A stretch of 64,000 bases of DNA from a bacterium (GTDB lineage Bacteria; Zhuqueibacterota; Zhuqueibacteria; Zhuqueibacterales; Zhuqueibacteraceae). Below the pieces are notes generated by a model that was given only the letters and a program-made list of their open reading frames with translations, had not been told where the DNA came from and made no database searches. This document shows, piece by piece, positions 1 to 64,000 of this stretch (the first letter of the stretch is position 1; each line of letters starts with the position of its first letter). The position numbers and the translations under genes were made by a program. Where the stretch lies: positions 9,482-73,481 of the forward strand of contig JBIOXB010000241.1 of assembly GCA_044869275.1 (NCBI GenBank). The letters run 5' to 3'.

Positions 1-1
1 A

Positions 2-328
2 ATGGAGGGCCGCCAGGAGAGTATAGTGATTGATATGGCCAACAGGCCGGATTTATCTCAAATTCAATTCTCGAAGCCGAAGTTGAAAAGCCCGGACAAG
101 TTCAAACCTACAACTGGAATTCCGGAAAAGTATTTGTTGGACGGATTACATCGGGGTCGCCGGGAGACCATAGCGTATGTGCAAAAGTCAGGTTTGAATC
201 AGTTGAGCCAGATCAGTTTGGACACGCCGTGGATTGGCGTGGTAAATGGAGGGGAATTTGCGGAATGTCTGGCGTATCACATGTTTAGGCATGCACAGCA
301 AATCGCGGCAGCCGGCAGCAAAAAATGA
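2..328 (+). CDS. DinB/YfiT-like protein, probably the C-terminal part of a gene cut by the window edge
   Basis: C-terminal 'YHMFRHAQQI' resembles the H-x3-H-x2-QI metal-binding helix of the DinB superfamily. Confidence 0.4.
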   Translation: MEGRQESIVIDMANRPDLSQIQFSKPKLKSPDKFKPTTGIPEKYLLDGLHRGRRETIAYVQKSGLNQLSQISLDTPWIGVVNGGEFAECLAYHMFRHAQQIAAAGSKK

Positions 329-481
329 GAAATTCACTATTGCTCGATTCTCTGTTATGTAAACTAAAATGCCGCTCACCAATAACGGGAACTACGGGTG
401 CTTCCCTCTCCCGGGTGAATGTGTGTGAGATGAATACATTCGAAAAAGATTCGGCAGGTAATTCAATGCGTTGGAACAGTG

Positions 482-555
482 TCGGGGCGGGCGGACTTGA
501 ACCGCCGACCTCTTGGTCCCGAACCAAGCGCGCTACCAAACTGCGCTACGCCCCG
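482..555 (-). tRNA. tRNA-Pro(CGG), CCA not encoded
   Basis: Minus strand reads CGGGGCGTAGCGCAGTTTGGTAGCGCGCTTGGTT-CGG-GACCAAGAGGTCGGCGGTTCAAGTCCGCCCGCCCCGA, with acceptor stem, D-loop TGGTA, anticodon CGG and T-loop GTTCAAG. Confidence 0.97.
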
Positions 556-559
556 AAGG

Positions 560-1246
560 CTACGCTTTCCAATATAATCTGATGAACCGCTTGAGATCTC
601 TCATGCCTCGTATATGGCTGGTTTCGCCATTGTAAATCGTCGCGATCGGCACAAATTCGATTTTCATTTTCAGCTTTCCGGCCTGTATGATGACCTCGGA
701 TTCAGTCTCATAGCCGAAAGTTGTCAACTCCAGCCTTTCCAGCAAGCGCCGGGAATATAACCGGTAACCCGATTGGCTGTCTCGCAGCGGTTGCCGGATT
801 TTCCAAGACAACAACCAACTGGAGAGGCGATTGCTGGCCACACGCGGCCAGGGCATGACGCGCCGATCAAAACTGCGGCATCCGATAATCAAATCCGCAT
901 TTGTTGCGCGAAATGCTTCTGCGAATTTCGGCAGTTCCTCCGGGTGATGCTGGCCGTCCGCATCCAGCGAGACCAGTGCAGAGGCTGGAGCCTTTGCAAT
1001 CACATACTCAAAAGCCGTTCTTAACGCCGCGCCTTTGCCACGATTGGACTCGTGCGTGAGGAGAATCGTATCGTACGCTTGCGCGACTGCCGCAGAATCA
1101 TCATCCGAACCGTCATTGATCACAATCGTTCTGCGCGGCTCGAAATATTGCATGACACCCTGCAAAACTTCGCCCAAGGTTTTTCCGGCATTATAGGCCG
1201 GAATCGCAATCATCAGATCTCTGAACAGTAATTGGGTATCGCTCAT
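560..1246 (-). CDS. Glycosyltransferase family 2 (DPM-synthase-like)
   Basis: IPAYN, INDGSDD, NRGKGAAL, DADGQH and DSQSGYR motifs; start trimmed to MSDTQLL. Confidence 0.9.
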   Translation of the reverse strand: MSDTQLLFRDLMIAIPAYNAGKTLGEVLQGVMQYFEPRRTIVINDGSDDDSAAVAQAYDTILLTHESNRGKGAALRTAFEYVIAKAPASALVSLDADGQHHPEELPKFAEAFRATNADLIIGCRSFDRRVMPWPRVASNRLSSWLLSWKIRQPLRDSQSGYRLYSRRLLERLELTTFGYETESEVIIQAGKLKMKIEFVPIATIYNGETSHIRGMRDLKRFIRLYWKA

Positions 1247-1301
1247 GAGGCGAAGCCGTACGCAGTTGAAAAACGACTTCAACAATAGGGAAAAAAGTCC
1301 T

Positions 1302-1515
1302 TTAATGCAAGGGGTTTGTTTGGAGGTTCGGCGCGCGGTCCATAGCCAGCGCAATGTCGGCGTGGCATTTCCGGCACGCCTGCTCCGTGATCGCGCGATT
1401 GCGCGGCGTGATCGCAATAGGAATGACCTTTGGCATAAATAAAAGTGTATCCACCAATCCCGGCAGCAGCGCCAAGAAGGACGCCGACAGCGACAATTTG
1501 AAAATTAAGATTCAT
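1302..1515 (-). pseudogene. nrfH: Internally deleted cytochrome c nitrite reductase small subunit (NrfH/NapC family) relic
   Basis: N-terminal TM 'GVLLGAAAGIGGYTFIYAKGHSY' is joined out of frame directly to 'ITPRNRAITEQACRKCHADI' (one CxxCH); the other heme motifs are absent. Confidence 0.7.
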
Positions 1516-1520
1516 AGAGG

Positions 1521-1658
1521 TCAAAACCCAAAATCCAAAGCCCAAAATCCAAATGAATCTCAGGTTCCAATCACCAACCATCCATCTTTTGGGCATCTGA
1601 AGTCTGGAGATTGGGGGCCATTGCCGATTGAATCTCATTGGATTTTGTGCTTTGCGCT
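1521..1658. repeat. Intergenic 7-mer-built imperfect inverted repeat (AAATCCAAAGCCCAAAATCCAA ... TTGGATTTTGTGCTTTG)
   Basis: The same arms recur at 12421-12515 and 21648-21753. Confidence 0.75.
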
Positions 1659-1682
1659 TTGATATTTCCCATCAAGGTTGAG

Positions 1683-3863
1683 TCACTTCGCGTGCCGCAG
1701 ATGCACCTCCACTCTGCGGTTGAGCATGCGGCCTTCGGGCAGGCGATTGTCGGCGAGTTGCGCACTTTCGCCATAGCCTTGATGCGACATGCGGCCGGGT
1801 ACCACGCCCAGTTGGGTCAATTCGCGCTGTACATTGCGCGCGCGCTTGATGGAAAGCTGATAATTGTGTTCGATCTCGCCGATTTCGTCGGTGTAACCGT
1901 TGAGCGCGCAAGCGGCGTCCGGCTCGGCCGCCAGCTTGACGGCGATCTGGCGCAATTTCGCGCGCAGCCGCGCCGAAGTGCGGTCCAATTCATATTCATC
2001 GAACGCAAACAGGATGAGGGGAATCTTTTCGATGTGCATGGTCGCGGTGCGCGTTTGCTTGCTGGCAATCCTCACCGCCGGTGTGTGGAACTCCTGTCCG
2101 GCACCATCCACCAGTCTCAGCGTGCCACGCACCTCCCTCCAAAAGCTGGACATGCGCTCGGGATCGAATTGCCAGTTCCACCAAATCGTGTCCGGCACAT
2201 TCGCTTTTCCGCGTAACACTTCAATGGTGTCGGAACGCGACATGATGGTGAGCTGCCAATGGCGCAAGCCCGCACCGGGTTGCAAGTTTTTCACGACAAA
2301 GCCGCATTGCTGTGGCAGCGCGTCGATTTCCTTTTTCTCGGAAAAGATGGGCGCGAAGATCGTTTCCTCCCATGCGGCCGGCACCACGAGATCGACGCGT
2401 TGCAATTCTTCCAAGCGCAAGGGATCGTGCGTCGAAGCTTCGGCAATTTCCGGCTGGCCGATTTCTGCGCGCACTTGCCGCGCCTCGACCTGCAAAACGT
2501 TGACGAGATGGTCGCGCACATACTGCGCGCGCTGCCGCGATATTTCTTGGGGGTTCATTTCCACCGGCGCGCCGGGACTGAACCCGCGCACGGCCACCAC
2601 AGCATCGGGATGTGCCCGCAAACGATCGGCAACGATGTTGAGCAAATTTCGATACGCCGAGTTGATCTCGCGCACGCTTTGATAGAATTTTGCGCTTTGT
2701 GTTTCCGGCAGCAAATCATAACGCGAGGGCGCCAGCGTGTAGGAGTCTTTGCCAAAGAACACCCGCGGAATCAATGGCAGCTCTTCGCGAATCTCGCGCG
2801 ATTCGGTGATCACCACGGTATCCACCGTGGCCTGCAAACCAGCAAACAATGGCGGCGTCTTCGCCATGATCAAATTGACGTTTGCTTCGTCTTGCTCACG
2901 AAGTCGAGTCGCAGCCTCCTCCCGGCTGGTTTTCGGCTTGAATTCGTACTGCAACCCGAATTCGTGCGAGCCGGCGCTGACCAAGTTCAAATCGCTCGTG
3001 GGCAAATTGAAACTGTAAAACAAAGAAGCGTTCCGGCGCAGCACCAATTGCCCGTCGAGCGCGGCATTGTTCAGGGCAAAACCCAGGCGCAGCCGGCCGA
3101 TCGCTTGATCGAAAAACTCCGCGCCCAGAATCGGCCGGAACTGGTTTTGCCAGTAATGCGCACCCAGATCGACACGGGCAAAGTTTTTGGTCAAGCCGAG
3201 GCCCAATATTGTCTCGAGCGGCTGCCGAAACTCGCTGCTGCCCAGAGAAATGCGGGGCTGGGTGAAATGCCGCAACGCTGCCGCCAGGCTGATCATGTCA
3301 TTGCATTGATAAATCGCGCCGACGCTGGGATCGAAGACGGAAATGCCATTGCCCTTTTGAAAAACTGGGTCGCGGGGATCGACGCCGTCGAAATTCTCGG
3401 AGTTGTAACTGCGCGAGTGGAGCGCAAGATCGATGCCGAAATGAAGCTGAGCATTGAAGCTTTTCGCCAACGCCAAACCAAAAATCGATTCCGCATAAAG
3501 TGGGGTGGAAAAGTACTGGCTATGAAAGCCCGCTGCAATTTGCCAGGCGGTGAATTTTGGGGAGGAAATATTGAACCGTGAGGATTTTAATCCGAACGTA
3601 TTGTTCTCCAAAATGCCGGGATAAATCAATTTCAGCCCGAGATACGTGCGCGGCAGTGTGGCTGCGGCAACTGCGGGGTTGACATACAGCGCCCGTGGGT
3701 CGCTGGTATTGGCGGGGTTCACTGCGATGGCCAATTGGCCAAATGCAGTTTCGTGCTGGAAAATTAAAATTCCCCAAACCAAAAGCGCAAAGCCTCCAGC
3801 ACCACGCCCAGTGGCGCTATGGCTTCTTTTCCGCACGCGGTTGATGTGCACTGAGGTGTTCAT
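1683..3863 (-). CDS. PorP/SprF-like beta-barrel fused to OmpA-like peptidoglycan-binding domain(s)
   Basis: Signal peptide; barrel region with 'YVNPA ... GSHEFGLQYEF'; degenerate OmpA-like domain 'LNIVADRL...ISRQRAQYVRDHL'; canonical C-terminal OmpA_C 'GYTDEIG...LSIKRA...GRMLNRRVE'. Confidence 0.75.
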   Translation of the reverse strand: MNTSVHINRVRKRSHSATGRGAGGFALLVWGILIFQHETAFGQLAIAVNPANTSDPRALYVNPAVAAATLPRTYLGLKLIYPGILENNTFGLKSSRFNISSPKFTAWQIAAGFHSQYFSTPLYAESIFGLALAKSFNAQLHFGIDLALHSRSYNSENFDGVDPRDPVFQKGNGISVFDPSVGAIYQCNDMISLAAALRHFTQPRISLGSSEFRQPLETILGLGLTKNFARVDLGAHYWQNQFRPILGAEFFDQAIGRLRLGFALNNAALDGQLVLRRNASLFYSFNLPTSDLNLVSAGSHEFGLQYEFKPKTSREEAATRLREQDEANVNLIMAKTPPLFAGLQATVDTVVITESREIREELPLIPRVFFGKDSYTLAPSRYDLLPETQSAKFYQSVREINSAYRNLLNIVADRLRAHPDAVVAVRGFSPGAPVEMNPQEISRQRAQYVRDHLVNVLQVEARQVRAEIGQPEIAEASTHDPLRLEELQRVDLVVPAAWEETIFAPIFSEKKEIDALPQQCGFVVKNLQPGAGLRHWQLTIMSRSDTIEVLRGKANVPDTIWWNWQFDPERMSSFWREVRGTLRLVDGAGQEFHTPAVRIASKQTRTATMHIEKIPLILFAFDEYELDRTSARLRAKLRQIAVKLAAEPDAACALNGYTDEIGEIEHNYQLSIKRARNVQRELTQLGVVPGRMSHQGYGESAQLADNRLPEGRMLNRRVEVHLRHAK

Positions 3864-4175
3864 GCCTGAGTTCTGCTTTTGTGGGCGATAAATTCTCTTT
3901 GGTTCCTGCTCGGATTATGTTAATCCAATTTCTTAAAAAAGCAAGCTCCCATTTTCAGAAAAACAAAAGGTGATTGCTCTCAAGGAGCAATCACCTTTCT
4001 TCACAACGCGTTACTTTTTACGAAAATAATCCGTGCAGCGTAGTGCGTAAAGCGCTTCAACCTGTTTGGTTGCAGGGCAGAATACGCAGCTCCCTACCTC
4101 GCCCCCGAAAAGCAGGGATCTTGCCAATTGTACACCGATTGCCCGCCGATCACGAGGTGATTCTTGCCGCAAGCG

Positions 4176-4577
4176 TCATTGCAGTTCCCAAGTATTCCCG
4201 GTTTGCGTTTGCATCCGCAGTGCGCATTTATCTGAGACCGCCTTGAAAGTCAGAATGTTGCCGTCAAACTCATAAGTATAAGTGCCCCTCTCCGCGCCGT
4301 TACACGTCTGGAAACTGCCCTCGAGTACGATCGCATTCTCGTGCAATGTATAGGTTCCTTTCTTGACGATCGGCGTCTGATCCAATAAGATGGTATAGGT
4401 GAAATCGTCCCTGAATATCTCCTCCCATTTGCCGTCACTGCTGCTTGCCGCAAAGGCCCCAATAGGGAAAGCGTTCCCTTGGATCGAATGCGCTACCGGA
4501 GCCTTTTCACTGCAGCCGGCTGAGAACAAGACCATCGCCTGCAAAATGACAAGCGAAAATTTGATTGAAGCTTGCAT
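4176..4577 (-). CDS. Small exported lipoprotein of unknown function
   Basis: Hydrophobic signal ending 'FSAGC', beta-rich mature part, GAGGGG RBS upstream. Confidence 0.7.
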   Translation of the reverse strand: MQASIKFSLVILQAMVLFSAGCSEKAPVAHSIQGNAFPIGAFAASSSDGKWEEIFRDDFTYTILLDQTPIVKKGTYTLHENAIVLEGSFQTCNGAERGTYTYEFDGNILTFKAVSDKCALRMQTQTGNTWELQ

Positions 4578-4628
4578 GATACACCCCTCTGTGAATGGTG
4601 AAAGTCTTAGCCGGTCACGTTTTTTGAA

Positions 4629-4644
4629 CTCCAAAAACATGCCA
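4629..4644 (-). promoter_or_regulatory. Putative sigma-54 (-24/-12) promoter of the lipoprotein gene
   Basis: TGGCAT-GTTTT-TGGA versus consensus TGGCAC-N5-TTGC; 52 bp upstream of the ATG; near a sigma-54 activator gene. Confidence 0.5.
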
Positions 4645-4777
4645 CAAAACAAACACGCCACTCAGGCTGGTCATCGACTAACCTAAGTGGCTTGTCTAAA
4701 ATTAAGTTGCCGACGGTTGAACCAGAACCAGCAGTCTGCCCAGCGAAGATTAAGTCGGGAAAAGAGTGCGTAAAATC

Positions 4778-4792
4778 TCGTAAATCATACGA
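4778..4792. promoter_or_regulatory. Putative enhancer (UAS) palindrome TCGTAAATCATACGA
   Basis: Near-palindrome 134 bp upstream of the -24 box; matches the perfect palindrome at 5319-5333. Confidence 0.5.
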
Positions 4793-5026
4793 ACACGTTA
4801 CGACTGCCTTACGACTTTATGGTTATTGACTTTAGTCGGCCCACGAGACCAAGGCAAAGGCCACCTATCATTCTCAGCTACACGCCATTTTAACGCTCAA
4901 AAATGCGGCCTTCGCCAACCATTTCCGCAGGCGGTGAGATGGAAAGCGGCTACAAAGAATACGAGGAATGACCCAACCCTGTTCTTCATGATTCCCCTCC
5001 ATGAGTTTTGACACGCGTTTTGTAGC

Positions 5027-5121
5027 GTCATTCCTGCAAACGCAGGAATCTCCTGTTTCAAGCATTAGATCCAGAAATCTAATCAAGGAGATTCCGTCCC
5101 GAAGTCTCGGGGCGGAATGAC
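5027..5121. repeat. Palindromic repeat element GTCATTCCTGCAAACGCAGGAATCTCC ... GGAGATTCC ... GGAATGAC
   Basis: Terminal GTCATTCC/GGAATGAC inverted repeats with nested hairpins, resembling REP/RPE/dRS3-type elements. Confidence 0.7.
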
Positions 5122-5170
5122 AGTCGAGGACTGGTGAGTTATAATAGCAGTTCCCCTCGAAATCATTGCC

Positions 5171-5186
5171 TTCAAAAAATATGCCA
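5171..5186 (-). promoter_or_regulatory. Second putative sigma-54 promoter (no intact target gene downstream)
   Basis: TGGCAT-ATTTT-TTGA within a block homologous to 4629-4792. Confidence 0.55.
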
Positions 5187-5318
5187 TAAAACGAACAAGC
5201 CACTTCGACCGGTCATCGACCAGCTTAAGTGGCTTGTTTGACAATCAATTGCAGATTGTCCTGCTAAAGTCAATAACTCGGCGCGCCGCGCTACATTCGG
5301 GAAAAAACCCTGCGAAAT

Positions 5319-5333
5319 TCGTAAGTCTTACGA
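5319..5333. promoter_or_regulatory. Putative enhancer (UAS), perfect palindrome TCGTAAG-T-CTTACGA
   Basis: Perfect 7-bp arms, 133 bp upstream of the -24 box, immediately after the activator stop codon. Confidence 0.55.
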
Positions 5334-5338
5334 CGGCT

Positions 5339-6907
5339 TTACGGCTTTTTGATGCCGTATTTTTTCATTTTGTGACGTAGAGTGCTCTCGTGAATGCCCA
5401 AAACCTTTGCGGCAGCGGATTGATTCCAATGGTGTCGTGTCAGCGCTTCGAGCAAGCTGGTTTTTTCGCGGGCTTCACGCATGGCTCTTGAAACCGTCGC
5501 CGTTTGCTGCTGCAGCGGGGAAATCGCCGGCGCGGCTGCTTGCAGTTGCAGCTCCATCGGCAGCAGCTCCGGGGGAATAAAATCGAGATTCTGCTCGGCG
5601 AGAATAACCATGCGCTCGACCACGTGCTCCAGTTCGCGCACATTGCCGGGCCAGGCATGACTTTCTAATAGAACCATGGTCTCCGGCTTGAAGCCATCAA
5701 TTTTCTTTCTGTGCTTTGTCGCCATTTCATTGAGAAAATGGTTCGCGAGCATGGCGATATCTTCCTTTCTTTCGCGCAAGGGCGGCAGCGGAACATTGAC
5801 CACATGCAAACGAAAAAACAGGTCTTGCCGAAACCTGCCAACGGCAACTTCAGCGCGCAAATTGCTGCTGGCTGCCGCGATGATACGCACATCCACCTTG
5901 CGCGTTTGCGTGCTTCCCACCGGGCGAATCTCGCCCTCCTGAATGGCACGCAAAAAACGGCTTTGCGTTTCCAGAGGCATATTCACAATCTCATCCAGAA
6001 AAAGCGTTCCGCTATGCGCGGCTTCAAACAACCCCTTGTGATCGCTCATCGCGCCGGTGAATGCGCCTTTGATGTAGCCGAATAGTTCGCTTTCCAGCAA
6101 ATTCGCCGGCAGCGCGCCACAATCGACGGCGATAAACGGGCCGTTCTTGCGCGGCCCGTTATAGTGAATGATGCGCGCCACCAATTCTTTGCCCGTGCCA
6201 TTCTCGCCTTCCAGGAGAATCCGGCCCTCGGTCGGAATGACCTTATCCAGCAAGGTAAACATCTCCTGCATTTTAGCACTGTGGCCGATGAGGCCATGAA
6301 ACGAGTATTTGTCCTGCACCTCCCGGCGCAGGCGCGCGGTTTCAGCAAACAGGCTCTCATGCAAACGGGCATGCGCTACGAATTGCGTGCACGGGGTTGC
6401 CAGAATCTGCAGCAGTAACAATTCTCTTTCTCCAAAAACACCTTCGGGCGTGAGCGCAATCATATTGATCACACCGAGATCATGGCCATGCCACTTCAGG
6501 GGAACGCTCAAGATTGAGGTAACGTCATGATACTTTGCCGGTAAATTCTCCGGCCCGAACGTCGCGAGCACGTCATTGGTCAAAAGCGCGTGGCCGCGCT
6601 GCGCAATCCACCCGGCCAGAAGGCGATTGAGATAATGATCCAGCTTGTTGCCCGCAACCTCGCCATGGCGAATAAGTGTCTTGGCCACTTCCCGGCTGGT
6701 GGGCTCGAAAAGCATGATCGAACCTTGCTGCGCACGGCATAAGCACATGGCCTCGTCGATGATGCTTTTCAGAATCTCATCCACTTGCAGGGAGGAGCAA
6801 ATGGTTTGCAGCACGCGATGGAGGCGTTCGTAGTCGCGAATCTGCTCTTGCCAGCGTTGGTTTTGTGCCGGCAGGTTTTCTACGTCGAGGTCCATGGATT
6901 TTCCCAT
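5339..6907 (-). CDS. Sigma-54-dependent enhancer-binding protein (GAF + AAA+ + Fis-type HTH)
   Basis: GENGTGKE Walker A, ESELFG, GAFTGA, LFLDEI, WPGNVREL, C-terminal HTH 'NQSAAAKVLGIHESTL'; N-terminal GAF; start uncertain (6895 or 6907). Confidence 0.95.
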   Translation of the reverse strand: MGKSMDLDVENLPAQNQRWQEQIRDYERLHRVLQTICSSLQVDEILKSIIDEAMCLCRAQQGSIMLFEPTSREVAKTLIRHGEVAGNKLDHYLNRLLAGWIAQRGHALLTNDVLATFGPENLPAKYHDVTSILSVPLKWHGHDLGVINMIALTPEGVFGERELLLLQILATPCTQFVAHARLHESLFAETARLRREVQDKYSFHGLIGHSAKMQEMFTLLDKVIPTEGRILLEGENGTGKELVARIIHYNGPRKNGPFIAVDCGALPANLLESELFGYIKGAFTGAMSDHKGLFEAAHSGTLFLDEIVNMPLETQSRFLRAIQEGEIRPVGSTQTRKVDVRIIAAASSNLRAEVAVGRFRQDLFFRLHVVNVPLPPLRERKEDIAMLANHFLNEMATKHRKKIDGFKPETMVLLESHAWPGNVRELEHVVERMVILAEQNLDFIPPELLPMELQLQAAAPAISPLQQQTATVSRAMREAREKTSLLEALTRHHWNQSAAAKVLGIHESTLRHKMKKYGIKKP

Positions 6908-6976
6908 AAATAATACAGGAAGTCGGGCTGGACGTGCCGATTTGAGGCTCGCTGTAAGGTCGATCTCGCCCAAGCC

Positions 6977-7033
6977 TCACTTCATTTTGTTTATAACGCT
7001 TTTCTTGAAGTGCGAAATGGTTTGGCCGATCAT
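6977..7033 (-). pseudogene. 18-codon stub of a third Ser/Thr kinase gene (MIGQTISHFKK...)
   Basis: Same MIGQTISH start and ATGA stop/start overlap as at 8427-8430. Confidence 0.7.
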
Positions 7034-8430
7034 TTGACCCTCGCCCTTTTCAACATTGCCAGCCGTGCCTTGGCATCGCTCGGTTCTGGCCAGTCTTTAT
7101 CGGCACTCTTCCAAATGTTGAGAAATCTCTCATATCGTTCAATGGCTTTGGCGGTTTTGCCGGTTTGTTCGTACAGCTTGGCCAATCTGTAATGAAATCT
7201 CGCCGGAATGAGGCGGCGATCATTGAGTGCCAGTATTTGATTGAATTCATTTATCGCTTTGTCATACATTCTTTTGACGTGATAACGGCCAGCCAGGTTG
7301 CCGCGCGCGCGAATCTCTTTGGGGTACTTCAGCACAATTTGTTCGAGCAGGGAGTCTGACTTTTGTGGATTCTGTTCGATACTACGGGCATAGGAGCTCT
7401 CGATAAAAAGCCTTTCTCTTTCTGAAATCGGCACTTGCGTCGCTTCTATTTTGCGTTCGGATAGCCCGGCGCCGCGCGAAATTTCCCGGCTCAAGGCGTC
7501 AATCTGAGTCTTGAGAATGCTGGCCACGCCTTCACCTTTGGCGCTGGCGCTGGTTAAGATTTTTTTGGTGCTCACCTCCAGAGCTCTCACATTCGTGGCG
7601 AACATGTCACTCGCTTTCACAGTTGTATGTGCTATCCCCAGTTTGATTTTCGAAGCTGATCACCGCAATGGGCTTGGGTGCGGCAAGTGCTTCGCTCTCA
7701 AATAGACGCGGTTTGAACCCAAAAGGTCGCCAAACCAGAAGCAGCGCTATCCCCGCCGTTGCCGCACCCCATTTGATTTTTTTATTCCTCAATAGTTTGT
7801 CCGCGGTACTGGGCAATCGCGGGTGCACAAGCGTTTCGGCTCCTTTTGCCACGTGCAATATATCTGTACGGTTATCTACCTCCTCCCCGCGCGCTTGCTC
7901 CGGCGACATGTAAGCCATTGTGCCCACCGTCGAGCCAGTCTTGGTGAGCCGCGGCTGGCCGGATAATTTTGCCAGGCCAAAATCGAGAATCCTGGCTACA
8001 CCTTCGTTCGTGACGATCACATTGGCGGGCTTGAGATCACGATGAATTATCCCATGCGCATGCGCTTTTGCCAAACCTTGTGCAATTTGAATCGCAATTT
8101 CAATGGCACTATCCACGATCCACGAACCACTATCCACTTTTTTTGCAGCGTCTCGCCTTCATAATACGCCATGGCGATGAACATCTGCCCGTCTTCAGAT
8201 TCTCTGATTTCATGAACGGTGCAGATGTTGGGATGATCCAGCGCTGAAGCGGCTTTGGCTTCTTGGACGAAGCTCATCTTTTCTTGTTGGTTTGCGAGCA
8301 GATGATGCGGCAAGAACTTGAGGGCGACGAAGCGGCCGAGCTTCAGGTCCTGGGCTTTGTAAACCACGCCCATTCCTCCTTCGCCAAGTTTGGCCAAGAT
8401 CTTATAGTGCGAAATGGTCTGGCCGATCAT
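7030..8430 (-). pseudogene. Degenerate paralog of the kinase-TPR gene with a frameshift and four internal deletions
   Basis: Colinear fragments matching 8427-11411; A7 versus A8 frameshift at 8138-8144; deletion junctions near 7860, 7621, 7425 and 7222. Confidence 0.85.
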
Positions 8431-11411
8431 TTGCCTGTTGTCCCTTTTGATGCTGCCAGCCGCGCTTTGGCATCGCCCGGTTCTGGCCATTCTTTATCGG
8501 CACTCTTCCAAATGTTGAGAAATCTCTCATAGCGTTCAATTGCTTTGGCGGTTTTTCCTGTTTGCTCGTAGAGCTTGGCCAATTTGTAATGAAATCTCGC
8601 CGGAATCAGGCGGCGATCATTGTTCCGCGGATCGATGGTCGTGAGCCGTTCATATTCGGCAATTGCACCCACCAAGTCTCCTGATTGTAGGCGGGCTCGC
8701 GCTGCTATGTCATTTCTGAAGGGCAAGTTGTAACTAAACGTGACTTCAGCGTCAAGCCACACATGAAAACCGGGCAAATTTGCCTTTTGGGCAACGGCAA
8801 GAGCATTTCCAGCCGAGCCCTCGGCCAGCAATATTTCGGCAGAGAGCAGGTCATGATGAAACTTGGGCTGCTCCTCATGCTCGCGTTCTGCTAACGGCAA
8901 AATCGAGTTGATCCTCTCGAGCTGGTGCTTGGCAGAGTCGAGCTGCCCACTCTCGATATTCACCAGGCCGCGATAGAAGCTATGATATGCTTGATGAAAT
9001 GGACTTCTGCGAGGATCGGCTTCCATCAGAGAATTGATCAACTTCGAAATAGCAGTCCCGCTGGAATCGATTTCACCCAGATCGTAAAGCAGCCACGCAC
9101 GTACTCTCTCTGTTTCTCTGAAAGGCCATTCATTCCTCTGCGATCCCGCTAACTCATAAGCTTTCTTCAAATCGTCCAGTGCATATTTGGCATGGCCTTG
9201 AAAGTAATGATAAAATCCCCTCATACAGAAATAGAAGACTTCGCCGGGATACATGGCCATATGCTTGTCGAGGCTTTTCATGGCTTCAGCATAGTCTTCC
9301 TTGAGCGCATGGCAATAGGCGAGCCGCCAATCCACGCCGGAAAAATCGGGTTTGATCGCTTGCACTTCTTTGAACTTCGCAATTGCAGCATCTATCTCAC
9401 CCATTGCCAAGTAGATCTCGGCCATGGTATCCAGGGGGTTGGCGCTTCCCGGTGAAAAATCAATAGCGCGTTTCAGGGACTCCATTGCGCCGGTAAAATC
9501 GCCTTTGTTGGCATGAGCATATGCCAGCGCATTGTGAGCGAAGGCGGAACTGGGATTGAGCGCCAGTATCTCATTGAATTCTTCTATTGCCTTATCATAC
9601 ATTCGTTTGCGAAGATAACCACCAGCCAATGGGCCGCGTGCCCGAAGCTCTTTGGGGTATTTCAGCACGATGTGTTCCAGCAGGGAGTCTGCCTTTTGTG
9701 GATCCCGCTCAACGCTACGGGCATAGGAACTCTCGATCAAAAGCCTTTCTCTTTCTGAAGCTCTTTGTGAATACTTTTTGGCTTTTTCGAGCATCCTGGT
9801 TGACTTCGACGGATCTCGCCAATTTCGGTATATCCCCGAAAGGAGAAGATAGGCACTCGCAAAGGTCGAGTCATACTCGAGGGCCTTTTCCAACAGGCGA
9901 ATAGCATCGGAGTCGTAGTATTGAATGGCATATTCTCGGCCCCCAATGTAAAACTGATACGCTTCCATCGAAGTAGTTGTTACTTCTGCAATCGGCACTT
10001 GCGTCGCTTCTATTTTGCGTTCGGACAGCCCGGCGCCGCGCGAGATTTCCCGGCTCAAATCGTCGATCTGAGTTTTAAGAATGCTAGCCACGCCTTCGCC
10101 TTTGGCGCTGGCGCTGGTCAAGATTCTTTTGGTGTTCACCTCCAGAACTCTCACATTCGTAGCGAACATGTCACCGGCTTTCACAAAGCTGCCGAGCACG
10201 ATTACCTCGACGCCGTCCATGCGGCATAACTCAAAGCCCAAATCCGAGTCGATCGTTTCGACTTTATCCTTGCCGATCTGCTTGAGCAGATCGCGCATGC
10301 GTTCCCAGGTGGTCACCTGCAGATATTGCGACTGCTCCAAGCTGGTTATCAAAAGACTGGGGATGGCTTTTTGCAGGTAGTTGTAAGTGCTGTCCCCGGT
10401 TTGATTTTCGAAGCTGATCACCGCAATGGGCTTGGGTGCGGCGAGCGCTTCGCTCTCGAAAGGAGCCGGTTTGAACCAAAAAAATCCCCAAACCAGAAGC
10501 AGCGCCATCCCCGCCGCTACCGCTGCCCGTTTGATTTTTTTCTTCCGCAATATCCTGCCCGCGGTGTTAGGCAATCTCGGACGCGCAAGCGATTCTGTTC
10601 CATTTCTCACGTTCTTTAAATCGGCCAAGATCTCCTCGACGCTTTGATAGCGTTCGCCAGGACGTTTCTCCAGCGCTTTGCGCACGATTTTTTCTAATGC
10701 CTCAGGTACGCCGGTACGCAAGCTCGTTACCGGCTCGGGATCGATATTCAAAATGGAATACATGACAGCATGTTCATATTCCCCCTTAAATGGCAATTCC
10801 CCGGTGAGCATTTCATAAAGCACAACCCCCAAAGCCCAAATATCTGTGCGGTTATCTACCTCCTCCCCGCGCGCTTGCTCCGGCGACATGTAAGCCATCG
10901 TGCCCACCGTCGAGCCGGTCTTGGTGAGCCGCGGCTGGCCCGATAGTTTTGCCAGGCCAAAATCGAGAATCTTGGCTACACCTTCGTTCGTGACGATCAC
11001 ATTGGCGGGCTTGAGATCACGATGAATTATCCCGTGCGCATGCGCTTTTGCCAAACCTTGTGCAATTTGAATCGCAATTTCAATGGCACGATCCACGATC
11101 CACGAACCACTATCCACTTTTTTTTGCAGCGTCTCGCCTTCATAATACGCCATGGCAATGAACATCTGCCCATCTTCAGATTCACCAATTTCATAGATGG
11201 TGCAGATGTTGGGATGATCCATGGCTGAGGCGGCGCGGGCTTCATGCACAAAACGCGCTTTATCCGCATCGCTCGGCAAGAGTGCAGCAGGCAGGAATTT
11301 GAGTGCAACGAGGCGTTTGAGCTTGATGTCTTCGGCTTTATAGACCACGCCCATGCCGCCTTGGCCGAGCTTGGCGAGGATTCTGTAGTGGGAGATGGTT
11401 TGGCCGATCAT
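8427..11411 (-). CDS. Membrane Hanks-type Ser/Thr protein kinase with TolB-like and TPR extracytoplasmic region (about 994 aa)
   Basis: [41 protein letters not shown] 'AAVAAGMALLLVWGFFWF'; IAVISFEN; multiple TPR helices; start at MIGQ. Confidence 0.95.
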   Translation of the reverse strand: MIGQTISHYRILAKLGQGGMGVVYKAEDIKLKRLVALKFLPAALLPSDADKARFVHEARAASAMDHPNICTIYEIGESEDGQMFIAMAYYEGETLQKKVDSGSWIVDRAIEIAIQIAQGLAKAHAHGIIHRDLKPANVIVTNEGVAKILDFGLAKLSGQPRLTKTGSTVGTMAYMSPEQARGEEVDNRTDIWALGVVLYEMLTGELPFKGEYEHAVMYSILNIDPEPVTSLRTGVPEALEKIVRKALEKRPGERYQSVEEILADLKNVRNGTESLARPRLPNTAGRILRKKKIKRAAVAAGMALLLVWGFFWFKPAPFESEALAAPKPIAVISFENQTGDSTYNYLQKAIPSLLITSLEQSQYLQVTTWERMRDLLKQIGKDKVETIDSDLGFELCRMDGVEVIVLGSFVKAGDMFATNVRVLEVNTKRILTSASAKGEGVASILKTQIDDLSREISRGAGLSERKIEATQVPIAEVTTTSMEAYQFYIGGREYAIQYYDSDAIRLLEKALEYDSTFASAYLLLSGIYRNWRDPSKSTRMLEKAKKYSQRASERERLLIESSYARSVERDPQKADSLLEHIVLKYPKELRARGPLAGGYLRKRMYDKAIEEFNEILALNPSSAFAHNALAYAHANKGDFTGAMESLKRAIDFSPGSANPLDTMAEIYLAMGEIDAAIAKFKEVQAIKPDFSGVDWRLAYCHALKEDYAEAMKSLDKHMAMYPGEVFYFCMRGFYHYFQGHAKYALDDLKKAYELAGSQRNEWPFRETERVRAWLLYDLGEIDSSGTAISKLINSLMEADPRRSPFHQAYHSFYRGLVNIESGQLDSAKHQLERINSILPLAEREHEEQPKFHHDLLSAEILLAEGSAGNALAVAQKANLPGFHVWLDAEVTFSYNLPFRNDIAARARLQSGDLVGAIAEYERLTTIDPRNNDRRLIPARFHYKLAKLYEQTGKTAKAIERYERFLNIWKSADKEWPEPGDAKARLAASKGTTGK

Positions 11412-12147
11412 AAGTCCCCTTGCGTGATTGCTCAAGCACAGCGTACGGATTAATGCCTGGGTGGGGCCCAATCAGCAAAGTAAAATTACTTCACGCCAGC
11501 ATGGAAGTCAAGAGCGGATTATGCTGTTTAGCGTCGTAGGGTGGGCGTTTGGTTGACAAATGCAGCGACAACGAGCCTAGCAAAGGCTTTGGTTTTATGG
11601 GAACATTACACGCTCGTGCTGCACGCAGGAGGCCTATGGCGAATTCCTCCTGCACGATGCCGGGCTTGGCACCGACATAGAGCCGGAAAAGCCCGTTCCA
11701 CACCTGTGCAACCACCCGCGCAGCCCCGGGCGCGCCATGTAAGGGAGCAACAGCAACGGACGCTGCCTGAAAGTCAGGCAACGCCAGTTGCAGACGTGCT
11801 TTCGCGACCTATCTGGCCGGCAACCGTCGCGGATCCCGATAGAATGACACTGTGGAATTACCCTATCCAACGCGGTAATGGCCGGTGAGTGCTTCCAGTT
11901 TCATTCCCCGGCGGGGAAGAAAGCGTTGCCAGCTTTCCGGCTCGATTCCCCGGGGGCGCAACCGGCGGTGAGAGCCGGCTTAAGCGATTACCCAGCGAGT
12001 GAATGCACGCCAAGGGAGCCTCCACGGCCATTTCACCGAATCCGCGACCATTTTTTTGTGCCATCGCTCAGGTTCGATCGCAGGCTTTTAGAGTTTGATC
12101 GATTCATGTTCACTTTCCGCATTCGCGGAAATAACTAGAGAGCCATG

Positions 12148-12176
12148 GTAGGGGCGCCCCGCCGGGTCGCCCCTAC
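12148..12176. repeat. GTAG-type REP, copy 1 (GTAGGGGCGCCCCGCCGGGTCGCCCCTAC)
   Basis: GTAGGGGCG/CGCCCCTAC palindrome; identical copy at 12361-12389 with shared flank ATGACGCTGCCGGAT. Confidence 0.85.
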
Positions 12177-12360
12177 CATGACGCTGCCGGATTGGGCGAA
12201 TTTGTCGGTGCCGCCATATTCACGGGAAATTGAGGCCTCAACCTGCTCGAAGGATTTGAAAACGTCTTGCTGTTGGCTTGGGAAATGCTGATACCGGTGT
12301 CGGTCACGGTGATTTCAATAAGATCCATTGCGGGGGTGCCGCCGGGCGGGGGTGGCCTGG

Positions 12361-12389
12361 GTAGGGGCGCCCCGCCGGGTCGCCCCTAC
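12361..12389. repeat. GTAG-type REP, copy 2
   Basis: Identical to 12148-12176. Confidence 0.85.
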
Positions 12390-12420
12390 GATGACGCTGC
12401 CGGATAAGGTAGGAGTGATC

Positions 12421-12515
12421 AACGATGCCCTTCTTTGTAAAGAAACTCAAAATCCAAAGCCCAAAATTCAATGCCTCTTTTGGATTTTGTGCTTTGACTT
12501 TTCGGTTTCCGGCTT
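12421..12515. repeat. Palindromic repeat element of about 95 bp abutting the dnaE stop codon
   Basis: Aligns end to end with 21648-21740 (AACGATGC...AAAGAAA.CAAAAT.CAAAGC.CAAAATTCAAT...TTTGG..TTTGTG.TTTGA.TTTTCG.TT.CGGCTT). Confidence 0.75.
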
Positions 12516-15500
12516 ATGCCACCACCGCTGCGCGTTGGCGATACGGCTGCCGGCTGTTTGGCCGTGCACCGTTGGTGGAGGGCAATTGGATGTCGATCTT
12601 GATCGCTTCATTGCCCAGGGCTTCCTGCAAAAAACGGAGCAATTCGCTATTGGGCCGCACCCGTAAATTGCGCGCGTGAAAATCATAGGCGGGCGCATTG
12701 GGGCCGCGCACCCGCAAATAGAACGGGCAGGTGCCTTGGTTGAGCCGCAGCGTTTGCAGCAGGCGTTGCACGAGCTTGTCATCGAGTTTGTCGGCCACCA
12801 GGTCGAGCGCGAAGCTTTTGGGCAACGTTTGCCAGGCTTCATCGAGGCTCATGATATTCTCCACCAAGATCTTCGCGGCTTCGTCCTCCCGGCTTGAGGT
12901 TTTGCCCGTGATCACCACCACGGCATCGGGCTGCAGTTTTTCGCGATGCTCGGCCAGGGTGTCGCTGAAGACGATGGCCTCCATGCTCGCGGCAAAGTCT
13001 TCAATGGTGACGAACGCCATTTGCCCACCTTTACGGTCGACGATGGTCTTCATCTCCGCCACCATCCCGCAAACCATCACTGCCACGCCATCGCGCGCTT
13101 CCTGCAAATCTTGTATACGCGGATGTGAGAACAACTTCACTTCAAAGGCATAACGTTGCAGGGGATGCGCCGACAGATAAATACCCAAAAACTCTTTCTC
13201 GCGTTTCAGACGCTCGGCGGGATCCCAGTCTTCCACCTGCGGCAGCGGCGGCTCGGTTTCCACTTCGACCGGCGCATCGTCGAAGATCGAGGCCTGGCCG
13301 CGGAAGCGTTCATCCTGCTTGCGTTGCGAGTACGCGGAGGCGGAATCCAACGCCAGCAACAGTTGGTGGCGATTGGCGTTGATCGAATCGAACGCGCCCG
13401 CCTGCACCAGGCTTTCCAGGACTTTCTTATTGACGAGGCGGGAATCGAGGCGTGCGCAGAATTCATAAATCGAATGGCACCGCCCCTCATGCTCGCGCGC
13501 TTTGACCACGCTTTCAATGGCGCCCAAGCCAACATTTTTCACCGCGCCCAGGCCGTAGCGGATTTTGCCGTCGATCACCGTAAACTCGGCCAGGCTCGCG
13601 TTGACGTCCGGCGGCAGCAGCGGCACGCCCATGCGCCGGCATTCGTCGATCAACGTCACGATGCGCGAAGTGTTGCTCATTTCGCTGGTGAGTGTTGCGG
13701 CCATGAATTCCGCGGGATAGTGCGCTTTCAAGTACGCGGTTTGATAGGCCACCAGCGAATAACCCGCGGCGTGGGACTTGTTGAAACCATAGCCCGCGAA
13801 TTTATCCATCAAATCGAAAATTTGATTGGCGGTATTCGCCGGGATGTTCTTCTCTTTGCAGCCCTCGATGAACTTTTTCCGCTGCTCGGCCATGAGCTCG
13901 ACGTTTTTCTTTCCCATGGCGCGGCGCAACAGGTCGGCGCCGCCAAGCGTGAAACCGGCCAGCTCGCTGGCGATGCGCATCACCTGCTCTTGATACACGA
14001 TGATGCCATAGGTTTCCTTTAACACCGGCTCGAGCATGGGGTGCAAATATTCGATCTTTTTCGTGCCGTGCTTGCGCGCAATGAAATCGTCGATCATGTC
14101 CATCGGCCCGGGACGGTAGAGCGCGTTCATAGCAATGAGATCTTCCAGGCTCTGGGGTTTGAGCTTTTTGAGATACTCGCGCATGCCGGAGCTTTCGAAC
14201 TGGAACAGGCTGATGGTTTCGCCGTTGCCGAACAGCGCATAGGATTTGGCGTCGTCCAGGGGCAGCTTGTCCAAATCCAATTCCACGCCGCGCGCCTTGA
14301 GCATTTTCAGAGTTTTTTGCATCACCGTGAGCGTGCGCAGGCCCAAGAAATCCATCTTTAGCACGCCGATGGTTTCCAGCGATTTCATATCGTATTGCGT
14401 GGTCACGTCGCCGGTGTTGGATTTGTACAGTGGCGTATAATTCGTCAGCGCATCCGGCGTAATGACCACGCCTGCCGCGTGCGTCGAAGCATGGCGTGCC
14501 AGGCCTTCCAACACCTTCGAGTATTCGATCAGCTGTTTGTTGACGGAATTGGATTCCACCGTGGCGGTCAATTCGTTGACGGATTCCAACGCGCGCTCCA
14601 GCGTGATGCCGATCGTGGCCGGAATCATTTTCGCGAGCTTGTCAACCTCGCTGTATTTCACTTTCAATACCCGGCCCACGTCGCGCACCACGGCGCGCGC
14701 GGCCATGGTGCCGAAGGTGATGATCTGGGTGACGTTGTTCTCGCCGTATTTTTCCCGCACGTAATCGATGATTTCCTGCCGGCGTTCGTAACAAAAATCC
14801 ACGTCGATGTCCGGCATGGTCACGCGCTCGGGATTCAAAAAACGCTCGAAGATCAGATTGTACGGCATGGGGTCGATGTTAGTGATGCCGGTGCAGTAGC
14901 TCACCAGGCTGCCGGCCGCCGAACCGCGTCCCGGGCCGACGGGAATGCCTTTCGCGCGCGCATGGTTGATGAAATCCGCCACGATGAGAAAGTAGCCGGC
15001 ATAGCCGGTCTTTTGGATCGTTGCCAATTCATAATTCAAGCGCTGCTCCAGCGCGGGCGTGATTTCGGCATAACGCTGGCGCAGGCCCTCGCGCGCGAGA
15101 ATGGTAAGGTACTCATCGAGCGTCTTGCCGCGATGCTCTTCCGGCAATTCGAACGTGGGCAAATAAACTTTGTTGAAGTCCAGCTTGAGCTCGCATTTGT
15201 CGGCGATGTCGGCCGTGATCGCCAGCGCTTCCTCATATCCTTTGAAGGTGTCATACATCTCCGCCGGCGACTTGAAATAAATTTCATCCGTGGTGTAGCG
15301 CAGGCGATTCGGGTCATCGCGATCCTTGCCGGTTTGCAGGCAGATCAGAACGTCGTGCGGTGAGGCGTGCTCGCGCTTCAAGTAGTGGATGTCGTTCGTC
15401 ACCACCAGCGGAATGCTCAAGTCCTTGCCGAGCGCCACGATTTGATCGCGGACCTCGTCCTCTTCCGGCAAATTGTGCTTATGAATTTCGAGATAATAGT

Positions 15501-16014
15501 CATCGCCGAACACTTCGCGATAGCGCAGGGCGGTTTGGCGCGCCTCCTCCGGCCGGCCGTTCAAAAACTTTTGTGCGATCTCTCCTTTCAAGCATGCCGA
15601 AAGCACCACCAAGCCTTCGTGGTATTCCTGCAGAATCTCCCAATCGATGCGCGGGCGGTAATAAAAGCCTTCAAGATAGCCCAGAGACACGAGGCGCATG
15701 ATGTTTTTGTAGCCCTGCAGATTTTTGGCAAGCAGCACGAGATGGAAAGAAGTATCGGCCTGGGTGCCCTTTTGACTGCCCTTCTCCTTGCGGCTGCGCG
15801 GCGCGATGTAGGCTTCCACCCCGATGATGGGTTTGATGCCCGACTTTTGACACGTTTTGTAAAACTCAATTGCGCCAAACATGGTGCCATGATCGGTCAG
15901 GGCGAGCGCGGGCATGTTGTTTTTCTTGGCGGCATCGACGAGATCCTTGATGCGGCACGCGCCGTCGAGCAGGCTATAGTGCGAATGATTGTGCAGATGG
16001 ACGAATCCCGGCAT
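12514..16014 (-). CDS. dnaE: DNA polymerase III alpha subunit
   Basis: PHP domain 'FVHLHNHSHYSLLDG', GPGRGSAAGS, MPDIDVDF, KMDFLGL, FNKSH, OB-fold; no intein; start at MPGFVH. Confidence 0.98.
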   Translation of the reverse strand: MPGFVHLHNHSHYSLLDGACRIKDLVDAAKKNNMPALALTDHGTMFGAIEFYKTCQKSGIKPIIGVEAYIAPRSRKEKGSQKGTQADTSFHLVLLAKNLQGYKNIMRLVSLGYLEGFYYRPRIDWEILQEYHEGLVVLSACLKGEIAQKFLNGRPEEARQTALRYREVFGDDYYLEIHKHNLPEEDEVRDQIVALGKDLSIPLVVTNDIHYLKREHASPHDVLICLQTGKDRDDPNRLRYTTDEIYFKSPAEMYDTFKGYEEALAITADIADKCELKLDFNKVYLPTFELPEEHRGKTLDEYLTILAREGLRQRYAEITPALEQRLNYELATIQKTGYAGYFLIVADFINHARAKGIPVGPGRGSAAGSLVSYCTGITNIDPMPYNLIFERFLNPERVTMPDIDVDFCYERRQEIIDYVREKYGENNVTQIITFGTMAARAVVRDVGRVLKVKYSEVDKLAKMIPATIGITLERALESVNELTATVESNSVNKQLIEYSKVLEGLARHASTHAAGVVITPDALTNYTPLYKSNTGDVTTQYDMKSLETIGVLKMDFLGLRTLTVMQKTLKMLKARGVELDLDKLPLDDAKSYALFGNGETISLFQFESSGMREYLKKLKPQSLEDLIAMNALYRPGPMDMIDDFIARKHGTKKIEYLHPMLEPVLKETYGIIVYQEQVMRIASELAGFTLGGADLLRRAMGKKNVELMAEQRKKFIEGCKEKNIPANTANQIFDLMDKFAGYGFNKSHAAGYSLVAYQTAYLKAHYPAEFMAATLTSEMSNTSRIVTLIDECRRMGVPLLPPDVNASLAEFTVIDGKIRYGLGAVKNVGLGAIESVVKAREHEGRCHSIYEFCARLDSRLVNKKVLESLVQAGAFDSINANRHQLLLALDSASAYSQRKQDERFRGQASIFDDAPVEVETEPPLPQVEDWDPAERLKREKEFLGIYLSAHPLQRYAFEVKLFSHPRIQDLQEARDGVAVMVCGMVAEMKTIVDRKGGQMAFVTIEDFAASMEAIVFSDTLAEHREKLQPDAVVVITGKTSSREDEAAKILVENIMSLDEAWQTLPKSFALDLVADKLDDKLVQRLLQTLRLNQGTCPFYLRVRGPNAPAYDFHARNLRVRPNSELLRFLQEALGNEAIKIDIQLPSTNGARPNSRQPYRQRAAVVA

Positions 16015-16128
16015 ACGAGCTGTGCAAGATGTAAATGGTTGGTGGGAAGAACAAACGATTTTACAAACCCGGGAGCGAAGGTAGAAAAGAATTGAGGAAA
16101 TTGCAACACTATATTTGGGCATTAAAAC

Positions 16129-16159
16129 AAAAGCCAGGCTCGGCCGAGTCTGGCTTTTT
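16129..16159. terminator. Intrinsic terminator, probably bidirectional
   Basis: AAAAGCCAG...CTGGCTTTT hairpin downstream of 16192-17076. Confidence 0.7.
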
Positions 16160-16191
16160 AGAGAGGAGGCACTTGCGATACGATCCTGCGC

Positions 16192-17076
16192 TCAAGCGTT
16201 GTTCAGCATTTTCAAATAGCGCATGGCCTTTTGTGCGGAAGCGGAATTGCCCGCGAAATTGAGCACCGTGTTCAGCTCGGTGCGCGCCGATTCCGGCTCG
16301 CCGGCCTTGATGAGCGCAATGCCGATCATCAACTGCGCATCGTTGATCTTGTTGCTGTTGTCGAGCGGCAGCACTTTCTGAAATTCCGCGATCGCCTGGT
16401 AGTAATTACCCATGGCGAAATAAGCCTCGCCGATCCAATACTGGCAATTGTCGGCCAGCGGCGAACGGTCGTTGCTGGCGAGCAGCTCGCGGAATTTGCG
16501 GATGGCGCGATCGTAGTTGCGCACGTAAAAGTCATCCAGCGCATCTTGATAGGCCAGGCCAAATTCCGTGTTGTAAACATCGGCTTCGCCGCGAATCGGG
16601 CCGCGCTTGCCCGTGGACTCTGCGCCCGTCGCCGCCATTTGTGAATTGGTCATCTGCAATTCCGCGCGCAGACTGTCGAGCATACGGCTTTTGCTGGAAG
16701 AGATCGAGCTCAGCTCGTTTACTTCCGTCTGCAAATTGTTGAACGCTTCATCCGTCAGCAAAGAGCTTTCAGCGCTTTCCGCCTGCTGGTTGTTTTCGCC
16801 CATGGCGTCCAGCTCGGCCATTTTTTCGTCAAAACCCGTGGACTCGCCGCTGCCTTCTTCGAGCAGTTCCAGCCGGCCGAGCAAATCGTCCGCAGTGCTG
16901 GAAGACTCTGGCTCCGTGGCTTGGGGGTTTTCCGAATCGGTGGCGTATTCGTCTTCGACGAATTCATCTTCGAAGGCCACGTCCTGCACTCTGCCGCTGC
17001 AAACCACGAAGAGGCCGACGACGACCAACAAAAGAGAAAGTATGGAAGTTCCCAAGATTCGCTGTAATTTCGTCAT
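16192..17076 (-). CDS. CpoB/YbgF-like TPR protein
   Basis: N-terminal membrane anchor or lipobox, coiled coil, C-terminal TPR 'LADNCQYWIGEAYF...KINDAQLMIG'. Confidence 0.75.
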   Translation of the reverse strand: MTKLQRILGTSILSLLLVVVGLFVVCSGRVQDVAFEDEFVEDEYATDSENPQATEPESSSTADDLLGRLELLEEGSGESTGFDEKMAELDAMGENNQQAESAESSLLTDEAFNNLQTEVNELSSISSSKSRMLDSLRAELQMTNSQMAATGAESTGKRGPIRGEADVYNTEFGLAYQDALDDFYVRNYDRAIRKFRELLASNDRSPLADNCQYWIGEAYFAMGNYYQAIAEFQKVLPLDNSNKINDAQLMIGIALIKAGEPESARTELNTVLNFAGNSASAQKAMRYLKMLNNA

Positions 17077-17118
17077 GATGTGTACTCCATTCTTGGTGTT
17101 GAGATTGCAACAGAATCG

Positions 17119-18837
17119 CTACTCCACGGCGTTGCCAGCTTCGGCCAACAATTCGCGCGCGCTTTTGAGATGGGTTTCTGAAATTTTTTCGCCGCCGAGC
17201 AGGCTGGCGATGGCCTGCGGGCGTTCATGCCTCTGCAAGCGCCGCACGCGTGTGACGGTGCGGCCCTGAACCGTGGCCTTCTCCACGAGGAAATGATGCC
17301 GGCCCGCGCTTGCAATCTGCGGCAAATGAGTAATACAGATTATCTGGTGCGTTTGCGCAAGCTTTTGTAAACGCCTTCCCACGGCCTGGGCCACGCGGCC
17401 GGATACGCCGCTGTCGATTTCATCGAACACCAAGATCGGAATCTCATCGCGCTCGGCAATGATGGATTTCAACGCCAGCATGATACGTGACACCTCCCCG
17501 CCGGAGGCGACTTTCGCCAACGGCGCCATTTCCACGCCGCGATTGGTGCTCAGAAAGAACTCTACAACATCAATGCCACGCCGCCCCACTTTAACTTTGT
17601 GGCCATTATATGTGACAAAGCCTCCGGCCTCGGGCTCGGCCGCGAGGTGTACACGAAACTGCGCCGTATTCAAGCCCAGTTCCGCGAGAACTTCAGGCAC
17701 GAGTTTTTCCAATTGCTGCGCGGCCACATGGCGGCGCGCCGAAAGATCGAGCGCCAATCGGGCGCATTTTTTCTCCGCTTGAGTAAGTTGTTTCTCCAAA
17801 TCTTTGAGCTCGACGACAAAATTCTCGAAGCGTGAGAGCGAGCTTTCAACTTGCTGCCATTTTTGCATCACCTCCGCGAGCGTGGGGCCGTATTTGCGTT
17901 TGAGTCGCTGCAAATCCGCACGGCGCTGGCGCACCTGCTCCAAGCGCTCTTCATCAAGGTGGATCGAGCTCTGGTAACGCTGCATTTCTTGTGCGGTTTC
18001 GCGCAACGCGATTTCGGCAGTTTGCGCGTCGGCATACAACGATTCCAAGGAGGCATCGATGCCTTTCAATTCCGCCAGCGCGTCCATGACGCTCTTGAGC
18101 TGGACGTGCACGGCGTTTTCGTGCTCGTGCAAGAGCGCGCAAATCTTCTGCGCCAGCTCGGCGCGCCGCGCCGCGTGCGCGAGCAATTTGATCTCTTCCT
18201 CGAGCTTCTCTTCTTCGCCCGGCTGCGGTGAGACTTGCTGGAGCTCTTGCAGTTGGAAAATCTCCAAGTCGCGACGGCTTTGGCTCTCTTCATGCTGGCG
18301 CAGCAATTCCGCTTGTTTTTGACGGCATTGCTGTACCTGCTCGAAGGCCGCGGTGGTCTGTTCGCGCAAGTCGAACAGGCCGGCGAAGGTATCCAGAAAT
18401 TGCAAATGCGCGCGCGGGCGCAAGAGCGATTGGTGCTCGTGCTGGCCGTGCAAATCGGCGAGATATTCCGCCACTTCATCCAGCGTGGCCGAAGAAACCG
18501 GCGAGTCATTGATGAAGGCGCGGCTGCGGCCGCTGGCATGAAACTCGCGTCGAATCAGCAACGCGCCGTCGCCCGCCGGCTCGATTTCATTCTCCTGCAA
18601 CAGCCGCCCGATTTCCGCATGCGGGCATTGCAGAAACCAGCCTTCCAGAATCGCTTTGGCCTCGTCGGCGCGCGCGAGCTGAGGCGCGGCCTTCTCACCT
18701 AACAGCGCGGCAATCGCGCCGACGAGCAGGGACTTGCCAGCGCCGGTTTCACCGGTAATGACATTCAAACCTTCTCCGAATTCCAGCTCGACGTGATCGG
18801 CGAGTGTGTAATGCGACAATGAAATTTTTTGTAACAT
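17119..18837 (-). CDS. recN: DNA repair protein RecN
   Basis: TGETGAGKS, HGQHEHQ, ASGGEVSRIML, FDEIDSG, ITHLPQIA. Confidence 0.97.
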   Translation of the reverse strand: MLQKISLSHYTLADHVELEFGEGLNVITGETGAGKSLLVGAIAALLGEKAAPQLARADEAKAILEGWFLQCPHAEIGRLLQENEIEPAGDGALLIRREFHASGRSRAFINDSPVSSATLDEVAEYLADLHGQHEHQSLLRPRAHLQFLDTFAGLFDLREQTTAAFEQVQQCRQKQAELLRQHEESQSRRDLEIFQLQELQQVSPQPGEEEKLEEEIKLLAHAARRAELAQKICALLHEHENAVHVQLKSVMDALAELKGIDASLESLYADAQTAEIALRETAQEMQRYQSSIHLDEERLEQVRQRRADLQRLKRKYGPTLAEVMQKWQQVESSLSRFENFVVELKDLEKQLTQAEKKCARLALDLSARRHVAAQQLEKLVPEVLAELGLNTAQFRVHLAAEPEAGGFVTYNGHKVKVGRRGIDVVEFFLSTNRGVEMAPLAKVASGGEVSRIMLALKSIIAERDEIPILVFDEIDSGVSGRVAQAVGRRLQKLAQTHQIICITHLPQIASAGRHHFLVEKATVQGRTVTRVRRLQRHERPQAIASLLGGEKISETHLKSARELLAEAGNAVE

Positions 18838-19312
18838 CTACACTCTCCCCCTGGTCTTTTCAAGGAACAAATTGAGAAAACCGCCAGCGTTTTCTCGCGC
18901 CTGGTGAAAGATTGCAAAGGCCATGCCTGCGAGCAAACAGAAAAAAGCAAAACGCAAAAGACAACTTGGCATAGCAGTGGACTCGCTGAAAGTGAGAAGA
19001 GATGTGCTTTGGCTAGAATCTTCGGTTATCGGCAAAAGGCGGGAATGAAAGTGCGCAGATTCACACTCAGATTGAGGACACCAAACACATGGCCTGCGCG
19101 CCGGCACCTGGCCCATTGTCCATGCCTGATACAGCCGTGCAAGTAGTCGTACAGAATCGTAACTCATCGCGCCGCGGCATTTTGCGAAGAAGGATTGACA
19201 AATTTCAGTGATTTGAAATGTGCCGGTATGAGCCGTGTCCGGAGAACGAGCCACCACCACTTTGCCGGCACGAACGGCGAGAACGCGATGGGGAAGAAGA
19301 ATTCCACTTGCC

Positions 19313-21586
19313 TTATTGCCGGATCACTGCCACTTTGCCCACGGCACTGGCACCGGTTTCCTCGACGAAAGCCATGAACAGATACACGCCGCTGGGCACC
19401 AACTCGCCCTTCTCATCGCGGCCATCCCACCCCACCTGTGCGCCGGGCACCTGCTCCAGCGGAAAAGATTTGATCAACGTTCCGTCGATGGAATAGATTT
19501 TGACGGCCGCACGCTCGGCAAGATTGGTGATGACGAAGCGGCCGCCCTGCTCGCCGAGGTGAAACGGATTCGGGTAGCCGGTGAGCGCATTCAAATCCTG
19601 CTTGGGAGCAGTGAAGGGCGTGCGCAAGCGCGAAATCCCGTTTGCCGTTGCAATCCAGACGTCACCGTTGTCCGGATTGAAGGCGAAATCAGTGACAAAA
19701 TTGGCAACCAGCGGGCTGTTTTCGATGGTGATGGACTGAAAGGTGAAATTGTCCTCTCCCGACAGCACGGAAATGCCGTTGGCCGTCCCGATCCATTTAT
19801 TGTTGCGCGGATCGATGGCGATGACATTGATGCTCTCGTTGATCACGCCGAAGCGTTCCTGCACATTGCCACCGAACCAATAGTACAAGCCGTCACCCGT
19901 GCCGACCCAAATGAAGCCATCGCGATCCTGCGCCAGCGTGCGAATGTTCGTGCTGCGCAGCCCATCTTCCAGTTTTAAAGTGCCGGCATGGCGATCGTCA
20001 GCAGGGTCATTGAGCGTGCCATTGTAATCGATCACGCTCACGCCGGCATTGGGCAGCTCCTCATTGGTGCCCACCCAAACGCGATCCGCCGTCGTCGTCT
20101 TTTCGATCTCCAAAGTCATCAAGGTCGGGCTGATTTGCTGAAAGGAAGAGGAAAAATAGCGCCACGCACCCTGGGCGGTATAGCAAGCGAGCGTATTGGA
20201 GTTGTTGGCGGTGTAGTTGCAAATCCAAACATTGCCCGCAGCATCCTGTTTGAAAAATGGTATGACGGCTGCGGCGGGATCATTGGAAATGCCCGCGAGG
20301 CCGTTGCTGGCATCAAGGCGAGAGTATTGCAGGTCGTCATCGTTACCCTTGACGATGATGATTCCTCTTCCCCATGTTGAAATCCAACGATCGCCATTCT
20401 GGAGAACATCGACGTGCCGGCAATCTTCAAAAATCAAAGGATGATCTTCGGAGCCGAAGCTTCGCCAGCGCTGGCCATTATACCTCATGAATCCCACTTG
20501 CAAGGCCGGCAGGTCCGAGGTCGTGCACCACACGTGGCCCTGCTGGTCAATGGCAATCGAGGTCATGTTATTCCTCGCCGGGCCATCGGGTTCACGCGCC
20601 AGCCAGGCATTGTTGGCTGGGGCGAATTCAAACAATCCTGCGCGTAAAGTCGAAAGCCACAGCACACCACGGGCATCGGCCACCATGCCCGTCGAGTTCG
20701 GAACCTCGGCGCCCACACGTTCCCAAACCAGAGGCGCTGCCAAAACTTGCAGTCCGCTGGTGGTCACCGCATACAGGCGCTCAGCGCCGGCCGTGCCAGC
20801 GGTTTGCACTTGCCGGAACACGAAGCCGGCGAGATTGCCGTTGAGGTTTTGCCAACTCGCGCCGGTGAGGCCGGCCACGCCGGTGACGCAGGCCGCAATG
20901 ATTTTGCCCTGATATTTGGTGAAGCCGAGCACGCGATTGGAGGGCAGGCCGTGGGCCGTCGTGTAATTGGTCCAGCTTTCCGGCGCTTGCAGATTGGGCA
21001 AATCCAGCGAGGTTTGCGCAACGCCGCTGTTGGTGGCCGCCCACAAATTCCGGCCCTCCACGAAAACGCTGCGCACACTGTCGCTCTGAATGCCCTCGCC
21101 GAGATTGCGATACGTCTCTTTCACTTCTTGCCGGCTGATGAGATACAAGCTGATGCCGCTGCTGTGCGCGATAAACATCGAATCACCGAGCGGGAAGAAA
21201 CCGAGCACGGCATAGTTGAAGGGCTTCAGATCACTGATCACGGCGAAAGTGTTCTTCTCCGGATCGTAAACATCGATGAGGCCGGTGGCATGCCCGATCC
21301 ACACCTGGCCGCGTTCATCCAATGCGATGGTGCTGGTCTCGTTCTGGCTCAGCCCCGCGGTATTGTTGAACGTGCGAAAACGCTGCTCGCTCAATTCCCA
21401 AAACAAAACACCGCCGGTGGTCGCGGCCCAAACCCCCTGCGGTGAGCCCGCCAGCGCTCTAACATTGCGCATATTGGTGAAGGAATCCCAGAGCTGAGCC
21501 GAAGCATCCAGGATTGGGCCATTTTGAGCCAGCAGAAATCCGTGCACGAGCAAAACGCCGGCGACAGCATGGAGAAACTTTTTCAT
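19313..21586 (-). CDS. PorZ-like beta-propeller protein with C-terminal FlgD/T9SS-type sorting domain
   Basis: Signal peptide, regulator-propeller repeats (W-x-G/A-T-x-x-G), 'IAIDPRNNKWIGT', C-terminal 'YPNPF...WDGRDEKGELVPSGVY'. Confidence 0.75.
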   Translation of the reverse strand: MKKFLHAVAGVLLVHGFLLAQNGPILDASAQLWDSFTNMRNVRALAGSPQGVWAATTGGVLFWELSEQRFRTFNNTAGLSQNETSTIALDERGQVWIGHATGLIDVYDPEKNTFAVISDLKPFNYAVLGFFPLGDSMFIAHSSGISLYLISRQEVKETYRNLGEGIQSDSVRSVFVEGRNLWAATNSGVAQTSLDLPNLQAPESWTNYTTAHGLPSNRVLGFTKYQGKIIAACVTGVAGLTGASWQNLNGNLAGFVFRQVQTAGTAGAERLYAVTTSGLQVLAAPLVWERVGAEVPNSTGMVADARGVLWLSTLRAGLFEFAPANNAWLAREPDGPARNNMTSIAIDQQGHVWCTTSDLPALQVGFMRYNGQRWRSFGSEDHPLIFEDCRHVDVLQNGDRWISTWGRGIIIVKGNDDDLQYSRLDASNGLAGISNDPAAAVIPFFKQDAAGNVWICNYTANNSNTLACYTAQGAWRYFSSSFQQISPTLMTLEIEKTTTADRVWVGTNEELPNAGVSVIDYNGTLNDPADDRHAGTLKLEDGLRSTNIRTLAQDRDGFIWVGTGDGLYYWFGGNVQERFGVINESINVIAIDPRNNKWIGTANGISVLSGEDNFTFQSITIENSPLVANFVTDFAFNPDNGDVWIATANGISRLRTPFTAPKQDLNALTGYPNPFHLGEQGGRFVITNLAERAAVKIYSIDGTLIKSFPLEQVPGAQVGWDGRDEKGELVPSGVYLFMAFVEETGASAVGKVAVIRQ

Positions 21587-21647
21587 AAAGTTTTATGCAA
21601 TTTGAATAGCAAGAGGGATTGGCACGTTAAGTCCATCACAAGTGAAA

Positions 21648-21753
21648 ACGATGCTTTTTGAGCAAAGAAATCCAAAATTCAAAGCTCAAAATTCAATACC
21701 GCCTTTGGGCTTTGTGTTTTGAGTTTTTCGTTTACGGCTTGTCCGAGTTAAGG
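21648..21753. repeat. Palindromic repeat element, same family as 12421-12515
   Basis: CAAAATTCAAAGCTCAAAATTCAA ... TTTGGGCTTTGTGTTTTGAG, ending CGGCTTGTCCGAGTTAAGG. Confidence 0.75.
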
Positions 21754-21820
21754 GCCAACCATAACGTGCGCACTGATTCTTATCAAAAAATTCCGCGTGC
21801 CCTTTCAAGAAGTGAGCAAA

Positions 21821-22294
21821 TTATGGCTTTTCTGCGAGCCGGGAAAATAGATTCGCCATTTCAATCGCGGCCATGGCCGCCTCCCAGCCCTTGTTGCCGC
21901 CCTTCGTGCCCGCGCGTTCGATTGCCTGTTCGATGGAATCCGTGGTGAGCACGCCGAAAATCGTGGGCACGCCGCTGTGCACCCCAATTTCACCGAGGGA
22001 CTTTGCCACGAAACCGGCAATGTAATCGAAATGCGGCGTGGCGCCCCGAATCAACACACCCAGACAGATAATGGCATTGTGCTGCTGCAAAGCCACGAGG
22101 CGCTGTGCCGTCACGGGAATTTCATACGCGCCCGGCACGCGATAAACCGTAACGTTCTTTTCCACCGCGCCATGGCGCAACAAACAGTCGGTTGCGCCCT
22201 GCAGCAATTGCTCGCAAATGAAGCTATTGAATCGACTGGCGATGATGGCAAAACTCTTATCGCGTGCGTCGAGTTGTCCTTCGATGATGTGCAT
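21821..22294 (-). CDS. ribH: 6,7-dimethyl-8-ribityllumazine synthase
   Basis: SRFN, VPGAYEIP, IRGATPHFDY, FGVLTT, GNKGWEAA. Confidence 0.97.
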   Translation of the reverse strand: MHIIEGQLDARDKSFAIIASRFNSFICEQLLQGATDCLLRHGAVEKNVTVYRVPGAYEIPVTAQRLVALQQHNAIICLGVLIRGATPHFDYIAGFVAKSLGEIGVHSGVPTIFGVLTTDSIEQAIERAGTKGGNKGWEAAMAAIEMANLFSRLAEKP

Positions 22295-22320
22295 GAGGGT
22301 TCCGTCTTAACTAGTAAAAC

Positions 22321-22370
22321 CACGTTACACGTTACACCTTACACGTGTAAAGTGTAAGGTGTAACGTGTA
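22321..22370. repeat. Perfect 19-bp-arm palindrome built from TTACACG 7-mers
   Basis: TACACGTTACACCTTACAC-N7-GTGTAAGGTGTAACGTGTA. Confidence 0.85.
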
Positions 22371-22393
22371 GCATCAGTCTTTTCATCAAATCA

Positions 22394-23623
22394 TCAATCA
22401 CTGTGATCGCCAGAATCTGCACCGAGCATGATCAAATGCCCGAGCTTGTCACGTTTGGTCTCCAGGTACTTTCGATTGGCCGCATTCGCGGCAATTTCAA
22501 TGGGCACACGCTCGACCACTTCCAGGCCGTACCCCTCGAGACCGACGATTTTTTTGGGATTGTTGGTGAGCAAACGAATCTTGCGAATGCCGAGATCATG
22601 CAAAATCTGCGCGCCGATGCCATAGTGCCGCAGATCCGCTTTGAAGCCCAGCGCTTCATTGGCTTCCACCGTGTCTTTGCCTTCATCTTGCAGTGCATAC
22701 GCTCTGACTTTATTTGCCAGGCCGATGCCCCTGCCCTCCTGGCGCATGTACAACAACACCCCGCTGCCGGCGCGCTCGATTTGTCTGAGCGCCTGCGCCA
22801 GCTGGTCGCCGCAATCGCAGCGCAAAGAGCCCAGCAGGTCGCCGGTCAAACATTGTGAATGCACGCGCACCAGTGTCGGCTCGCCCGTGTCGATCTCGCC
22901 TTTGACAACGGCCACGTGGTGGCTTTCCTCAATATTGCTTTCGTACACGTGCAGCATGAAATCGCCGTAGCGGCTCGGCAGCCGCGAGGTCGCGATACGG
23001 CGCACCAATTTTTCCTGGTGGCGGCGGTATTCGATCAAATCGCGAATGGTGATGATTTTCAAGTTGAATTCGCGCGCGATCTGCATGAGCCTGGGCACGC
23101 GCGCCATGCTGCCGTCTTCGTCCATAATTTCACACAACACGCCGGAAGGATTGAGCCCGGCGAGGCGCGCGAGATCGACCACCGCCTCCGTGTGCCCGGC
23201 ACGCGTTAAGACGCCGCCGGGTTGCGCTTTCAAAGGAAAGATGTGCCCGGGCCGCGCCAGGTCCTGCGGCTTGGTTTCCGGCGCGATCAACTGGCGAATG
23301 GTTTCGGCGCGATCGTGCGCGGAAATGCCGGTGGTGGTATGACGTTTCGCATCGACGGAAACCGTGAATGAGGTCCCCAAGCTCGCAGTATTCTCAGGAA
23401 CCATCTGGTGCAATCCGAGCTCCTGCAAGCGCTCGCCCGGCAATGACACACAAACGAGCCCGCGGCCGTGTTTGACCAAAAAATTCACCAACGCCGGCGT
23501 GACTTTTTCCGCCGCAAAACAGAAGTCGCCCTCGTTTTCGCGATCGTCGTCATCCACCACGATGAGTATCTTGCCTTCGCGGAAATCGGCGATGGCTTCT
23601 GCAATAGCGTTGAAAGCGTACAA
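22394..23623 (-). CDS. ribBA: Bifunctional DHBP synthase / GTP cyclohydrolase II
   Basis: [42 protein letters not shown]. Confidence 0.97.
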
Positions 23624-23683
23624 TATCTATCTCCAATACCGAAACCAGCGCGTGGATTCTAATCGGTTTGAATTTCTCATGCC

Positions 23684-24328
23684 CTATTTCTCTTCATAAC
23701 CCCACTGCGCGAGCATCTCTTCAGTCAAGCCGCTTGCCTTTGAAAACTGCAGCAGCCGCTCTAAATGCTTGCCGACCAAATCTGTTTCGACATTGAGCTC
23801 GTCTCCCGCCTGGAGACTTCCCAGTGTCGTGTGCTCCAGAGTATGCGGAATCAATGCCAGCGTGATCACGGGATCTTCCAGGCGCGCGACCGTCAGACTC
23901 ACGCCTTCGAGTGCGATCGCGCCGCGGGGGATGACGTAGCGCAGCAGCTCACGCGGCAACTCGACTTTCAAGAGCTTCCCTGCGGCTTGAGGCTCAAGCG
24001 ACACAATCCGCGCGGTACCATCAACATGGCCTTGCACGAGATGGCCGCCCAAACGATCAGCCAGCCGCACGGCACGCTCCAGGTTTACTCGGCTGCCGGT
24101 TTGCAGGTTCCCCAAAGTGGTCTTGCTCAAAGTCTCATCCACAGCTTGAATGGTGAACGTATTCTTCGCCACTGCAATGACGGTCAAACAAACGCCATTG
24201 ACGCAAATGCTGTCGTCAACTTTGGTGCCCTGCAGAACCTTGTGCGCGGTAAATCGAATTTGCCGCGCGCGGGACAATGCCACGAGGGAATGAACACTGC
24301 CGATCTCTTCGATGATGCCGGTAAACAT
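23684..24328 (-). CDS. ribE: Riboflavin synthase (alpha chain)
   Basis: MFTGIIEE, NGVCLT, GGHLVQGHVDG, LIPHT. Confidence 0.96.
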   Translation of the reverse strand: MFTGIIEEIGSVHSLVALSRARQIRFTAHKVLQGTKVDDSICVNGVCLTVIAVAKNTFTIQAVDETLSKTTLGNLQTGSRVNLERAVRLADRLGGHLVQGHVDGTARIVSLEPQAAGKLLKVELPRELLRYVIPRGAIALEGVSLTVARLEDPVITLALIPHTLEHTTLGSLQAGDELNVETDLVGKHLERLLQFSKASGLTEEMLAQWGYEEK

Positions 24329-24329
24329 T

Positions 24330-25238
24330 TCAATTCGTCCAAAGCGTCGCCACAATACCCAGGGCCATCAAGCCGATGGCAAAAGCTTTGCGCCAAGTGA
24401 TCGCTTCTTTAAAGATGAAATATCCAATCGCAACCGCAAGGTTCAATTCCACCACCCGCTTGACGATGGCAACAACCCGCAATGGCGCTTTTTGAATCAC
24501 CGTGAGCTCCAAAGACAACGCGGCCGCGCAAAACAAAATGGCGGCGAGCAGGAGCGCAATCTCCCGTTTCTCCACGCGCAATTGCAGCAGTTGCGCGCGT
24601 TTGAGCAAGATGATCATCAAGCCCGAAAAAATGCCCAGCACCTGCACCAGCGCATGAAAAGGCACCGTGGCCTGCGCCACCGCCAATTTATCCAGGGAAG
24701 AATTAATCGACCACAGCAACGCCACTCCCGTCATCAGCACGCTGCCCTTCTCACGCAAAAACGCCTGCCACATTTTGCCCAAGCCCGAATCTCCCGCACC
24801 GGCGAGATTGAGATTGAGTGCGCCGAACACGGCGAGCAAAATGCCGCCGCTCTGCATGGCTGAGGGATATTCACCCAGCAATGGAATCGCCAGCAGCGTC
24901 ACGTAAATCGGCGTGAGCGCGAGAAAGGGAATCGTCAAACTGAACGGCGAGATTTTGAGCGCGGAAACGAACATCAAATTCGCAGCAATATTGATCAGCA
25001 CCGCCGTGAGCCCAGGCAAAAAATAACCCGCCTGCACTTGATAGGTGCCGGAGAAAATCACCCACGACAGAAAGATCGGAATTTGGCCGAGCGTCAAGAG
25101 CGCCACCAACGGTATCGTTTCAATGCGGCGGGCGAGCAGCTTACGCACGGCATCGAGGCCGGACCACGCCAGGCTGGTGGCAACGATCAAAAGAATGACA
25201 CTGAGACTGACGATCATTAAATATGGCTTTCTGCGCAT
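24330..25238 (-). CDS. EamA/DMT-superfamily transporter embedded in the rib operon
   Basis: About 10 hydrophobic helices in two repeats, 'ALKISPFSLTIP', 'LLGE', 'IFKE'; stop lies 2 bp before the ribE start. Confidence 0.85.
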   Translation of the reverse strand: MRRKPYLMIVSLSVILLIVATSLAWSGLDAVRKLLARRIETIPLVALLTLGQIPIFLSWVIFSGTYQVQAGYFLPGLTAVLINIAANLMFVSALKISPFSLTIPFLALTPIYVTLLAIPLLGEYPSAMQSGGILLAVFGALNLNLAGAGDSGLGKMWQAFLREKGSVLMTGVALLWSINSSLDKLAVAQATVPFHALVQVLGIFSGLMIILLKRAQLLQLRVEKREIALLLAAILFCAAALSLELTVIQKAPLRVVAIVKRVVELNLAVAIGYFIFKEAITWRKAFAIGLMALGIVATLWTN

Positions 25239-25321
25239 CACACTTTACGTTTCACGTGTTACCGCTGCGGGAAGGCGCCAGGCGTAAAACGTAAGTCGTC
25301 ATGTGCGAAGCTGCATTACCT

Positions 25322-26437
25322 TCATTTCGGATATCGAATCCACCCGCTCACCAGGCCGTTGTCGCCCAGGATTTTCCAGCGCGGCTTGACGAGATGGATG
25401 GCCTCGCTCATATTGGCGATGGGCAAGCCTCGAAACGCAGGCACGCCTTCGCCCAAAATCATGGGCGCAAAAAAACAGGTGAGGCGGTCGGCAAGTTTTT
25501 CTTCCAAAAAGCTGGTAAAGATGCGCCGGCCGCCTTCCACCAGCACGGCCGCGAGGCCTTCCTGCCCGATACGCTCCAGGGCCTGGCTCAAGTGCAAGTG
25601 GCCCGAAGGCGTCGGCGATACGTGCCACACTTTTGCGCCGCGCTGCTCGATCTCCGCGGCTTTGCCATGTTCCTTGCAATCGCTGGAAATGATGATGACC
25701 GTGCGCTCGACGTGGGCATCGTTCAGCACTTTGGCAGTCATCGCCACGCGCAGATGGCTGTCCAACACGATGCGCCGGGGTTGGGGCCCTTCTTCATACC
25801 GCACGGTCAAGCGCGGATCGTCCGCGAGTATGGTGCCAATTCCCACCAGCACCGCATCCGTTTGCCAGCGCCAACGATGCGTGAGCCGGCGCGCGCGTTC
25901 GTTGCTGATCCAGCGCGATTGGCCGTGCTGATCCGCGATTTTGCCGTCGACACTTTGCGCGATTTTGAGTGTGACAAAAGGCAAGCGCGTGGTGATGTAT
26001 TTGAAGAAGCTTTCGTTTAATTCACGGCAAGCTTCGGCAAGCAAACCAGTTTCGACTGAAACTCCGCTTTCACGCAAAACTTTAATGCCCCGGCCGTTCA
26101 CGAGAGGATTCGGATCAACACTCCCCAAAACCACGCGCGTGATACCGGATTCGATGATGCGATTGACGCAGGGCGGGGTTTTGCCAAAATGGCTGCAAGG
26201 CTCGAGCGTGCAGTAAAGCGTGGCATTGCGCGCCAGATGTCCGGCTTCACGCAAAGCTTCAACTTCGGCATGATCACCACCAAATTTGCGGTGATAACCT
26301 GCGCCGACGATCTCTCGCTCACGCACCACCACGGCACCGACCAAGGGATTCGGGCTGACAAACCCTCGCCCACGCAAGGCCAGCTGCACGGCTTTCTTGA
26401 GAAACTCGCGATCCGCCTGTGAAAATGAAGACGCCAA
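25322..26437 (-). CDS. ribD: Riboflavin biosynthesis deaminase/reductase
   Basis: PNPLVG, HAE, TLEPCSHFGKTPPC, SVDGKIA, LVEGG. Confidence 0.97.
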   Translation of the reverse strand: MASSFSQADREFLKKAVQLALRGRGFVSPNPLVGAVVVREREIVGAGYHRKFGGDHAEVEALREAGHLARNATLYCTLEPCSHFGKTPPCVNRIIESGITRVVLGSVDPNPLVNGRGIKVLRESGVSVETGLLAEACRELNESFFKYITTRLPFVTLKIAQSVDGKIADQHGQSRWISNERARRLTHRWRWQTDAVLVGIGTILADDPRLTVRYEEGPQPRRIVLDSHLRVAMTAKVLNDAHVERTVIIISSDCKEHGKAAEIEQRGAKVWHVSPTPSGHLHLSQALERIGQEGLAAVLVEGGRRIFTSFLEEKLADRLTCFFAPMILGEGVPAFRGLPIANMSEAIHLVKPRWKILGDNGLVSGWIRYPK

Positions 26438-26542
26438 TTTTTTTGCTCACCCTCGTTTTTTTCATTGTGCAATATAACCAGAAAGGTGACATGCAGTCAA
26501 GGGTTTTTCTATCGTGAGACGGAGCAGGACAGAGTTGAGGCG

Positions 26543-26593
26543 AGTATCCAGTAAACAGTGTCCAGTGACACTGAACACTGAACACTGGATACT
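26543..26593. repeat. 7-mer-built inverted repeat (AGTATCC AGTAAAC AGTGTCC AGTG / ACTGAAC ACTGAAC ACTGGAT ACT)
   Basis: 7-bp periodicity and mirror arms in the divergent ribD/cmoA intergenic region. Confidence 0.75.
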
Positions 26594-26684
26594 GATTTTG
26601 TGCTTGACAACGCATGCCCGTTTTAGCATATTTTGATGATTATCGTCGCATCTAATTGCAGCAAGCCGCTTTGGAGAATATACC

Positions 26685-27410
26685 ATGACTCATGATGAAC
26701 TGTTTCGCAGCAAGAAACAAATGATCAATGATTTTGATTTTGGCGAGAACACGGCGCGCGTGTTCGATGATATGCTCAATCGCTCCGTGCCTTCTTACGG
26801 CGAGATCCAGCGCATGATGGCTGAAATCGCCGGGTACTTCGCCGTGGCGCACACCAATGTCTACGATCTAGGCTGTTCCACCGGCGAAACGTTTCTCTCC
26901 CTCGATTCCCAAGTCCCGCCCGAGGTCACGTTCATCGGGATTGACTCTTCCCATGAAATGCTGGAAAAGGCCAAGAAAAAAATGGACGAGGCCAGGGTTG
27001 CTCACGCCTACGACCTGATCCAGTCCGATTTGAATCAAGGCGTCAATATTGACAACGCCTCGGTGGTCATCATGAACCTAACCTTGCAGTTTATCCGCCC
27101 GCTTTACCGGGAAAAGCTGGTGAGAAGCATCGCGCACGGTCTCAACGACGGCGGGTGTTTGATGGTGGTGGAAAAAGTATTGAGCCCGGATTCGCTCATT
27201 AATCGCTTGTTCATCAAATTCTATTATGATTTCAAAAAACGCAACGGCTATGATGAGCTCGAAATCAAGCAAAAACGAGAAGCCCTGGAAAACATTTTGA
27301 TCCCTTACCATTACGATGAAAACCGGCTGCTGTTGCTGGCGAATGGCTTCAAGGCCTGCGAGTGTTTCTTTCGCTGGTATAACTTCTGTGGCATTATTGC
27401 GGTGAAATAA
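26685..27410 (+). CDS. cmoA: Carboxy-S-adenosyl-L-methionine synthase
   Basis: DFDF..VFDDMLNRSVPSY, YDLGCSTG, NLTLQF, QKREALEN (conserved Arg that contacts the carboxyl group), WYNF..IAVK. Confidence 0.88.
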   Translation: MTHDELFRSKKQMINDFDFGENTARVFDDMLNRSVPSYGEIQRMMAEIAGYFAVAHTNVYDLGCSTGETFLSLDSQVPPEVTFIGIDSSHEMLEKAKKKMDEARVAHAYDLIQSDLNQGVNIDNASVVIMNLTLQFIRPLYREKLVRSIAHGLNDGGCLMVVEKVLSPDSLINRLFIKFYYDFKKRNGYDELEIKQKREALENILIPYHYDENRLLLLANGFKACECFFRWYNFCGIIAVK

Positions 27411-27419
27411 AGCACGGTC

Positions 27420-28157
27420 ATGGGCACAACCTTGGAAAACTTTTTCATCACTCTTGGAAAATTCTTCTTTAAATACCGCAATGCTTTTTTCCCAATCGTC
27501 TATGTTTGCCTGATTCTGTTCACCCGCCCCGGCTTGTTTTGGGGGAATGCGCAATGGGACAAATTTGCCTGCGCGCTCGGCGTGTTGCTGGCGCTTTCCG
27601 GCCAGGCATTTCGAATTCTGGTTATTGGGTTCGCGTATATCCGGCGGGGCGGAAAAGACGGCAAAGTATTTGCGGAATCCCTGGTGCAAACCGGGTTTTA
27701 TGCGCACACGCGAAATCCAATGTACGTCGGAAACTACCTCATTCTCCTGGGATTTGTGTTGCTCTATGGATCGCTGTGGGGGTACATCTTGGTTCTGCCT
27801 CTTTTCACTTTGATCTATTATGCGATTGTGAAAAATGAGGAGAGCTATTTAAAGCAGACATTTGGTCAGGAATATGCCGCATACGAAGCCAGCGTCAGCA
27901 GGTTTATCCCCAATTTCCGGGGGATAAAAAACTCACTGCAAAAGTACCACTATGACTGGAAGAAAGTCTTGAGCAAGGAATATGGCACCATTTCTCTGCT
28001 TTTGGCCGCCATATTGATCGTGTTGATCTGGAAAGAAGCGGTGATCTTTGGCTATGATCAGATGCGAAGCCAAATCGGAGTTTGGGCGCTGTGGTTTATT
28101 CCGATCATTCTTTTCTATGGCATCACGCGCTACTTGAAGAAAACCGATAGATTGTGA
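27420..28157 (+). CDS. ICMT/PEMT-family integral membrane methyltransferase, LmtA-like
   Basis: Multiple TM helices; 'LVQTGFYAHTRNPMYVGN', 'EESYLKQTFGQEYAAY...RFIP'; N-terminal 'GKFFFKYR'. Confidence 0.85.
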   Translation: MGTTLENFFITLGKFFFKYRNAFFPIVYVCLILFTRPGLFWGNAQWDKFACALGVLLALSGQAFRILVIGFAYIRRGGKDGKVFAESLVQTGFYAHTRNPMYVGNYLILLGFVLLYGSLWGYILVLPLFTLIYYAIVKNEESYLKQTFGQEYAAYEASVSRFIPNFRGIKNSLQKYHYDWKKVLSKEYGTISLLLAAILIVLIWKEAVIFGYDQMRSQIGVWALWFIPIILFYGITRYLKKTDRL

Positions 28158-28206
28158 AGGGTTTTGAAACTTAGCCATGTCCGGTTTTCCCTATCGTGCC
28201 GGCAAC

Positions 28207-28233
28207 AAAAAAAGGCCTCTGGCGGAGGCCTTT
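28207..28233 (-). terminator. Intrinsic terminator of nrdJ
   Basis: AAAGGCCTC...GAGGCCTTT hairpin with a T7 tract on the minus strand. Confidence 0.75.
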
Positions 28234-28259
28234 GTCATTTCTTTCCAAGCGCAAAACTA

Positions 28260-30650
28260 TTACAGCATGACTTCGCAGGATCCCGCCAGGCACGCCAGCT
28301 CCTGCGCCGCCGTGGTCAAATCTTCCTCTTCATAATAATACAATTTCGAGAAGTCGATTTGCGGGAAGGCAGCGGCGAGGCGCCGGTATTCTTCGGCCGT
28401 GATCTCGACATAAGGCATTTGGTGATATTGCGCGTCGAAGGCAGGCAGAAAAGTCATGCCGCCGATCACCTCGCGATGATCCCACGTCCATTTGATGACG
28501 TCCAGCACCTCATCGGGATGGTAGGTGATGGTGACGCTGGGATTGTGCTCGGTCCAATGCAGCTTGTTTTGCAGCCAGTACTGGCATTGCTCGAGCGCGG
28601 TGCGATCCTTGCGCGTGACGGCATGGTCCGGCGCTTTCACGGGAAAATGCACGACCCAGGTGTTGGCATTTTCCGGTGTCTGGCCGTTTTCCGGATCCAT
28701 GGGCACGCCGGCGTCTTTCAGCACTTTGAAGATGGGCGTATGCGTGCCCACGCGCACGTTGCGAATGTAGTAATTCGACCAGCGCGCGTGAATGCCCGGC
28801 GAGCAATCGAACAATTGCGAAGAATTGCCTGAAGGCTTCACGCAGGTAATCGAGACTGAAGGATTGATGGCGAGCTTCTCCGCTGCGGCGCGATTGACGG
28901 TGAGGGCAAATTCTTTCAAACGGCGCTGCACTTCGGGGTCTTGTGCAATGGGAGTGTCCAACTGACCGTTGATATCCACGCCCAACAGGCGCTCCTCCTC
29001 GCAATTTTGTTGCCATTGCGGGCGCAGGCCGGGAAAATGCGTGGCCATGGACTGAATCGTGCCGATGATGGTGGCGAGTTCGACTTTTTCTTGCAAGCTT
29101 GCGAAGGTATCTTGCGGCCGCGCGATAGCGATGGACAAATTGCAGAACTCAAAGGGCCGCAACACGATTTCGCCACAAGGATTGGTGCCGAATTCCCCGG
29201 CCTTGCGGCGCGGAGAACGCGAAGCAATCGCCGCCTCACGATTGAAAATACCCGGCTCGCCACGGCCGCCCTCTGCCATTTCCAGCATCTGCTGCGCGAG
29301 CTCGATTTGGGTCAACCCGCCTTCCGGCCAGACCGCAGAGTTATTGGCGTTCCAGCGCTGGCTGTTTTCACGCTCGAAGTCGCCGCTCTTGGCATTGCGC
29401 ATTTCTTCGTCATCGTAATCGAACAAGGAGATCATCGCGGTGCGGCGCACGCCGCCGGAAACCGCGGCGTTGCCCACGGCGCACATGAGATCGTGTGCAT
29501 CGATCGGCCGCAAGAAACTCCCTTGCCGCGCCAAAATGCGCGCCCGCGCAAATTCCAGCATTTTGCGCAGCGGCTCAGGGCCGGAAGCGCGGCCGCCCTT
29601 TGTGCGTAGCGGCGCGCCTGCCGGACGCAGCTGGGAATAATCGAAGTGAATGTCGCCCCCCTCAAACCAGATGTGCAGGGCTTTACGCAAAGCCGCGGCC
29701 CAGCCTTCGGAGGAATCATCAATCGTGTGCGCTGCCGGCGCAGCTTTGGTTTGGCGGCGCACGCGCGGGAAATCTTCCACATAGCGGCTCTCCACGGAAT
29801 AGCCGACGCCGCACCCACTCATGGAGATGATCAATGCTTCGACAAAAGAATCGATGCTGTCCACCGGCATGTAGGAGCAGTTGTAAATCGCTACGTTGTT
29901 GCGGCGCGCGGCCGGGCCCGCCATCGCGAGCAAGCGCATGGACGGCATCGCGCGCATTTCCAGCATGCCCTGGCGAATGCGGGCATAGGTCTTCTCTTCC
30001 AGACGCGCGTGCGAAAGCTCTTTCAGATATTGGACGGCGCGATCGACGGTTTCAATCCAGGTTTCGCGGCGGTTGAGATCGTAGTTGAAGCGCGAGTATT
30101 TATCGTAGAATTGGAATTTCTGGAGCTGCGTGGGAAAATATTGATCGGACTCGGCAAACGCCCGGCGCACTTCCTTGGGAATCGGGCGGACTTGGCGAAT
30201 CTTGGCATGCTCGGCGCGGTAAAGAATGTAGCGTTTCGCCGCCTCGTATTCGCCCGCGGCTTGCAAGACGGTTTCCACGATGTCCTGTACTTCTTCCACC
30301 GTGGGATGGCTGTACTTTGCCGCAATGATGTTCGCGACTTGTTGCGCCAATTCCGCGACCGGGATATTCGGCTGTCGTCCGAAGCTGGCGAAACAACGCG
30401 TGATCGCGTTTTCGATGCGCGCCACCTCGAAGGCGACCACGCGGCCGTCGCGCTTGGTAATGCTGACTGGGACGGTGACTTGCGATTGATTGGCCGAGGT
30501 TCCGTGGGCATGGTGTTTCCCATTTTTCCGGGGAGCATAAACAGGCGGTTCGGCAATGGCCTCGCGCTTGCTTTCCGGATTCACGGTTTCCGAGGTTGCG
30601 GATGCATTCAATGGATGCTGGTTCGTGGATGCCATGAGGTCTTCCTCCAT
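28260..30650 (-). CDS. nrdJ: Class II (adenosylcobalamin-dependent, RTPR/monomeric-type) ribonucleotide reductase with N-terminal ATP-cone
   Basis: ATP-cone 'ITKRDGRVVAF...EEVQDIVE...AAKRYILYR'; 'YNC', 'GGVRRTA', 'GTNPCGEI', 'TCVKPSG'; C-terminal redox pair 'CLAGSC'. Confidence 0.88.
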   Translation of the reverse strand: MEEDLMASTNQHPLNASATSETVNPESKREAIAEPPVYAPRKNGKHHAHGTSANQSQVTVPVSITKRDGRVVAFEVARIENAITRCFASFGRQPNIPVAELAQQVANIIAAKYSHPTVEEVQDIVETVLQAAGEYEAAKRYILYRAEHAKIRQVRPIPKEVRRAFAESDQYFPTQLQKFQFYDKYSRFNYDLNRRETWIETVDRAVQYLKELSHARLEEKTYARIRQGMLEMRAMPSMRLLAMAGPAARRNNVAIYNCSYMPVDSIDSFVEALIISMSGCGVGYSVESRYVEDFPRVRRQTKAAPAAHTIDDSSEGWAAALRKALHIWFEGGDIHFDYSQLRPAGAPLRTKGGRASGPEPLRKMLEFARARILARQGSFLRPIDAHDLMCAVGNAAVSGGVRRTAMISLFDYDDEEMRNAKSGDFERENSQRWNANNSAVWPEGGLTQIELAQQMLEMAEGGRGEPGIFNREAAIASRSPRRKAGEFGTNPCGEIVLRPFEFCNLSIAIARPQDTFASLQEKVELATIIGTIQSMATHFPGLRPQWQQNCEEERLLGVDINGQLDTPIAQDPEVQRRLKEFALTVNRAAAEKLAINPSVSITCVKPSGNSSQLFDCSPGIHARWSNYYIRNVRVGTHTPIFKVLKDAGVPMDPENGQTPENANTWVVHFPVKAPDHAVTRKDRTALEQCQYWLQNKLHWTEHNPSVTITYHPDEVLDVIKWTWDHREVIGGMTFLPAFDAQYHQMPYVEITAEEYRRLAAAFPQIDFSKLYYYEEEDLTTAAQELACLAGSCEVML

Positions 30651-30793
30651 GCTCAGGCGCCGTCCGGTTTCGGTGGCCGAATCCCTTCTTCATCTGTTCG
30701 CGCGACAGCGAGCGATGGTACCGAAATCTTACTGCGCGGTTCAAAAAAAAGCGACAATAATATAAGTTTTCTGTATGTTTCAGTCAAGAAAAA

Positions 30794-30840
30794 TTTCAAT
30801 ATATTGTATGTTTTTTTTGTTCTCCCACAACTGGTTGTGT
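30794..30840. promoter_or_regulatory. Tandem NrdR boxes
   Basis: TTTCAATATATTGTAT (30794-30809) and CCACAACTGGTTGTGT (30825-30840), 31 bp apart, upstream of the RNR gene; consensus acaCwAtATaTwGtgt. Confidence 0.7.
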
Positions 30841-30892
30841 TTCAGAACACCAGAGACACCTATAGATTATAATTTTTGTTCACCAGAGAGAA

Positions 30893-31537
30893 CTAAAAAC
30901 TCAAAGCGGTACCAGCGAACAATTGGGATAGAAATCTTACAGGCGGGCCAATGAGAAACCTGAACACCGAAACATTGGTGAATTGCCCGATTAAAATGAG
31001 CGCGAGCAAGAGCAGCGGTCCCACGGTTTCAAAGCGCAGGTAGGATACCAGCAAACGAGGCGGCAACAAGCTGCGCAGAATTTTGCTGCCGTCAAGCGGT
31101 GGAATGGGAATGAGGTTGAAAAAGGCAAGCACAAGGTTGATGAATAAACCATAGCGCAACATCACCATCACGGTGACGCCGCCTTCCGCGAGAGGAAGGA
31201 TTTCGGTATGCGATAAACGCAAAATCATGCCGGCGAGAAATGCCAGGAGCAAATTGGAAACCGGGCCTGCGGCGGCGACCAACAGCATGTCGCGATTCGG
31301 ATGGCGAAAGTACTGGGGGTTGACCGGCACCGGCTTCGCCCATCCGAAGTTGGCCACGAATAGCATGATCGTTCCGAGCGGATCGAGATGTTTGAGCGGA
31401 TTGAGCGTCAACCGTCCCAGCATTTTGGCGGTGGGGTCGCCGAGGCGGTACGCCACATACGCATGCGCGAATTCGTGCACAGTCAGGGCGATGAGGATCG
31501 GTGGAGCCGAGAGCAGAACATAGTCCAGAGAGAGCAA
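30893..31537 (-). CDS. Site-2 protease (peptidase M50)
   Basis: HEFAH, GDPTAK..GRLTLNP, GWAKPVP, FNLIPIPPLDG. Confidence 0.93.
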   Translation of the reverse strand: MLSLDYVLLSAPPILIALTVHEFAHAYVAYRLGDPTAKMLGRLTLNPLKHLDPLGTIMLFVANFGWAKPVPVNPQYFRHPNRDMLLVAAAGPVSNLLLAFLAGMILRLSHTEILPLAEGGVTVMVMLRYGLFINLVLAFFNLIPIPPLDGSKILRSLLPPRLLVSYLRFETVGPLLLLALILIGQFTNVSVFRFLIGPPVRFLSQLFAGTALSF

Positions 31538-31600
31538 ATTTGCTCCAGTCGCTCAGCAGCGAGGCAGTGCGGTTCCAGGGTTGAGGGCTTCCGCTTTAGA

Positions 31601-32104
31601 TTAGCTTTTAATGCGCATCAGCGGCGCGCCTTTTTCCACCGGCGCGCGCGCTTCGACGAGGATGTCGGCCACCGTGCCGGCGGCCGGAGATCTGATCTCA
31701 TTTTCCATTTTCATGGCTTCGATGACGATCAAGCCCTGTCCCTTCTCCACACGTTCGCCCTTTTGAACTTCAAGCCGGACCACCAGGCCCGGCATCGGCG
31801 CCTTCACCAGTGCCGTACTGGATTCGGCTTCCGTCTGGGATTGCAGCTTTTTGAAAACCGCTTGCCGCTCATCCTCAACCGTGCCGTTAAAGGTCTGATG
31901 GCCGATGCAGATTTGCTGCCGGCCCTCCACCTCCGCAATTTGAACGGAATAGACCTCGCCGTTCACCAGCAACGAGTACAAATCGCCGCTGACCTGGTGC
32001 ACATCAAAATGTAGCCTCTGGCCGTTAATTTCGGCCATTTGCTTACGAAGATCGAAGTTTTGGACGAGAATGGTTTCGCCGTCGAGTTGAACGTGATAGT
32101 TCAT
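31601..32104 (-). CDS. Biotin carboxyl carrier protein (acyl-CoA carboxylase subunit)
   Basis: APMPG and EAMKMEN biotinylation motif. Confidence 0.92.
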   Translation of the reverse strand: MNYHVQLDGETILVQNFDLRKQMAEINGQRLHFDVHQVSGDLYSLLVNGEVYSVQIAEVEGRQQICIGHQTFNGTVEDERQAVFKKLQSQTEAESSTALVKAPMPGLVVRLEVQKGERVEKGQGLIVIEAMKMENEIRSPAAGTVADILVEARAPVEKGAPLMRIKS

Positions 32105-32119
32105 GCTTGCCGGCGCCGC

Positions 32120-32587
32120 TCAATTCCACTCTTCACGATCGTCCCAATCCAGGCTGTCGTCCTCTTCGTCAAGACTCTCTTCATCCTCCCATTCTTCGTC
32201 TTCCCATTCTTCCTCGTCATCCAGATCTTCTTCTTCCTCCCAATCTTCTTCCTCCTCTTCTTCTTCATCATCATCTTCTTCCCAATCGGCGTCGTCCCAC
32301 TCCTCCAAATCATCCGCGTCTTCTTCTTCCTCCTCGTCCAATTCTTCCTCGGGCTCCTCCGCCTCAGCGTCATCCTTTTCTTCTTCCTCTTCTTCCCACT
32401 CTTCTTCAGGCTCTTCTTCGTCGGGTCCGGCTTTGCGCCTGGGCATGCCGTAGAGCGGCAAGGGCGACTCCTCGGCATGGTCCAAACGGAATTGAGAAAA
32501 GCCCGCCGCCAGACTCATCAGCGATGCGAAATCGCCGGTGAAGCGTTCATCTGGGCGCAGCTCCTCGGTTTGAAACTTGGTCAACAT
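32120..32587 (-). CDS. Hypothetical protein with a very long Glu/Asp-rich tail punctuated by Trp
   Basis: GGAGAAG RBS before MLTKFQ; about 100 residues almost entirely E/D; in operon orientation. Confidence 0.7.
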   Translation of the reverse strand: MLTKFQTEELRPDERFTGDFASLMSLAAGFSQFRLDHAEESPLPLYGMPRRKAGPDEEEPEEEWEEEEEEKDDAEAEEPEEELDEEEEEDADDLEEWDDADWEEDDDEEEEEEEDWEEEEDLDDEEEWEDEEWEDEESLDEEDDSLDWDDREEWN

Positions 32588-32709
32588 TTTCTTCTCCTTG
32601 GGAGTTTTGGTCATCCAATTCGATTCGCCTGGCTCATGCAACAACCCTCGTTGTTTGCCGGGAGGCGATTTTCAACTTTTATAACAACCTGGCAAGGTTG
32701 ATTGGCAAA

Positions 32710-33843
32710 TTAATCGACACTGCTATGTTGAAATCGGCGGTAAATCGCTTCAGTCTCATCGAGCATACGCTCCAGCGAGAATTTCTCCCGCGCCGCCTGT
32801 TGTGCCGCGGCAGCGAGGCGTTCGCGCAGGTTTTGATTTTCGGCGAGCAGCCGGCACGCGGAGGTCAGGGCATTCAGGTCGCGCGGTGGCACCAAAATTC
32901 CAGTGCGATCATGCTCGAGAATGTCCAAGATGCCGTCGGAATTCGAAGCCACGATCGGCTTGCGTGCGGCCATGGCTTCGATCACCACCATGCCGAAGGC
33001 TTCCGCGTGCGACGGAAACACGAACACGTCCATGGCGGCAAGCACACGAGGAATATCTTTGCGAAATCCGGCGTACTTCACCAGGCGCTCGAGCCGCAAC
33101 TCTTGCAGGCGATGCAAAATCAATTCCGCATCTTGGGGCTCGCCGCGTGTGGCTTCACCTACGATCAAGAATCTCGCCGATGGAATTTGCGCGGACAAAT
33201 CTCGTGCCATCTCCAGAAACTCCAAGTATCCCTTGCCGATTTGCAAGCGACCGATCATGCCGAATACGATATCGCCGCTGGAAAATCCCCACTCGGATCG
33301 CAAAGAACGATCGGAAGTGTTTTCCTTGGAAAATTCCTGCAAATCGATGCCGTGGTGAACCACCCCGACCTGGCTGGGCAATATAGGATGTGTCGCGATC
33401 AGATTCCGGCGTATAACTTCGGAGATAGCAATTAAAAAATTGACCCGTTTGTAAATGACCTGGTGCAGCTTGTCGCGCTTGGCTCGGCCTGTGCCAATGT
33501 GCTTGGTCAAAATCAAGGGGATTTCTTTCTTTCCGCTGCCCAGCGCTAATGCCGGCACGATCGTCCACAGATCGCGCGAAAAATGCGCATGGATGAGATC
33601 CACCCGCTGCTGTTGCAAAAACCGCTGCAGCCTTCGAACGGCAACCGGATGAAGATAGCCGGACAATTTCAATGGATACAATTCAAGTTCGGATTCGCGT
33701 AAATCCTTTTCCAATGGGGAATCTGGTGAACAAACGACTAGTATGTTGTGCCCACGCTTCTGCAATTTCCGGCTTAAGAATCCAACATGCATCTCCATGC
33801 CGCCCCATGATCGGGAGGTACAGATTTGCACTACTGTCGCCAT
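32710..33843 (-). CDS. Glycosyltransferase family 4
   Basis: WGGME, GRLQIGKG, PSHAEAFGMVVIEAM. Confidence 0.93.
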   Translation of the reverse strand: MATVVQICTSRSWGGMEMHVGFLSRKLQKRGHNILVVCSPDSPLEKDLRESELELYPLKLSGYLHPVAVRRLQRFLQQQRVDLIHAHFSRDLWTIVPALALGSGKKEIPLILTKHIGTGRAKRDKLHQVIYKRVNFLIAISEVIRRNLIATHPILPSQVGVVHHGIDLQEFSKENTSDRSLRSEWGFSSGDIVFGMIGRLQIGKGYLEFLEMARDLSAQIPSARFLIVGEATRGEPQDAELILHRLQELRLERLVKYAGFRKDIPRVLAAMDVFVFPSHAEAFGMVVIEAMAARKPIVASNSDGILDILEHDRTGILVPPRDLNALTSACRLLAENQNLRERLAAAAQQAAREKFSLERMLDETEAIYRRFQHSSVD

Positions 33844-33957
33844 CCTCGCCTACGCTAAATGCTTGATAACCTATGCTTAAAAAATTTCAGGCGGCAAAAT
33901 AAACCTTCAATTCTCAAAAAGCAAGTTTTTTTTGGAAAAGCTGCGTGACAGGAACGA

Positions 33958-34542
33958 TCAACAATATAGCCGATTCGCCTCGAGATAATATCGCACGCTT
34001 TCCGGCACGAGATAGCGCACCGTGTTGTTGCTTTGCAGGCGGCGGCGTATTTCCGTTGAAGAAATTTCCACGATGGGCGCATCGAGAATGCGGCAGGCCC
34101 GCAAAAACTCCGGACGAACGGATTGGGGGTCGGCCTCCAGGCGGGGGTAAACGAGCAGCTGGGCAAGTTGGATGATGGTTTCCGGCTCGCGCCATTGTGC
34201 AAACGCGGCCAGGCTATCCATGCCGATAATCAGGTGCAATTCTGGAGCGACATATTCAGACGCTGTTTGCAATTGGCGCAAGGTATCGACGGTGTAAGAT
34301 GCCCCCGCGCGTTGCACTTCAAGGGTGGAAACGGAAAAACACGGATTACCAGCCAGGGCCAGGCGCAACATGGTCAGGCGATGCGAAACCGGCGCCAGCG
34401 CCTCGGTGTTCTTGTGAGGCGGGCGTGGCGACAGAACGAAGAGCACGCGATCGAGCCTGGCTTCCGAGCGCGCGGCTTCGGCCACGATGAGGTGGCCCAG
34501 ATGAACCGGATCAAAAGTTCCGCCAAATACTCCGAGTCGCAT
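33958..34542 (-). CDS. nadD: Nicotinate-nucleotide adenylyltransferase
   Basis: FGGTFDPVHLGH, PPHK, SYTVDT, ISSTEIR. Confidence 0.96.
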   Translation of the reverse strand: MRLGVFGGTFDPVHLGHLIVAEAARSEARLDRVLFVLSPRPPHKNTEALAPVSHRLTMLRLALAGNPCFSVSTLEVQRAGASYTVDTLRQLQTASEYVAPELHLIIGMDSLAAFAQWREPETIIQLAQLLVYPRLEADPQSVRPEFLRACRILDAPIVEISSTEIRRRLQSNNTVRYLVPESVRYYLEANRLYC

Positions 34543-34560
34543 TGCCGCGGCTCCCGACCT

Positions 34561-35424
34561 CTATTTTTGCGCGTTGCCGTTCACACCCAGCTCCTCGTCG
34601 ATGCTCTTCAACAAGGCCTCGGCGCGCCCTTGATACTTTCCCCGGGATTTGCCGCCGGACTCTTCCTGCTGCTTCAGCGCCTCTTTGCGGTAGCGATCCA
34701 TGAGCTGATACAGCGCTTCTTTGGCACCACTGTAGCGCAACAGTTTACACAGGATTTCGGCTTTAAAGTAGAGCGCAGGCTCGGCAAAGACGGTGTCATA
34801 ATAACGGTTCAGCACTTCATCGTAATACACCAGCGCTGCATCAAAGTATGACAGGCGGCGATACAGGTCGGCGCTGCTGTATTCTTTTTTGGCCAGCTTG
34901 TGGCGCAGCTCTTGCAGCTTTTGTGAAGCCTCATCCTTCAATTCGCTCTCGGGATAGTCTTCCAGAAATTTTTGGAATTCTTCCACCGCCTGGGAGGTGT
35001 ATTTTTGATCCAGATCGGCTTTGGGCGAGAGCTCATAATAGCACAACGCGATTTTGTATTGCGCATCGTCGAGATATTCGCTGCGTGCATAGAGGCGCAG
35101 TACCTTCTCATATTCCGCGGCGGCGACGATGAATTCCCCGATATGGAAATGACATTCGGCCAGGTGAAATTGCGCTTGATCGACGATGGCGCTGCCCGGC
35201 GCATTCAAGGTGATGATACGGAATTGCGTACGCGCGTCGAGATAATCATGCTTTTCGAACAGCTGCATGGCATAGGCCAGCCGCTCTTCCGTGGTGATGT
35301 TGGCGCGCAGCTTGTTTCCACCGCAGGCGGTGAACCACGCACTGGCAACCGTGAAGACAAACATCAAACATATGTGTTTATGACCGCGAACCCAACTGCT
35401 CATGACATGTTGAAAAGACGACAT
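34561..35424 (-). CDS. bamD: Outer membrane protein assembly factor BamD
   Basis: Lipobox 'FTAC', TPRs, 'DLDQKYT..AVEEFQKFLEDYP', 'KLAKKEY'; start uncertain. Confidence 0.88.
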   Translation of the reverse strand: MSSFQHVMSSWVRGHKHICLMFVFTVASAWFTACGGNKLRANITTEERLAYAMQLFEKHDYLDARTQFRIITLNAPGSAIVDQAQFHLAECHFHIGEFIVAAAEYEKVLRLYARSEYLDDAQYKIALCYYELSPKADLDQKYTSQAVEEFQKFLEDYPESELKDEASQKLQELRHKLAKKEYSSADLYRRLSYFDAALVYYDEVLNRYYDTVFAEPALYFKAEILCKLLRYSGAKEALYQLMDRYRKEALKQQEESGGKSRGKYQGRAEALLKSIDEELGVNGNAQK

Positions 35425-35434
35425 CGGTATAATC

Positions 35435-36115
35435 CTACTTGCTTCGAAGTGAATAGAGAGCGTAGATCACCGCCCCGGTAGCTGCGGTTAACAACAACGG
35501 CTCCCAAAGTTTTCGCCCCGTGCTTTGCTCCTCCCATATTCCCACGGTGAAAGCTAGTCCGGGTGTCTCCAGGCGCGGCACCTGCGCCGCCTCAAGCGTG
35601 TCCGCCAGCGTTTCTGCAATCAAACCTTGAAAATAGACCGCGCCTGAGCGCGCCTGTTGCATGTCGAAATCCGCCGCCGCTCGAGCGGTGCGCCGGACTT
35701 TGCCCGTCCGGAACCAGCCTGCCGGCAATTGGCGATACGTCAACTCGAACTGGACGAGTTTGAAATCAATGCGTGCCGCGAGCGCCGTGCTATCCGCATT
35801 GGTAAATATCGTGCGTGGTTTTCCGCTCTGCAAAACTTCGATGAGTTTTTGATACAACAGCCGCTCGCTGGTTTCTTGCTCAAGAGAACGGTGCACGACC
35901 AAGACGGGCATATCGCTTACCCCGTCCAACTGCGCCACTGCGCGCCGGGTGATCTGTTGGAATATCCGCGCTGCAAATTGATAATTGGATTCTGCGCCTT
36001 GTGCCAATGCCTGCGAAATGCTCAAGCTCATGCTCAGAATCAATAAGAAGGCATAAGCGGAGCGGTGTTTTTCAATATTTTGGCCCAAGGAACTCAACAA
36101 AACCGTCCGATACAA
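35435..36115 (-). CDS. Hypothetical exported or membrane-anchored protein
   Basis: Signal-like segment and C-terminal hydrophobic helix 'EPLLLTAATGAVIYALYSLRS'; tight operon spacing. Confidence 0.7.
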   Translation of the reverse strand: MYRTVLLSSLGQNIEKHRSAYAFLLILSMSLSISQALAQGAESNYQFAARIFQQITRRAVAQLDGVSDMPVLVVHRSLEQETSERLLYQKLIEVLQSGKPRTIFTNADSTALAARIDFKLVQFELTYRQLPAGWFRTGKVRRTARAAADFDMQQARSGAVYFQGLIAETLADTLEAAQVPRLETPGLAFTVGIWEEQSTGRKLWEPLLLTAATGAVIYALYSLRSK

Positions 36116-36118
36116 CGC

Positions 36119-36838
36119 TTAAAAGCCCAAATGAACGAAAAGTTCCGGCGCTTCTGTCCGCCCGCCGGCGCGGCGCGCGAACTGTTCCGGCAATGGGGCA
36201 CGGCGAACGTCGATGACGTTTTCATGGAAAAAATCAAAGTCGCGCCACGCCAGCTTGCTGAACGCATACGGCAACAGCAGAAATGCAATCAGCAGTGCCC
36301 CCAGGCCCGACAGCCAAAGCAGGTTGTCGCGACGGCGCCAGAGCATCAGCAAAATGACGTTGATGGCCACCACCCAAAATGATATCAGAAAAACACTATC
36401 GCCGAAAGCATGGCGCATCAGGCTGGCATAGTATTCCTGCGTGTAACCCAAAGGCAGGCCCGCCATTCCTTGCGAACCCCGCGCTTGCGCATATTCCAGC
36501 ATGGTCCACAAAAACGGAACGGCGAGCAGGTAGCCCACCGGCCTTGCTTTGTGCAAGCGGGCCAAAACAGCGGCGAGCAATCCGAAACCCGCCGGCGTGA
36601 CCAAGACGGCCACGATCCGTTCGAAAGAAGGAATCAAGAACACGCTGTGCAGTGTGATCAGATTCGCCAGCAGCCCCGCGCCATAACCCCAGCGAAAGGC
36701 CGTGGCCGCGCTCTTGTTTTCCAGCAACAACAGAAACGGAATGATGGCCCAGCAGGCGAAGAAACCCAGGCGAAAGGGCGGGAAAGCCAGACCGAGGGCG
36801 CTGAGCGACAACGCAAACAGCAGCAAATCGCGAGGCAT
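36119..36838 (-). CDS. Apolipoprotein N-acyltransferase N-terminal membrane domain only (no nitrilase domain)
   Basis: 'LAFPPF', 'AFRWGY', 'PFLWTMLEY', 'LGYTQ', 'ISFWVVAIN' match the Lnt N-domain; the ORF ends before the CN-hydrolase domain. Confidence 0.75.
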   Translation of the reverse strand: MPRDLLLFALSLSALGLAFPPFRLGFFACWAIIPFLLLLENKSAATAFRWGYGAGLLANLITLHSVFLIPSFERIVAVLVTPAGFGLLAAVLARLHKARPVGYLLAVPFLWTMLEYAQARGSQGMAGLPLGYTQEYYASLMRHAFGDSVFLISFWVVAINVILLMLWRRRDNLLWLSGLGALLIAFLLLPYAFSKLAWRDFDFFHENVIDVRRAPLPEQFARRAGGRTEAPELFVHLGF

Positions 36839-37848
36839 CAGAGTTTGACCTCTTTGCCGAGTTGGGCGGATTGATACAACGCTTCAATCACCCGCATGCG
36901 CTCCAGGCTTTCCTCACCGCTGGAAAGCATCGGCGTGTCGTCGCGCAGGCACTTGATGAAATGGCCCAGTTCATCTTTGTAGGACAGCTTGTAGCGATAC
37001 GTCGGCGTGTCGTCGAGTTGGGGCGTCATGTTGATTAAATTGCCGTGCATCTCTTTCACGACGCGCAACGGATTGAGCTGCGCGCCGCCTTTGGTGCCGA
37101 GAATTTGCAGATACAGCGTATCCTGGGGAGACATGAAGGTCCAGCTCACCTCCAGTGTAAAACTGCTGCCATCGTCGAGATGCACGAAACCGATGGCGGC
37201 GTCTTCCACTTGCAGTTTGTGAACTTGGTTGTAGGTCGCAGCTTTCACGCTCTTCACTTTTTTGTTGCCGAACAGCCACAGCGTCATGTCGAGAATCTGA
37301 ATCCCCAAATCCATCAACACGCCGCCGCCGGAGTATTTTTTTTGAAAGAGCCAGGGCCGCTCGGTCCAGCTTTCCTGCCGTCGCAGCCAGCCGCATTTGG
37401 CATAAAACACCTCTCCCAACTCGCCGTTCTCGATGAATTGCCGCAGATTCACCACGTCGCGCCAAAAGCGCACGTTCATGGCGACCATGAGCTTGCGCCT
37501 GTGCTGTTTCGCGGCGCGCACCATTTGCTCGCCTTCTTCAACCGTGCGGCTCATGGGTTTCTCCACGAGCACATGTTTTCCCGCGGATAAAGCGGCGATC
37601 GCCAGAGGCTTGTGAAAATTCGTCGGCGCGCAAATATCGACGGCGTCCACCTCCTCCAATTTCAACACTTCTCTGTCGTCCGTGAACACTTGCGGAATGC
37701 TGAATTTCTCGGCCACGGCCCGGGCCCGGGTGCGGCTGGCGTCGCACACCGCCACCAATTCCACGCCCGGGATTTTTTTCCAATGCGGAATATGCGCCAA
37801 TTGCGCGATGCTGCCGGCACCGATGACGGCCAGTCGAATATTTTTCAT
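36838..37848 (-). CDS. Gfo/Idh/MocA oxidoreductase
   Basis: IGAGSIA, AGKHVLVEKP, GGGVLMDLGI. Confidence 0.93.
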   Translation of the reverse strand: MKNIRLAVIGAGSIAQLAHIPHWKKIPGVELVAVCDASRTRARAVAEKFSIPQVFTDDREVLKLEEVDAVDICAPTNFHKPLAIAALSAGKHVLVEKPMSRTVEEGEQMVRAAKQHRRKLMVAMNVRFWRDVVNLRQFIENGELGEVFYAKCGWLRRQESWTERPWLFQKKYSGGGVLMDLGIQILDMTLWLFGNKKVKSVKAATYNQVHKLQVEDAAIGFVHLDDGSSFTLEVSWTFMSPQDTLYLQILGTKGGAQLNPLRVVKEMHGNLINMTPQLDDTPTYRYKLSYKDELGHFIKCLRDDTPMLSSGEESLERMRVIEALYQSAQLGKEVKL

Positions 37849-38303
37849 GCGCTGTTTTTTTTCGAAGCGAGGCTGTCCAAATAACTTTGTAAAATCAGCA
37901 CGGCGGCGACTTGATCGATGGTTTCTTTGCCCCGGAGCTTGCGCGGGTTTTGTTCTCGCAGGATGCGCTCCGCCTGCCGGCTGGAGAGCCGTTCATCCCA
38001 CGTGATCACGGGCAGGCGGCTTTGGGCTTCCAATTCCGCTGCAAAATCTCTGACCTGCGCCGTGAGGTCACCCTCCTCGCCGCTCAAGTGGCGCGGCAGT
38101 CCCACCACGATCAATCCGATATTTTCGGCAGCGATGATGGCGCGCAAGTGTTCGAGCAGTTCGCGGCGCTTGCGGTAGTGCAGAGTCTCGCGGGCATGCG
38201 CGAGCAATAACAACGAATCGCTCACGGCAACGCCGGCACGTTTACGGCCAAAATCAACGCCGAGAATGCGCTGTTCAAGAGGGGTGTTCGTCTTTGGAGT
38301 CAT
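37845..38303 (-). CDS. ruvX: YqgF/RuvX pre-16S rRNA nuclease
   Basis: ILGVDFGRKRAGVAVSD, VVGLP, DERLSS, DQVAAVLILQ. Confidence 0.93.
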   Translation of the reverse strand: MTPKTNTPLEQRILGVDFGRKRAGVAVSDSLLLLAHARETLHYRKRRELLEHLRAIIAAENIGLIVVGLPRHLSGEEGDLTAQVRDFAAELEAQSRLPVITWDERLSSRQAERILREQNPRKLRGKETIDQVAAVLILQSYLDSLASKKNSA

Positions 38304-38715
38304 CTTCTTTTTCGCGCTTCTTCTCGCCCTGCCATGCGGCATTCCCCTCCTCAGCATCGTTCCATTCTTCCCAATCGGCGCTGGGGCTCGGCTCGCGGGC
38401 ACCCAATTCCGTCAACGGCTGCTTCAACACTTCCTTGAGCAGCTTGCCGGCTTTGAAATGCGTTTTGCGGCGCGCGGGCACATAAATGATTTCGCCGGTT
38501 TTGGGATTGCGCGCCTTGGGTTTGGGCTTGGTGGTTTTCACCTCGAAGACGCCGAAATCCCGAATCTCGATGCGAATCTCGGGATTGGCTTCTTCCATGA
38601 ATTCGCGCAAGGCTTGAAACACGCCGTCCACCACTTTCTCCGTGAGATAAATCTTCTCGTTGGTGATACGGGCCGTGCGCTTCGCCACATCTTTCTTGGT
38701 AATCGTGGTTTTCAT
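38275..38715 (-). CDS. HU/IHF-family DNA-binding protein with acidic C-terminal extension
   Basis: IEIRDFGVFEV, ARNPKTGE, FKAGK. Confidence 0.92.
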   Translation of the reverse strand: MKTTITKKDVAKRTARITNEKIYLTEKVVDGVFQALREFMEEANPEIRIEIRDFGVFEVKTTKPKPKARNPKTGEIIYVPARRKTHFKAGKLLKEVLKQPLTELGAREPSPSADWEEWNDAEEGNAAWQGEKKREKEDDSKDEHPS

Positions 38716-38766
38716 AAAGGCAGCTCCACTGTTAGCGTACTTTCCTTCCTCACCGAGAGCGCCATC

Positions 38767-40953
38767 CTAATACTCCACCTCAGCTTCGATCATGGGTTCG
38801 CCGGCACCATCCAGCCGCTCCACGCTGAGCACGCCCTGCACCTTGCCGATGCGGCTGATCACGCGCGTGAGATGCTGCAGGTTTTTGACTTCGACGATAA
38901 TGTTGCTGTGCACCATGGAATTCTCCGCGCGCATTTCGATGCGCACGATATTGGTATCGGTTTGCGCGATCGCCTCGCTGACGTCGCGCAGAAAATGCTT
39001 GCGGTCTTCGCCGAGCAAATGCAGCCGCACCATGAAACGCTTGTCGGGATCGACGTCCCAATCGACCGCGAGATTGCGTTCGGTGTTTTGCATGAGCTGC
39101 AGGATATTCTTGCAATCCGTGCGATGCACCACCACGCCCCGGCCCTGCGTGAGAAAGCCCAGGATGTGGTCACCCGGCACCGGCTGGCAACATTTTCCGA
39201 AAGTGATCAGCAAATTATCCAGGCCTTGCACGCGCACCCCCTTGGCCGAGCCGCGCGCTTTGTCGATAAACTTCTTGATGATGCTGCCGGGGCTGGCGTG
39301 TTCGGCGTGCTCCGGTCTGATTTTGCGGATCACGCTTTGCGCGGAAATGTCGCCGCGGCCCACGGCGCAATAGAGCTGCAGGGCATCGCTCAAACCGAAG
39401 GTATGCGCAATTTCGCTCAGCTCGTCTTCGTTTCTTTCGAGGCGCGAGCGCTTCAAGGCCCGCAGCAGAATCTCTTCGCCCAGCTTCTTGCTTTGTTCCT
39501 GCAACGACTCTTTGATCCAGCGCTTGATCTTCGCGCGCGCTTTGGAAGTGCGCACCGAGCGGATCCAATCCGGATTGGGCTTTTGATTCGGGCTGACGAT
39601 GATCTCAACCGGATCGCCGCTCTTCAGCTTGTAATTGAGCGGCACGATGCGCCCGTTCACTTTTGCGCCGATGCAGTGATGGCCAATATCGGTATGCACC
39701 GCGAACGCGAAATCCACCGGCGTGCTCCCCAGCGGCAGTTGCAGCAAATCGCCCTTGGGGGTGAACACGAATACTTCGTCCTGAAACAAGTCGATCCGCA
39801 GATTCTCCATGAATTCCTGTGGATCTTTGGTATCGCGCTGCCAGTCGAGCATCTGCCGCAGCCACATGAGATGCTTGTCGAGTTCGTCGGTTTTTTGCTT
39901 GCCCTCTTTATAGCGCCAGTGCGCGGCCACGCCCACTTCGGCCATGTAATCCATGTCTTCGGTGCGAATCTGAATCTCGACCATCTTGCCGCCTTCGGCG
40001 ATCACCGTGGTATGCAGCGACTGGTACATGTTGGACTTCGGCGTGGCGACGTAATCCTTGAATCGCTCCTGAATGGGCGTGAATTGGTTGTGCACGATGC
40101 CGAGGGCGAAGTAGCAATCTTCCACGCGCTTCACCACGATGCGAATGGCGAGCAGGTCGAAAATGGCTTCAAACGGCATGGCGCGATTGAGCATTTTGAG
40201 ATGTATGCTATAGAGATGTTTGGGCCGTCCCGTGATCTTGGCGAAGATTTTCGCCTCCTGCAGCTCGCGCCGGATGGGCGCGGTGACACGGCGGATGTAG
40301 GCCTCGCGCTCTTCCCTTTTCTCATTGATCTTCTGCACCAATTCCCAATAGGCCTTGGGTGTCAGGGTTTTGAAGCACAAATCTTCCAATTCCCACTTGA
40401 TCCTGGCGATGCCCAAACGGTGCGCCAAAGGCGCATAAATCTCGCGCGTTTCAAGCGCGATGCGGTGCTGCTTGCGCTCGGGGAGATATTCGATCGTACG
40501 CATGTTGTGCAGCCGGTCGGCGAACTTGATCAGGATGACGCGTATGTCCTTGATCATGGACAGCAGCATCTTCCGAAAGTTTTCCGCCTGTCGCACTTCC
40601 ACGCTGTCGAACTTCAATTCCGAGATCTTGGTCACCCCGTCGACCAAGCCGGCGATTTCCGCGCCGAATTTTTCCTCCACTTCGGCGATCTGGATGCCGG
40701 TATCCTCCACCACGTCGTGCAGCAAGCCGCCGGCGATGGTGATATGATCCATGCGCAGATCGCTGAGAATCTTGGCGACCTCGATGCAATGCTCGAAGTA
40801 GGGCGCGCCGGATTTGCGCAATTGGTGGCGATGCGCTTCCTGGCTGAATTCATAAGCGCGCCGCAACAAATCGTAATCGACCGCATGCTGGCTGTAGCGT
40901 TTGAGGCGGCGCACGATCCGGCTGAAAGCCTTGTCAAATTTTATAGTGTCCAT
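38767..40953 (-). CDS. rel: Bifunctional (p)ppGpp synthetase/hydrolase (long RSH)
   Basis: RKSGAPY, LLHDVVED (HD hydrolase), DRLHNMRT, RFKD, YQSLHT, TGS 'FTPKG', ACT domain. Confidence 0.96.
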   Translation of the reverse strand: MDTIKFDKAFSRIVRRLKRYSQHAVDYDLLRRAYEFSQEAHRHQLRKSGAPYFEHCIEVAKILSDLRMDHITIAGGLLHDVVEDTGIQIAEVEEKFGAEIAGLVDGVTKISELKFDSVEVRQAENFRKMLLSMIKDIRVILIKFADRLHNMRTIEYLPERKQHRIALETREIYAPLAHRLGIARIKWELEDLCFKTLTPKAYWELVQKINEKREEREAYIRRVTAPIRRELQEAKIFAKITGRPKHLYSIHLKMLNRAMPFEAIFDLLAIRIVVKRVEDCYFALGIVHNQFTPIQERFKDYVATPKSNMYQSLHTTVIAEGGKMVEIQIRTEDMDYMAEVGVAAHWRYKEGKQKTDELDKHLMWLRQMLDWQRDTKDPQEFMENLRIDLFQDEVFVFTPKGDLLQLPLGSTPVDFAFAVHTDIGHHCIGAKVNGRIVPLNYKLKSGDPVEIIVSPNQKPNPDWIRSVRTSKARAKIKRWIKESLQEQSKKLGEEILLRALKRSRLERNEDELSEIAHTFGLSDALQLYCAVGRGDISAQSVIRKIRPEHAEHASPGSIIKKFIDKARGSAKGVRVQGLDNLLITFGKCCQPVPGDHILGFLTQGRGVVVHRTDCKNILQLMQNTERNLAVDWDVDPDKRFMVRLHLLGEDRKHFLRDVSEAIAQTDTNIVRIEMRAENSMVHSNIIVEVKNLQHLTRVISRIGKVQGVLSVERLDGAGEPMIEAEVEY

Positions 40954-41000
40954 GGTACAGCTTCCCCTGCAGCAAGTCCCAAGATGGATTCGCCATACCG

Positions 41001-42434
41001 TCAGAAAGGCGATTCACTGACCACGTTTACGGGTTCCGAGGTGAACCGGTCCAAGTTGGCGAACAACACATAATCTTTCAAGAACATCAGGTTGACGGTG
41101 CCGGTCGGGCCGTTTCTCTGCTTGCCGATGATGATTTCCGCGGTGCTGTCGTTCAGTTCTTTGGTATAGACTTCCGGGCGATAGATGAACATGACCACGT
41201 CGGCGTCCTGCTCGATGGCGCCGGATTCGCGCAAGTCGGAAAGCTGTGGGCGCTTGTCCCCGGTGCGCTGCTCCACCGCGCGCGAGAGCTGCGACAAGGC
41301 GATCACCGGCACGCTCAGTTCTTTCGCCAGCGCCTTGAGTGCTTGCGAAATCATGGAGATTTCAATTTGCCGGCTTTCCGCGGTGCGCGGCCCGCGCACG
41401 AGCTGGAGATAATCGACGATGAACAATCCGACATTTTTTTCCGCCACCAGCCGCCGCGCTTTGGCGCGGATTTCCATCACCGAGAGCGCGGGGGTGTCGT
41501 CGATGAAAAGTGGCGCTTCGGCCAGCCTGCCGACGCCCGTCACCAGGCGTTTGAATTGCGTGGTCGGCAGTTTGCCCGTGCGCACGAGGTGAGAATTGAC
41601 GCGCGCTTCACTGCAGAGCATGCGCATGGCGAGCTGGTAATTCGCCATCTCGAGCGAAAAAATGCCAACGCCGATCTTGCTGTCCACCGCGACGTTGCGT
41701 GCCATGTTCAAGCAGAAAGCCGTTTTGCCCATCGACGGCCGCCCCGCGACGATGATGAGATCCGCAGGCTGCAAGCCGGAAGTGATTTCATCCAGGTCTT
41801 TGAACCCGGTGGCCACGCCGGTGACGCCTCCCCCGCGCTTGTGATAGGATTCGATCTGCTCGAACGTTTTGTGCAGCACCGGATTGATGGATTCGAAGCC
41901 GCGGCGCAAGCCGCGCTCCGAGAGCGCGAAAATGCGCTGCTCGGCTTTGTCCAGCAATTCGTCCACCGGCTCTTTGGCCTCGAACGCTTCCGCAGAGATT
42001 TCCGTGGCCACGCCGATAAGCCGGCGCAAGAGCGCCTTTTCCAGCACCAGACGCGCGTGATACTCGGCATTCGCCGCCGAAGGCACGCTGGCAACCAATT
42101 CCGTGAGATAATAATTTCCACCCACACTGTCGAGCGCCTGCATGCGCTGCAATTGCGCTCCGGTGGTGAGCACGTCGATGGGATGGTTGTGCTCGAACAG
42201 TGCCTGCATGGCCTGGAAGATTTTTTGATGGTTGCTGGTATAAAACACCCAATCTTCCAAGATTTCGAAGGCTTTGCTCACCGCACCGCTCTCTTGCAGC
42301 ATCGCGCCCAAGACGGCGCGCTCGGCGTGCAAGTCCTGCGGCGGCAGGCGGTCAATCAATTGATCGGCGGAGAGTTTCTTGAGATGCTGATCCCGGCCAG
42401 AGTCTTCGCCGCGATTGTCTTTACGTTCGTTCAA
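41001..42434 (-). CDS. dnaB: Replicative DNA helicase
   Basis: GRPSMGKT, FSLEM, DYLQL, SQLSR, DLRESGAIEQDAD, KQRNGP; no intein. Confidence 0.98.
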   Translation of the reverse strand: MNERKDNRGEDSGRDQHLKKLSADQLIDRLPPQDLHAERAVLGAMLQESGAVSKAFEILEDWVFYTSNHQKIFQAMQALFEHNHPIDVLTTGAQLQRMQALDSVGGNYYLTELVASVPSAANAEYHARLVLEKALLRRLIGVATEISAEAFEAKEPVDELLDKAEQRIFALSERGLRRGFESINPVLHKTFEQIESYHKRGGGVTGVATGFKDLDEITSGLQPADLIIVAGRPSMGKTAFCLNMARNVAVDSKIGVGIFSLEMANYQLAMRMLCSEARVNSHLVRTGKLPTTQFKRLVTGVGRLAEAPLFIDDTPALSVMEIRAKARRLVAEKNVGLFIVDYLQLVRGPRTAESRQIEISMISQALKALAKELSVPVIALSQLSRAVEQRTGDKRPQLSDLRESGAIEQDADVVMFIYRPEVYTKELNDSTAEIIIGKQRNGPTGTVNLMFLKDYVLFANLDRFTSEPVNVVSESPF

Positions 42435-42467
42435 ACTAAAAAATGCCGAGTGGAGTTCGAGTTCGCC

Positions 42468-43700
42468 TTATTGCCCAGCCAGCGCCATCACCCGCCGGAA
42501 AATGTGAAACGCCAGCTCCAGCTTCGACATCTTGGGCAATGTTTCAACTTGCTGGTTGCGGTCAATCGTTACTGCGAGATTGGTATCCGTGCCGAAGCCC
42601 GCGCCTTCATGCTTGGGATTGTTCAGCACGATCAGATCCAAATTCTTGCGCTGTAATTTTTCCGTGGCGTGCTGCTGCCCGTTTTCGGTTTCCACGGCGA
42701 AACCCACATGCAGGGCTTGAGATTTTCTCTTGCCCAAAGCTTGCAGGATGTCTTCAGTCGCTTCGAGCGTGAGCGTCAATTCGCTGGAAAGTTTTTTGAT
42801 TTTCTCGGCCGCGGCCGCGCGCGGGCGATAATCAGAAACTGCCGCGGCCATCGCCAAAATATCCACGCCGGCATAATGGGCAGCCACCGCTTGCGCCATT
42901 TCTGCCGCGCTCGTCACCGCCACCATTTTCACCTGATACGGCGGAGGCAAAGAACTGGGGCCGTGCACGAGCACGACCTCTTTTGCACCCAGTGCGATTG
43001 CAGCTTCTGCCAGCGCAAATCCCATTTTGCCGGTGGCAGGATTGGTCAACATGCGCACCGGATCGAAGTATTCCTCCGTGCGGCCCGCGGTGACCAGGAT
43101 TTTCTTGCCCTGCAAAGGACGGTGCGGCTGCAGCGCGGACAAAATTGCCGTGAGAATCCATTCCAGGCGCGCGAGCCGGCCCCATCCTTCGCCCTCTGCC
43201 GCCGTGGCCAGCGCCCCGAATTCAGGATCGACGAAACGATAGTCCGTCTGGCGCAGGCGCTCTACGTTGCTTTGCACCAGCGGGTCCTCCCACATCGCCG
43301 CATTCATGGCCGGACAGATCACCACGGGCACACGCGCCGCGCGAATGGTGGCACTAATGGCATCATCGGCGAAGCCGTGAGCCAGGCGTGCGAGCGTATT
43401 GGCGGTTGCCGGACACACGACCAGCACCTCGGGCCAGCGCGACCAGCGAATATGCTCGATTTCGCCGGAACTGCTCAAGGCCAGATGATCGAGCAGCACC
43501 GGGTGTTCGGTGAGCGCCGCAAAGGTCAATGGCCCCACGAATTCCTTCGCCGCGGCCGTCATCATCACCCGCACTGCGGCGCCCCGGCGGCGCAACTCGC
43601 GCACGACTTCGCAGCTCTTGTAGGCCGCGATGCCGCCACTCACGCCCATGACGATCTTTTTCCCGGAGAAAGGCACGGAAAATTCCAGCAAAAAAAGCAC
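42468..43700 (-). CDS. coaBC: Bifunctional phosphopantothenoylcysteine decarboxylase/synthetase
   Basis: GGIAAYK, PATAN, PAMN, TAGRTEE.FDPVR, AAAVSDY; true start may be a few codons later. Confidence 0.96.
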   Translation of the reverse strand: MLFLLEFSVPFSGKKIVMGVSGGIAAYKSCEVVRELRRRGAAVRVMMTAAAKEFVGPLTFAALTEHPVLLDHLALSSSGEIEHIRWSRWPEVLVVCPATANTLARLAHGFADDAISATIRAARVPVVICPAMNAAMWEDPLVQSNVERLRQTDYRFVDPEFGALATAAEGEGWGRLARLEWILTAILSALQPHRPLQGKKILVTAGRTEEYFDPVRMLTNPATGKMGFALAEAAIALGAKEVVLVHGPSSLPPPYQVKMVAVTSAAEMAQAVAAHYAGVDILAMAAAVSDYRPRAAAAEKIKKLSSELTLTLEATEDILQALGKRKSQALHVGFAVETENGQQHATEKLQRKNLDLIVLNNPKHEGAGFGTDTNLAVTIDRNQQVETLPKMSKLELAFHIFRRVMALAGQ

Positions 43701-43732
43701 TGTACCGCCGCCGCGAGCATCAGCCGCTGCGG

Positions 43733-44050
43733 CTAATTCTCTTCTGGCTGCGCTTCTTTATATTGAAATTGCAATTTGCCGTTGAGCATCTCATCCAGCG
43801 AAATGGTCGTCGGCTTGGGCAAACGGAAAATTTTGACTGGCGTAATCCTGCGCTCCTCGTGGTTTTCTTCCAAATCAGAATCGTCGTCGGCATTGGGGTT
43901 GTCCGCCGCGCTGTCATAACCCAGTTCTTGCTCAATGAAGCGTTTCTGATCGTCGTTGATCTGCCGCGCACGCTTGGCGATCACGACAATGGCTTCATAA
44001 ATGTTGCCCGCATGTTTTTCCAAATCTTCCAGCGGAACAGTGCTTACCAT
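43733..44050 (-). CDS. rpoZ: RNA polymerase omega subunit (Bacteroidota-type)
   Basis: GNIYEAIVVIAKRARQIN, PKPT; gmk-rpoZ-coaBC synteny. Confidence 0.88.
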   Translation of the reverse strand: MVSTVPLEDLEKHAGNIYEAIVVIAKRARQINDDQKRFIEQELGYDSAADNPNADDDSDLEENHEERRITPVKIFRLPKPTTISLDEMLNGKLQFQYKEAQPEEN

Positions 44051-44082
44051 GAAAAACCTCCAAAATCACGTCCAGTATTCGA

Positions 44083-44730
44083 TTAGGCCCAGCCTTCTGG
44101 GTGGGCAGTTTGTTGACGGTGCTGATTGATAATTTCCCGCACTTCACACACGGTATGTTCCAGTTCCAGATTGAGGACGACATGATCGTAGTGTGCGGCT
44201 TGTTGCAGCTCCAGCCGCGCCGTTTCCATGCGCGCCGCGATGTCTTCCGGCCTGTCGGTGTTGCGTGTTTCCAGCCGCTCGCGCAAAGCGTGCAGCGAGG
44301 GCGGCTGGATGAAGATCAAAACCGCGCGCGCACCCATTTGCCGCTTGACGTTCAGGCCCCCTTGCACGTCCAAGTCCAGCAGCACGATTTTGCCCAGCAC
44401 AATGCCCTGCTCCACGCTGGCGCGCGGCGTGCCATAAAAATTCCCGTGCACTTGCGCATATTCAATGAACTCGCCGGCTTCCGCCCGCCGCTGAAACTCT
44501 TCCAGCGGAAGGAAAAGGTAGTCCCGGCCATGGACTTCACCGGGGCGCGGCCGGCGTGTGGTCGCTGAAACAGAATATTGAAAATCCGCTTCCCCACTTT
44601 TGAGCAGGCACTGCAAAATCGTCGTTTTCCCGCCCCCGGACGGCGCCGACAACACGACCAAAAAGCCGTTTCCTGGTTTTGGCTGGTCGGTACTGGCCTC
44701 CCCGGACGGCACGGCCGGCATGGTGTTCAT
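44083..44730 (-). CDS. gmk: Guanylate kinase
   Basis: APSGGGKT, SATTRRPR.GE..GRDY, YGTP. Confidence 0.96.
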   Translation of the reverse strand: MNTMPAVPSGEASTDQPKPGNGFLVVLSAPSGGGKTTILQCLLKSGEADFQYSVSATTRRPRPGEVHGRDYLFLPLEEFQRRAEAGEFIEYAQVHGNFYGTPRASVEQGIVLGKIVLLDLDVQGGLNVKRQMGARAVLIFIQPPSLHALRERLETRNTDRPEDIAARMETARLELQQAAHYDHVVLNLELEHTVCEVREIINQHRQQTAHPEGWA

Positions 44731-45605
44731 TCGATATTCTGGATTTGTTCACGCAGCTTTTCAACTTCTTCCTTGATCTTGACCACCAAGTGCGCGATCG
44801 CGGCTTCATTCGCTTTGGCGCCAAGGGTGTTGGCTTCGCGGTTCATCTCCTGCAGCAAGAAATTCAGCTTGCGCCCCGGTGACTCAGGGTCTTGCATGGC
44901 CTCCTGAAACAGCTTGTTATGGCTGCGAAAGCGAATGCATTCCTCCGTGACGTCGACGCGGTCGGCCAATAAAGCCACCTCCAGTTCGAGACGCTGGGGA
45001 TCCAGCTCGCGAGTGGCAATATATTCCTTCAGGCGCTGATACAGCTTATGAAACTCTTCCTTGCGCCGGGCGGCCGAGCGCGCCTCGATTTCGTTCAAAG
45101 TGTCATCCAGAATCTTGAGGCGATTTGCCAGGTCGGCGGAAATCTCGACGCCTTCGCGCCGCCGCATCTCATTCAAATCCCGCACAGCTCTTTCAATGGC
45201 GCATTGCACACACTCCCACGCTTGCTCGGGCAGCTCGACCGAATTCTCCAGCGCCAGAACCTCGGAAAAATGCAAAATATGATCGATCGTGATCGGCCCT
45301 TCCAATTGGAGCGTGTCGCGCAGCGTCTCCAACAGGCGCTTGTACTGTTGTGCCGCTTCCGTATCGATGCGCAAGCCCAGTCCGGGATTCTGCTCGCTGT
45401 TCAGACTCACCGACAGACTGATGCGGCCGCGCGAGAGATGTTTGCGCACGATTTCTTTTGCCGCGTCTTCATAAAAGCTCAGCCCGCGCGGCAGCTTCAA
45501 CACAACATCCAAAAAACGATGGTTTAAGGAGCGCACTTCGACTTGGCAAGCGAAACCATCGCGTGCCTCTTCTCCTCTGCCAAATCCTGTCATGCTGGTT
45601 ATCAT
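44727..45605 (-). CDS. yicC: YicC/YloC family endoribonuclease
   Basis: SMTGFG, RSLNHRFLD, GRKLNFLLQEMNREANT, EQIQNIE. Confidence 0.94.
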   Translation of the reverse strand: MITSMTGFGRGEEARDGFACQVEVRSLNHRFLDVVLKLPRGLSFYEDAAKEIVRKHLSRGRISLSVSLNSEQNPGLGLRIDTEAAQQYKRLLETLRDTLQLEGPITIDHILHFSEVLALENSVELPEQAWECVQCAIERAVRDLNEMRRREGVEISADLANRLKILDDTLNEIEARSAARRKEEFHKLYQRLKEYIATRELDPQRLELEVALLADRVDVTEECIRFRSHNKLFQEAMQDPESPGRKLNFLLQEMNREANTLGAKANEAAIAHLVVKIKEEVEKLREQIQNIE

Positions 45606-45917
45606 GCGCAACGGGTTCCGGCTGAGTGCAAATTACTGAGCATACTGTCGCACCTGTTCATCCATTCTACTGGTCTGGATACGCGGCGAATGCAACTTAG
45701 GGCAGTTTCAATCACGCATTAAGTTACAATTTACAATTAAGTTAGATTTTACGAAAATCATTGATAACATACAATAAGTTTTTTCTGATTTTTTTTGGGG
45801 GCGGTCCTGGCCTCGTGATTATTAGGACACCATTTTTGTTTGCAGCTGTTCATTAGGTCCTTTCCTGCTCTCTTCGTGGAAAGCCCTGGGCATACCTCAT
45901 AAGATCAGTTCCTGCGC

Positions 45918-45959
45918 AAAAAAAGAACTTCAAGGAAGGAGAGCTGCCTTGAAGTTCTT
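45918..45959 (-). terminator. Intrinsic terminator after the PorV-like gene
   Basis: AAGAACTTCAAGG...CCTTGAAGTTCTT hairpin with poly-T on the minus strand. Confidence 0.75.
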
Positions 45960-45994
45960 CATTTGTCGTAACGTACGATTGGCGCAATTGATCT

Positions 45995-47017
45995 CTAGCG
46001 CTGGCGGCGGTATTTAGGATTTTCGAAGGAGAATCTCGCCGACACGCGGTGGGAATTGCCCAAATCGTCGTGGCTCAGGAAGGCATAATCAAACTGAAAT
46101 TTTTGCAGGATAATCCCAGCGCCGGCGGTGAAATTGCCTATGTCCGATCCCAACCGCAAGGCGACGACTTCGCGAAATTGATATTCCCAACCTAGATGCG
46201 AATCCACGCTCACCGGGCCGGAGGAAAACTGCGCGGCATAGTCACGGCCTTCGAAGCGAATGTCGAAATCCAGGGCGGGCGCCATGGATCCGCCCAGCCC
46301 CTTGATCTGCAAGGGATAGGCGACGCCTGCTTTCAAGGTCGGTATGATGATTTCGCGCGCGCCGGTGTTCCAAGCCAGGACGGTCGTGGTCAGATCCTGC
46401 AAATTCAATCCGATCTGCAAATCGCCGACCGGCTTGAACAGCGTTGCCAGATCAAAGCCCAACCCCCAGGCGGAGAAATCTCCGATGCTCTTGTGAATGA
46501 TTTTGACATTGGCGCCCCACGACCATCTTTCGCTTTTCTGCGAGGCATAACTCAAGAACAGGGCATATTCCGCGTCTGAGATCGTTCGCTCTTTATAAGG
46601 CTTGTTCGTCGCGTCCAACTTGAGCTCGGGATTGGTGAGCTTGGTGACAAAAATATCATCCACACCCAGACGAATCAAGCCAACGCCCAGGCTGCGATTT
46701 GCGCCCAGCGGCATGGCAAAACTGCCGTAGTTGTAGTTGACCACGCCCTCGAACTGTTCCGAATGCATGAGCATGATTTGTGGATATTCGAGCTGCGCCA
46801 ACCCGGCGGGATTCCAATAGCCGGCGGTGACATCGTTGGCGAGTGCGCTATAGGCGCTGCCCATGCCCAGTCCCCGGCCGCCCGCACCCAAAGTCAAAAA
46901 TTCACCGCCGTATTTGGCGGTACGGAAGCTGTCCCCGGCGAAACCGAGTGCGGCGATGAAAAGCTGGGAAAAAACCGAAAGCGAAAAAAGGCGTTTAAGC
47001 ATTGTTAGGTTACTCAA
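45995..47017 (-). CDS. PorV/PorQ-family outer membrane beta-barrel (T9SS-associated)
   Basis: EFLTLGAGGRGLGMGSA, YWNPAGL, FDYAF...LGNSHRVS. Confidence 0.85.
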   Translation of the reverse strand: MSNLTMLKRLFSLSVFSQLFIAALGFAGDSFRTAKYGGEFLTLGAGGRGLGMGSAYSALANDVTAGYWNPAGLAQLEYPQIMLMHSEQFEGVVNYNYGSFAMPLGANRSLGVGLIRLGVDDIFVTKLTNPELKLDATNKPYKERTISDAEYALFLSYASQKSERWSWGANVKIIHKSIGDFSAWGLGFDLATLFKPVGDLQIGLNLQDLTTTVLAWNTGAREIIIPTLKAGVAYPLQIKGLGGSMAPALDFDIRFEGRDYAAQFSSGPVSVDSHLGWEYQFREVVALRLGSDIGNFTAGAGIILQKFQFDYAFLSHDDLGNSHRVSARFSFENPKYRRQR

Positions 47018-47125
47018 GATTCTGGTCGTCTGAGCTGAGTTTGCTCGTTGGCAGAGCCTCTATTCCAATTACGGGTGCCGCTCTCAATTAAATGCAGGAC
47101 GAATTCATTCTGAAAAGAGCCAAAC

Positions 47126-49789
47126 TTATTGATTCAACTTACGATTCTTCAAAGGGTTTCCATTAGAGACTATATTTTGCAATTCCGCCAACTTCTGCAA
47201 AGCCTGTAAAGGCGTCATGCCATCCACTTCTAATGCCAACAGCTCCTCCCGCAAGCTGAACTCTTGTTCAGAAAATAAGTCAACCTGTCTGGCACTTGCA
47301 AGTGAATTATTCCCTTCCGGCAGATTGCCGCGTTCAATGGATTGTTGCTCCAGTTTCGTCAAAACTTGTTTGGCACGCTGAATGACTGCCGACGGCATGC
47401 CAGCCAGTTGGGCAACTTGGATGCCATAGCTGTGATCGCAACCACCTTCGACGATGCGGCGCAGAAAGACCACTTGATCACCCCATTCTTTCACCAAGAC
47501 ATTGTAGTTCTTCACGCGCGCGTGGCGATTGGCCAATTCGGTCAGTTCATGGTAGTGCGTCGCGAACAAGGTGCGCGCGGCGATTTTGGGATTATCGTGC
47601 ATGTATTCGATTACCGCCCATGCAATCGACAAGCCGTCATAAGTGCTCGTGCCGCGCCCGATTTCATCCAATAACACCAAGCTGCGAGGCGTGGCATTGT
47701 TGAGAATGTTTGCGGTTTCGTTCATTTCAACCAAGAAAGTGCTTTCCCCGCCGGCAAGATTGTCCGAAGCGCCGACGCGCGTGAAGATTTTATCCACGAC
47801 TCCGATGCGCGCTTCCGCTGCCGGCACAAATGAGCCGAGTTGTGCCATCAAAACGATCAACGCCACTTGACGTAAATAAGTCGATTTGCCCGCCATGTTC
47901 GGCCCGGTAATTAGCAGAATCTGATGGCCTTGATCATCGAGATAAGTGTCATTCGGCACGAACGTTTCGCCAAAGGGCAGCAGTTTTTCCACGACCGGAT
48001 GCCGGCCCTGCTTGATCTCCAAAATCGCGGAATCATCCATGCTCGGGCGGACATACTTTTGCGCCTGCGCCAGCTCCGCCAAAGCAAGCAAGCAATCAAT
48101 CATGGCCAGGGCCCGGGCATTTTTTTGCAGAGCCGCGGCTTGCGCCGCGACCTTTTGCCGCAAGGCCTCAAAGAGCTGATATTCGAGCGTGACCATCTTT
48201 TCTTCGGCTTGCAGCACTTGCTCTTCATATTCTTTCAATTCCGGCGTAATGTAGCGCTCGGCATTTGACAAGGTCTGCTTGCGAATGTACGATTCCGGCA
48301 CTTTGGCCAGATTGGGATTCGTCACTTCGATATAATAGCCGAAGACTTTATTGTATCCCACCTTCAAAGAGCTGATGCCGCTGCGCTCACGCTCGGTAGC
48401 TTGCAGTTTCGCAATCCAATCCTTGCCATGCGCGGTCAAATGGCGCAATTGATCCAGCTCGCTCGAGTAGCCCGGCCGGAAAATATTGCCTTCCGTGATC
48501 GACAAGGGCGGATCCTCGACCAGCGCGCGGCGCAATTCCAGCGTCAATTCCGGCAGCGGCTCGAGCCGGGCGGTGTTTTCCCGCAACACGCGGCTTTCGA
48601 ATTCCTGCAGCAGGCCTTTAATCACTGGAAGTTGTTCTTGCGTGGCGCGCACCGCGCATAATTCCCGCGCGTTGGCGCGCGCCGTGCTGACTTTTGAGAT
48701 CAATCTTTCCAGATCGCCGAGACCGCGCAGCATGTCGGCGAGTTGATCGCGCACGCGACTCTTGCCGATAAACTCTTCCACCGCATCGTGGCGCTCGCGA
48801 ATCGGATCGATCTGGCACAGCGGGTGTAAAATCCATTGCAAGAGCATGCGGCCGCCCATGGCGGTGCGCGTGCGATCCAGCACGCTGAGCAAAGTGGCGT
48901 GCTGGCTGTCTCCCCGCAGCCCACGAATCAACTCCAAATTTCGCCGGGTCGAAGGGTCGAGCGCGACAAACTCCTGCGCGTGCCGCCGCGCCATGGTGGT
49001 GAGGTGCTGCAACCGGCCTTTTTGCGTTTCGGCCACATAAGCTAACGCCGCACCGGCGGCGCTTATTCCACAAGTCAAATCATCACAGCCAAATCCTTTG
49101 AGCGTGAGCGTGCGAAAGTGACGGGTGAGCGTCGCATATGCATGATCGTACGCAAATAACCAGCCCTCGCGTGTGGTCACCAGGGCACCGGGCGAATGGC
49201 GCAATTGCTGCTGCAGCCAATCCGCATATTCGGCCGCAATTAGAATTTCCGAAGGCTCGATGTCTTGCAGAACCTCCGGCAAGCATTCCACGGAAAATTC
49301 ATCGGCCAGAAACTCGCCGGTCGAAAAATCGAGCTGCGCCATGCCCACCAGCTTCTTATGAGGGTAGAGCGACAACAAAAAATTATTGCGGCGGCTGGTC
49401 AACAAACCATCGGCCAGCGTGGTGCCGGGTGTGACAATTTCCGTGACTTCGCGCTTGACGATGATTTTTGCCAGTTTCGGGTCTTCGGTCTGCTCGCAAA
49501 TGGCGACGCGATGCCCGGCGCGGACCATTTTAGTGAGATACGTTTCAAGCGCGTGATGCGGAAACCCGGCCAGCGGCACTTCCGCCGCTTTCCCGTGCGC
49601 ACGCGCCGTGAGCGTCAATCCCAGCACGGCACTGGCGGTTTTGGCGTCGTCATAGAACATCTCATAAAAATCGCCCATGCGGAAAAACAAGATGGCGTCC
49701 TGGTGTTGCGCCTTGATCGCCAAGTATTGCCGCATCAGCGGTGTGCTGGCATCATCTTTGGCATCGCCGTTTTCATGCGGAGATTTCAT
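47126..49789 (-). CDS. mutS: DNA mismatch repair protein MutS
   Basis: TPLMRQY, GDFYEMF, TGPNMAGKST, STFLVEM, DEIGRG, SYGIQVA. Confidence 0.98.
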   Translation of the reverse strand: MKSPHENGDAKDDASTPLMRQYLAIKAQHQDAILFFRMGDFYEMFYDDAKTASAVLGLTLTARAHGKAAEVPLAGFPHHALETYLTKMVRAGHRVAICEQTEDPKLAKIIVKREVTEIVTPGTTLADGLLTSRRNNFLLSLYPHKKLVGMAQLDFSTGEFLADEFSVECLPEVLQDIEPSEILIAAEYADWLQQQLRHSPGALVTTREGWLFAYDHAYATLTRHFRTLTLKGFGCDDLTCGISAAGAALAYVAETQKGRLQHLTTMARRHAQEFVALDPSTRRNLELIRGLRGDSQHATLLSVLDRTRTAMGGRMLLQWILHPLCQIDPIRERHDAVEEFIGKSRVRDQLADMLRGLGDLERLISKVSTARANARELCAVRATQEQLPVIKGLLQEFESRVLRENTARLEPLPELTLELRRALVEDPPLSITEGNIFRPGYSSELDQLRHLTAHGKDWIAKLQATERERSGISSLKVGYNKVFGYYIEVTNPNLAKVPESYIRKQTLSNAERYITPELKEYEEQVLQAEEKMVTLEYQLFEALRQKVAAQAAALQKNARALAMIDCLLALAELAQAQKYVRPSMDDSAILEIKQGRHPVVEKLLPFGETFVPNDTYLDDQGHQILLITGPNMAGKSTYLRQVALIVLMAQLGSFVPAAEARIGVVDKIFTRVGASDNLAGGESTFLVEMNETANILNNATPRSLVLLDEIGRGTSTYDGLSIAWAVIEYMHDNPKIAARTLFATHYHELTELANRHARVKNYNVLVKEWGDQVVFLRRIVEGGCDHSYGIQVAQLAGMPSAVIQRAKQVLTKLEQQSIERGNLPEGNNSLASARQVDLFSEQEFSLREELLALEVDGMTPLQALQKLAELQNIVSNGNPLKNRKLNQ

Positions 49790-49876
49790 GAAGTATTGCC
49801 GATCAAAATGACAAGAGCAGAGCACGGTGCGACAATTTAACACGTGGGCGCAAAAAAGCAAGGGCGGCGAACGAAG

Positions 49877-50752
49877 TCATTTTCTCACATCCTCTCCCCA
49901 ATGCAATTTCGCGCGCAGCAGGTCGTAAAACCCGGCAGAGTGCGGTCCGATTTTGCGCACGAGCTTGATGCTATAATCCGCTTTGCGGATTTCCACGGGC
50001 GTGCCAGGCGCGATTTTGCGAATATTTTGCCCGTCCGCGGAAAGACTGATCTGGATTTCGCCGCCGCTCAATTCCACACGCACGATTTTCTCGTCGGGAA
50101 TGACCACCGGCCGTGCGCTCAGGGAATGCGGGCACACCGGGGTGATGACCAGCGCGTTCATTTCCGGCGACAAAATGGGTCCGCCAGCAGAAAGCGAATA
50201 GGCGGTCGAGCCCGTGGGCGTCGCGATGATCAGCCCGTCAGCAATATAAGTGCTCAGATACTCATTGTCGATGTGAGTCTTCAGGCGTACAATGCGATAA
50301 TGCCCGCCGCGGTCGATGACAAAATCGTTCATGGCATACAGGGTCGCGGGCGCCGCCTCGCACAGCACGCGCGCCTGCAGCACCATGCGCTTCTGGATGG
50401 CATAATTCCCCGCCAGGATGCCCTCCAGTGCGGGATAGAATTCCTCCGGCCCTATTTCTACTAAAAAGCCCAAGCCCCCGAATTTCACCCCTAAAATCGG
50501 CACGGCTTCGCGGCCAATCAGGTGCGCGGTCGAGAGAATCGTGCCGTCGCCGCCGAGCGAGATCACCATATCGCAGCCGCGAAACACCTGCGGGTATGGC
50601 GCGATGGTTAGGCCTGCAGCCGGCAAATTCAAAAACTGCGCGAGATCTTCGGCCACCACCACCTCCGCCCGGCGGGACAGCCAGTTCAGCCAGGGTGGCA
50701 CGATTTCTTTTATGGCCGTGTGGCGCAGATTGGCAAGAATGGCAAAGCGCAT
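49877..50752 (-). CDS. nadK: NAD kinase
   Basis: GGDGT, GFL, DGLIIATPTGSTAYSLSAGG. Confidence 0.96.
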   Translation of the reverse strand: MRFAILANLRHTAIKEIVPPWLNWLSRRAEVVVAEDLAQFLNLPAAGLTIAPYPQVFRGCDMVISLGGDGTILSTAHLIGREAVPILGVKFGGLGFLVEIGPEEFYPALEGILAGNYAIQKRMVLQARVLCEAAPATLYAMNDFVIDRGGHYRIVRLKTHIDNEYLSTYIADGLIIATPTGSTAYSLSAGGPILSPEMNALVITPVCPHSLSARPVVIPDEKIVRVELSGGEIQISLSADGQNIRKIAPGTPVEIRKADYSIKLVRKIGPHSAGFYDLLRAKLHWGEDVRK

Positions 50753-50771
50753 AGTCCGGTTCGAGGTGAAA

Positions 50772-51035
50772 TTATTCTTCTTCCCTTGCTTCGATCAATT
50801 CCAACTGGAAGCCGCGCTCGGTTTTGACCAAGCGCTCGATCTTTTTTTCCACTTCCTGCAAACGTTGCGAGCAGCGGCGGTAAAGCTCCATGCCTTCCTC
50901 GAAAATTTTGACCGCCTCGTCGAGCGCGATCTCACCCTGCTCGAGCTGTGCGACAATGTCATCGAGACGTTGCATCGCCGCTTCAAAGGCAAAAGCGCCC
51001 TCGGGAGCAACGGAAGTTTTAGCAGGCTTTTTCAT
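50772..51035 (-). CDS. xseB: Exodeoxyribonuclease VII small subunit
   Basis: FEAAMQRLDDIVAQLE.GEIALDEA...FEEG. Confidence 0.95.
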   Translation of the reverse strand: MKKPAKTSVAPEGAFAFEAAMQRLDDIVAQLEQGEIALDEAVKIFEEGMELYRRCSQRLQEVEKKIERLVKTERGFQLELIEAREEE

Positions 51036-52318
51036 CGCGGACCCCTCCCCTTTATTTTTTCCTTGATTTGCGCGCGCGCGGCATCGCGCGCGAACTGAAT
51101 GCGGACCATTTCTTCTTCTTGGATATTGCCGGCGTCCCGCATGAGCTTCTGATCGCGCTCACGCCACACCAGCGCAAAGCCGCGGCGCAGCACATTTTCA
51201 TGGCTGAGCGCCTGCAAGCGATGGTAAACTCCGTTCAAGCCATTTTGCTGTTGCCGCAAGATCTGGCGCGTGGCTTGCAGGAGGCGGCGCTGCTGCTCAT
51301 CGAGCTCCTGGCGGCGTTGGCGCAGCACGTCTGCCGGCCGATGCATGCCGTAACTGCTTTGAAATCGCGACAAGCGCTCGCGCCAAGCCTGCAAATTCCT
51401 TTGCCAATGCAGGAGTGCGCGCTGCATGAGATGCCGCAAGCCGCGCCGTATTTCATCCGCATCGGGCACGGCTATCTCCGCGGCGGCGGAGGGTGTGGCA
51501 GCGCGCACGTCGGCAACAAAATCGCTGATGCTGAAATCAATCTCATGGCCAACGGCGGAGATGACCGGCAAAGCGCTGGCGTAAATCGCGCGTGCGACAA
51601 TTTCTTCGTTGAACGGCCACAAATCTTCGAGCGAGCCTCCGCCCCGGCCCACAATCAACAATTCGACCTGCCCATATTCATTGAACTCCGCAATCGCTTG
51701 CGCGATTTCTTCGGCAGCACCGTGGCCTTGTACGCGCACCGGCCGCAGAATGATTTTGATGCCCGGCCAGCGCCGGCGCAAAACGCTGATCAAGTCGTGA
51801 AGCGCCGCGCCGGTGGGCGAGGTGACCAGCCCCACGCCTTGCGGAAATCTCGGCAAAGAGATCTTGTGGGCGGCGTCGAACAATCCCTCTTGCGCCAGTC
51901 TTATTTTGAGCTGTTCGAAAGCTGCCTGCAACGCGCCCAGCCCTGCAGGCTGCATTTGCCAGGCTTCGAGCTGGTAATAGCCGCGTTTTTCATAAACCGT
52001 GATTTGGCCGTGGACCAGCACTTGCATGCCGTCGCGGGGCACAAAATACAGCCCGCGGTTGCGGCCGGCCCACATCACGACGGGAATCTGCGCGCCCTCA
52101 TCCTTCAAGGAAAAATAAAAATGGCCGGAGTCGTGGCGTTTGAAATTGGAGATTTCACCACTCACCCAGAGCGGCGGCAATTCGTTTTCCAGCAAAGATT
52201 TGATGCACCGCGTGAGCTCCGAGATGGTGAAAACCTCGCGTGTGGCCGCGGGAGAAATTGTGGAGGAAGATTTTTTCACAGGGCGAAGATTTTTTATGCG
52301 GATCGAGGTGGCGCTCAT
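51032..52318 (-). CDS. xseA: Exodeoxyribonuclease VII large subunit
   Basis: GEISN, SGHFYFSLKD, TSPTGAA, RGGGSLEDL, GHEID, TPSAAAE; start uncertain. Confidence 0.96.
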   Translation of the reverse strand: MSATSIRIKNLRPVKKSSSTISPAATREVFTISELTRCIKSLLENELPPLWVSGEISNFKRHDSGHFYFSLKDEGAQIPVVMWAGRNRGLYFVPRDGMQVLVHGQITVYEKRGYYQLEAWQMQPAGLGALQAAFEQLKIRLAQEGLFDAAHKISLPRFPQGVGLVTSPTGAALHDLISVLRRRWPGIKIILRPVRVQGHGAAEEIAQAIAEFNEYGQVELLIVGRGGGSLEDLWPFNEEIVARAIYASALPVISAVGHEIDFSISDFVADVRAATPSAAAEIAVPDADEIRRGLRHLMQRALLHWQRNLQAWRERLSRFQSSYGMHRPADVLRQRRQELDEQQRRLLQATRQILRQQQNGLNGVYHRLQALSHENVLRRGFALVWRERDQKLMRDAGNIQEEEMVRIQFARDAARAQIKEKIKGRGPR

Positions 52319-52386
52319 GCCGCCGGATGTCTGCTTAACACTTGGAGCTCCCCTCAAAAAACTCATTCGGTATGCCGAGCGAGATT

Positions 52387-54612
52387 TCAAATCAAATACG
52401 GTGAAGCCGAACCCCTCTCCTGTTCTTCAGGCGTCTCCACTTGATTTTTTTCCTGCGCCGGCTGCGGATTGATGGGAAGATCGACAATGAATCTCGTGCC
52501 CTTTCCGACCTCCGACTGCACGGTAATTTCCCCGCCGTGTTCGTTGACGATGTGCCGGCATATCGCCAGGCCCAAGCCGGTGCCGTGCAGCTTGGTCGTA
52601 AAGAAAGGCGTGAAGATATTGTCCATGAGCTCGGGTTTAATGCCGCTGCCGGTGTCACGCACGACCAGACGGTGCTTGAGCGGCGACAAGCGGATCGTGC
52701 TCACTTCCAGCTCGCCGCCATTGGTCATGGCTTGAATGCCGTTGCGCATCAAATTCAACAGCAGTTGATTCATCTGTACGGGATCGAGCAGCATGTTCGG
52801 CAATGCGAGATCGAGGTTCTTTTTGATCGTGACGTGGCTGGCTTGCGCTTCGCCCTGCAGCAGGGTGCAAACATCTTCCACACTGCGATTGAGTTCCACG
52901 CTTTGCCGTGAGGACGAAGGCAAGCGCGTGAAATCCAGGACGTCGGCCAGTATTCTTTCCAGGCGAAGCACTTCGCTGGCAATAATCGCAGTGGTGGCCC
53001 TGAGCTCTTCCCCGTCTTGCGTTTGGCGGGTGAGCGTGCGCGCGAACCCGCCGATGGTCACCAGGGGATTGCGGATTTCATGCGCGACGTGCGCGGCCAT
53101 TTTTCCGATCGCCGCCAAGCGTTCGGCATGCACCAGGCGTTTGTGCGTCGCCTGCAATTCTTCGTAGGCGCGCTCGAGCTTGCGCTTTTCCAGCGCCAGG
53201 CGGCGATAAGTTTCCGCCTTCTCGATGGCCTGCGCCGCCTGGCTGGCGAACAGTTCCAGCAAGGAAATATGATCGGCATCGATGGGCAATTTGCTGAAGA
53301 AATTATCGGCGAGGATGAACCCCATCAAAAAATCCTTCGCCACCAAGGGCACTGCGACAAAATCGGAGAGCCGCAGCGCGGAAAAAATCTGCTGGCAGGC
53401 GGAGGATTCAGGTTTGCCCAGCGGGCCGCGATAAGTATGGCGCTGCAAGATTTGTTTGAGAAAATCCGAGCCCTTTGCATCCACGGGAATGGCCTGCTGC
53501 CGCACCAGGGCATCGAGGGGCGTGGCGGTTTTGGGCCGGTGTTTGCCGTACTTTTCCAGAAAATCTTCGAGCGAGATGTGCTCTCTGGCCAAATCTTCCC
53601 ACACGCGATGCGCTTCTTCCTCATTCGCCGGGCCGACGCCCATTTTACCCAGCAAATTCTGGCGGGTGCGATCCATCAAGAAGATCATCGCACGCGTGTA
53701 GCCGAAGGCCGGGCCCGCGGTGATCGCGGTCAAAATCAAATGCAGTAAATCATCCAGGTCGATCACGCTCTGCAGCGCCAGGCCGATGGTGGAGAGCATT
53801 TGCAGTTGCTCGTCGCGCTTTTGCGTTTCGGTGACGTCTTCCACCACCCCGACGACGCCGTCCAATTCACCCGAAGCTTTTTGCAGGGGCACGCTGTGCA
53901 CGTTCAGAACGCGATGGCGCTCCCCGTTCTTGGTAAAGTGAAAATGGCGAATCCGCCACGAGGTCTGGCCGGTGAGCACGCGTGCTACGGCGGTGCGCAG
54001 AAACGTATCGCGCAACAGGGGCGCGTCAAAAACGCTCTGGTTCACCAGTGCTTGTTCTTCGCCACCGAGCAAACGCGATAACACGCGATTGGCCTGCCGC
54101 AGGCGGCCTTCGGGATCCGTGGAAAAAATGCCGATGGGCGCGGTGCGCATCAGCAGTTCGAGGTAATCGCGCGTGGTCTGCACTTCCTGCGCCAGCTGGC
54201 GGTTGCGGCGTTGAATATCGGAAATGATGAAGACATTTTCGATGACGTTGGTCAACTCGCGCAGGCCGAAGGGCTTCTGCAGATACGCGCTCACGCCCTG
54301 CTCGAGCAGCGCCGTTTTGGTGTTGTCATCGTCGTGCTTGGCCGTGAGCATGATGACGGGCGTGTCGCACACTTCGCGATAGAGCGGATTCTGCTTGAGC
54401 TCCGCAAAAACTTCCGCGCCATTCATGTTGGGCATGACGTAATCCAACAGCACCAGATCGGGGCGATGCGCCAGCACCGCTTTTAGGCCTTCGGCGCCAT
54501 CATGAGCGGAGAGCAATTTATAGCCGGAAGGTTCCAGGTGGGCGCGCACGAGATCATGCATTCTGACGGTATCGTCGATGAGCAGGACTTTGTAGTGGCG
54601 AGGGGAAGACAT
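52387..54612 (-). CDS. Hybrid sensor histidine kinase (REC-PAS-GAF-HisKA-HATPase)
   Basis: N-terminal REC (LLDYVMP), PAS, GAF, AHEIRNPL, NLMRNG, DTGSGI, FFTTK, GTGLGL. Confidence 0.93.
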   Translation of the reverse strand: MSSPRHYKVLLIDDTVRMHDLVRAHLEPSGYKLLSAHDGAEGLKAVLAHRPDLVLLDYVMPNMNGAEVFAELKQNPLYREVCDTPVIMLTAKHDDDNTKTALLEQGVSAYLQKPFGLRELTNVIENVFIISDIQRRNRQLAQEVQTTRDYLELLMRTAPIGIFSTDPEGRLRQANRVLSRLLGGEEQALVNQSVFDAPLLRDTFLRTAVARVLTGQTSWRIRHFHFTKNGERHRVLNVHSVPLQKASGELDGVVGVVEDVTETQKRDEQLQMLSTIGLALQSVIDLDDLLHLILTAITAGPAFGYTRAMIFLMDRTRQNLLGKMGVGPANEEEAHRVWEDLAREHISLEDFLEKYGKHRPKTATPLDALVRQQAIPVDAKGSDFLKQILQRHTYRGPLGKPESSACQQIFSALRLSDFVAVPLVAKDFLMGFILADNFFSKLPIDADHISLLELFASQAAQAIEKAETYRRLALEKRKLERAYEELQATHKRLVHAERLAAIGKMAAHVAHEIRNPLVTIGGFARTLTRQTQDGEELRATTAIIASEVLRLERILADVLDFTRLPSSSRQSVELNRSVEDVCTLLQGEAQASHVTIKKNLDLALPNMLLDPVQMNQLLLNLMRNGIQAMTNGGELEVSTIRLSPLKHRLVVRDTGSGIKPELMDNIFTPFFTTKLHGTGLGLAICRHIVNEHGGEITVQSEVGKGTRFIVDLPINPQPAQEKNQVETPEEQERGSASPYLI

Positions 54613-54647
54613 GTCCTAAACCAGCGGAATCGGGCGAAACTAAAACA

Positions 54648-54700
54648 CGGGCGCTTTGTCGCGTCAGGAGAATCTCCGCCATGACTGCGACAAAACGCCC
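54648..54700. terminator. Long stem-loop downstream of the bS22-like gene
   Basis: GGGCG.TTTGTCGC.GTCA ... TGAC.GCGACAAA.CGCCC inverted arms. Confidence 0.5.
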
Positions 54701-54705
54701 ATTGC

Positions 54706-54801
54706 TTATCTGAGTTTTTTCTTGTGACGATTTTTTCTCAAGCGTTTCTTGCGCTTGTGCGTAGCCATCTTATGCCGTTTGCGTTTTTTACCGCTGGGCA
54801 A
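54706..54801 (-). CDS. Small basic ribosomal protein bS22 (AURKAIP1/COX24 domain), 31 aa, absent from the ORF track
   Basis: TTG start after a GGAGGTG RBS; MPSGKKRKRHKMATHKRKKRLRKNRHKKKLR. Confidence 0.88.
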   Translation of the reverse strand: MPSGKKRKRHKMATHKRKKRLRKNRHKKKLR

Positions 54802-54965
54802 AGTGTATCACCTCCTTCACGGCTTGATTTTTTTGATGTGTTCGAGAGACATTTGAGGTGGCCGGGCCGCAGGCATGCTTTCCACTCTGAGCACCGCGCC
54901 ACCATCTTCCACCGCTCCCCGGAGGGGAGGCGCAAGAGTACGCCAGAACAAAAACGGCGCACACG

Positions 54966-55205
54966 CTAGTGTCCGCCACAGGAACAACTGCCACAGCCGC
55001 AAGCTTGACCTGCGGTGGCGGAAAAATCAGAGGGCGCCGCGGCACTTTGGCTCGAACCGTTTCCGGTGGCGGCGAATAGTGAGAGCAAGCGATTGACTTC
55101 CTCGGCACCGCAATGCGGGCAGCGCGCCTGCCAGGATTCGCCCGCACGCAGCAATTCCTCGAATTTCGTGTCGCACTGCTTGCACAAATACTCGTAAACC
55201 GGCAT
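54966..55205 (-). CDS. FmdB-family zinc ribbon protein
   Basis: MPVYEYLCKQC...CPHCG, Cys/Gly tail. Confidence 0.9.
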   Translation of the reverse strand: MPVYEYLCKQCDTKFEELLRAGESWQARCPHCGAEEVNRLLSLFAATGNGSSQSAAAPSDFSATAGQACGCGSCSCGGH

Positions 55206-55212
55206 GATCACC

Positions 55213-56103
55213 TCACCAAATCATTTGATAGCGCAGCACGGGAAGCGTTTGCATCCGCGTCCAGTATCCTTCCACGTCGCCGAACAGCAAATCCAGCAGC
55301 GTGAGTTTGCGCTTGTGCGGGGTCACCACCCTCGGGCGGCCCTCAAGGCCGGCCACTTTGCCCGCCAGCGCCACGGCATCTTGATACGTGCCCAGCAAAT
55401 CGATGAGCTTGTTTTCCAGCGCCTGCTGTCCGGTGAAAACCCGGCCGTCAGCGTATTTCATGACCTCGCTTTTTTCCAGGCCGCGTTCCCGGGAAACCAC
55501 GCCGACAAATTGATCGTAAGCGTCATCGACATAACTTTGAAAGTAGCGGCGATCCTCCTCGGTCATCGGCCGCCACGGCGAGCCGCTGTCCTTGAATTTG
55601 CCGCTTTTGATGATTTCGAACTTGATGCCGATCTTCTGCAAGAGTTCGGTGGTATTGAGCAGCTCCGCAATCACGCCGATGCTGCCGGTGGTCGTTCCGG
55701 CATTGGCCATGATCGTATCCGCACCGCAGGCCACGTAATACCCGCCCGACGCCGCCACGGAGGCCATCGAAGCAATGACGAACTTGCCCTCGTCGCGCAC
55801 TTTTTTGATGGCCTCGTAAATTTCCTGACTGGCGGCCACGCCGCCGCCGGGACTATCGATGCGCACGATCAGCGCCGCCGCATTGCCGTCTGTGCCAAAG
55901 CGCTCGATTTCCTTGACGACCGTTTCGGATTCTAAAATCACGCCTTCGACTTTGACCAGGCCGAGGTGCCGCCCGGCGGACAATTCAAAGCCTTCATTGG
56001 CGGAACCGAAAAACAGCGAAGCGATGAAGAAAAGAAAGATGCCAAGCGCAGCCAGCAACAATGCTCCCAAAAACCAATCTCGCCCGCGAGCCATTTTTTC
56101 CAT
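55213..56103 (-). CDS. sppA: Signal peptide peptidase SppA (36K type)
   Basis: RIDSPGG, AASGGYY, TTGSIGV, KSGKFKD, ADGRVFTG. Confidence 0.94.
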   Translation of the reverse strand: MEKMARGRDWFLGALLLAALGIFLFFIASLFFGSANEGFELSAGRHLGLVKVEGVILESETVVKEIERFGTDGNAAALIVRIDSPGGGVAASQEIYEAIKKVRDEGKFVIASMASVAASGGYYVACGADTIMANAGTTTGSIGVIAELLNTTELLQKIGIKFEIIKSGKFKDSGSPWRPMTEEDRRYFQSYVDDAYDQFVGVVSRERGLEKSEVMKYADGRVFTGQQALENKLIDLLGTYQDAVALAGKVAGLEGRPRVVTPHKRKLTLLDLLFGDVEGYWTRMQTLPVLRYQMIW

Positions 56104-56205
56104 CCCGAAGAGTATTGTTTTTCGTAGCGTGCGAATGCCAGGAGAGCTGCTTCAAATTGAATTCGCCAAAGAGTATATAGAATAAAAGCGTAAAAGTCAA
56201 CCGCG

Positions 56206-57834
56206 CTATTGATTGAGCAGCACGAACTTGACGGATTCGACGAAACTGCCGGCGATCAGCCGCATGAAATAAACACCGCTGCCCACTTTGTCGCCGTCAC
56301 TATTTACGCCATTCCAAATCACCTCATGCGGGCCCGCCGCCAGGCTGCCGAGATTCTGATTCCACACCACACGGCCGTCTTCACGATAAATGTAGGAATG
56401 CACTTCCACGCGATCGTTAAGACGGAACGGAATTTTCAAAATGTCACCGCGGCTGAGGCGCACCGGATTGGGCCGGGGCGGCTCCAGCACATTCGGCAGC
56501 TCTTGTTGTTCGCCCAAGCTCACCCGTAACTGGAAACCCGAAGACGGAGATTGATTGGCGTTCGGCGGCAGCCCGACGTTCGCCACGGCAACGAATACCG
56601 TGTCCTCCCGGTCCTGGCCAGCGACGCTGATCGTGGCCAGGGCGCGATCACTCTTGAGCACATAGTCCTCATTCGCCTCGGCCGCGATCGTGGTCAAACT
56701 CCAGCGGCCGGGCTCGGTGTCGACTTGGAGATTAAACTGCAAATCCTGGCCGGCGCGAATGAATCGATAATAACGCGCGGCGAGCGGCGGTAGGTCGGAA
56801 TCATAGGCGGCATTGCTGGTGATGCGGAAAGAATTCGAAGCGTTAAAAGGAAGCACCGGGTAATTCCCGCCTTCTTCAAAGTATTTTACCGCATCTGCAC
56901 GATAATCCGTGAAGAAACACCAATTGTAGAATTCCTGCGTGGCGAGATCAATGGGCAGGTTGTACGGGGGTGATTGCAGCACGTGGCGCGTGGCGAAGAC
57001 CGCCGGCTCGCTCACAACTCTTTCCCATATCGTGCGCACGACCGCGGTCGTGCCCAGGCGTTTGGTCAAATAGTGCAGCCACAAACATGAGCCGTATTTA
57101 TGGTTGCCGGAAGGCTCGTTGAGCGGCTGCTCCAGCTCGCGAAACCAGCTGCGCAAATAGGCATAATAGTCATTGATGCCGTCATAAGCGTAGTCTTCAA
57201 ACCACGTCGAGGAGATTTCAAAAAAATAAATGTCCTCGTCGCGAAAATAGTAATTCAATTGTGCGGCGTGGAAATACTCGTGCACCACGGTGACGCGCAA
57301 GCCGTCCAGGCCTTGCGTGTAATAGCCTGGGCCGAAATCATTGTCGATCAAGATATATGCCGGCCCGCTCCCTTCACCTGCAAACTCCAAGTTGGTTCGC
57401 CCGTATTCGAGGTCCGGACGGTTGTCGATGTAGAAATCGAACTCCGGCCCGTCCACACCGTTATCCTCAGCCGGCTGCCGCATTCCCAGCGAATCCACCA
57501 GCACCGTGTGCGCGCGTTGCGCCACACGGCCCGCTTCATAAACAAAATCCGGCACTCCGGCGGGGTTGGTGGAGGTGGCATTCACCGCATTTGGACCGAC
57601 GATCTCGTAATGAATCCTAAAGCGGCCATCGGGTGTGACATAGGATGAATCCAAAGTTGGGCGTTGCAATGCAGCTTGCAATAGACCAAGCGCATGCTCA
57701 TCGTACGCGCTCGCCGCATGCAGAGCCGCGATCTCCGGAAATCCGCACTTGACGGGTTCCTGCGCCAACGTCGCCGCGGCGCGCGACAACAACAGCAAGA
57801 CCGATCCGAAAAATAAACCGAAAGTCCTTTTCAT
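56206..57834 (-). CDS. Secreted zinc metalloprotease-like protein with FlgD/T9SS-type C-terminal domain
   Basis: Signal peptide, 'KCG', FRIHY, HEYFHAAQ, C-terminal 'PRPNP...WNGVNSDGDKVGSGVYF'. Confidence 0.8.
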   Translation of the reverse strand: MKRTFGLFFGSVLLLLSRAAATLAQEPVKCGFPEIAALHAASAYDEHALGLLQAALQRPTLDSSYVTPDGRFRIHYEIVGPNAVNATSTNPAGVPDFVYEAGRVAQRAHTVLVDSLGMRQPAEDNGVDGPEFDFYIDNRPDLEYGRTNLEFAGEGSGPAYILIDNDFGPGYYTQGLDGLRVTVVHEYFHAAQLNYYFRDEDIYFFEISSTWFEDYAYDGINDYYAYLRSWFRELEQPLNEPSGNHKYGSCLWLHYLTKRLGTTAVVRTIWERVVSEPAVFATRHVLQSPPYNLPIDLATQEFYNWCFFTDYRADAVKYFEEGGNYPVLPFNASNSFRITSNAAYDSDLPPLAARYYRFIRAGQDLQFNLQVDTEPGRWSLTTIAAEANEDYVLKSDRALATISVAGQDREDTVFVAVANVGLPPNANQSPSSGFQLRVSLGEQQELPNVLEPPRPNPVRLSRGDILKIPFRLNDRVEVHSYIYREDGRVVWNQNLGSLAAGPHEVIWNGVNSDGDKVGSGVYFMRLIAGSFVESVKFVLLNQ

Positions 57835-57840
57835 CGATAT

Positions 57841-59184
57841 TCACTTTTTGCGATAGTTGAACGTCACCGGTACGCCGGCAAAGCCAAAGCGTGCGCGAAA
57901 TCTTTTCTCAATGTATTGGCGATAGCTGCGCGGCACGGATTCCGGATGATTGCAAAAAACCCCGAACACCGGCGGCGCGGTTTTGACTTGCGTGATGTAC
58001 TTGATCTTGACCTCGCGCTGATCCATGGAAGGCGGGGGATATTTTTGCAGGCTTGCCTGCAAAAATTCGTTCAATGCGGCGGTACGCACCTCTTTGCCCC
58101 GCTCCTGATGAACCTCCAGGCACAGATCCATCAGTTTGAATACGCGCTGTTTGGTTTGGGCGGAAATGAAAATGATGGGCGCATAGCTGTAGATGCGCAG
58201 GCGCTCTTCGAGCTCGCGCCGGAAGGCCTCCGCCGTGCTGGCGTCCTTTTCAATCAAGTCCCACTTGTTCACGGCGATGACGATGCCTTTGTTGAATTTG
58301 GCGACTTCAGCCACGATGTGCAAATCCTGGTCGCTCGCACCCTGTTCGGCATCGATTACCACCGCGGCCACGTTGCAGCGCCGCAGGGCTTCCCGCGTGC
58401 GCAGCGTGCTGTAAAACTCCACGGCTTCTTTGACACGCGCGGTTTTGCGCAAGCCCGCGGTATCGATTAAAACGACAGCATGATTCTTGTACCGGAACGC
58501 GGTATCGATCGCGTCCCGCGTGGTGCCGGCAATGTCCGTGACAATCACCTTTTCATGGCCCAAGAGGGCATTGACCAAAGATGATTTTCCCACATTGGGA
58601 CGGCCTACGATGGCCAGATGCAAAGCGTCTGTTTTAACCTCCACGCCCTCGTCTGTTTCAAGCACAGCTTTGCGGCGCGCATGCTGCGGCAGCTTTGCGA
58701 CCAGCGCATCCAGAAAATCGCCGATGGCCCTGCCCGTAACCGCTGAAATAGGTACGGGTTCGCCCAAGCCCAGGCGAAAAAAGTCCGCCTGTTCCGCTTC
58801 GTGTCTGCTGTCGTCAATTTTATTGACCGCCAGCAAAACCGGCTTGTCACTGCGCTGCAGCAAACGTGCGATTTCGGCATCGAGCGCGGTGGCGCCGGTC
58901 TGGGCATCGACCACCAAAACGATCACTGCCGCTTCGGCAATCGCTTCAATGATCTGCTTGAGCACGGCTTGTTCGATGGCGTTGTCGCTGCCGGCAAAAT
59001 AGCCGCCGGTGTCAACGATAATGAATTCATGCCCGGCCCAGTCTGCCTCGTCATAGTGGCGGTCGCGCGTGACGCCCGGCAGATCGTGCACGATCGCCGC
59101 GCGTTTCTTCAAAATACGATTGAACAAGGTCGATTTGCCGACATTGGGCCGGCCGATGATGGCAACCACGGGCTTTTTTTTCAT
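57841..59184 (-). CDS. der: Ribosome biogenesis GTPase Der
   Basis: Two GTPase domains (GRPNVGKS twice, DTGG/DTAG, NKID/NKWD) and KH-like tail. Confidence 0.97.
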   Translation of the reverse strand: MKKKPVVAIIGRPNVGKSTLFNRILKKRAAIVHDLPGVTRDRHYDEADWAGHEFIIVDTGGYFAGSDNAIEQAVLKQIIEAIAEAAVIVLVVDAQTGATALDAEIARLLQRSDKPVLLAVNKIDDSRHEAEQADFFRLGLGEPVPISAVTGRAIGDFLDALVAKLPQHARRKAVLETDEGVEVKTDALHLAIVGRPNVGKSSLVNALLGHEKVIVTDIAGTTRDAIDTAFRYKNHAVVLIDTAGLRKTARVKEAVEFYSTLRTREALRRCNVAAVVIDAEQGASDQDLHIVAEVAKFNKGIVIAVNKWDLIEKDASTAEAFRRELEERLRIYSYAPIIFISAQTKQRVFKLMDLCLEVHQERGKEVRTAALNEFLQASLQKYPPPSMDQREVKIKYITQVKTAPPVFGVFCNHPESVPRSYRQYIEKRFRARFGFAGVPVTFNYRKK

Positions 59185-59277
59185 GCGCGGAGAACCCCCG
59201 CGAGCGTTTTTACTCTTGGACTTATTGTTTTGATTTCTTGAACGATATCATGATCGTAAAACAGGTCTGTCATGTGA

Positions 59278-60567
59278 TCAGCCTAGAAATTGAAACATCC
59301 GGCTAAAATCGTTTTTCAAAGGAATCACCGGCACGCCCAGCCGCGTTTGTAGATCTGCCAGCTTCCAATCATCCAAGAAAACCTCGCGATCATTCACACA
59401 GCTTTGCGGCAGAAAAACCGCCCGGCCCACTTCGCGTTTTTCCAGCGCCGCAAAGATATCCTGCCCGGTCAACAAGCCGGTGATGGTGATGCTTTCGCCG
59501 TAGAAGTTATTCTTAACAATCAGAAGTTCCGGCAAAAAGTTTTTGATCTCTCGCAAGCGCGGCATCAAGTGTTGGTCGACAAATCCGCCCGCCAAGGTCG
59601 CGCTCACCAGTGTTGCTTTTGTCGGCACCGGCAAACTTTTCGGCAGGCGCTTGCTTTGTACCTGGTTGAAATGATTCATCAAGTCACGCAGCATGCCGAC
59701 GCCGTTTTCCATTTGCTCGAAGGCGTCGTAGCGGCTGGCGGGGGGAATTTCATCGCCGGCCAGAATGTAAAACTCGTCCGAAGGATAAACAAAATGCGTG
59801 CCGTATTGATCGCGAAATTGCGCCGCGTATCCGTCGGCAAGGCGCAAAAGTTGTTGCGCGTATGCTTTCGTCACCGGCTCTATTCTGGTCAATCCCTCAC
59901 GATGTTGTGTCAAACCCACCGGCACGATCGCCACACTGCGCACGCCGGGATAGAAGTTCGCCAAGTCCCACAAGGTCTTGCGCAGCACCTCGCCGTCGTT
60001 GATTCTGGGGCACAATACGATTTGCGTGTTCAGCGTAATGCCGTTCTGGGTGAGATAAGTGAATTTGTCGAGCAAGCGGTCGTCGTAATCAATGCCCAAC
60101 AAAAATTTGCGCACCGCCGGATCGGTGGCATGCACGGAAATAAACAGCGGCGTCAGGCGCTGCCGCACGATTCGCTCCAGCTCCGCGCGTGAGAGATTCG
60201 AGAGCGTAACGTAATGTCCGGACAGAAAGGACAGGCGAAAATCCTCGTCGCGGAAATACATGGTGGAACGCATGCCTGCCGGGTTCTGATCGACAAAGCA
60301 GAAAATGCAGTCATTACCGCATTTGCGAATTTTGATCGGGGCGAAATTCAGGCCGAGGGAATCGTCCGCATCCTTCTCGATTTCAAAAACACTCGCTTCC
60401 CCCTCGCGGCGTACCTCCATTTCCACGGCCTCGTCGGTAATCAAGAAGCGATAATCGAGAATGTCGCGCACGCGCTGGCCATTGATGCGATAGACCTCAT
60501 CACCGGGTTGCAAGCCCAATTCTGCGCCCGTGCTTTTGTCGTCTATGGAAATGATCTTCACGCTCAA
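59278..60567 (-). CDS. PDZ + DUF512 Fe-S (radical-SAM-like) protein
   Basis: N-terminal PDZ, CGNDCIFCFVDQ, ISVHAT, VPVGLT, ENGVGM, GLLTGQD. Confidence 0.9.
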   Translation of the reverse strand: MSVKIISIDDKSTGAELGLQPGDEVYRINGQRVRDILDYRFLITDEAVEMEVRREGEASVFEIEKDADDSLGLNFAPIKIRKCGNDCIFCFVDQNPAGMRSTMYFRDEDFRLSFLSGHYVTLSNLSRAELERIVRQRLTPLFISVHATDPAVRKFLLGIDYDDRLLDKFTYLTQNGITLNTQIVLCPRINDGEVLRKTLWDLANFYPGVRSVAIVPVGLTQHREGLTRIEPVTKAYAQQLLRLADGYAAQFRDQYGTHFVYPSDEFYILAGDEIPPASRYDAFEQMENGVGMLRDLMNHFNQVQSKRLPKSLPVPTKATLVSATLAGGFVDQHLMPRLREIKNFLPELLIVKNNFYGESITITGLLTGQDIFAALEKREVGRAVFLPQSCVNDREVFLDDWKLADLQTRLGVPVIPLKNDFSRMFQFLG

Positions 60568-60667
60568 TCCGGTTTAGTCCATAATAAAAATGCTCGCCTA
60601 AAAGAGCGAGCATGGCAATATAAACAACGCGTGTGTAGCAGTCAATTCAAATTTCGGCGCGCAACCT

Positions 60668-62131
60668 TCAGTCCGTCCCCTCCACCTTCGGCGGTTTGCC
60701 CAATACTTCTTCAGTGGTCAGCACCTTGACCGGTCCCAAATTCAACGCGCGCACACTGGTTTCGATCTTGGCGCGATCGCCAACGATAGCAAGGGCGACT
60801 CTGTTCGGATCAATATACTTCCGGGCTGCCGCCTGCACTTGCTCTTTCGTCACCGCCAAAATGTTTTTGACGTAGTCGTTGAAATAAGTGTCCGGCAAGC
60901 CATAGCTGACCAGCTCCGTGAGCGCGCCTGCAATCTGGCCGGTCGTTTGAAATTCCTTGGGATAACCCAAAGCTTCATAGTTCCTCGCGCGCGTCAATTC
61001 TTCCTCCGTAATCTCGCCTAAAATGCCTTGCAATTCTTTGATGAATTCCGTGAGGGCTTTGTCGGTGACCTCCGTTTGCACGGAGGCACTGGCAATGAAC
61101 GGGCCGGGCAAGGGCCGCAACACGAAGCTCGAGCCCGCGCTATAGGCATAGCCGTGCGTTTCCCGCAGATTGTAATTCAGCCGTGAAGTGAACGAGCCGC
61201 CGAGGATCGTATTGAGCACCGTGAGCGCATAGTAATCCGGCGTCATGCGCGTCGCGGCGATGCGGCCGATGCGGATCACGGATTGGGCTGCGCCGGGTTT
61301 GTCCACGAGATAAATCTGCCGCTCTCCCACCTGCTGCACTTCCGGCGAGGACGCACTCGGAGCCTTTCCGGCTTGCCATTTTCCGAAAGCAACTTCCAGC
61401 TTGGGCAGGACGGTTTTCGCCGTCACCTCGCCCACGATGATCAATGTGGCATTGTTGCTGAAAAAATATCTCGCGTAGAAATCTCTGCAATCCTGCATCG
61501 TGAAGCTGCGCAAACTTGCTTCCACTCCTCCGGTTTGCCGGCCATAAGGATGCTGCTCGCCATACAGCACCCGATTCAAAAGCAATGTCGCGATCGTTTG
61601 GGGATTGTCATGCGCTTGTGCGAGCGCCGTCAACCTTTGCTTGCGCTGCCGCTCCAATTCCTCCCCGGGAAAAGTGGGGCGCAAAGCGACGTCCGCCATG
61701 ACCGCGAGCGCAGCTTCCAGGCGAGCCACCGGAACGTGCAATGAAACTGTGGAAGCATGATAACCCGCGGCGGTGGAAAGCTCGGCGCCGAGATAGTCGA
61801 TTTCGTCCGCAATTTGCAGAGCGTTGCGCGTGCCCGCGCCCTCATCGAGCATCGCCAGGGTCATACTCGCCAGCCCGGTCTTTTTGTCGGGATCCACGGC
61901 CGAACCGGTATTCACCTGTAAAACAATATCCACCAGCGGCACCTGGCTTTTCTCGATCAGCACAACCGGCAAGCCGTTGGAGAGTTTCAAGCGTTGCATC
62001 GGCGGCACCTTCAAAGTCGGCGGCGGACCCAGCGCGGGCGGCTTGCTGCGATCGGGATTTTGCGCAAAGGCGTTGATGACGACGACCAAGAGAAACAGTA
62101 GAACCATGCGATTTTGAATAGGTGTGAACAT
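60668..62131 (-). CDS. M16 peptidase, non-catalytic subunit
   Basis: DRSKPP, LSNGL, MLDEGAG, LGGSFTSRL..NLRE..GYAY; no HxxEH. Confidence 0.9.
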   Translation of the reverse strand: MFTPIQNRMVLLFLLVVVINAFAQNPDRSKPPALGPPPTLKVPPMQRLKLSNGLPVVLIEKSQVPLVDIVLQVNTGSAVDPDKKTGLASMTLAMLDEGAGTRNALQIADEIDYLGAELSTAAGYHASTVSLHVPVARLEAALAVMADVALRPTFPGEELERQRKQRLTALAQAHDNPQTIATLLLNRVLYGEQHPYGRQTGGVEASLRSFTMQDCRDFYARYFFSNNATLIIVGEVTAKTVLPKLEVAFGKWQAGKAPSASSPEVQQVGERQIYLVDKPGAAQSVIRIGRIAATRMTPDYYALTVLNTILGGSFTSRLNYNLRETHGYAYSAGSSFVLRPLPGPFIASASVQTEVTDKALTEFIKELQGILGEITEEELTRARNYEALGYPKEFQTTGQIAGALTELVSYGLPDTYFNDYVKNILAVTKEQVQAAARKYIDPNRVALAIVGDRAKIETSVRALNLGPVKVLTTEEVLGKPPKVEGTD

Positions 62132-62246
62132 GACAGTCTCTCGCCAATGTATATGGTTTCAAAATATTCAAACCAAGAAGATTCCAACACCGGCACTGGG
62201 CGACACAGTGGTTCACAGCGCCACAGAGCCGCAACCAAATTGGTTA

Positions 62247-62308
62247 CACACGGATCAAAAAACCACACGGAAGTTTCAAACTATCCGTGTAGTTTTTTAA
62301 TCCGCGTG
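62247..62308. repeat. Inverted repeat CACACGGATCAAAAAACCACACGGA ... TCCGTGTAGTTTTTTAATCCGCGTG
   Basis: Imperfect arms of about 25 bp between the two M16 genes. Confidence 0.7.
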
Positions 62309-62457
62309 GAATTAATCCCTGCTCAATTACAAAGATCTCACTTATAGCTAACTACGTCAGAAACCTTGCTGAGAAAACCTAGTTTTACAAGTTTGTATTA
62401 CAGAGACAAGCTTGGTGTCGCTCCGGGCGGCTACAAGTCTCTGAGTTCAGCCATGGA

Positions 62458-63840
62458 TCAATTGATGGACGACCGCTCGCCGGTGATGAGTTTGCTGCCC
62501 GTCGTGGCCAAATCCGGTTTGCCCTTGGGCACGATGCTCAAGATCACGCGGGCCTCGTTTTTCAAAAAGCTCAGCGCCGCGCTGCGCACGTCTTCCGGTT
62601 CCAGCGCAAGATACCGCGACAAATCCTCGTTGAAATAATCGGGGTTGCCCGTGACTTTGTAATAATCATTCAACTGATCGGCCTTGCTGCTCACCAGCTC
62701 GAGGCCGCCGAAATACGCGGCTTCGTATTGATTGATCACGCGCTGCACTTCGCGCGCTTCGGGCGGCTGGGCTTTGAGTTTGTCGATCTCTTCTTGCATC
62801 ACTTTCTCCAGTTCCGCGAGCGTGCGGCCATCGCGCGCGGTGGCAATGATACCAAAAAAAGAAGACAATTCGCGCGAGGCTTGAAACGCGCTCACGTCCT
62901 GGGCGATCTGCAATTCATACACCAGCCGTTTGTACAAACGCGAGTTTTTGCCGCCCGCCAGCACGTTGGCAACAACATCCATCTCGGCATCGCCGGGGCT
63001 CAGTTTCGGCGGAGTGAGCCATGCCATGTAAATTCGTGGCAATTGCACGCGATCTTCCAGCGTTACCCGCTTCTCTTTGTCGAGAAACGCCGGCGGCGCA
63101 TCCAAGGGCTCGGTGCGCGGCCGGCCTTGCACGTCGCTGAACCATTTTTCCACCAGCTGGCGCGTTTGAACGGGATCGATATCTCCCGCCACCACCAAAC
63201 TGGCATTGGCGGGCGTGTAATATTTCCTGAAAAACTCGACAACATCCTCATATGCGGCGGCAGTCAAATCATCCATGTAACCGATGGTCGGCCAATGATA
63301 GGGATGATTCGGGGCATAGAGATTTTCCCCCAGGACCACGAACGCCATGCCATAAGGCGTGTTTTCGAGGCGCTGCCGGCGCTCGTTCTTCACCACGTCG
63401 CGCTGGCCGTCGACTTTCCCGGGCGTCATCGCTTCCAGCAAATTCCCCATGCGATCGGATTCGAGAAACAAAGTCAGCTCCAGCGCACTCACCGGGATAT
63501 CTTCATAATAATTCGTGCGGTCGGTGTTGGTCGAGCCGTTGTTGTTGCCACCCGCGGCCTCCAGCCACTGATCGAAAGAGCCTTCAGGCACGTTCTTCGA
63601 GCCTTCAAACAAAATGTGCTCGAACAAGTGCGCAAAGCCCGTGCGCCCCGGCTTTTCATGGGCCGAGCCCACGTGGTACCAGACATTGACGGTTACCGTG
63701 GGCGTGGTGTGGTCTTCGTGCAGAATCACGTTCAAGCCGTTGGGCAAAATGAGGCGCTGGTAAGGCACGCTGAGCGTGGTTTGCGCTTGCGATTGCACCA
63801 CCAGGCAGCCTAACAATGCCGTCAGAATATGTTTGCTCAT
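62458..63840 (-). CDS. M16 peptidase, catalytic subunit
   Basis: GRTGFAHLFEH (HxxEH), NGST..DRTNY, LESDRM, NERR. Confidence 0.94.
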   Translation of the reverse strand: MSKHILTALLGCLVVQSQAQTTLSVPYQRLILPNGLNVILHEDHTTPTVTVNVWYHVGSAHEKPGRTGFAHLFEHILFEGSKNVPEGSFDQWLEAAGGNNNGSTNTDRTNYYEDIPVSALELTLFLESDRMGNLLEAMTPGKVDGQRDVVKNERRQRLENTPYGMAFVVLGENLYAPNHPYHWPTIGYMDDLTAAAYEDVVEFFRKYYTPANASLVVAGDIDPVQTRQLVEKWFSDVQGRPRTEPLDAPPAFLDKEKRVTLEDRVQLPRIYMAWLTPPKLSPGDAEMDVVANVLAGGKNSRLYKRLVYELQIAQDVSAFQASRELSSFFGIIATARDGRTLAELEKVMQEEIDKLKAQPPEAREVQRVINQYEAAYFGGLELVSSKADQLNDYYKVTGNPDYFNEDLSRYLALEPEDVRSAALSFLKNEARVILSIVPKGKPDLATTGSKLITGERSSIN

Positions 63841-63875
63841 CGTTCCTCCTGATAGAATTTGTCGGTGCCAAAAAG

Positions 63876-64000
63876 TGTCACGTCCTGAAATAGGTTGACA
63901 GGTTTTGAACCTATTTCAGGAGATTAGTCTATGTCAGAGCCCGGGCCTCAAAAACGCTACAGCCTTGCTTTCAAGCAAAAGGTCGTATCCGAAATTGAAG
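63876..64000 (+). mobile_element. Left end of an IS3-family-like insertion sequence; transposase OrfA starts at 63931 and is truncated by the window
   Basis: TG-initiated end TGTCACGTCCTGAAATAGGTTGACA; AGGAG RBS; MSEPGPQKRYSLAFKQKVVSEIE is typical of an HTH_Tnp_1 N-terminus. Confidence 0.75.

Follow-up and report, generated by a model that had tools for sequence, protein, structure and literature searches.

Carboxy-SAM made by CmoA is known to be used by CmoB in tRNA modification, and a cmoA gene without cmoB raises the question of what would use its product. Such a gene lies in a 64,000-nucleotide stretch of DNA (the window) from a bacterium of the family Zhuqueibacteraceae, directly before a gene for a membrane protein of the ICMT/PEMT type. 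The original prediction was that the membrane protein takes carboxy-SAM as its donor and carboxymethylates lipid A or another membrane substrate. We examined the two genes, their occurrence together in other genomes, and the evidence on the donor and acceptor of the putative membrane enzyme.

The gene pair and its products

The two genes are on the plus strand, separated by 9 bases, and lie between ribD and the class II ribonucleotide reductase gene nrdJ, as originally described (Table 1). The description of them as the sole plus-strand pair in the window also fits; among the long ORFs examined, the others on the plus strand overlap minus-strand genes. The GC contents of gene 1 (49.2%) and gene 2 (46.9%) are the two lowest among the 36 long genes listed, compared to 55.1% for the window, and the GC3 of the pair (0.66 and 0.61) is within the range of the other long genes (0.57-0.77). 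Gene 2, which had been called AT-rich, is thus low in GC but ordinary in GC3, so that its AT-richness is mild. In run X2, from a second study, one contig reads across the junction between the genes. One RNA run contained only two 151-base pieces within cmoA, which we did not count as transcription. In an unpublished genome of the same genus, G158 (L017 and L034 are one locus), the pair has different neighbors than in the source genome, G000, and for this reason the pair behaves as an inserted cassette.

Table 1. Features of the window around the gene pair, and loci of related proteins in the window's phylum.
Feature	Location	Strand	Basis or remark
ribD	25322..26437	-	flanks the pair
Imperfect short tandem repeat, 7-8 base unit	26555..26596		in the ribD-cmoA gap, just upstream of the promoter match
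Sigma-70-like promoter match (TTGACA, 17 nt, CATATT)	26604..26632	+	consensus scan, 10/12 matches; upstream of cmoA; consensus match alone
RBS-like GGAG	26673..26676	+	8 bases 5' of the cmoA start, from sequence
Gene 1: cmoA, putative carboxy-SAM synthase, partner-linked subgroup, 241 aa	26685..27410	+	TIGR00740, PDB 4gek alignment, conservation table
Gene 2: ICMT/PEMT-fold membrane transferase, RGG clade, 245 aa, candidate carboxymethyltransferase	27420..28157	+	PF04191, structure match, tree
Y73-I-x-R76-G77-G78 loop, clade signature	27636..27653	+	TSG in the LmtA-like group
Terminator-like hairpin between the cassette and the convergent reductase gene	28211..28233	both	consensus scan
Class II ribonucleotide reductase	28260..30650	-	N-terminal ATP cone; below the cut-offs of TIGR02505 and TIGR02504
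174-aa ORF	32120..32644	-	long Glu/Asp-rich tail
LmtA-like loci of the phylum	L119, L122, L125, L127, L131, L135-L137, L139, L142, L144, L148-L159		
190-aa lpxB-linked loci	L124, L126, L130, L134, L138, L143, L208-L219, L221-L223		

Gene 1 contains the CmoA signatures ascribed to it (RSVPxY, DLGCSTG, NxTLQF, and QKRxxLEN). In profile searches it scored 240.3 bits with TIGR00740, above the cut-off of 193.3, and 175.7 bits with PRK15451, below the cut-off of 285 of that narrower model. The protein aligns over its full length with CmoA from E. coli (PDB 4gek; E 1.5e-48). Its R198 is equivalent to R199 of the E. coli protein (chain residue 213 in 4gek, with a 14-residue tag offset), and a conservation table showed this residue in 85/85 partner-linked CmoA proteins. 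R199 binds the carboxylate of carboxy-SAM (PMC4482062). On average, partner-linked CmoA proteins are 58% identical to one another and 37% identical to cmoB-linked CmoA, from which they have many fixed differences that include L132, Y180, Y181, and W231. By analogy with its characterized homologues, gene 1 is predicted to make carboxy-SAM from SAM and prephenate. A chorismate mutase domain is encoded in G000, where gene 1 is the sole CmoA; this genome is 94.4% complete. The absence of cmoB that was seen in the window extends to G000 as a whole, where TIGR00452 (cut-off 275) gave a best score of 38.4 bits. A search of G000 for a U32 hydroxylase returned no match to PF01136.

Gene 2 has the predicted ICMT/PEMT fold (PF04191, 51.2 bits; cut-off 25). 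Its best full-length family match is to TIGR04571 (LmtA), over residues 12-242, with a score of 81.2 bits that is far under the cut-off of 325. Its likeness to LmtA is thus that of a relative, and it is not a member of the LmtA family. The model for ICMT proper, NF040696, gave 45.5 bits (cut-off 160). A predicted structural model had a mean pLDDT of 82.9, with values below 50 for loop 73-92, and the structures that matched it best were ICMT: 5vg9 (Z 10.5, rmsd 3.4, 133 aligned) and a further match from the ICMT/Ste14 set of PDB 5vg9, 5v7p, and 4a2n (Z 9.4, rmsd 3.1, 137 aligned). Foldseek with the same model found no match at E <=0.001. Compared with ICMT/Ste14 from this set, the fold is common and R65 of gene 2 aligns with R173 of beetle ICMT, but gene 2 has no Arg at the R246 position and has approximately 80 extra C-terminal residues. 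We take R173 and R246 to be the arginines that bind the substrate carboxylate in ICMT.

A basic loop in gene 2, YIRRGGKDGK, had been proposed to accommodate the extra carboxylate of carboxy-SAM. The core of this loop, R76-G77-G78, is invariant in 102/102 distinct cmoA-adjacent partner proteins, a count from which 3 duplicates and repeated loci were left out, but R75, K79, and K82 vary. Alignment with HMMER placed R76 in the F184-H186 segment of beetle ICMT, which presumably lines the cofactor site. The RGG loop, which lies in the part of the model with pLDDT below 50, may sit near the sulfonium and would then favor the extra carboxylate of carboxy-SAM. The full RGG was found in 0/8 relatives from cmoA-less genomes in the order of G170, a Chitinophagaceae MAG; these had RAG (4), HGG (3), or RYG (1) instead. 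R76 itself was retained in 5/8, and the eight represent about three lineages. The relatives with a RAG or HGG loop (L173-L179) are the natural place to look for proteins that have gone back to methyl transfer.

In a tree of 65 proteins, where LmtA-like proteins scoring 187-248 bits on TIGR04571 stood in for LmtA from Leptospira, the RGG clade, the LmtA-like proteins, and a group of 190-aa proteins were each separated from the rest at a single branch (support 98, 100, and 99). We did not retain a reading of the RGG clade as the sister of LmtA: long branches met with the generic outgroups, and without outgroups the three groups simply separate.

Coupling of cmoA and its partner across genomes

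The gene-neighborhood check suggested in the original prediction showed that cmoA adjoins the partner gene in 5/5 GTDB loci, from a same-genus genome, two Calditrichota, Limisphaerales, and Chitinophagaceae. In metagenomes, a cmoA-like gene was beside the partner in 75/80 loci, which were the best 80 of 522 matches; the 75 include several cmoA genes cut by contig ends, L070, L076, and L089, which look like remnants, and two pairs with a divergent CmoA-like gene (L050 and L100). Two of the five exceptions (L036 and L048) are truncated. The other three (L055, L094, and L110) are real, with RGG kept and no intact cmoA alongside. Plasmid records with a CmoA identity of at least 49% were paired in 18/18 cases (Ensifer, Rhizobium, Sinorhizobium, and Gemmatirosa).

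The coupling also holds when counted from cmoA. In the window's phylum, cmoA was found in 14/167 genomes; it adjoins the partner in 4 of these and cmoB in 9, and in 1 it is at a contig end. The order of G170 has cmoA in 14/351 genomes, and 15/15 copies are beside the partner. In the class of G169 (301 genomes), the partner adjoins cmoA in 4/4 cases. No cmoA was detected within approximately 1.5 kb at 26 outgroup loci, and cmoB exceeded its cut-off in 0/5 and 0/20 cassette carriers, two sets that overlap. Linkage was seen in Calditrichota, Verrucomicrobiota, Bacteroidota, Pseudomonadota, and Gemmatimonadota, and hosts identified by protein name only are Omnitrophota, Nitrospirota, and Planctomycetota. 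The pairing is kept across at least seven named phyla, some by protein name only, and cmoB was found in none of the cassette-bearing genomes examined.

Pairwise distances of CmoA and partner proteins were correlated (Mantel rho 0.53, 76 non-redundant pairs), with 0/999 permutations as high. This correlation shows that the pair travels as a unit, no more. The cassette occurs in three gene arrangements, and most of its loci have unrelated neighbors. A scan of 195 flanking ORFs found no constant third gene. As judged from these comparisons of sequence and gene order, cmoA and its partner are a mobile two-gene cassette. Its cultured carriers include Ensifer adhaerens Casida A, Ensifer canadensis T173, Rhizobium grahamii, and Gemmatirosa kalamazoonensis.

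Several individual loci have features of their own. The Chitinophagaceae genome G170 contains two separate cassette copies (L160 and L182). In Ensifer, genes for a response regulator and a histidine kinase come after the cassette (L188:7985-10701, L189:7801-9847), as does a PAP2 phosphatase gene in E. canadensis, and two-component genes also flank the cassettes at L020, L021, and L044. No direct fusion of CmoA to the partner was found among 7999 long candidates scored, which is weak evidence; the three long matches in this search are double ICMT-domain proteins. Proteins with tandem double ICMT-like domains are P0121, P0282, P0283, P0231, and P0238. P0121 has an RGG-clade domain first and a divergent one second.

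Proposed donor and acceptor of the membrane enzyme

A C-terminal chorismate mutase is fused to twelve partner proteins (five, and then seven more), and RGG is kept in all five of the fusions inspected. The twelve may derive from one origin event, with identities of 41-50% among the five compared. Chorismate mutase makes prephenate, the co-substrate of CmoA (PMC10491745). A fusion of this enzyme to the partner makes sense only if prephenate is consumed, which argues against a plain SAM methyltransferase. The cassette at L035 is inside a string of aromatic pathway genes (trpA, chorismate mutase, DAHP synthase, prephenate dehydrogenase, and aroA), and DAHP synthase is near 4/88 loci. Gene 2 also shares with carboxy-SAM carboxymethyltransferases the trait of genetic linkage to a carboxy-SAM synthase. 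In two of these, a basic residue selects carboxy-SAM: Lys91 in CmoB (PMC4482062) and Arg350 in CmoX (PMC12783734). Overall, the partner probably uses carboxy-SAM as its donor.

The cmoA slot before the partner is filled at L050 (878-1627) and L100 (upstream of 4159) by a divergent CmoA-like gene. Its product has approximately 28% identity to both other CmoA types, is related to phage enzymes, including a verified one of which it is a distant relative (28% identity), and has no Arg at the R199 column. Both copies are under the TIGR00740 cut-off, with 144.5 bits for the one at L050.

Evidence on the acceptor comes in part from the closest relatives of gene 2 in the window's phylum, which are putative ICMT-fold proteins of 190 aa (181 columns, probability 100). 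R20, R65, and N105 are common to both. The 190-aa proteins differ from gene 2 in being shorter, in having another loop, and in being fixed before lpxB without cmoA. Their genes are directly before lpxB in 11/14 loci, in 10/10 further genomes from the family of G000, and in 5/6 others. A dehydrogenase gene that we assume to be gnnA-like, and name so here, often precedes them; its NF040723 score is below the cut-off. The 190-aa gene, fixed before lpxB across much of the phylum, is itself a candidate lipid A methyltransferase outside Leptospira.

The lpxB-linked gene occurs in 14/19 genomes from the family of G000, the unpublished G162 being one of the 14. Among those at least 90% complete it occurs in 9/11, and the two that do not have it are both cassette carriers, G000 and G158, in which proA comes before lpxB; the other three genomes without it are 75-82% complete. 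In the family of G109 it occurs in 13/14 genomes, the one without it being the carrier G109 (70% complete), where 40 bases separate the gnnA-like gene from lpxB within a single contig. The gene is kept by 9/9 complete non-carriers in the first family and 13/13 non-carriers in the second. This displacement pattern goes back to two independent events; G109, which shows one of them, is 70% complete, and the other depends in part on the unpublished G158. Among the matches listed, 90/92 genomes of the phylum with a match have one such enzyme only. The exclusion between the cassette and the lpxB-type gene is not strict because the Calditrichota carriers G167 and G168 keep both the cassette and a gnnA-linked 190-aa gene.

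Other observations at the loci concern the envelope. PF13231 GT-C glycosyltransferases, which we take to be ArnT-like, adjoin 12/88 loci, and a lipid A acyltransferase adjoins 3/88, all in one lineage. We found lpxC in 4/5 carriers examined, G000 has both lpxC and lpxB, and the named hosts are all diderm lineages. Overall, the chances that the acceptor is lipid A or LPS appear evenly balanced. The proposal of carboxy-SAM-dependent lipid carboxymethylation is in this way partly supported, by the coupling, the fusions, the loss of the loop together with cmoA, and the missing sister enzyme. Taken as a whole, a carboxy-SAM-dependent membrane carboxymethyltransferase acting on lipid A is the best explanation of the data, with a probability of about 50%.

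According to this proposal, CmoA would make carboxy-SAM from SAM and prephenate in the cytoplasm, and the ICMT-fold partner in the inner membrane would bind it at the cytoplasmic face, where the invariant R76-G-G loop would favor its extra carboxylate. The partner would then carboxymethylate lipid A or one of its precursors. The likeliest site would be the 1-phosphate, the one methylated by LmtA in Leptospira, an assignment to this position in particular that we make tentatively. The product would have a phosphoglycolate-type cap with a predicted mass shift of +58 Da (carboxymethyl) instead of +14 Da (methyl), masking the phosphomonoester with negative charge retained. E. coli supplies carboxy-SAM itself.

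We considered other explanations for these results. ICMT-fold enzymes act on varied lipophilic acceptors, and the partner could use carboxy-SAM on a phospholipid head group, a polyprenyl-phosphate-linked sugar, a lipophilic thiol or phenol, or a lipoprotein. All of the coupling evidence fits this equally, and it is also consistent with the mostly unrelated neighborhoods of the cassettes, with the RGG clade being without the LmtA-type arginine, and with the lpxB-type enzyme being retained in two carriers (G167 and G168). We nonetheless regard it as rather unlikely given that the groups found nearest to the RGG clade are either LmtA-like or lpxB-linked, that the lpxB-linked gene is missing from carriers of two families, that the named hosts are all diderm, and that envelope-modification neighbors recur in several lineages.

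It is more doubtful still that the partner is an ordinary SAM methyltransferase with CmoA beside it for another reason, for example with carboxy-SAM as a regulator or inhibitor, or with a CmoA subgroup whose product is another SAM derivative or which supplies the membrane enzyme as a methyltransferase in its own right. To our knowledge, all characterized ICMT-fold transferases use SAM. The many fixed differences between partner-linked and cmoB-linked CmoA and the retention of R76 in 5/8 cmoA-less relatives also fit such an arrangement, but R198 in 85/85 partner-linked CmoA proteins, the prephenate consumption implied by the chorismate mutase fusion, and the filling of the same slot twice by a divergent CmoA-like gene argue against it. 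An incidental pairing, where CmoA serves a soluble consumer that acts on tRNA, DNA, or a small molecule while the membrane gene is carried along, is largely refuted by the near-perfect two-way coupling across phyla in three gene arrangements. The correlated divergence of the proteins (rho 0.53) and the 0/26 outgroup loci with cmoA leave it highly improbable even though G000 is 94% complete and holds further methyltransferases.

Comparison with known systems

An orphan cmoA with a new transferase is of a known kind, as exemplified by TglE/TglF, MccS, and CmoX. MccB is the transferase of the microcin C pathway. We found no description of a cmoA-ICMT-fold pair or of carboxymethylated lipid A in the mainly open-access literature searched; the supplements of the CmoX and CmoB papers hold neighborhood analyses that could mention such a pair. 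The earlier view of CmoB as the sole characterized consumer of carboxy-SAM is out of date, since it also serves TglF, CmoX, and the microcin C pathway (PMC12783734, PMC10491745). In the papers surveyed, all consumers are soluble and their substrates are nucleic acid, peptide, or nucleotide.

If the lipid A carboxymethyltransferase proposed here exists, carboxymethyl transfer would have arisen independently in an ICMT-fold consumer, and this chemistry would be new for the envelope. The methylated form of the lipid A phosphate has been described as unique to Leptospira (PMC10248169). A carboxymethylated form spread among bacteria of soil and sediment and among those associated with plants would add to the known modifications of lipid A and have a bearing on membrane charge and host recognition. 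The new carboxylate might in turn be modified further, as happens in the CmoX/CmoY pathway of the phage, and the second ICMT-like domain behind the RGG domain in P0121, P0282, and P0283 could methylate it. A fuller possibility, which we regard as less likely than not, is that the partner is the first membrane-embedded consumer of carboxy-SAM, capping the lipid A 1-phosphate, and that the RGG, LmtA-like, and lpxB-linked enzymes provide three interchangeable caps. One lipid A site would then have methyl or carboxymethyl caps across many diderm phyla.

LmtA is the lipid A 1-phosphate O-methyltransferase of Leptospira (PMC4402001, PMC10248169). LmtA-like proteins align with gene 2 over 236 columns with a probability of 99.95, and R20, R65, N105, and a C-terminal two-helix extension are common to both. 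They differ in that the gene 2 clade has RGG where they have TSG, is on a separate tree branch, and, like the lpxB-linked group, is without the Arg before EE that they keep; their loci are without cmoA. In the window's phylum, LmtA-like proteins (187-248 bits with TIGR04571, TSG loop) occur in 18/167 genomes, mostly as the sole enzyme of this superfamily branch.

The CmoA/CmoB pathway for tRNA cmo5U in E. coli (PMC4482062) has the same two-gene layout of synthase and transferase as the cassette, but CmoB is a soluble Rossmann enzyme whereas the partner here is a membrane ICMT-fold protein. In TglE/TglF and microcin C MccS (PMC10491745), a CmoA module has been repurposed, and as here the cmoA is an orphan. 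The same is seen in the CmoA/CmoX/CmoY system from phage S-B43 (PMC12783734), where an orphan cmoA marks an adjacent carboxymethyltransferase, as it appears to do in the window. As far as these sources describe them, CmoX, TglF, and the microcin C consumers are soluble enzymes with DNA, a peptide thiol, or a nucleotide as substrate, whereas the candidate described here is predicted to be embedded in the membrane.
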